Origin: Aldersonia sp. NBC_00410 | Lineage (GTDB): Bacteria > Actinomycetota > Actinomycetes > Mycobacteriales > Mycobacteriaceae | Reading direction: 5' to 3' | Length of the DNA stretch: 32,000 bases | Assembly (NCBI RefSeq): GCF_026342035.1 | Contig: NZ_JAPENM010000011.1 | Coordinates: 96,989-128,988, forward strand | In this document: piece by piece, positions 1 through 32,000 of the stretch | How positions within the stretch are numbered: position 1 is the first letter of the stretch | Layout: each line of letters begins with the position of its first letter | The notes under the pieces: generated by a model | What the model saw: the letters and a program-made list of their open reading frames with translations, nothing else | The model's database searches: none | Told to the model about the DNA's origin: nothing | Program-made: the position numbers and the translations under genes

Positions 1-771
1 GATTCGCTGGTGGCCGCCATGGCTGCGCGGACCACGGCCAGAGTCGTGATGGTCGGCCAGACGCCGGGTGCGGACGTGCGGGCCACCGATGTCGTGCTCG
101 ATGACCAGGCCCGGGCGCGGTTCGTGCTCGACTGCGCGGCCGGGCGGGTGCCGGTCGAGCTCGCGGTGCACGGCGAGCACCAGGTCGGCAACGCGCTGGC
201 CGCCGCGGCCGTCGCGCTGGAATGCGGGCTCGATCTCGACGGTGTCGCCGCCGCGCTCGGCGGGGCGCGGGCGGCATCGGCGCGGCGGATGGACGTGCGG
301 ACCCGCGGCGACGGCGTCACGGTGATCAACGATTCGTACAACGCGAACCCGGATTCGATGCGGGCGGGGCTCAAGGCACTCGTCTCCATGGCTCGTTCGA
401 CGCCGCAGCGGCGGCGCAGTTTCGCGGTGCTCGGCGAGATGGGCGAGCTCGGCGACGACTCGGTGGTGGAGCACGATGCGATCGGCCGGTTCGCGGTCCG
501 CCTCGACGTCGGCAAACTCATCGTGGTCGGCACCGGACGCCCGTCCCGCGGGATGTATCAGGGCGCGGTGATGGAAGGGTCGTGGGGCGACGAAGCGGTG
601 CTCGTCCCGGACGCGCGTGCCGCGATGGAGTTGCTCGATGCCGAACTTGCGCCCGGTGATCTCGTGCTGGTGAAGGCGTCGCAGGCGATCGGGCTGTGGA
701 CCGTCGCCGAGCATCTCCTGGATGACAGCGCCGAGCATCCGCTCGGTGACATGACGGAGGCAGGGAATTGA
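1..771 (+). CDS. murF: UDP-N-acetylmuramoyl-tripeptide--D-alanyl-D-alanine ligase MurF, C-terminal part (5' end outside window)
   Basis: Frame 1 is open from base 1 (track ORF 10..771). Mur-ligase C-terminal sequence is present ([23 protein letters not shown]). The stop overlaps the mraY start (TTGA). It is the first gene of a canonical dcw order. Confidence 0.9.
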
Positions 772-1847
772 GACAGATCCTGTTCGCGGCGGGGATCGCC
801 CTGGCCGTGTCGATCCTGCTGACGCCGCTGCTGATTCGGGTGTTCTCCCGGCAGGGCTTCGGTCAGGAGATACGCGTCGAGGGCCCGGCGAGCCATCAGT
901 CCAAGCGCGGCACCCCCACCATGGGCGGTGTCGCGATCATTACCGGGCTCTGGGCCGGGTACTGGGGCTCGCACCTGATCGGGATCGGCTACCAGGCCGA
1001 CGGGCCGTCCGCGTCGGGCCTGCTCGTGCTCGGCCTGGCCACCGCGCTGGGCGGCGTCGGTTTCCTCGACGACTTCATCAAGATCCGCAAGCAGCGCAAT
1101 CTCGGGCTGAACAAGACTGCCAAGCTCGTTGGGCAACTGGTGGTCGCGCTGATCTTCGGCGTCCTCGCGCTGCAGTTCCGCGGCGCCAGCGGGCTGACCC
1201 CGGGCAGCACGCACCTGTCCTACGTTCGTGACATCACCACCGTGTCGATGGGCTCGCTGGTGTTCATCCTGTTCTGCTACCTGCTGGTGAGCGCCTGGTC
1301 GAACGCGGTCAACCTCACCGACGGGCTCGACGGTCTGGCCGCGGGCTCGATGGGTTTCGTGCTCGGTGCGTACGTGATCATCACGTTCTGGCAGTACCGC
1401 AACTCCTGCGAGACCAGCCCGGGCCAGGGCTGCTACGACGTGCGCGATCCGCTCGATCTCGCGCTGATCTGCGCCGCCGGCGCCGCGGCATGTGTCGGGT
1501 TCCTGTGGTGGAACGCCGCCCCGGCCCGCATCTTCATGGGCGACACCGGTTCACTCGCGCTCGGCGGCATGCTCGCCGGGCTCTCCATCACCACCCGCAC
1601 CGAACTGCTGATGGTGGTCATCGGTGCGCTGTTCGTGGCCGAGGCCGCCTCGGTGGTGATCCAGGTGGCGGTGTTCCGTTCGTCGCGTCGCCGCGTGTTC
1701 CGGATGGCACCGTTCCATCACCACTTCGAACTCGCCGGCTGGGCGGAAACCACGGTGATCATCCGGTTCTGGCTGCTCGCCGGTACCGCCGCCGCAATCG
1801 GGCTCGCCCTGTTCTATAGCGAGTACCTCGCGGCGATCGGGGACTAG
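768..1847 (+). CDS. mraY: phospho-N-acetylmuramoyl-pentapeptide transferase MraY
   Basis: 359 aa polytopic membrane protein. The N-terminus [26 protein letters not shown]...[12 protein letters not shown] is typical of MraY. TTG start overlaps the murF stop. Confidence 0.95.
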
Positions 1848-1849
1848 GC

Positions 1850-3304
1850 GTGCCGCTCGCGGAGGATCTGCACGGACTTCGTGACGCGCGTGTGCTGGTG
1901 GCCGGCTGGGGGATCTCCGGCCGGGCGGTCATCGACCCGCTTCGCATCCTGGGTGCCCGGATCGTTGTCACCGACGGGCGGGCGGATTCGCTCGCCGAGG
2001 CTGTCGGGCTCGGGCTCGACAGCGCACCCGAGGCCGAGTTGCTCGCGGCGGGCGGGCTGGACGACATCGCGCTGGTGATCACCAGCCCCGGTTTTCGTCC
2101 GGAAGCACCGCTGCTGATCGAGGCCGCGCGGCGCGGCATTCCGGTGTGGGGCGATATCGAGTTTTCCTGGCGGGTGGATCATGCCGAGTTGTACGGGCCG
2201 ACCCGGCGCTGGCTGGTGGTGACCGGGACCAATGGAAAAACCACCACCACGACGATGCTGCACACCATCCTGCGCGCGGCAGGCCTGGGCAGCGCCGCGT
2301 GCGGCAATATCGGCCTGCCGGTGATCGATGCGCTGCGGCGGCCCGATGTGCGGGTGCTCGCGGTCGAACTGTCCTCGTTCCAGCTGTACTGGGCGCCGTC
2401 GGTGCGCCCGAACGCCGGGGCGGTGCTCAATATCGCCGAGGACCATCTCGACTGGCACGGCGGGCTGTCCGGCTATGTCGCGGCGAAGGCGCGGGCTTTG
2501 GCCGGCAACGTCGCGGTGGTCGGACTCGACGATCCGGTGGCCGCCGCACTCCCGCACACCGCCGGCTTCCGCATCGGGGAACCCGGGCCGAAGGAGCTGG
2601 GCGTACGCGATGGCCGGCTGGTGGACCGGGCGTTCGCCGAGGATGCCGATCTGGGACCGGCGGATACGATCAGCCCGCCCGGACCGGCGGGGATTCTGGA
2701 TGCGCTCGCCGCCGCCGCGCTGGCTCGCGCGATCCTCGTCCCGCCAAGGGCCATCATCGCCGGACTGGCCGCGCATCACGTCGGCCCGCACCGCGCATCG
2801 GCGGTCCGCGAACTCGGCGGGGTCACCTTCGTGGACGACTCGAAGGCCACGAACCCGCATGCTGCGCGTTCCTCGCTGCTCGCGCACCCGCATGTCGTTT
2901 GGGTGGCGGGCGGTCAGCTCAAGGGCGCCACGGTGGACGACCTGGTCGCCGAGGTGGCGTCGCGGCTGCGCGGGGCGGTCTTGATCGGGGTCGATGCGAC
3001 CAAGATCGCAGCAGCTTTGGCGCGACACGCGCCCGAGGTTCCGGTGCTGCTCGTTCCGACGCGGGACGATGCAGGAGTGACTGCTGTAACAGATGTGACT
3101 CCAGCAACGGACGTGACGGACCCCGACGCCGTCATGGCGAACGCGGTGCGTGCCGCTGCGCGACTCGCCCGACCCGGCGATACCGTGCTCCTCGCGCCGG
3201 CCGCCGCCTCGCTGGACATGTTCCGCAGCTACGGTCACCGGGGTGACAGCTTCGCCGTGGCGGCCGCGGAGCTTACCGAAGCCGATCTCGGGACCCACTG
3301 GTGA
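1850..3304 (+). CDS. murD: UDP-N-acetylmuramoylalanine--D-glutamate ligase MurD
   Basis: 484 aa with Mur-ligase P-loop VTGTNGKTTTTTML. GTG start lies 2 nt after the mraY stop. Positioned between mraY and ftsW. Confidence 0.93.
   Translation: MPLAEDLHGLRDARVLVAGWGISGRAVIDPLRILGARIVVTDGRADSLAEAVGLGLDSAPEAELLAAGGLDDIALVITSPGFRPEAPLLIEAARRGIPVWGDIEFSWRVDHAELYGPTRRWLVVTGTNGKTTTTTMLHTILRAAGLGSAACGNIGLPVIDALRRPDVRVLAVELSSFQLYWAPSVRPNAGAVLNIAEDHLDWHGGLSGYVAAKARALAGNVAVVGLDDPVAAALPHTAGFRIGEPGPKELGVRDGRLVDRAFAEDADLGPADTISPPGPAGILDALAAAALARAILVPPRAIIAGLAAHHVGPHRASAVRELGGVTFVDDSKATNPHAARSSLLAHPHVVWVAGGQLKGATVDDLVAEVASRLRGAVLIGVDATKIAAALARHAPEVPVLLVPTRDDAGVTAVTDVTPATDVTDPDAVMANAVRAAARLARPGDTVLLAPAAASLDMFRSYGHRGDSFAVAAAELTEADLGTHW
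3077..3130 (+). repeat. imperfect in-frame 18-bp x3 repeat inside murD (VTAVTD/VTPATD/VTDPDA)
   Basis: GTGAC(T/G) recurs at 3077, 3095 and 3113 with period 18 and is codon-aligned. The codons are unusually A/T-ending for this gene (act gct gta aca gat ... cca gca). Confidence 0.6.
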
Positions 3305-4755
3305 TCGGCCAGAAGGTGATCGGGAACAACCGCATCGGCACCTGGCTCGCACGACCGCTCGCCTCGTTCCATCTCGTCGTCACGATCGCGACCCTGCTCA
3401 CCGTGCTCGGCCTGGTGATGGTGCTCTCCGCGTCGAGCGTCGAGTCCTATGCCGGCGGCGATTCGGCCTACGCACTGTTCTCCCAGCAACTGATGTACGC
3501 GGTGCTCGGGGCGGTGCTCTTCTACCTCGCGCTGCGGGTGCCGATCCGGGTGCTGCGCAAGCTCGCGTTCCCCGCGTTCGCGGTCACCATGGTCGCGCTG
3601 GTACTCGTGCTCATCCCCGGCATCGGCGTGGTCAGCGGTGGTGCGCGCCGCTGGTTCATGCTCGGCCCGCTCTCGGTGCAGCCGTCCGAGGTCGCGAAGG
3701 TGACGTTGGCGCTGTGGGGAGCGCACGTGCTGGCCTCGCGCATCCCGCAGCGCACGAACCTGAAGATGATCCTGTTTCCCGTGGTGCCCGCTGCGCTGAT
3801 CGTCTGCATGCTCGTTGTGCTGCAGCCGAATCTGTCCACCACGATCGCACTCGGCATCATCCTGGTGGCGCTGCTGTGGTTCGGTGGCCTGCCCACCAAG
3901 TTGTTCATCACCATCTCCGTCTCCGGCGTGGTGGCCGCGGTCGCGCTTGCCCTCACCGCCGGATACCGCTCGGACCGGATGAAGGCGTTCTTCAGTCCCG
4001 GCGAGGACCCGCAGGGCATCGGTTACCAGTCCCGGCAGGCGATGTACTCGCTTGCCGACGGCGGGTGGTTCGGCCGTGGGCTCGGACAGAGTCGCGCGAA
4101 GTGGAGCTACCTGCCGAACTCGCACAACGACTTCATCTTCGCGATCATCGGCGAGGAACTCGGATTCGTCGGCTGCATCGCCGTCATCGGCCTGTTCGCG
4201 CTGTTCGTCTACACCGGAATGCGGATCGCGTCGAGGTCCGCGGACCCGTTCCTGCGTCTGCTCGTGGCCACCGCAACCACCTGGATCGTCGGCCAGGCAC
4301 TGATCAACATCGGCTACGTGGTGCGCATCCTGCCCGTCACCGGTCTGCAGTTGCCGTTGGTGTCGGCCGGCGGCTCGTCGCTGGCGATTACGCTGCTGAT
4401 GTTCGGGATCATCGCGAGCGCCGCCAGGCACGAACCGGAGGCGATCGCGGCGCTGCATGCAGGCGAGGACGGACGGTTCAGCCGGATGCTCCGGTTGCCC
4501 ATGCCGGAGGCCTATGCGCCCGGCCGGGCGCAGGTCGCCCGGGCGCGCGCCGAGCGGCGCACGCCGGTGCGCTACCCGGCGCGCGGTGAGCTCGACGGCC
4601 GCAAACGGACCGCCTCGACGCGGGTCCGCGAACCGGCCGGCACACGGGCGACGGCAAAGGCGTCGCCGAAAGCGGCGACTACGCGGTCGGCGGCAGCGCG
4701 GGCAAGCGCTCCGAGGTCGGCGACGCGGGCAACGCCACGAAGAGCGAGGACGTAG
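3301..4755 (+). CDS. ftsW: SEDS-family cell-division peptidoglycan polymerase FtsW
   Basis: 484 aa multi-TM protein with GTGA overlap to murD, located between murD and murG. It has an Arg/Ala/Thr-rich C-terminal tail of about 100 aa. Confidence 0.92.
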   Translation: MIGQKVIGNNRIGTWLARPLASFHLVVTIATLLTVLGLVMVLSASSVESYAGGDSAYALFSQQLMYAVLGAVLFYLALRVPIRVLRKLAFPAFAVTMVALVLVLIPGIGVVSGGARRWFMLGPLSVQPSEVAKVTLALWGAHVLASRIPQRTNLKMILFPVVPAALIVCMLVVLQPNLSTTIALGIILVALLWFGGLPTKLFITISVSGVVAAVALALTAGYRSDRMKAFFSPGEDPQGIGYQSRQAMYSLADGGWFGRGLGQSRAKWSYLPNSHNDFIFAIIGEELGFVGCIAVIGLFALFVYTGMRIASRSADPFLRLLVATATTWIVGQALINIGYVVRILPVTGLQLPLVSAGGSSLAITLLMFGIIASAARHEPEAIAALHAGEDGRFSRMLRLPMPEAYAPGRAQVARARAERRTPVRYPARGELDGRKRTASTRVREPAGTRATAKASPKAATTRSAAARASAPRSATRATPRRART

Positions 4756-4759
4756 ATAG

Positions 4760-5914
4760 GTGAGTCAGCCTGACGGACTGTCGGTGATCGTCGCGGGAGG
4801 AGGCACGGCCGGGCATATCGAACCAGCGCTCGCGGTCGCCGATGCGCTGCGCCGACTCGAACCGTCGGTGAAGGTGACCGCACTCGGCACTGCGCGCGGC
4901 CTGGAGACGACATTGGTCCCCGAGCGCGGCTACCCACTCGAACTGATCCCACCGGTGCCGTTGCCGCGCAAAGTGAGCAAGGATCTGCTTCGGCTGCCGA
5001 AGCGGGTGTGGGACTCGGTGCGCCGGACCCGCGAGGTGATCGACCGATCCGGCGCGGACGTCATCGTCGGGTTCGGCGGTTACGTCGCGCTGCCTGCCTA
5101 TCTGGCCGCGGGGTTGTCGCGGCGTCGCCGGGTTCCGATCGTCGTGCACGAGGCGAACGCGAAGGCCGGCATCGCAAACAAGGTCGGGGCCCGGTTGGCC
5201 ACGCGCGTGCTCGCTGCGGTGCCCGGTTCGGGCATTCACGCCCGTCGCGCGCCGAGTGCGGAGCTCGTCGGTATTCCGGTTCGCTCGTCGATCACGGGGC
5301 TGGACCGTTCGGCGTTCCGGGCCGGCGCCCGTGCGCATTTCGGGCTGCCGCAGGACGGTCCGGTGCTGCTGGTGTTCGGCGGTTCGCAGGGTGCGCGTTC
5401 GCTCAATATCGCCGTGTCCGGTGCGGCAGCGGAGTTGGCCGCGGCAGGTATCTCGGTACTGCACGCGCACGGTCCGAAGAACACCCTCGATTTGCCCGAC
5501 AGCGCCCGTGCGGGCGTCCCGCACGACACCGCGCGCAACGGTGCCGCGCCGTACGTCGCGGTGCCGTACCTGTCCCGGATGGACCTCGCCTACGCCGCCG
5601 CCGACGTCGCGATCTGCCGGTCCGGCGCGATGACCGTCGCCGAGGTGTCCGCGGTCGGGCTGCCCGCGTTCTATGTGCCGCTGCCGCATGGCAACGGCGA
5701 GCAGGAACTCAACGCGCGGCCGGTGGTCGCGCAGGGTGGTGGCACAATCGTCGCCGACGCGCAATTCACCCCGCAGTACGTCATCGACCGGGTGATCCCC
5801 GCGATACTCGACCGGAACGGGTTGCGTGAAATGGGGCTCGCCGCGGCCGGCGCGGGCCACCGCGACGCGGCGAACGAGGTCGCCCGGATCGTGCTGGAGG
5901 TGGCGCGCAAGTGA
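4760..5914 (+). CDS. murG: UDP-N-acetylglucosamine--N-acetylmuramyl-(pentapeptide) pyrophosphoryl-undecaprenol GlcNAc transferase MurG
   Basis: 384 aa with N-terminal [14 protein letters not shown] glycosyltransferase-28 motif and the expected dcw position. Confidence 0.93.
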
Positions 5915-5964
5915 TTCCCGTGCAGGACGGCGGCCATTTCCGCGGCGCGGAGGACGGGTCGACG

Positions 5965-7542
5965 ATGTCGGCGCTGCCCGCACAGCTCGAGCGTGTCCAC
6001 ATGGTGGGCATCGGTGGCGCCGGGATGTCCGGGATCGCCCGCATTCTGCTGGCGCGCGGCGGCGCGGTGTCGGGGTCGGACGCGAAGGAAAGCCGCGCGG
6101 TGCTCGCCCTGCGTGCCCGTGGCGCCCAGGTACGGGTCGGGCACGACGCGTCGGCGCTGGACCTGTTGCCCGGCGGGCCGACGGCTGTCGTCACCACCCA
6201 CGCCGCGATCCCGAAGACCAATCCCGAACTCGTCGAGGCGCACCGCCGCGGGCTGCCCGTGCTGCTGCGCCCAACGGTGCTTGCGTCGTTGATGCGCGGC
6301 TATCGCACCGTGCTCGTGGCAGGCACGCACGGCAAGACGTCCACCACCTCGATGCTCGTCGTCACGTTGCAGCACTGCGGTTTCGACCCGTCGTTCGCGG
6401 TGGGTGGGGAGCTCAACGAGGCAGGGACCAACGCCCATCACGGCACCGGCGACGTCTTCGTGGCCGAGGCCGACGAGAGCGACGGTTCGCTGCTCGAATA
6501 CGACCCGGGCACCGTGGTGGTGACCAATGTCGAATCCGATCACCTCGACCATTTCGGCACCACCGAGGCCTATGTGCAGGTATTCGACGACTTCCTCGCG
6601 CGGCTCGCACCCGGTGGCGCGCTGGTCGCCTGCCTCGACGATCCCGGTTCGGCGGCGCTGGCCCGCCGCGTCGTGGCGGGCCCGCGCGGGGACATCCGGG
6701 TGGTCGGTTACGGCACGCTGCCCAAAGTCGCCGCCGGCGAGTCGCCCAAAGTCGCCGCCGGCGAGTCGCCCAATGTCGGCGCCGACGAGTCGCCGAGCAC
6801 TGCGTCCGGCGAGGTTCCCGCGGTGTACGAGGGTGTCCCGGTGGGCGTCTGGCTGCACAGTTGGGAGCCGCGCGACGTCGGCGGTGTCGCGCAGTTCCAG
6901 GTCGTCGGCGAGCCGAACCCGCGCACGCTTCGGCTCGCGGTGCCGGGACGGCACATGGCGCTCAATGCGATCGCCGCGATCGCCGCGGCCCGCGATGTCG
7001 GCGCGGACGTGGAGGAGGCGGTCGAGGGGCTCGCCGTATTCGGCGGCGTGCACCGGCGTTTTCAGTTCACCGGCCGTGAGCACGGGGTTCGGGTGTTCGA
7101 CGACTACGCCCACCACCCGACCGAGGTGCGCGCCGTGCTCGGCGCCGCGGTCGAACTCGTCGAGCAGGAGGCACGCGACGGCGCCCGTTCCCGGCGCGGC
7201 AGCGTCGTGGTGGTGTTCCAGCCGCATCTGTACAGCCGCACCGCGACATTCGCGACGGAGTTCGCCGCCGCGCTCGACCTCGCCGACGAGGTCGTCGTGC
7301 TCGACGTCTACGGCGCGCGAGAGGAGCCGCTGCCAGGGGTGAGCGGCGCGTTGATCGCCCAGTCGGTCGGCAAGCCGGTGCACTACCAGCCCGATATGTC
7401 GCGGGTCGGTCGACAGGTGGCCGCGCTGACCCAGCCCGGTGACGTGGTGATCACGATGGGCGCGGGCGACGTGACCATGCTCGGTAGCCAGATCCTCGAC
7501 GCGTTGCGCGCCCGGCCGCGGTACGGAAAACCGAACGGATGA
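5965..7542 (+). CDS. murC: UDP-N-acetylmuramate--L-alanine ligase MurC
   Basis: Motifs [12 protein letters not shown] and [11 protein letters not shown] are present. ATG 5965 is preceded by GGAGGA (5950-5955) and gives an [15 protein letters not shown]-terminus like mycobacterial MurC. The track ORF begins earlier at GTG 5911 (GTGA overlap with murG), so the start is uncertain by 54 nt. Confidence 0.9.
6721..6792 (+). repeat. in-frame 24-bp x3 tandem repeat inside murC ([24 protein letters not shown])
   Basis: 6721-6744 and 6745-6768 are identical (cccaaagtcgccgccggcgagtcg). 6769-6792 is a degenerate third copy. All are codon-aligned with murC. Confidence 0.9.
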
Positions 7543-8195
7543 GCCGACGGTGGCTGTGGGTGGCGGTCGGCGTGGTCGTGGTGATCGCGTTGGCGGCCCT
7601 CGCCTGGTTCACCCCGCTGCTATCGGTGCGCACGGTCGAGGTGCGTGGGCTGGCTTCGGTTCCCGAGGATCAGGTGCTGGCCGCGCTCGACCTGCCGCAG
7701 GGGCAGCCGCTGCTGCAGGTCGATACCGGCGCTGCCGCGCAGCGGGTGGCGCAGATTCCGAAGGTCGCGCAGGCGCGCGTGCAACGTGAGTATCCGTCGA
7801 CCGTGCGGGTGACCGTCGACGAGCGGGAGCCGGCGGTGTTTTACGACTCGCCGCAGGGAACGCACCTGATGGACTCCGGCGCAGTCGATTTCGCGATCGA
7901 ACCGCCGCCGCCCGGCGTGCCCCGGCTGACCGTGTCGAGCCCGGGACCCGACGACCCGGTCACGCTCGCCGCGCTCGATGTGCTGTCTACCATCCCGCCC
8001 GGGTTGCGCACCCAGGTCTCCGATGTCGCGGCGCGGTCGATCTCGGACATCCGTCTCACTTTGCTGGACAAGCGGGTGATCGTGTGGGGGAGTGCGGACA
8101 ACGCGGACCGCAAGGCCGCCATCGCCTTGCCTTTGCTGACACAGCCCGGGCAGACCTACGACATCTCCAGCCCCGACCTGCCAACTGTGAAGTAG
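7539..8195 (+). CDS. ftsQ: cell division protein FtsQ
   Basis: 218 aa with an N-terminal TM helix followed by a POTRA-like segment ([15 protein letters not shown]). ATGA overlap with murC. Lies immediately upstream of ftsZ. Confidence 0.85.
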
Positions 8196-8274
8196 TGCCG
8201 ATTTTTTCGCGTGTCGCGGCGCGCCTGCGTCCGGTTTGCCGTTCCGGCGAATAGCGTTCTGCGCAGTCGGGTAC

Positions 8275-8305
8275 TTGACATAACGCTAACCCTGTGGTTT
8301 AGGTT
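8275..8305 (+). promoter_or_regulatory. candidate sigma-A type promoter for ftsZ (TTGACA - 19 nt - TAGGTT)
   Basis: TTGACA at 8275-8280 and a TAnnnT hexamer at 8300-8305 lie in the only AT-richer stretch of the dcw cluster. The 19-nt spacing is long, so this is weak. GGTTTAGG is directly repeated at 8296-8310. Confidence 0.3.
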
Positions 8306-8364
8306 TAGGGTTTCGGGTACTCGCCCCCCACCCAAGCCCCGGGATCGAAGGAAGGCGAGAGCAT

Positions 8365-9546
8365 ATGACGCCCCCGCACAATTACCTCGCCGTCATCAAG
8401 GTCGTCGGAATCGGCGGCGGCGGTGTCAATGCGGTGAACCGCATGATCGAACAGGGACTCAAGGGAGTCGAGTTCATCGCGGTCAACACCGACGCACAGG
8501 CGCTGCTGATGAGCGACGCCGACGTCAAACTCGACGTCGGGCGTGAACTCACCCGTGGTCTCGGCGCAGGCGCCGACCCCGACGTCGGTCGCAAGGCCGC
8601 CGAGGACCACAAGGACGAGATCGAAGAAGTGCTCAAGGGTGCCGACATGGTGTTCGTGACCGCCGGCGAGGGCGGCGGCACCGGCACCGGGGGCGCTCCG
8701 GTCGTGGCCAGCATCGCGCGCAAACTCGGTGCGCTGACCATCGGCGTCGTCACCCGGCCGTTCTCGTTCGAGGGCAAGCGCCGTGGCGGACAGGCCGAAA
8801 CGGGGATCAACGGGCTGCGTGAGTCGTGCGACACACTGATCGTCATTCCGAACGACCGCCTGCTGCAGCTCGGTGACGCCGCGGTGAGCCTGATGGACGC
8901 TTTCCGTTCGGCCGACGAGGTACTGCTCAACGGCGTGCAGGGCATTACCGACCTGATCACCACGCCCGGCCTGATCAACGTCGACTTCGCGGACGTGAAG
9001 TCGGTGATGTCGGGAGCAGGCAGCGCGCTGATGGGTATCGGTTCGTCGCGCGGTGAGGGTAGATCGGTGAAAGCCGCTGAATCGGCGATCAATTCGCCGC
9101 TGCTCGAAGCCTCGATGGAAGGCGCCCGTGGCGTCCTGCTCTCGATCGCGGGTGGCTCGGACCTCGGCCTGTTCGAGATCAACGAGGCGGCCTCGCTCGT
9201 GCAGGAAGCGGCCCATATCGACGCCAACATCATCTTCGGCACGGTGATCGACGACTCGCTCGGCGACGAGGTTCGGGTCACAGTCATCGCCGCCGGTTTC
9301 GATGCGGGCACGCCCGCGCGCAGGCCGGTGGAGGCGGCGCCGGGTCGCAGCTCGATCGGCGTCGGCCGGGCCGGCCAGATCGGTGCGCGCGGCAATGGCG
9401 CCGACGCCGCGCCGAGCTACCGGGACGTCGAACCTGCGCGTGCCGAAGAAGTGGCACCGGTCGGCCTGCACGGTGGTTCGCGCGGGCGGGTCGAGCAGGA
9501 CGATCTCGAGGACGACGTCGATGTTCCGTCCTTCATGCGTCGTTGA
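8365..9546 (+). CDS. ftsZ: cell division GTPase FtsZ
   Basis: 393 aa with N-terminal [17 protein letters not shown], tubulin signature [13 protein letters not shown] and acidic C-terminal peptide [24 protein letters not shown] upstream. Confidence 0.98.
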
Positions 9547-10307
9547 CCGGGCCGCAAGGACAGCCGACCGGTAAACCCGCACGCAGCACGAAGGTTCGCC
9601 GGGTGGTCACCACCCGCGCGGGCGGCGTGTCCGTCGCCCCGTACGACAGCTTCAACCTCGGTGATCACGTCGGCGACGACCCTGTCGCGGTCGCAGCCAA
9701 CCGAGTCCGACTGGCCACCCAGATCGGCCTGACCCCGGACCGGCTGGTCTGGATGGAGCAGATTCACGGCCGCAACGTCGAAGTGGTGGACGGCCCGCGC
9801 GAGCACGCCGTCGAGGCCACCGACGCCCTGGTCACCAGCACACCCGATCTGGCGCTCGTGGTGCTTTCGGCCGACTGTGTTCCCGTCCTGCTCTCCGATG
9901 ACGAGGCCGGTGTGCTCGGCGCGGTGCATGCGGGCCGGGTGGGCGCCCGGATCGGGATCGTCCCAGTGGTTCTCGACGCGATGGTGGCGCTCGGCGCGCG
10001 CCGCGATCGGATCGGCGCTTTCCTCGGTCCCGCCGCCAGCGGGCGGCAATACGAGGTACCCGCGCAGATGCGCGCCGACGTCGAAGCCCATCTGCCCGGC
10101 AGCGCGACCACGACGGCGAAGGGCACCCCCGGTCTCGACCTGCGCGCCGGGTTGCGCCGCCAGTTGCTGGCGGCGGGCGTCTCGGCCGTCGCGATGGATC
10201 CGCGCTGCACGATCGAGGACGCGACATTGTTCAGTCACCGCCGTGCTGCGCCCACTGGCAGACTGGCCAGCGTGATCTGGATGCAGTCCGTGCCCCCGGT
10301 GCCGTGA
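9543..10307 (+). CDS. pgeF: YfiH/PgeF (DUF152) laccase-domain peptidoglycan editing factor family protein
   Basis: 254 aa with [37 protein letters not shown] and LFSHRR motifs. TTGA overlap with the ftsZ stop. This position after ftsZ is conserved in actinobacteria. Confidence 0.88.
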
Positions 10308-10416
10308 CAGACGGTCCGAATTGGCCAGTGCCGTGACCGACGGTCCGAATTGGCCAGTGCCGTGACAGACGGTCCAAACAGGACAGCGCCGTGAGCCGAC
10401 GGTCCGAGCTGGCCGA
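10301..10416 (+). repeat. 29-bp x4 tandem repeat spanning the pgeF stop and the yggS start
   Basis: GCCGTGA starts at 10301, 10330, 10359 and 10388. Copies 1 and 2 differ at 1 nt. Copy 3 diverges in its 3' half. Copy 4 is the 5' end of yggS. Confidence 0.92.
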
Positions 10417-11104
10417 AGCGCTGGACCGGCTGTCGCACCGACTGGATGCCGCCTGCCGCGCGGCGGGACGCAGCCGCGACGAGGTCGCCCTGCTCCCGGT
10501 CACGAAGTTCTTCCCCGCCGCCGACGTGCAGATTCTCTACGACCTCGGGTGCCGTGAATTCGGTGAGTCCCGCGAGCAGGAGGCGTCCGCGAAGGTCGCC
10601 GACACAGGGCATGAGGATGTCCGCTGGCACCTGATCGGTCGCTTGCAGCGCAACAAGTCTCGCGCGGTCGCCCGTTGGGCGTACGCGGTGCACTCGGTGG
10701 ACAGCGTGCGACTCGCACAGACCCTGGCACGCGCCGTCGCGGAGGCCCACGACGAGGGTGAGCGCGCCGCCGCCCTGCAGGTCTTCGTTCAGGTCAGCCT
10801 CGACGACGATCCGAGCCGCGGCGGAGTGGCCGCCGCGGGCCTGGCCGAACTCGCGGACGTGGTCGCCGACGCCGCGCAGCTGAATCTGAAGGGGCTGATG
10901 GCAATTCCGCCGCTCGACGTCGAGCCGGAACGCGCATTCGCCCGGCTCGCGGAACTGCGGGCGGCATTGACTGCCGGGCATCCCGGTGCCACCGAGCTCT
11001 CCGCGGGGATGTCGAACGATCTGGAAATTGCTGTGCGCCATGGATCGACATGTGTGCGTGTCGGTACCGCCCTGATGGGCTCGCGGCCGATAATCTCGGA
11101 CTAG
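10391..11104 (+). CDS. yggS: YggS-family pyridoxal-phosphate homeostasis protein
   Basis: 237 aa with LLPVTKFFP, GESREQEA, HLIGRLQRNK and LSAGMSNDLEIAVRHGSTCVRVGTALMG. GTG start lies in repeat copy 4. Confidence 0.9.
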   Translation: MSRRSELAEALDRLSHRLDAACRAAGRSRDEVALLPVTKFFPAADVQILYDLGCREFGESREQEASAKVADTGHEDVRWHLIGRLQRNKSRAVARWAYAVHSVDSVRLAQTLARAVAEAHDEGERAAALQVFVQVSLDDDPSRGGVAAAGLAELADVVADAAQLNLKGLMAIPPLDVEPERAFARLAELRAALTAGHPGATELSAGMSNDLEIAVRHGSTCVRVGTALMGSRPIISD

Positions 11105-11209
11105 AACGCGGAACCACTCCAGTCACAACAGAAACACCCCCACGCTGTCTCCGCCGGAAGTCCACCAAGTTCAGAAAATCGGGCCCGCCGCGCCGAGGAA
11201 GGTCGATCA

Positions 11210-11866
11210 ATGAGCACCCTGCACAAGTTCAAGGCGTACTTCGGCATGGTCCCGTTCGAGGACTACGAGGACGACTACCTCGAAGAGCCGCGGCGTCCGG
11301 CCCGCGCGAGCGTTCGTGAGGAGTACGCCGAGCACGATGCCGGCGACTACCCGGAGCCCGCCTACAAGTCGGCCGCTTACGCGCGCCGCCCCGAGTTCGA
11401 GGACGATCCGTACGAGCCGCGTCGTCCCGCACGGGTCGAGTCGATCACGCCCCGCGCGTCCCGGCCGACTGCTCCCGTGGCGCGTGGCACGGGCGGGCGG
11501 GCGACCCACGGTGCGCTCGCCGTCGACACAGGGATCGAGCGCCGTGCCGAGGAGCGCCGCACCCCACTGTTCGACGAGAGCGGCCCGCTGTCGAAGATCA
11601 CCACGCTGCGCCCGCGCGACTACGGCGAGGCCCGCACCATCGGCGAGCGGTTTCGCGACGGCACTCCGGTGATCATGGACCTCGTCGACATGAGCAACGC
11701 GGATGCGAAGCGACTCGTCGACTTCGCCGCCGGATTGGCATTCGCCCTGCGTGGGTCGTTCGACAAGGTGGCGACGAAGGTGTTCTTGCTCTCACCAGCC
11801 GACATCGACGTTTCGGCGGAGGAACGCAAGCGCATCGCCGAAACCGGTTTCTACAACCAGCAATAG
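11210..11866 (+). CDS. sepF: cell division protein SepF
   Basis: 218 aa with an N-terminal amphipathic [15 protein letters not shown], a Pro/Arg/Glu-rich linker and a conserved C-terminal SepF domain (GTPVIMDL...[15 protein letters not shown]). GAGGAAGG RBS upstream. Confidence 0.93.
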
Positions 11867-11878
11867 GCAGCAGCGCAA

Positions 11879-11902
11879 CGGCCGCCGGGCAACCGGCGGC
11901 CG
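11879..11902 (+). promoter_or_regulatory. 10-bp GC stem with GCAA tetraloop between sepF and yggT (attenuator/processing or stabiliser hairpin candidate)
   Basis: cggccgccgg (11879-11888), gcaa, then ccggcggccg (11893-11902), followed by tcgtcgtttcgttcg. The T content after the stem is weak for a full terminator. Confidence 0.35.
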
Positions 11903-11966
11903 TCGTCGTTTCGTTCGCAGGTCGTTTGGTTTTGATCGCTCGCCGATAGTCAGGCAGAGTGAATAC

Positions 11967-12269
11967 GTGGTCCTGTTCGCGGTGTTGTACTTCGTACTCT
12001 TCATTTTCTGGCTGTTGTTGATCGGCCGGATCATCGTGGAGTTCATCCGTGCGTTCGCCCGCGACTGGCACCCGACGGGGATCGTCGTGGTGATTCTGGA
12101 AACCGTCTTCACCATCACCGATCCACCCGTGAAACTGCTGCGCCGGATCATTCCGCCGATATCGCTCGGCGGGCTCCGGCTGGACCTGTCGATCATGGTC
12201 CTGCTGTTCGTGGTTTACATCCTGATGGAAATCGTCAGCCGACTTGCCCAACCGGCCGGTTTGGCATGA
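11967..12269 (+). CDS. yggT: YggT-family membrane protein
   Basis: GTG 11967 gives a 100-aa two-TM protein (FIFWLLLIGRIIVEFIR...ITDPPVKLLRRIIPP...LDLSIMVLL), similar in size and sequence to the mycobacterial orthologue. The 5' part of track ORF 11703..12269 overlaps sepF. Confidence 0.85.
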   Translation: MVLFAVLYFVLFIFWLLLIGRIIVEFIRAFARDWHPTGIVVVILETVFTITDPPVKLLRRIIPPISLGGLRLDLSIMVLLFVVYILMEIVSRLAQPAGLA

Positions 12270-12367
12270 CTCTGCGCACCACGGTTACAGTGTTGAGGTT
12301 CGATGACGCCCAGGCGCCGATCCGACCAGTTGCTTTGCCGCTCCGAAATGCGTGAAGGGATCCTTCC

Positions 12368-13177
12368 ATGCCGCTGACCCCAGCTGATGTGCACAACGTC
12401 GCGTTCAGCAAACCGCCGATCGGAAAACGCGGCTACAACGAGGACGAAGTCGACGCATTCCTCGACATGGTCGAGCAGGAGATGGCCCGCCTCATCGAGG
12501 AGAACGCCGATCTGCGCCAGCGGGTGAGTGAGCTCGACACCGAGCTCGGCGAGGCCAAGAACGCCCCGCAGCAGGCCACACAGGCCGCGCCCGCCCCCAA
12601 GCCGGAACCGAGGCCCGAGCCGGAGCAGCCCAAACCGGCGCCCGCGCCGGCGGCTCCGGCGCCGTCCGCTGATGCGAACCTGCAGGCCGCGAAGGTGCTC
12701 GGGCTCGCTCAGGAGATGGCCGACCGGCTCACCGGCGAGGCGAAGGCGGAGTCGGAGCAGCTGCTCACCAATGCGCGCACCAACTCGGAGCGCCTGGTCA
12801 GCGATGCACGCTCGCGTTCGGAGACGATGATCGCCGAGGCACGGCAGAAGTCCGACGCACTGCTCACCGACGCGCAGACCCGCTCGCAGAATCAGCTGCG
12901 CGACGCGCAGGAGAAGTCCGACGCGATCGCGGCGGAATCCGAGCGCAAGCACACCGAGGTCATGGCCACGATCAACCAGCAGCGCACCGTGCTGGAAGGA
13001 CGGATCGACCGGCTCAAGACGTTCGAGCGCGAGTACCGGGTGCGGCTGAAGTCCTACCTGGAGTCGCAGCTCGAAGAGCTGGAGAACCGTGGCTCCGCGG
13101 TGCCGGCCGACGGCGGCGACGCCTTCGACACGGCCAATAACCACGGCCAATCCACCTTCGTGAACGAGAGCAACTAA
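12368..13177 (+). CDS. divIVA: DivIVA/Wag31 polar growth and division protein
   Basis: 269 aa with N-terminal [33 protein letters not shown], a Pro/Ala linker and a long coiled coil. GAAGGGA RBS upstream. Confidence 0.95.
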
Positions 13178-13189
13178 GCTCGCAGCCTT

Positions 13190-13354
13190 GTGCTGGTACT
13201 GACGCTGGTCATGGCCGCGGTCGGCTTCGGCCTGCTCGTGATAGCCCTGACGACCGGGTCGGTCGCGTGGGCATGGGGGAGCATTGCGGTATGCCTACTC
13301 GGTGCCGTGCTGCTCCTGGTCAGCGCACTGTCCGGCCGCGGCAAGGCACCGTGA
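13190..13354 (+). CDS. small two-helix membrane protein (not in the ORF track, below its length cutoff)
   Basis: GTG 13190 (or ATG 13211) to TGA 13352-13354. Encodes VLVLTLVMAAVGFGLLVIALTTGSVAWAWGSIAVCLLGAVLLLVSALSGRGKAP. Third-position GC is high. No convincing SD. Confidence 0.4.
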   Translation: MLVLTLVMAAVGFGLLVIALTTGSVAWAWGSIAVCLLGAVLLLVSALSGRGKAP

Positions 13355-13399
13355 CCGCCGGTAGGCCCGCGCGGTGCACCCGGAAAACCGATTTGCACA

Positions 13400-13633
13400 G
13401 CGCCAGTAGAATCGAAAATGTTCGGCGTCGATCCGGTCATCACCGGGGAGCCTTCGGAAGAACGGCGAGATCGCTCGCTCAGTAGAACCGAACGGGAGAG
13501 CCCGTCACAGCTCGCGGGAGAGTGGCCCCGGCACCGCGGTGCGGACCTGGGCAAGCGGGGTGGTACCGCGGTAGCAGTGCACGCAGCACTGCCGTCGTCC
13601 CCGTGCCGAGCAACTGGCACAGGAGATGCGACG
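13400..13633 (+). promoter_or_regulatory. ileS T-box riboswitch leader (translational, SD-sequestering type); 5' boundary approximate
   Basis: T-box core GGGGUGGUACCGCGG lies at 13557-13571. AGUAGA S-turn-like elements lie at 13405-13410 and 13481-13486. The best specifier candidate is AUC-A at 13439-13442. CCCC 13599-13602 can pair with the T-box GGGG, or can stack on hairpin GUGCC/GGCAC (13603-07/13616-20) abutting SD AGGAG 13621-13625. Confidence 0.8.
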
Positions 13634-16600
13634 ATGGCCGATCAGCGAAACACCGACGGGCAGACCTATCCCCGCGTCGACCTGACCGCGGGCATCGATT
13701 CCAGCGCCCCGCTGTTCCCCGAACTCGAGGCCAAGGTGCTCGACGAGTGGGCGGCGTCGGGCACCTTCCGCAAGAGCATCGAGCAGCGCGGCGACGCGAC
13801 CGAGTTCGTCTTCTACGACGGCCCGCCGTTCGCCAACGGTCTGCCGCACTACGGCCACCTGCTCACCGGCTACGTCAAAGACCTCGTGCCGCGGTACCAG
13901 ACCATGCGCGGGCACAAGGTCGACCGGAGATTCGGCTGGGACTGCCACGGGCTGCCCGCCGAACTCGAAGCCGAAAAGCAGCTCGGCATCAAGGACAAGT
14001 CGCAGATCGACGCGATGGGCCTCGCCGAGTTCAACGCGTACTGCAAGCAGTCGGTGCTGCGCTACACCGGCGAGTGGCGGGACTACGTCACCCGTCAGGC
14101 CCGCTGGGTCGACTTCGACAACGACTACAAGACGCTCGACATCGACTTCATGGAGTCGGTGATGTGGGCGTTCAAGACGCTTTACGACAAGGGCCTGATC
14201 TACCAGGGCTTCCGGGTGCTGCCCTACAGCTGGTACGAGCAGACGCCGCTGTCGAACCAGGAGACCCGGCTCGACGACGCCTACAAGATGCGGCAGGACC
14301 CGGCGCTGACCGTCGACATGCCGCTGCATGTCCCCGCGGACCACCCGCTGGCCGCCCTGGACGGCGCCAACGCGCTGATCTGGACCACCACGCCGTGGAC
14401 GTTGCCGTCCAACCTGGCGATCGCCGTGCATCCGGACTTGCGCTACGTGCAGGTGCGAGGTGGCGATGGCAAGCGCTATCTGCTCGCCGCCGAACGGGTC
14501 GGGCACTACGCCAAAGAGCTCGACGGGCATGAGGTGTTGGGCGAGTACGACGGTGCCGCGCTGGTCGGGCTGCGTTACGACCCGCCGTTCGGCTTCTTCG
14601 TGGGGCATCCGAACGCACACCGGGTGATCGGCGCGGACTACGTCACCACCGATTCCGGTACCGGCATCGTGCACATGGCGCCGGCCTTCGGTGAAGAGGA
14701 CATGGAGTACTGCTCTGCCAACGGCATCGAGCTGGTACAGCCCCTCGACGAGGGCGGCCGGTTCACCTCGATGGTGCCGCCGTACGAGGGTCAGATGGTC
14801 TTCGACGCCAACCCGAACATCATCCGCGACCTCAAGGCCGCCGCAAAGGTGTTGCGGCACGAGACGATCGAGCACTCCTACCCGCACAGCTGGCGTTCGG
14901 GTCAGCCGCTGATCTACATGGCGGTGCCGAGCTGGTTCGTCGCGGTAACCAAGTTCCGCAACCGCATGGTCGAGCTCAACCAGGAGATCACCTGGGTCCC
15001 CGAACATATCCGCGACGGTCAGTTCGGTAAGTGGCTCGAGGGCGCGCGGGATTGGAACATCAGCCGAAATCGATACTGGGGTAGCCCGATCCCGGTGTGG
15101 ATGTCCGACGATCCGGCGTATCCGCGGGTCGACGTGTACGGCAGCCTCGACGAGCTCGAGCGTGATTTCGGTGTGCGCCCGACGGATCTGCACCGGCCGA
15201 TGATCGACGAGCTGACCCGGCCCAACCCGGACGACCCGACCGGGCGCTCCACCATGCGCCGAGTGCCCGAGGTGCTCGACTGCTGGTTCGAATCCGGCTC
15301 GATGCCGTACGCGCAGGTGCACTACCCGTTCGAGAACCGGGAATGGTTCGAGGGCACTGCGGAGGCCGAGGGTCACTTTCCGGGCGATTTCATCGTCGAG
15401 TACAACGGTCAGACGCGGGGCTGGTTCTACAACCTGCACGTGCTCGCGACCGCGCTCTTCGACCGTCCGGCGTTCAAACGAGTTGTGGCGCATGGCATCG
15501 TGCTCGGCGACGACGGCCTGAAGATGAGCAAGTCGAAGGGCAACTACCCCGACGTCAACGAGGTGTTCGACCGGGACGGCTCGGACGCGATGCGCTGGTT
15601 CCTGATGAGCTCGCCCATCCTGCGCGGTGGCAACCTCATTGTCACCGAGCGCGGTATCCGCGAGGGTGTGAGCCATGCGCTGCGGCCGCTGTGGAACGCC
15701 TGGACGTTCCTGCAGCTGTACGCGGCCAAGCCGGGTACGTGGCGCACGGATTCGCCGCATGTCCTGGACCGGTATGTGCTGGCCAAGCTTGCGGCGCTGC
15801 GCGATTCGATGACCGACGCGCTCGACAGCTACGATATCGCCGGTGCCTGCGAGGAGCTTCGGTCGTTCTGCGACGCACTGACCAATTGGTACGTGCGCCG
15901 GTCGCGTCAGCGTTTCTGGCAGGAGGAGCAGGACGCGATCGACACCCTGCACACCGTGCTCGAGGTCGTCTCGCGGCTTTCGGCACCGCTGCTGCCGCAG
16001 ATCAGCGAGGTGATCTGGCGCGGGGTCACCGGCGGTGAGTCGGTCCACTTGACGGATTGGCCTGCCGCGGAAGAAGTTCCGGCCGACGCCGAACTCGCCG
16101 ACACGATGGACGAAGTCCGCACGGTGTGCTCGACGGTGCTGAGCCTGCGCAAGGCGCAGAACCTGCGGGTGCGCCTGCCGCTTTCGGAGGTCACCATCGC
16201 GGCCGGCGATGCGGACCGTCTCGCACCGTTCGCCGACCTCATCGCCGACGAGGTGAACGTCAAGAAGGTCGATCTGACCCCGAATGTCGACGTGCACGGC
16301 AAGTTCGAGCTGGTCGTGAACGCCCGCGCCGCGGGCCCGCGGCTCGGTAAGGACGTGCAGACCGTGATCAAGGCGGTCAAGGCGGGTGACTGGGCCGAGG
16401 ATGCCGAGGGCGTCGTTCGAGCTGCAGGTATCGTCTTGCTGCCCGAGGAGTACACCCAGCGGCTCGTCGCGGCCGAGCCCGAGTCCACCGCCGCGCTGCC
16501 CGGTAATGCCGGTCTGGTCGTGCTGAATTCGACCGTCACCGAGGAGCTCGAGGCCGAGGGTTGGGCGCGCGATGTGATCCGCGAACTGCAGGAGGCCCGC

Positions 16601-16795
16601 AAGTCGGCCGGCCTCGACGTGTCCGACCGAATCAGCCTAGTCCTCGAAGTCGATGCGGCACATGAGGACTGGGCCGGCAGGCATCGCGACCTGATCGCGG
16701 GCGAGGTACTCGCCACCGAGTTCGGGCTCGGTGCAGCGGGCCCCGGCGCCGTCGATGTGCTCGACGGAGTGCGGGCCCGGATCACCCGGCGCTGA
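13634..16795 (+). CDS. ileS: isoleucine--tRNA ligase
   Basis: ATG 13634 lies 8 nt after AGGAG and gives 1053 aa. HIGH region [14 protein letters not shown] and KMSKS region LKMSKSKGN are present. The track ORF start at 13418 falls inside the T-box leader. Confidence 0.96.
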
Positions 16796-16796
16796 C

Positions 16797-16825
16797 GGGC
16801 CTCGTCGAAGACGAGCAGACGGCCC
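16797..16825. terminator. possible bidirectional stem-loop between convergent ileS and the secreted-protein gene
   Basis: The inner stem is CTCGTC-gaa-GACGAG (16801-16815). It is flanked by GGGC (16797-16800) and GCCC (16822-16825). There is no U tract. Confidence 0.3.
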
Positions 16826-17229
16826 TACGGGGTCACGAAAAACGTGCCGACGCTGGGCGTGACGATCACCTCGCCCAGATCCGGTATCCGGACGGATGCC
16901 GTGACGACGACCTGGCCGGAGCCGGTCGTGGTGGCGGCATCGGTCGGCTGTTGCTCGGTGATGGTTCCGGAGCCCCCGGTGCTCAGGTTGACCCAGGTGT
17001 AAGTCCATCCGTAGCCCTGTCGTACCGGGTGGATCCGGCCATGTCCGTGCTCGATCGTCGGTGTGTACGGTGCCGCACCACGGGTAATCGGCAGCCCGAC
17101 AATCACTCCCGGCACCTGCAGCGTGGTCGCGCCGTCGAATGTCACCGGTTCGGCGGCGGCGGGCGCCGTCGAGCCGATCCACATCCCGACTCCGAGCACA
17201 CCGACCACCAGTCCGCCAATTGTTCGCAC
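16825..17229 (-). CDS. small secreted protein of unknown function
   Basis: GAGGAG (17242-17237) precedes tandem GTG codons at 17232 and 17229. Sec-type signal peptide VRTIGGLVVGVLGVGMWIGSTAPAAA/EP. The mature part is about 108 aa, beta-rich and Thr/Gly/Val-rich. The 5' part of the 172-aa track ORF is probably not translated. Confidence 0.7.
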   Translation of the reverse strand: MRTIGGLVVGVLGVGMWIGSTAPAAAEPVTFDGATTLQVPGVIVGLPITRGAAPYTPTIEHGHGRIHPVRQGYGWTYTWVNLSTGGSGTITEQQPTDAATTTGSGQVVVTASVRIPDLGEVIVTPSVGTFFVTP

Positions 17230-17310
17230 CACGCAACTCCTCGCTCTTGCAACAAATTCCGCAGTTACTTCCGATGTGCGCGGTCGTTCGTTACGCAGGC
17301 TGGCGAGGCA

Positions 17311-17337
17311 GGTCGGACTAGTGTGACTGGTCCGACC
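17311..17337 (+). promoter_or_regulatory. candidate TA operator: 8-bp inverted repeat GGTCGGAC-N11-GTCCGACC
   Basis: Perfect arms at 17311-17318 and 17330-17337, 28 nt upstream of the antitoxin ATG. TATCGT (17351-17356, TAnnnT) ends 8 nt before ATG 17365 and there is no SD, which suggests a leaderless transcript. Confidence 0.4.
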
Positions 17338-17364
17338 GGTCAATTACGAGTATCGTTTGCGGAC

Positions 17365-17601
17365 ATGAGGACGACTACCAGCACCGAGGCCAAGGCGCGG
17401 CTTAATGCGCTACTGGCGGAGGTTGCGGAGACCGGGGAACCGATCACCATCACCAGTCACGGGAAGCCCGTGGCCGTCCTGTCTCCCGCTGTGCCGATCC
17501 CACGTCGATTCGGGCAGATGGCTGGCCGGTTGACCATTCCCGCCGATTTCGACACGCCTCTCGATGACGCCGATCTTGCACGCTGGGAGGGTGGCGAGTG
17601 A
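17365..17601 (+). CDS. type II antitoxin, Phd/YefM family
   Basis: 78 aa with N-terminus MRTTTSTEAKARLNALLAEVAETGEPITITSHGKPVAVLS. The stop overlaps the PIN toxin start (GTGA). The track ORF 16951..17601 is an upstream extension antisense to the neighbouring gene. Confidence 0.85.
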   Translation: MRTTTSTEAKARLNALLAEVAETGEPITITSHGKPVAVLSPAVPIPRRFGQMAGRLTIPADFDTPLDDADLARWEGGE

Positions 17602-18005
17602 TTTCGACCGGCGTCCTGCTCGATACAAACGCATTGCTGTGGTGGGTTGTCGATCCCGACCGAATCGGACCGGATGTGCGTGAGCGGTTGGCGGACCCGT
17701 CGACGCAGGTGTTCGTGTCGGCGGCATCGGCATGGGAGGTGGCGATCAAGACCCGCTTGGGCAAGCTTGCCGGTGGTGAGGCGTTGCTATCCGTGTGGGA
17801 CGAGACGCTCGCGAGTATCCGCGCGACGGCGATCGACATGACGGCCGCGGACGCGATCATGGCGGGCGGTCTCCCGTGGCCGCACCGGGACCCCTTCGAC
17901 CGGATGCTGGTGTCGCAAGCTGCTCGGCGCGGTCTGACGTTGGCCAGCAGCGACGAGGTAATTCTCGCCGGCGCCATGTCGCCGACTCTCGACCTACGCC
18001 GATGA
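17598..18005 (+). CDS. vapC: type II toxin, PIN-domain ribonuclease (VapC family)
   Basis: 135 aa with PIN acidic motifs LLDTNALLWW, SAASAWEVAIK and PHRDPFDRMLVSQA. Translationally coupled to the antitoxin gene. Confidence 0.88.
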   Translation: MISTGVLLDTNALLWWVVDPDRIGPDVRERLADPSTQVFVSAASAWEVAIKTRLGKLAGGEALLSVWDETLASIRATAIDMTAADAIMAGGLPWPHRDPFDRMLVSQAARRGLTLASSDEVILAGAMSPTLDLRR

Positions 18006-18142
18006 ACTGCCGACGCGACCGGTGAAGTCCTCGACTATCACGATCCCGATAAAATAAGTCAACTGCGGGCTCGCGCGATTTCCCAGCCCGGGCTGGCTGG
18101 CCGAGGCGCGACTCTTGCCTGCAAGGTGAGGATGGGCCGTTA

Positions 18143-19000
18143 ATGGTGGACTGTCACGAAGCACCATTCCCCATAGCCGCCTATTTCGACATGAATGTGT
18201 GGGTCGAGATGGCGAAGGGCCTGAAAATAGGTAACCCGGACTGGCTGGCTGCTGCCGACGAACTAAAGGCTGCGGTTCGAGAGTCCCGACTAGTGGTTCC
18301 TCTCAGTGCGGCGCACTACATGGAACTCTGGCACCGCCGTGACCAGGCCTCACGCGAGGCTGTGGGCGCTCTGATGCGCGACATCGCGGACTACGTGTCC
18401 CTATCGCCAATTCAGCGAGTGCGCGACTTGGAAGTCGATGCGCTAGTTGATCGCCACCTTGGTGGCCGGCGCCGGATAGAGGCACCGGATCTTCTTGCGA
18501 GGGGAGTCGTTCATGCCTCCGACTCGCCCCACGGCCGGCTTCGGTTTGTGTCGTCGATCGAAACCGCGGACGAGCCGGAGGGGTCGGCGGCCGATGCGCC
18601 GGTCGGGGTCGAGGACCTTCGGGCGCAGCCACCACTCTGGGAGTGGATACACCTTGTAGGCACCCAAGAACTCATAGCGGCAGACGGCCTCGATCGGACG
18701 CCCGAACATCGTCATGGAAGCCGATACGTGGACCAAGAGCTGGATCTACGCCGTCGAATATCGGCGGATCCATCGCTTCGTTCGCGACTTCTGGATTACA
18801 TCATCACCGAAGAGATAACCGACCTGACTGATGCGATCAATAGGGCCTGCCGGGAACGCGAAACAGACCCCCACATTCTGATCCTTGGGCGCGGAGGCAC
18901 GCCTGCTGATGCCATTCGCAAAGTCGTACTTGAGATTCCTAGTGTGGATGTAGTCGTGAGGCTTCGCTGGTGGAAGCACAAGGATCTTGGTCTGCAATGA
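18143..19000 (+). CDS. orphan hypothetical protein in a low-GC segment; 3' end probably disrupted
   Basis: 285-aa ORF. GC is clearly lower than in flanking genes. A 14-bp perfect palindrome CCAGCCCGGGCTGG (18083-18096) lies upstream. I recognise no family motif. Confidence 0.55.
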   Translation: MVDCHEAPFPIAAYFDMNVWVEMAKGLKIGNPDWLAAADELKAAVRESRLVVPLSAAHYMELWHRRDQASREAVGALMRDIADYVSLSPIQRVRDLEVDALVDRHLGGRRRIEAPDLLARGVVHASDSPHGRLRFVSSIETADEPEGSAADAPVGVEDLRAQPPLWEWIHLVGTQELIAADGLDRTPEHRHGSRYVDQELDLRRRISADPSLRSRLLDYIITEEITDLTDAINRACRERETDPHILILGRGGTPADAIRKVVLEIPSVDVVVRLRWWKHKDLGLQ

Positions 19001-19196
19001 ACAGCACGACAAGACCGACCTCATGGCGCTGGGTGTCGCCACCCCGTACTCGGACATTGTCGTGACGGAGCGTCGATGGTCACACCTGCTCCGAGTTTCT
19101 GGGCTGGCAAGCCGATATTCAACGGCTGTTGGCCAAGGGCTCGGGGGCGTCAGGACGGCGCTCGGTCTTTGCGACCGTCCACCTTTTCGTGTCTGA
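18960..19196 (+). pseudogene. out-of-frame continuation of the orphan ORF (apparent frameshift near 18960-19000)
   Basis: The +1 frame is open from 18960 and reads ...NEQHDKTDLMALGVATPYSDIVVTERRWSHLLRVSGLA... with high third-position GC for about 35 codons, overlapping the stop at 18998-19000. Coding signal decays after about 19100. Confidence 0.4.
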
Positions 19197-19302
19197 TGTC
19201 GAAAGGGGGAACTCTGGTGGACCGGCTCGGTCGACCACGCTTGGCCTGGAACGTTTTTGGGAGCTTCGCCGACCGGAGCCTGCGCCAACTATCCGGCGCT
19301 GG

Positions 19303-19983
19303 TCACGCTTCGAAGCGGTAGCCCATCCCCGCCTCGGTGAGCAGATGTTTAGGGTGTGACGGGTCATCCTCCAGCTTCCGCCGCAGCTGCGCGAGGTACA
19401 CCCGCAGGTAGTGGCCCTCGTTGGCATAGGCCTGGCCCCACACCTCCTGCAGCAACTCCCGGCGACCGACGAGCTTGCCGCGGTTGCGCACGAGCATCTC
19501 GAGGATGCCCCACTCGGTCGGGGTCAAGTGCACATCCGTGCCTGCTTTGGTGACCTTCTTCGCGGCAAGATCCACCGTGAACGACTCGGTCGCGACGACC
19601 GGCTCGTCCGTGTCCGCGGCCACCGACCCGCGCCGCACCGCGGCGCGTAACCGCGCGAGGAATTCGTCCATGCCGAACGGTTTGGTGACGTAGTCGTCGG
19701 CGCCCGCGTCGAGCGCCTCCACCTTGTCGGCGGAGTCGGTGCGCGCGGACAGCACGATAACCGGTGCAGCACACCAGCCACGCAGTCCCGCGAGCACCTC
19801 GACGCCGTCCATGTCCGGCAGGCCGAGATCCAGAATGATCACATCCGGGCTCTTTTCCGCGGCCGCCCGCAAAGCGCCCGCGCCGGATGCCGCGGTTGTC
19901 ACGTCGTAACCCCGGACGGACAGGTTGATCCGCAACGCACGCAGGATCTGCGGCTCGTCGTCGATCACCAGCACTCGCGTCAC
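19303..19983 (-). CDS. kdpE: OmpR-family response regulator KdpE
   Basis: 226 aa with a receiver domain (VLVIDDEP...DVIILDLGLPDMDG) and a winged helix (LTPTEWGILEMLV...YLRVYLAQLRRKLE...GMGYRF). GTGA overlap with kdpD. Confidence 0.93.
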   Translation of the reverse strand: MTRVLVIDDEPQILRALRINLSVRGYDVTTAASGAGALRAAAEKSPDVIILDLGLPDMDGVEVLAGLRGWCAAPVIVLSARTDSADKVEALDAGADDYVTKPFGMDEFLARLRAAVRRGSVAADTDEPVVATESFTVDLAAKKVTKAGTDVHLTPTEWGILEMLVRNRGKLVGRRELLQEVWGQAYANEGHYLRVYLAQLRRKLEDDPSHPKHLLTEAGMGYRFEA

Positions 19984-22538
19984 GGTGCGTCCTCGATCCG
20001 GCCGAGCGGATTGCCGGCGGCGAGTTCCACCACGATGGTCAGCCCGCCACCGGGGGTATCGGTGGCTGTCACGGTGCCGCCCATCGCCTCGACGAACCCG
20101 CGCACCACCGAAAGCCCGAGCCCGACGCCGGTGCTGTTGTCGCGGTCGCCGAGGCGCTGGAACGCGTCGAACATCTGCTCCTGCTCATCGCGCGGTATGC
20201 CCGGACCCTCGTCCGCGACGGTGATGAGCACCCGGTTCCCGGTCTGCGCCGCCGCCACCCGGACCTTGCCCGCCGGTGCGTACTGCAGCGCGTTCTCCAC
20301 GAGATTCGCCAAGACCCGCTCGAGCAGGCCGGCGTCGGCGAGCACGCAGGCGTCGCCGACGTCCACTTCGACGCGGTCGAGGGACGGTCGCAGCCGGCTC
20401 GCGCCGGTGCCGATGCCGAGGAGCACCCGGTGGATGGCTTCGTCCACGTAAACGCGCCGGAGTTCCGGCCGGACCACCCCCGCCGCGAGCCGCGTCGTAT
20501 CGAGCAGGTTACCGACGAGCGCGGTGAGCTGGTCGGTCGATTCCTCCACGGTGGCAAGGAGTTCGGCGGTGTCGTCGGGGGAGAATTCGACGTCGTGACT
20601 GCGCAGGCTCGAGACGGCCGCCTTCACCGCGGCCAGTGGCGTGCGCAGGTCGTGGCTCACCGCCGACAGCAGCGAACGGCGTAGCCGGTCGGCCTCGGCC
20701 AGCGCCGCCGCCGAGGCCGCCTCGTCGGCGAGCTGCCGCTGCCGGATCAGCCCGACGGCCTGATTGGCGACGGCGTTCAGGACCCGGCGGTCGCGGGCAG
20801 GCAACTCGGCGCCGCCCAGCAGCAGGAAATAGTCGCCCTCACCGACCTCGATCGCGGTGTCCGCGTCCGCCGGCGTGCTCGGCGGGTCGGTGCCGACGGA
20901 GGCTATCGCCCCCTCGGCTCGGCCGACGATCGACACCGCACGCTGCGAATACGTCTCGCGCACCCGCTCCAACAGCCCGGGCAGGTCCGCGCCGCGCAGC
21001 ACCGAACCGGCGAACAATGCCAGTAGCTCGGCCTCCTGCGAGGCGCGGCGCGCCTGCGCGGCGCGTTTCGCCGCGCTGTCGACGAGCGCGGCCACCGCCA
21101 CCGCCACCGCCAGCAGCACCAGCACCGTGACGAAGCTGTCCGGCTCGGCGATCGTCAGGCTGTGGCGCGGGTCGACGAAGAAGAAGTTGAGCATGGCGCC
21201 GGAGATCAGCGCCGACAACACCGCAGGTCCGATGCCGCCGAGCAGCGCAACGAGCAGCACCACCACGAAGAACACCGCGCTCTCGCCGCCGAGATCCAGG
21301 ATCCCGTCGAGGAACAGCGCGGTCACGGCGCACGCGACCAAGGGCACGACGATCGCCGCGAGCCACGCGAACACCCGGCGCTCCTTGGGTGCGAGGGAGG
21401 CGAACCGGAATCCGGTGCGTGCCTCTTCGTGCGTGACCATGTGCACGTCGATCTTGCCCGACTGTTGCAGGGTGGCCGCGCCGATGCCCTCGTCGAAAAT
21501 CCGGGCCCAGCGCGATCGGCGCGAAGTACCGAGCACCAACTGGGTGGCATTCACATCCCGGGCGAACTCCAGCAGGCTGGTGGGCACATCATCGCCGACG
21601 ATGCTGTGCACGGTCGCGCCGAGGCTGGACGCGATCCCGCGCACCTTGCCCATTTTCGGCGCAGAGACCCCGGCGAGTCCGTCGCCGCGCACGACGTGCA
21701 CCACCATCAGTTCCGCGCTCGATTTCGACGCGATCCGGCTCGCGCGCCGCAGCAGCGTCTCGGATTCCGCGCCGCCCGTCACGGCGACCACCACCCGTTC
21801 CCGGGCCTCCCAGGTGTCGGTGATGTCCTTCTCCGCGCGATACTTTGCCAGAGCGGCGTCGACCTGATCGGCCAGCCAGAGCAAGGCCAGCTCCCGCAAC
21901 GCGGTCAGGTTGCCCGGCCGGAAGTAGTTGCTCAGCGCGGCGTCGACCTTCTCGGGGCCATAGACATTGCCGTGCGCGAGCCGGCGCCGCAGCGCTTCCG
22001 GGGTGATGTCCACCAGTTCCACCTGCGCCGCGCCGCGCACCACCTCGTCGGGCACCGTCTCCTGCTGCACGACCCCCGTGATCTGTTGCACCACATCGTT
22101 GAGACTCTCGAGGTGCTGCACGTTGACAGTGCTGATCACCGTAATGCCCGCGGCGAGCAGCTCTTCCACGTCCTGCCACCGCTTGGGGTTCGCGCTGCCC
22201 GGGGTGTTGGTGTGCGCGAGCTCGTCGACCAGCACCACCGTAGGTCTGCGCCGCAGCACCGACGGCACATCCAGCTCCGGCATCCGGGTACCGCGATAAG
22301 GCACGAAACGCGGTGGGATCATCTCGATTCCGTCGAGCAGCTCGAGGGTCTTCGTGCGCCCGTGCGCTTCCACGACTGCTGCGACCAGATCGGTACCGCG
22401 CTCGAGTCGGCGATGTGCCTCGCCGAGCATCGCGTAGGTCTTGCCGACCCCCGGTGCGGCACCGAGGTAGATCCGCAGCTCGCCCCGTTTGGGTTTGTCC
22501 GACAAGCTCACACCTAGATCATCCACCGAGCGGAGCAT
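19980..22538 (-). CDS. kdpD: sensor histidine kinase KdpD
   Basis: Contains the KdpD N-terminal domain (GELRIYLGAAPGVGKTYAML), a Usp-like region, a TM cluster, HisKA (SAVSHDLRTPL) and HATPase_c. ATG 22538 is chosen (20-nt overlap with kdpC); GTG 22511 is an alternative. The 977-aa track ORF extension runs through kdpC. Confidence 0.9.
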   Translation of the reverse strand: MLRSVDDLGVSLSDKPKRGELRIYLGAAPGVGKTYAMLGEAHRRLERGTDLVAAVVEAHGRTKTLELLDGIEMIPPRFVPYRGTRMPELDVPSVLRRRPTVVLVDELAHTNTPGSANPKRWQDVEELLAAGITVISTVNVQHLESLNDVVQQITGVVQQETVPDEVVRGAAQVELVDITPEALRRRLAHGNVYGPEKVDAALSNYFRPGNLTALRELALLWLADQVDAALAKYRAEKDITDTWEARERVVVAVTGGAESETLLRRASRIASKSSAELMVVHVVRGDGLAGVSAPKMGKVRGIASSLGATVHSIVGDDVPTSLLEFARDVNATQLVLGTSRRSRWARIFDEGIGAATLQQSGKIDVHMVTHEEARTGFRFASLAPKERRVFAWLAAIVVPLVACAVTALFLDGILDLGGESAVFFVVVLLVALLGGIGPAVLSALISGAMLNFFFVDPRHSLTIAEPDSFVTVLVLLAVAVAVAALVDSAAKRAAQARRASQEAELLALFAGSVLRGADLPGLLERVRETYSQRAVSIVGRAEGAIASVGTDPPSTPADADTAIEVGEGDYFLLLGGAELPARDRRVLNAVANQAVGLIRQRQLADEAASAAALAEADRLRRSLLSAVSHDLRTPLAAVKAAVSSLRSHDVEFSPDDTAELLATVEESTDQLTALVGNLLDTTRLAAGVVRPELRRVYVDEAIHRVLLGIGTGASRLRPSLDRVEVDVGDACVLADAGLLERVLANLVENALQYAPAGKVRVAAAQTGNRVLITVADEGPGIPRDEQEQMFDAFQRLGDRDNSTGVGLGLSVVRGFVEAMGGTVTATDTPGGGLTIVVELAAGNPLGRIEDAP

Positions 22539-23193
22539 GCGGAGCGACGTTGTGACCGCATTCGGGCGCGGCGTGCCCGAGCGCGAGATTGAGTTCGGGC
22601 ACATCGACGCGCTCTGCCCCGAGGAACCCCAACGTGCGGGTCGAGGTGTGCTCTTCGACCAACTGCCGCACCCGGTCCTCCGCCATGCCGTTGACCCGCG
22701 CCACCCGCGGCACCTGGATCGCGGCGTACGCCGGACTGATCTGCGGATCGAGCCCGGAGCCGGATCCGGTGACCGCGTCCGCGGGAACGGCGGACGGATC
22801 GACGCCGTCGCGTTCGGCGATCGCCATGCGGCGCTGCGCGACGAAGTCGGCGAGCGTCTCACTGCTCGGCCCGAGATTCGACGCCGCCGACGCGGCCGGG
22901 TCGCCGGTGGCAAACGGGTCCTGGTCCGCCACCGAGCCGAGCACCCGCGCGTGGAAGAACGGATCGGGTTCCCCGGCCGGGACCTGCGGGTCGATTCCGA
23001 TCAATCGGCTACCGACTACGCAACCGTTGGCGTCTGCGAGCGCCGACCCCTCGGCGGCGCTCGCGTCGATCCGGCTCACGGTCCACACTGCCGCGGGATA
23101 GCCGATGCCGAGCACGAGCGTGAGCGCGAGCATTACCAGTAATCCGGCCCACGTTTGCCGGAGCAGTCCGATGACGAATCGCATTTCGATCAC
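22519..23193 (-). CDS. kdpC: K+-transporting ATPase subunit KdpC
   Basis: 224 aa with an N-terminal TM anchor ([19 protein letters not shown]) and the [11 protein letters not shown] motif. GTG 23193 overlaps the kdpB stop (GTGA); ATG 23184 is an alternative. Confidence 0.9.
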
Positions 23194-25313
23194 CCGATCC
23201 CAGGAATGAGACGGACGACGAGGTCGATCGCCCAGATGCCGATGAACGGCGTGATGACCCCACCGATGCCGTAGATCAACAGGTTTCGCCCCAGCAGCGC
23301 CGAGGCCGACGACGGCCGGTAGCGAACGCCGCGCAGCGACAACGGAATCAGCGCGACGATCACGAGCGCATTGAAGATGACCGCGGACAGGATCGCCGAC
23401 TCCGGTGTCGCGAGACGCATGATGTTGAGCGTGTCCAGTTGCGGATAGATGGCACTGAACAGCGCCGGCAGGATCGCGAAGTATTTCGCGAGGTCGTTGG
23501 CCAGCGAAAACGTGGTCAACGCGCCGCGGGTGATCAGCAGTTGCTTGCCGATCTGCACGATCTCGATGAGCTTGGTCGGGTCGGAGTCAAGGTCGACCAT
23601 GTTCCCGGCTTCTTTGGCGGCCGAGGTGCCCGTGTTCATCGCCACGCCGACGTCCGACTGGGCAAGGGCGGGAGCGTCATTGGTGCCGTCACCGGTCATG
23701 GCGACGAGGCGCCCACCCTCCTGCTCGCGCCGGATCAGCGCGAGCTTGTCCTCGGGCGTCGCCTCGGCCAAGAAATCGTCCACCCCGGCCTGCGCGGCGA
23801 TCACCTTGGCGGTGAGCGGGTTGTCGCCGGTAATCATCACGGTGCGAATACCCATAGCCCGCAACTGCGCGAACCGCTCGGCAATGCCCGGCTTCACCAC
23901 ATCCGATAGCTCGATCACGCCGAGGATGCGGACCGCATCGCCGGCGGACCTCGCGACCACAAGGGGAGTGCCACCGCGGCCGGCGATGTCGTCCACCGTG
24001 TCGGGAATCGATGCGGCAACTTCCCCGGCGCGCTCACGCACCCAGGCCAGCACGGAATCGGACGCACCCTTGCGGATTTCGGTGCCGTCGAGGTTCAGCC
24101 CGCTCATCCGTGTCGTCGCGGTGAACGCGACGAACCCGCCGACGCTCTCGGCCTCGCTCGGATACGGGTCGAGGTGGGACTGCTCCGCGCAGAGCGCCAC
24201 GATGCTGCGCCCCTCCGGGGTCGAGTCGGCCAGGCTGGACAGTCGTGCGGCAACGGACAATTCGTCGGCGCTCACCCCGGGCGCGGGATGCAGGGCCGTG
24301 GCCATCCGGTTCCCGTAGGTGATGGTGCCGGTCTTGTCCATCAGCAGCGTGTCGATGTCGCCCGCCGCCTCGACCGCACGTCCGGACATCGCGAGCACGT
24401 TGCGCTGCACCAGTCGGTCCATCCCGGCGATGCCGATCGCGGAGAGCAGCGCTCCGATGGTGGTGGGGATCAGGCACACCAGCAATGCGATCAGCTTCAC
24501 CGGATCGGGTGCGCTACCCGCGTATTGGCCCATCGGCCCGATCGCGACGACCGCGAACACGAAGATGATCGTCAGCGCGGCGAGCAGGATGTTCAGTGCG
24601 ATCTCGTTCGGGGTCTTCTGCCGCGCGGCGCCTTCCACCAGCGCGATCATCCGGTCCACGAAGGACTCTCCGGGTGCCGCGGTGATCTGCACGACGATCC
24701 GGTCGGAGAGCACGGTGGTGCCGCCGGTGACCGCGCACCGGTCACCGCCCGATTCCCGGATCACCGGCGCCGATTCACCGGTGATCGCGGACTCGTCGAC
24801 GGTGGCGATGCCCTCGATTACGTCACCGTCGCCGGGAATCACCTCGCCCGCCGCCACCGCGACTCGGTCACCCGGGCGCAGTGCGGTTCCGGAAATCTCC
24901 TCGGTCCGGCCGTCCGTGCCGATTCGCCGGGCGACGGTGTCCCGCTTGACCGCGCGCAGACTGGCGGCCTGCGCCTTGCCGCGGCCCTCCGCGACCGACT
25001 CGGCGAGGTTGGCGAACAGCACGGTGAACCACAGCCACACCGCGATCAACCAGGTGAACAGAGTCGGTTCTGCCACTGCGTAGGCGGTGGTTATCACCGA
25101 CCCGACCCAGACCACGAACATCACCGGATTGCGGGCCATATGACGGGGATTCAGCTTGCGGGCCGCGCCGGGCAGCGACGTCCACAACTGATGGGGATCG
25201 AACACACCCGCGGCGACCGGCGACACCCCATGGTGGCCCGCATCGTCACGAGCCCGTGCCGCCGAGGTCGGCAGCCCACCGACCCGGTCGGCCCGTTCGA
25301 CGGTCGAACTCAT
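23190..25313 (-). CDS. kdpB: K+-transporting P-type ATPase subunit KdpB
   Basis: 707 aa from ATG 25313 (ATGA overlap with the kdpA stop). P-type motifs [19 protein letters not shown] and [18 protein letters not shown] are present. The track ORF N-terminal extension overlaps kdpA. Confidence 0.95.
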
Positions 25314-26995
25314 TGCAGTGCCTCCGCTATCGGTCCCAGCGCAAGCGCGGGGAAGAAGGTGAGCGCCGCGACCAGTGCGACGGTGCCGGTGAGCAGGCCG
25401 ACGAACATTCGGCCGTTCGTGGGCAGGGTGCCCGGTCCGGCCGGGTGCGGGGTCTGGGTCGCGAGCGAACCGGCCAGTGCCAGTACGAGAATGATCGGCA
25501 GGAACCGGCCGAGCAGCATGGCGACGCCGAGCGAGGACTGGAACCAGTCGCTCGTCACAGTAAGCCCGCCGAACGCACTGCCGTTGTTGTTCGAGGCGGA
25601 TGCGTAGGCGTAGAGCACTTCGCTGAACCCGTGAATCGACCCGGGCGCTCCGGGTGGGCCACTGTTGCCCTGGAAACCGGTGGTGGAGGACAGGATCACG
25701 GTGATCGCCGTACCCGTCAGCACCAGCGCGGGCATCACCAACACGGATAGCGCGGCGAGCGTGATTTCCCGCTGGCGCAGCTTCTTTCCGAGGTATTCGG
25801 GCGTGCGCCCGACCAGCAGTCCCCCGACGAACACCGCGATCAGTGCGAGCACGAGAATGCCGTACAACCCGGTACCGACTCCGCCCGGCGCGATCTCGCC
25901 GAGCAGGATGTTGAGCAGCAATGCGCCGCCACCCCACGCCGAGTAGCTGTCGTGGAAGGAATTCACCGCACCGGTCGAAGTGCCGGTGGTGCTCACCGCG
26001 AACAGCACCGAGCCGGGGATCCCGAAGCGAACGTCCTTGCCCTCCATCATGGCGCCGGCCGCCTGCGCCGCGATCCCCCGGGTGTTCGACTCGGCCCAGA
26101 GGGTGAACGCGAGCAGGCCGGCCCAGATGATGCCCATCACGGTCAGCAATGTGAGGCCCTGGCGGCGGTTGCCGACCATCGTGCCGAACGTGCGGGTAAG
26201 GCAGACCGGGATCAGCAGGATCGCAATTACCTGCACGATGTTGCTGATCGGGGTTGGGTTCTCGAACGGATGCGCCGAGTTGGTGTTGAAGATGCCACCG
26301 CCGTTGGTGCCGAGTTCCTTGATCGCCTCCTGAGAAGCGGCCGGTGCCAACGCATTTGTCACCGGCGTACCGTCCAATCCGGTCGCGGTGAACCCGCTGT
26401 GGAACGACTGCACGACGCCCTGGGTCAGCAGGACCAGGGCGATCAGAAACGCCAGTGGCAGCAGCACTCGCAGCGTGCCACGAGTGATGTCGACCCAGAA
26501 ATTGCCGATCTCACCGCCCGCCCGGACGCGGACGAGGCCGCGGATCAGCGCGATAGCCACGGACAGTCCGACCGCCGCCGAAACGAAGTTCTGCACCGCG
26601 AGCCCTACCGGTTGGGTGAAGTTGCTCATCGTCGTCTCGGGAACGTAGGACTGCCAGTTGGTGTTCGTGACAAACGAGACCGCGGTGTTGAACGCGACCG
26701 CCGGACTTACTCCGGCGAGGTCACCGTGCAAAGGGAGCACGCCTTGGACGCGTTGCAGCACATAGAGCAACAGCACTCCGGCGAGCGAGAAGCCGAGCAG
26801 GCTCGATGCGTAGCCGAACCAGGTCTGTTCACGCCCGGAGTCGATCCGGCACACGCGATAGAGCAGCGACTCGGCCCGCAGGTCGCGGTCCGAGGTGTAG
26901 ACCTTGGCGATGTAGTCGCCGACCGGGACGTAGGCGATCGCGAGCACGCCGATGACGAGCGCGCTCTGCAGTCCCGCAGCAAGCGCGGGATTCAT
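25310..26995 (-). CDS. kdpA: K+-transporting ATPase subunit KdpA
   Basis: 561 aa polytopic channel-like subunit. N-terminus is [33 protein letters not shown]. Sits in the expected operon position. Confidence 0.95.
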
Positions 26996-26998
26996 GAC

Positions 26999-27097
26999 TC
27001 AGAACCTCTCCGGATCCAGCAGGGCCACCAGGAGATAGAGCACGAGCGCGACCGAGATCGCCAGCAGCAGTGCGCTGATCACACCGGCCGCAGTCAT
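26999..27097 (-). CDS. kdpF: K+-transporting ATPase subunit KdpF (not in the ORF track)
   Basis: 32 codons encoding MTAAGVISALLLAISVALVLYLLVALLDPERF, a single TM helix ending in the KdpF-like LLxPE+F motif. The stop lies 3 nt before the kdpA ATG. Confidence 0.8.
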   Translation of the reverse strand: MTAAGVISALLLAISVALVLYLLVALLDPERF

Positions 27098-27186
27098 TTC
27101 GCGGCCTTGGTGTTCAGTGCGCGCAACAGCAGCGCCAACCCGAAGAACATCGCGAGGGTGAGCAGCACGAATGCAAGGTCGGCCAT
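27094..27186 (-). CDS. 30-codon hydrophobic ORF translationally coupled (ATGA) to kdpF
   Basis: Encodes MADLAFVLLTLAMFFGLALLLRALNTKAAK. 26 of 30 codons end in G/C. A purine-rich GAGAAGGGAAG precedes the ATG. The TGA overlaps the kdpF ATG. It was missed by the 60-aa track cutoff. Confidence 0.5.
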   Translation of the reverse strand: MADLAFVLLTLAMFFGLALLLRALNTKAAK

Positions 27187-27331
27187 CGACTTCCCTTCTC
27201 GACCGACAGGGCGGTTCCCCGTCGCACGCAGCATCGCGCGCGGAGAAGGGCGTGCAGCGGTCGTTGACGGACCCCTGACACGGTGACCTGGAGTCTTGAC
27301 GACTTCTTGATGCCGGTACTACTCGAGCGGG

Positions 27332-28225
27332 TTAGGGGGCCAGCGTGTCGAGCACCTCGTGCGCCCAGCGCATCGACGCAAGAGGGTCCGCATCGGGGTT
27401 CCCGACACTCGGATCGAAGTTCAGGTCGAGGAAGGTCTCCGTGATGCCGGCGCGCGCGAGCTGGTCGAGATCGGCGCGGATCTCGTCGAACGAGCCTGTG
27501 AGTGGTGTCGAGCGCTCGGCATTGCGCAGCACGCCCCGGCAGACGAAGCGCAGCGCGTTCTCGTCTCGCCCGGCCTCGCGCGCCGCCGATTTCACGATCT
27601 CGACCTGTTCGCCGATCTCGGTGAGGTTCGTCCGACTGCTGCTCATCCAGCCGTCCGCGAGCCGGCCCGCGCGCTGCAGCGCCGCGGGTGCGCTGCCGCC
27701 CAGGATGATCGGCGGGTTCGGCTGCTGCACCGGCTTGGGCCGGATGCTCGACCGTGGAATCCGGTAGAACTCGCCGTCGAATTCGACCGGATCGGCGCCC
27801 CACACCGCGTGCAGCGCCGCGACGTACTCGGCGCCCCGCGCGCCGCGTCGTTCGAAGTCGGCACCGGCGGCGACGAACTCGTCGATCGACCAGCCGAGGC
27901 CGAGCCCGGCGTCGAGCCGCCCGTTCGACAGCACATCGAGGGTGGCGAGCTGCTTGCCGAGGATCGCCGGTGCCTGGAACGGCACGTTCACGATGCCCGT
28001 CCCGAGCCGGATCCGCTCGGTTACCGCGGCGGCGAAGCCAAGCGCGGCAATCGGATCGAGCACGCTCGCATACGGTGGACCGAGCGGGGCCGATTCGGCG
28101 ACGAGGATGCGCTGGAAGCTCCACAGCGTCGAGTAGTCGAGCTCCTCGGCGCGGTGCGCAATCTCCACGATGTTGGCCGGCGTCGCCCACGACCCCGACA
28201 CGGGTAGTCCGAATCCGAGTTTCAT
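27332..28225 (-). CDS. LLM-class (luciferase-like) F420-dependent oxidoreductase
   Basis: 297 aa from ATG 28225 (MKLGFGLPVSGSWATP...). It has typical LLM/TIM-barrel features (LDYSTLWSF..., GNGRLDAGLGLGW, ILGGSAPAALQRAGRLADGW). The 605-aa track ORF extension is antisense to the next gene. Confidence 0.85.
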   Translation of the reverse strand: MKLGFGLPVSGSWATPANIVEIAHRAEELDYSTLWSFQRILVAESAPLGPPYASVLDPIAALGFAAAVTERIRLGTGIVNVPFQAPAILGKQLATLDVLSNGRLDAGLGLGWSIDEFVAAGADFERRGARGAEYVAALHAVWGADPVEFDGEFYRIPRSSIRPKPVQQPNPPIILGGSAPAALQRAGRLADGWMSSSRTNLTEIGEQVEIVKSAAREAGRDENALRFVCRGVLRNAERSTPLTGSFDEIRADLDQLARAGITETFLDLNFDPSVGNPDADPLASMRWAHEVLDTLAP

Positions 28226-28345
28226 GCTCCCCACTCTGCCCGCCGACCCGGCACGAACCCAACGGGAACATTCCCGCCGCGCGCCGTATCCAATGTTCAG
28301 CCGCAGCCGATCGGCTCGCGGACCCGACACCGAGGAGTGAAAACA

Positions 28346-28807
28346 ATGACGAACCCCTTCCTTCCGCAGATCCCCAACCTCGACGACCTGCTCGGCGGCG
28401 CGCCGGCCAACGTCTCGATCGACATCCTCGACGGCGTTGTCCAGGGGCAGGCCGGGTTCGACGCCGACGGCGGCGTGGAAGCCTCGGTCGGGGTACCGGG
28501 CGGGCCGGAGCTGTCGTTCGGTGCCGACGGCTACGCCTCGGCCGATGCCGGTATCGCCGCCGAAGGCAGTTACACCCACATCGCGGCCGACGACGGGGGC
28601 CCTGTCGGCGATTCGCTGTCCATCGACACCCTCCATGGCGGGGTGGCCGGCTACGGCGGCGTCGATCTCGGCGGCGGGATCGAGGCCTCGCTCGACATTC
28701 CGGGTGGCCCGGAGCTCGGTCTCGACGGGCAGGGTGAGTTCGGTGCGCACGGTGGCTTCGAGGCCCAGGGCGGCTACACCCACATCGAGACGCACGACGT
28801 CATGTGA
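28346..28807 (+). CDS. acidic Gly/Asp-rich protein with an internal duplication of about 58 aa; unknown family
   Basis: GAGGAG (28332-28337) lies 8 nt before ATG 28346. 153 aa. The repeats are D29-D86 and D97-D154 in track numbering. They share GG(V/I)EAS..(V/I)PGGPEL and G.YTHI..(D/H)D. No signal peptide, TM helix or Cys. Confidence 0.65.
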   Translation: MTNPFLPQIPNLDDLLGGAPANVSIDILDGVVQGQAGFDADGGVEASVGVPGGPELSFGADGYASADAGIAAEGSYTHIAADDGGPVGDSLSIDTLHGGVAGYGGVDLGGGIEASLDIPGGPELGLDGQGEFGAHGGFEAQGGYTHIETHDVM

Positions 28808-28819
28808 GGTGCGGGTTCG

Positions 28820-28909
28820 ATGCGACGCGTCTTCGACGTGTCGGTATCCATGCGACACGTCTTCGACGTGTCGGTATCCATGCGACACGTCTTCGACGTG
28901 TCGGTGAGT
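28820..28909 (+). repeat. 30-bp x3 tandem repeat, each unit holding a 9-bp inverted repeat CGACACGTC-TTC-GACGTGTCG
   Basis: Units lie at 28820-28849, 28850-28879 and 28880-28909. Copy 1 has one substitution (A to G at 28827). Copy 3 diverges only in its last 4 nt. Confidence 0.95.
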
Positions 28910-28920
28910 CGGCGTAGCTT
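28899..28920 (+). promoter_or_regulatory. candidate RecA-independent DNA-damage promoter (RecA-NDp / PafBC-type)
   Basis: TGTCGGTG (28899-28906), then 8 nt, then TAGCTT (28915-28920) fits the mycobacterial consensus tTGTCRgtg-N8-TAnnnT exactly. The -10 ends 7 nt before GTG 28928. Confidence 0.5.
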
Positions 28921-28927
28921 TCTTCCC

Positions 28928-29260
28928 GTGAGCACCCGACGGGAAACGATCGACCTCGTGCTCGAGCAGCTGCGTCCGCTCGACGTGCGTAGCCACCCGA
29001 TGTTCGGTGAGTACGCGCTGTACTGCGACGAAAAGGTGGTCGGCTTCGTCTGTGACGACACCCTGCTGATGAAGATCACCACCGTGTCGCCGGAGTTCGC
29101 GGCCGAGCTCCCATTCGGCCGTCCGTACCCGAACGCCAAGGACTACCACGCGGTCCCGGCCGAGCGGCTCGCCGACATCGACTGGCTGCAGGCCTTCGTG
29201 CAGGCCACCGCCGACGTGCTGCCCATCCCGAAACCGAAAAAGTCCCGCGCAAAGACGTGA
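28928..29260 (+). CDS. TfoX/Sxy N-terminal-domain protein
   Basis: GTG 28928 gives a 110-aa protein ([51 protein letters not shown]...) with the TfoX_N pattern MFG.y.ly.d...f..v.dd.L.lK. In-frame ATGs at 28820, 28850 and 28880 in the repeat are alternative starts. The stop overlaps the dinB start (GTGA). Confidence 0.75.
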
Positions 29261-30600
29261 CTGATCCGACGCGCAGTGCCCGGTGGGTGCTGCACCTCGA
29301 TATGGACGCGTTCTTCGCCTCGGTCGAGCAACTCACTCGGCCGACATTGCGTGGCCGTCCGGTCCTGGTCGGGGGGACCGGCGGCCGCGGCGTCGTCGCC
29401 GGCGCGAGCTACGAGGCGCGGGTGTTCGGCGCGCGTTCGGCGATGCCGATGCATCAGGCCCGCCGGCTCGTCGGCGCGACCGCAGTGGTGTTGCCACCGC
29501 GGGGCAGCCTGTACTCGGCGATGAGCAAGACCGTGTTCGACACCGTTCGCGAGCGGCTGCAGGTACTGGAGCAGCTGTCCACCGACGAGGCGTTCGGCGA
29601 GCCCGCCGAGCTCATCGGGGCCGACGCGGCGACCGTCTGGGGGTACTGCGAACAGTTGCGCGCCCATGTCCGCGAACGCACCGGACTTGTCGCCTCGATC
29701 GGCGCGGGCAGTGGCAAACAGATCGCCAAGATCGCCTCGGGACTGGCCAAGCCCGACGGGGTCCGGGTGGTGTCGCCGGCCGAACAGCACGACCTGTTCG
29801 CCGCGCTGCCGGTGCGCAAGCTGTGGGGGATCGGGCCGGTCGGCGAAGCGAAGCTGCGCCGGCTGGGCGTCGAGACGATCGGCGCGTTCGCCGCGATGCC
29901 CGAATCCGAGGTCGCATCGCTGCTCGGCGGCACCGTCGGCCCCGCGCTGCATCGGCTGGCGCGTGGTATCGATGACCGGGCCGTGGAGGAGCGCGCCGAG
30001 GCCAAGCAGATCTCGGCGGAAACGACGTTCGCCGCCGACCTCGTCACGCTCGGGGAGCTGCGTGCGGCGATCGAGTCGCTGGCCGCGTCGGCGCACCGCC
30101 GCCTCGGCAAGGACGGTCGCGCCGCCCGCACCGTCGTGCTCAAGCTGAAGAAGACCGATATGAGCGTGCTCACCCGCTCGGTGACGCTGCCGGCCGCGAC
30201 GACCGAGCTCGCGACCCTCGCCGCCGCCGCGCAACGATCGGCGATCGACCCGGTCGAGCTGGGGCCGGTCCGGCTCGTCGGCGTCGGCTACGGCGGACTG
30301 TCCACCGTGCGGCAGACCTCGCTGTTTCCCGAGCTGGACCTGCCCTTCGAACCGGACGCCGCGACCGACCACGATCCTGACGACGAGGCCACCGAACTCG
30401 AGACTGCCGCCGAACAACTGTGGCGTCCGGGCCTCGACGTATGCCATATCGAGTTCGGGCACGGCTGGGTGCAGGGCGCCGGCCACGGGGTGGTCACCGT
30501 GCGGTTCGAGACCCGCTCCACGGGCCCCGGACCGGCCCGAACGTTCCCGGCGGACGCGTCCGGCCTGGTCGGAGCCGATCCGCTGGACAGTCTGCGATGA
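29257..30600 (+). CDS. dinB: DNA polymerase IV (Y-family, DinB) with C-terminal extension
   Basis: 447 aa with N-terminal [16 protein letters not shown] and [22 protein letters not shown]. Clamp-binding-like QTSLF lies at 30313-30327. An additional Tudor-like C-terminal segment lies at 30421-30597. Confidence 0.93.
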
Positions 30601-30651
30601 CAGGTAGCCTGGGCACGAACCGCGAAACCGTACGACGCAAAGGACGGGCAA

Positions 30652-31149
30652 TTGAAGTTTAGGAAGACCAGTAGGGCAGTGGTTGCGGGGATGGCGGTAG
30701 TCGCCGCTCTCACCATGACGGCGTGTAGTTCCGACGATGACAACGGCGGAAGCAGCACCACCACCAAGGCGACGACGAGCGCGAGCACAGCGCAGGCCGA
30801 CGTCCCACCGGTGCCGACGGTCGAAGACCTCAACGCCGAGTTGCAGCGCGCGCTCGACCCGTCGGTGCCGTCCGCGGAGAAGGCAGAGATGGTCCAGGGC
30901 GCCGAGGCCGATCCGGAGCTGCCCAACACTCTTGCGCAGGCCTACCAGCAGTCCGGCGCCACCATCGTGGTGACCGGCGTGCAGGACCTCGGCGGATCGC
31001 TGCAGGCCAACGCCGACTTCACGATCAACGGTCAGACGAACCCGGTCACGGTGCCGTTCGTCGCCGAGGACGGCAAGTGGAAGATCGAGAAGACCTGGGC
31101 CTGCTCGGCGCTGATGAATCTGCAGATTCAGTCGCCTGCCTGCGTCTGA
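30652..31149 (+). CDS. putative secreted lipoprotein
   Basis: TTG start follows AAGGA. Signal peptide MKFRKTSRAVVAGMAVVAALTMTAC has a lipobox-like TMTAC. A Ser/Thr/Asp-rich linker is followed by a domain of about 100 aa ending ...DGKWKIEKTWACSALMNLQIQSPACV. Possibly MTB12/CFP-2-like (tentative). Confidence 0.75.
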   Translation: MKFRKTSRAVVAGMAVVAALTMTACSSDDDNGGSSTTTKATTSASTAQADVPPVPTVEDLNAELQRALDPSVPSAEKAEMVQGAEADPELPNTLAQAYQQSGATIVVTGVQDLGGSLQANADFTINGQTNPVTVPFVAEDGKWKIEKTWACSALMNLQIQSPACV

Positions 31150-31161
31150 CGTACGAATCGC

Positions 31162-31202
31162 GAAATGCCGGTACCCGCTCGGGTACCGGCATTTTCGTTT
31201 TC
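31162..31202. terminator. intrinsic terminator between convergent lipoprotein genes
   Basis: The 14-bp perfect stem is aaatgccggtaccc (31163-31176) and gggtaccggcattt (31181-31194), with loop gctc. It is followed by TTTTCGTTTTC on the plus strand. The opposite strand has a weaker T run. Confidence 0.85.
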
Positions 31203-31220
31203 GCGGTGGGTCCCGTTCGG

Positions 31221-31958
31221 CTACTGGGCGGGACCGCGCAACCGATCGGCCTGCGTCTGTGCCAGGCCGGTGAGCAGCGCGCCGTCGACCGGTGACGTCG
31301 CGGTCGCGGAAAGCTGGAAGACCGTCGAACCGACCACGCCGATGACGACATCGGAGGTCAGTGTCAGCCCGTCGCTCATGGTCGTCACGCGGACCGATCG
31401 GGAGGAATCGCCGACTCTGGGCCCGCTGAGGTCGGCGATGCGGTACTCGACGGTGACACCGTCGGCATCGGTGCCGGAGTAGGCCGTGCACCGACCGAGC
31501 AATTGCTGCACCGAGTCGAAGACAGCGGCGACGCTGTCGGCCGGGTAGCTCGCCGCGTCGATATCGATGCTGGAAAACCCCGGGCCGCCGAACCGTTCAC
31601 CGGCCTCGGCAGGCCCACCCGGTGCCTGATCGGCAATCGGTGCGAGGACGCCGGCGCACTCGGCGGGATCGGTGTGCGACTGGTCCGCCGGCGGATCGTC
31701 GGTCGCGGCGCCGCCGGGATCGGTCGGCAGGTCGAGGGACGCGTAGCCGGGTGGGAGATCCGCTGCGGTGAGCAACTCGGCGGCGAGCGCCGTGGAGTCG
31801 GCAATCGGTGGCGCGGTGGCCACGCCGGGCGCGGTCACCGCCGGCTGCAGCGGCGCCGGCGCGGTGCCGGGAGTGGTTTCGGTGTCGGACCCGCAGCCCG
31901 CCACGGCGAGGGTCACCGCCGCCCAGGCCACGCACAGCCGTGCAGCTACTTCAGCCAC
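31221..31958 (-). CDS. putative lipoprotein (Pro/Ala-rich linker plus C-terminal globular domain)
   Basis: 245 aa with signal peptide and lipobox VTLAVAGC. The C-terminal domain has two Cys (AEC, GRC) and resembles mycobacterial sensor-domain lipoproteins only loosely. Confidence 0.75.
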   Translation of the reverse strand: MAEVAARLCVAWAAVTLAVAGCGSDTETTPGTAPAPLQPAVTAPGVATAPPIADSTALAAELLTAADLPPGYASLDLPTDPGGAATDDPPADQSHTDPAECAGVLAPIADQAPGGPAEAGERFGGPGFSSIDIDAASYPADSVAAVFDSVQQLLGRCTAYSGTDADGVTVEYRIADLSGPRVGDSSRSVRVTTMSDGLTLTSDVVIGVVGSTVFQLSATATSPVDGALLTGLAQTQADRLRGPAQ

Positions 31959-32000
31959 TGCACCGTTGTGTTGATGGTCTGATTCAGGTGTGTCACGTCG

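Follow-up and report, generated by a model that had tools for sequence, protein, structure and literature searches.

The promoters of the PafBC (RecA-NDp, or P1) class described in mycobacteria, for example recA P1, are built from a bipartite motif and have no -35 element. ChIP-seq of PafBC gave the consensus tGTCgg(N10)tA(N3)T, the 5' part of which is the -26 element that is read by the helix-turn-helix domain of PafB within the RNA polymerase (RNAP)-SigA complex, a mode of action described as sigma adaptation (PMC8635444). When the RNAP holoenzyme was left out, PafBC did not bind promoter dsDNA in EMSA, either with or without the ssDNA ligand, and PafBC joins only RNAP that is already bound at a PafBC-specific promoter (PMC11804915). 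Short repeats and palindromes between genes are on record from other systems, the closest being the MIRU/VNTR minisatellites of Mycobacterium, the enterobacterial REP/BIME elements, which are 3'-end mRNA stabilisers, and intrinsic terminators that overlap the promoter of the next gene.

The stretch of DNA analysed here (32,000 nt from Aldersonia sp. NBC_00410, hereafter the window) encodes a tfoX_N gene followed by dinB1, and directly upstream of tfoX a 30-bp segment is present three times. The locus carries the same bipartite motif as the mycobacterial PafBC promoters (tGTCgg, N10, tA(N3)T, no -35), and as in mycobacteria a DNA-damage-tolerance gene lies downstream and the motif is conserved at orthologous loci. 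In contrast to the mycobacterial cases, tfoX_N-dinB1 has not been reported as a PafBC target, a leaderless transcript is predicted, and the upstream half of the putative promoter, set within a palindrome, occurs as three tandem copies. No paper linking TfoX with PafBC was found in the literature searched.

Anatomy of the repeat array and of the promoter motif

Tandem Repeats Finder reported an array at 28820-28905 with a period of 30, 2.9 copies, 98% matches and a score of 165. Its unit is ATGCGACACGTCTTCGACGTGTCGGTATCC, and the program and the sequence together bear out the original prediction of three 30-bp units placed head-to-tail (28820-28909) with starts at 28820, 28850 and 28880, the first of them 12 nt behind the stop codon of the Gly-rich ORF (TGA, 28805-28807; Table 1). 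The palindrome ascribed to each unit, CGACACGTC-TTC-GACGTGTCG with 9-bp arms, was found to be exact at 28853-28873 and 28883-28903, and the copy at 28823-28843 has the one mismatch expected, an A->G change that gives a G:T pair. Counting both strands of the window, five matches to the palindrome were observed where 0.02 would be expected by chance. Upstream of unit 1 and in register with the array, the 30-mer 28790..28819 shares 15 of 30 positions with the unit, compared to 7.9 +/- 2.5 for the other 30-mers on the + strand of the window (0.5% of which reach at least 15); this is suggestive only, and the segment is possibly a decayed older copy of the unit. A second array of unrelated sequence, comprising four 29-bp copies, is found in an intergenic region at 10299-10414, and its last copy holds the start of yggS; the NBC_00410 genome evidently generates tandem duplications of approximately 30 bp.

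The predicted motif TGTCGGTG-N8-TAGCTT was located at 28899-28920, where the third unit ends, and is the sole match in 32 kb. By chance, the window should contain 0.04 matches to the published form, TGTCGG-N10-TANNNT, and one was present in 4 of 100 shuffles. The TGTCGG hexamer (28899-28904) covers -29 to -24 relative to GTG 28928, in line with the position of the PafBC upstream element (about -23 to -28), and is followed by a ten-base spacer and a SigA -10 of the form tA(N3)T (TGTCGG-TGAGTCGGCG-TAGCTT). As is usual for this class there is no canonical -35, and no -35/-10 pair of the sigma-70 type was found in 28000-29600. Units 1 and 2 proved to have the upstream box but no correctly spaced -10, as had been noted, the sequence at that position being ACACGT. 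Because the -10 hexamer lies outside the repeated unit, only the 3'-most copy forms a complete promoter, and a change in copy number leaves the promoter intact. The window does not contain a LexA/SOS box (GAAC-N4-GT[TA]C), and dual SOS control is thus not indicated; pafBC is absent from the 32-kb window.

Table 1. Features of the tfoX-dinB1 locus, with positions in the window.
Feature	Position	Strand	Remarks
Upstream Gly-rich ORF, 156 aa	28337..28807	+	Two internal ~60-aa repeats; no Pfam family; GC3 0.86
Possible decayed "copy 0" of the 30-bp unit	28790..28819	+	In array register; covers last codons and stop of the Gly-rich ORF
Repeat unit 1	28820..28849	+	One A->G in left palindrome arm; -26-like box TGTCGGTA; without -10
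Repeat unit 2	28850..28879	+	Perfect palindrome 28853-28873; box TGTCGGTA; without -10
Repeat unit 3	28880..28909	+	Perfect palindrome 28883-28903; 3' end GAGT instead of ATCC, followed by the putative ancestral promoter
PafBC-type -26 element TGTCGGTG	28899..28906	+	Overlaps right arm of palindrome 3; TGTCGG invariant in 8 orthologous promoters
-10 hexamer TAGCTT	28915..28920	+	Motif match; GCGTAG..T invariant in 8 orthologous promoters
tfoX_N gene, 110 aa	28928..29260	+	Pfam TfoX_N, E=2e-12; homologue N-termini align to GTG 28928
dinB1-type Y-family DNA polymerase, 447 aa	29257..30600	+	Pfam IMS, IMS_C, IMS_HHH

The promoter motif and the tfoX-dinB1 operon among relatives

The conservation of the motif was assessed in 83 TfoX_N loci (984 kb), of which 80 came from species-representative genomes and three from assemblies. 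In 35 of them an exact TGTCGG-N10-TA-N3-T starts 28-30 nt ahead of the TfoX start codon, at -28 in 20 loci, at -29 in 12, the position also seen in the window, and at -30 in 3. Elsewhere in the same 984 kb only 8 matches were present on both strands, and the number expected per locus is ~0.0002. A further five loci match with one mismatch in the hexamer, for which the control rate is 0.04%. The motif-positive loci comprise essentially all those of Rhodococcus, Antrihabitans and Aldersonia (including A. kunmingensis), many from Nocardia, three metagenomic relatives, and some from Demequina and other Actinomycetes; the motif is found with TfoX_N even in lineages that lack dinB, among them Demequina. 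When eight orthologous promoters were aligned, the start codon was found to be invariant together with TGTCGG and GCGTAG..T, and there was no conservation upstream of the -26 element. The recurrence of the same -26/-10 motif at the same distance from the start codon upholds the claim that the last repeat copy completes a promoter of the PafBC/RecA-NDp type, and at the level of sequence class this assignment can be made with high confidence. From the identity and conservation of the motif we infer that tfoX-dinB1 would be PafBC-dependent and induced by DNA damage.

The operon context supports this reading as well, as dinB1 directly follows tfoX in every Nocardiaceae locus. More broadly, dinB1 (70-87% identity) was found immediately after tfoX in 41 of 41 Mycobacteriales loci, and in the window its GTG start codon overlaps the stop codon of tfoX (GTGA). 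The encoded DinB1 has the beta-clamp motif QTSLF at residues 353-357; this motif is a hallmark of DinB1 in mycobacteria, where it reads QESLF (PMC9346131). Reports on mycobacterial (Mtb) dinB1 place it in the SigH regulon and not among the PafBC targets (PMC9346131), and the mycobacterial analogy for a tfoX-dinB1 operon is therefore indirect.

The window also carries ftsZ, pgeF, yggS and ileS. In Rhodococcus spelaei the gene order is ileS-tfoX-dinB-Mtb12-like-...-lspA-rluD, which is the dinX/Rv1537 neighbourhood. The gap between ileS and tfoX in the window is about 12 kb and holds kdp genes, a luciferase-like monooxygenase gene and the Gly-rich ORF, a partial homologue of which is encoded upstream of tfoX in A. 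kunmingensis L002. An exact look-up of the window DinB and the 146-aa TfoX yielded no contig on record, and a metagenome scan with the TfoX protein gave distant relatives only (55% identity or less).

Start codon, palindromes and origin of the triplication

The -10 hexamer ends at 28920 and is separated from GTG 28928 by the seven bases 28921-28927 (tcttccc), as originally described. The sequence before this GTG, tagctttcttccc, contains no Shine-Dalgarno sequence, and the geometry is thus that of a leaderless gene (-10 located 5-8 nt before the start codon, no Shine-Dalgarno). A TAnnnT hexamer was found 5-8 nt before the start codon in 56 of the 83 related loci, compared to 1.3% of control positions, and the leaderless geometry is therefore a family trait of the TfoX_N loci. 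The predicted transcription start is at GTG 28928 or adjacent to it, which would give a leaderless mRNA. The choice of this GTG as the tfoX start is supported by the homologues, which begin with V/M-S/G-T-x-x-E-T at the matching codon. They are mostly about 100-126 aa long, with a few longer or truncated calls, and the closest ones start at the residue matching GTG 28928.

The public record differs: NCBI annotates a 146-aa TfoX that starts at ATG 28820, inside the repeat. This protein (WP_266114823.1, Aldersonia sp. NBC_00410), a non-representative member of its cluster, is identical to the product of the window ORF 28820-29260. If the repeat were indeed coding, translation from ATG 28820 (or from 28850 or 28880) would place a 10-residue peptide three times at the N-terminus, the template being read-through or upstream-initiated transcripts and the ribosome-binding site the GAGG at 28806-28809. 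The original prediction had raised this alternative, and its structural details hold: GAGG lies 10 nt before ATG 28820, the ATG is in the frame of tfoX, and the ORF is open from 28820 onwards, the unit length being a multiple of three. The peptide was given as MRHVFDVSVS three times, which applies to copies 2 and 3, and copy 1 reads MRRVFDVSVS. The frame is also the most coding-like of the three, with a GC3 of 0.80 as compared to 0.62 and 0.34, and to 0.86-0.88 for real genes. However, such an extension was found in 0 of 602 homologues, the N-termini of which align to GTG 28928, so that the extension of WP_266114823.1 is not conserved; one further call is long (P0003, 140 aa), but the sequence by which it is extended is unrelated, and the repeat peptide was unmatched in an index of 5.8 billion proteins that holds cluster representatives only. 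Furthermore, the conserved promoter would fall inside the coding sequence and yield an mRNA without the repeat, and the 18 nt from the array to the GTG have a GC3 of about 0.5. A translated repeat thus finds no support among the homologues despite its annotation, and we consider it unlikely; the 146-aa TfoX is probably an over-extended gene call, although read-through transcripts may give rise to a longer isoform.

The remaining alternatives assign a function or an outside origin to the repeated DNA itself. As the three -26-like TGTCGGT boxes are identical and regularly spaced by 30 bp, they could constitute a multi-site PafBC module, in which cooperative recruitment or a decoy (sink) effect would let the copy number tune the strength or threshold of induction. 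The boxes were predicted to lie about three helical turns apart on the same DNA face. The spacing is correct, but 30 bp corresponds to 2.86 turns and the face is only roughly shared, successive boxes being rotated by ~51 degrees and those of copies 1 and 3 by ~103 degrees. None of the relatives has more than one box, copies 1 and 2 have ACACGT in place of a -10, and the failure of PafBC to bind promoter dsDNA without the RNAP holoenzyme (PMC11804915) argues against three boxes acting together, which makes such a module quite improbable. The palindromes could instead be operators for a dimeric repressor that occludes the -26 element and provides dinB1 with an additional level of regulation: each palindrome is a perfect inverted repeat (9-3-9) whose length of 21 bp is typical of an operator, and it overlaps the TGTCG of the -26 element; several Rhodococcus lineages also have inverted repeats, unrelated to this one, across the same promoter. 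The palindrome sequence is, however, conserved in no relative, and the inverted repeats of the other lineages differ from it in sequence, for which a structural role as RNA hairpins is a better fit; nor is there a LexA-type box in the window or an adjacent regulator gene, the neighbours being the luciferase-like monooxygenase gene and the Gly-rich ORF. An operator function is very unlikely on these grounds, and the same can be said of the notion that a dispersed palindromic element of the REP/BIME or MIRU kind happened to land beside the promoter and gave rise to the unit. Palindromic units in an intergenic tandem array do resemble BIMEs and MIRUs, and a different array (29-bp x4) is present elsewhere in the window. 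That array is unrelated in sequence, though, and no further copy of the unit was found in the 32-kb window with 3 mismatches allowed or in the related loci (621 kb); moreover, it is the ancestral -26 element itself that makes up the unit's right arm, which points to a local origin.

At the RNA level, each unit can form a 9-bp hairpin of about -14 kcal/mol (-14.3 kcal/mol for unit 2). Behind the hairpin, copies 1 and 2 have GUAUCC and copy 3 has GUGAGUCGGCG, and the sole candidate flagged as an intrinsic terminator was a weak alternative 7-pair stem with AGCTTTCTTC. A U-tract directly behind the hairpin is missing from every copy, which makes efficient intrinsic termination doubtful; the earlier suggestion that the hairpins might terminate or stabilise the upstream transcript is compatible with the data as an added role, but not in the form of a terminator with a proper U-tract. 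Several Rhodococcus lineages have inverted repeats of other sequence and far greater stability (-42 kcal/mol, z-scores -4 to -6.7), which follow directly on the stop codon of ileS and overlap with the promoter of tfoX. What is conserved across lineages is therefore the structure and position of the inverted repeats and not their sequence, which suggests a role on the upstream transcript in termination, 3'-end protection or insulation. Compared to an intrinsic terminator overlapping the next promoter, which the strong Rhodococcus hairpins resemble in following an upstream stop codon, the hairpin in the window is shorter (9 bp), triplicated and devoid of an adjacent U-tract. With REP/BIME elements the array shares tandem imperfect palindromes just after a stop codon and the capacity for stable RNA hairpins without a U-tract, but those elements occur in hundreds of dispersed copies, whereas no dispersal was seen here (zero further copies at <=3 mismatches within the 32-kb window), the arms derive from a promoter element and the phylum is a different one. 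No Rfam family was detected in the whole window at gathering thresholds, or in 28600-29100 at E<=5, the only matches being chance ones to unrelated hairpins. A search of viral contigs with the 21-bp palindrome gave a single match, located at the very end of a low-GC contig of 2.7 kb whose context is unrelated; this match was dismissed as chance or an end artefact.

Regarding its origin, the array agrees with the MIRU/VNTR minisatellites of Mycobacterium in consisting of a few near-identical short units (period 30, 98% matches) placed head-to-tail between co-directional genes, and in a unit length that is divisible by three and keeps the frame of the downstream gene. It differs from them in its shorter unit (30 bp, compared to 40-100 bp for MIRUs) and in the lack of any other unit copy in the 32-kb window or in 113 related loci. 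Those loci span 621 kb and include A. kunmingensis, and they were free of the palindrome when up to 3 mismatches were allowed and of the unit when up to 6 were allowed. At the orthologous locus of A. kunmingensis, the homologue of the Gly-rich ORF is followed by taccgcgaacc-TGTCGG, and in a metagenomic relative of 84% identity the upstream gene and tfoX are just 31 nt apart. Another metagenomic contig, 95% identical, starts exactly at the first base of unit 3, 48 nt upstream of the GTG, which hints at an assembly break inside a repeat. The absence of the repeat and the palindrome from the relatives examined and the divergence of 1 substitution in 86 nt within the array indicate, as far as can be judged from the sequences compared, that the triplication is lineage-specific and recent, of the minisatellite type, and that it copied the upstream half of the promoter.

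Proposed model and implications for the Nocardiaceae

Taken together, it is likely that the locus represents a PafBC-class promoter of a tfoX_N-dinB1 operon conserved in the Nocardiaceae, next to which a 30-bp segment has been triplicated in this strain, together with inert upstream boxes and an over-extended gene call. The promoter would consist of the -26 element TGTCGG (28899-28904), the ten-base spacer and the sigma-A -10 TAGCTT (28915-28920), with no -35. By analogy to mycobacteria, DNA damage would generate single-stranded DNA and thereby activate PafBC, active PafBC would dock on promoter-bound RNAP-SigA and contact the -26 element (sigma adaptation), and this would switch on the TfoX_N protein together with the translesion polymerase. 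PafBC most likely does not act at the two upstream boxes, because it needs RNAP to engage promoter DNA and copies 1 and 2 are without a -10.

In the transcript of the Gly-rich ORF, the three 9-bp hairpins would belong to the 3' untranslated region, where they plausibly terminate this transcript, stabilise its 3' end or insulate the toxic or mutagenic dinB1 from read-through; such a function would fit the finding that overexpression of dinB1 is toxic (PMC9346131). The triplication itself most likely arose through replication slippage or unequal exchange in NBC_00410 only, and the segment involved would be the hairpin-forming palindrome, the right arm of which holds the 5' part of the -26 element. 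Most likely, it is a by-product of slippage whose effect is neutral or mildly useful. We regard it as doubtful that the array is instead a copy-number-variable module, tuning either read-through and basal transcription to DinB1 or the engagement of RNAP and PafBC in the manner of a contingency locus that serves as a mutagenesis dial. The same holds for the wider idea that the inverted repeats recurring over PafBC -26 elements in the Nocardiaceae are an unrecognised structural component of this promoter class.

The analysis flags a probable misannotation of a start codon in the public record, in which a repeat has been translated as protein. As the -10 lies outside the unit, the triplication also provides a natural example of how tandem duplication can multiply one half of a bipartite promoter without disturbing that promoter. 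If the promoter is confirmed, the conserved tfoX_N-dinB1 operon would join the PafBC regulon outside Mycobacterium, DinB1 would be damage-inducible in the Nocardiaceae, whereas M. tuberculosis dinB1 is linked to SigH, and the uncharacterised single-domain TfoX_N proteins of actinobacteria would be tied to the DNA-damage response.

Tandem repeats at the 5' edges of tfoX and yggS

The three head-to-tail 30-bp units upstream of tfoX are palindrome-bearing, and their junctions were found to be inverted repeats too (GTGTCG-gtatccatg-CGACAC), which means that the array can fold in more than one register. For the region as a whole, the minimum-free-energy fold was just marginally better than that of shuffled sequences (z=-2.1). 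A second intergenic tandem array was found downstream of ftsZ, flanked on one side by a pgeF-like (Cu-oxidase_4) ORF and on the other by a yggS-like ORF. The GTG start of yggS falls inside the last copy, which is the most diverged, and the 5' edge of the gene is thus duplicated upstream of itself; the yggS and tfoX arrays are alike in this respect. A further tandem repeat in the window is probably located within a coding region, as its unit length is a multiple of three.

The NCBI record for the Aldersonia sp. NBC_00410 TfoX/Sxy protein (WP_266114823.1, 146 aa) places the start within the 30-bp array. The 140-aa JGI call on an A. kunmingensis-like metagenomic contig (P0003) is over-extended too, with an unrelated N-terminus. 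Gene callers appear to be misled by leaderless GTG starts among TfoX_N genes.

Coordinates of repeats, genes and intervals (window positions unless a locus is stated)
Feature	Position	Setting	Description
24-bp tandem repeat	6720-6794		24 bp x3.1, 94% identity, unit GCCCAAAGTCGCCGCCGGCGAGTC
29-bp tandem array	10299-10414	intergenic	29 bp x4, ~85% identity, unit GTGCCGTGACAGACGGTCCGAATTGGCCA
ileS to tfoX-dinB1 interval	16796-28336		about 12 kb
Gly-rich ORF	28337-28807		
WP_266114823.1	28820-29260		
Unit junctions, 30-bp array	28835-28861; 28865-28891		inverted repeats
R. erythropolis group	about 2950-2995 of locus	L010, L015, L016, L021, L024	inverted repeats
Further loci	about 2958-2988 of locus	L019, L031, L033, L025, L004	inverted repeats

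Neighborhood of the tfoX-dinB1 operon

The Gly-rich ORF preceding the array contains two internal repeats of ~60 aa each (...PGGPEL...G.YTHI...), belongs to no Pfam family, and shares its reading frame with both the array and tfoX. Its A. kunmingensis homolog is shorter and possibly frameshifted. The ORF is missing from the relatives represented by loci L111 and L112, where a divergent monooxygenase gene lies directly upstream of tfoX. In the window, the kdp genes, a luciferase-like monooxygenase gene and the Gly-rich ORF separate ileS from tfoX-dinB1, and in Rhodococcus ileS adjoins the operon with a gap of about 40 nt. The tfoX-dinB1 operon has retained its own promoter after the ileS-tfoX rearrangement.

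The tfoX promoter in Rhodococcus and other Actinomycetes

Directly after the ileS stop, long inverted repeats overlap the PafBC-type promoter of tfoX in the R. erythropolis group and in a further set of loci. Among the erythropolis loci, the left arm nearly repeats, in inverted orientation, the full stretch from -26 to -10, and the RNA hairpin has a folding energy of -42.7 kcal/mol (z=-6.7). Arms of 10–13 bp (GCCGGTGCCCC/GGGGCACCGGC) lie on either side of TTGTC in the R. tukisamuensis group. The position of the repeats is constant between lineages and their sequence is different.

A PafBC-type motif was also found ~-28 from the TfoX start in Demequina and other Actinomycetes (L061, L070, L076). 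As it precedes TfoX_N even where no dinB follows, the motif distribution suggests that the conserved damage-regulated gene is TfoX_N itself, and not dinB1 alone.
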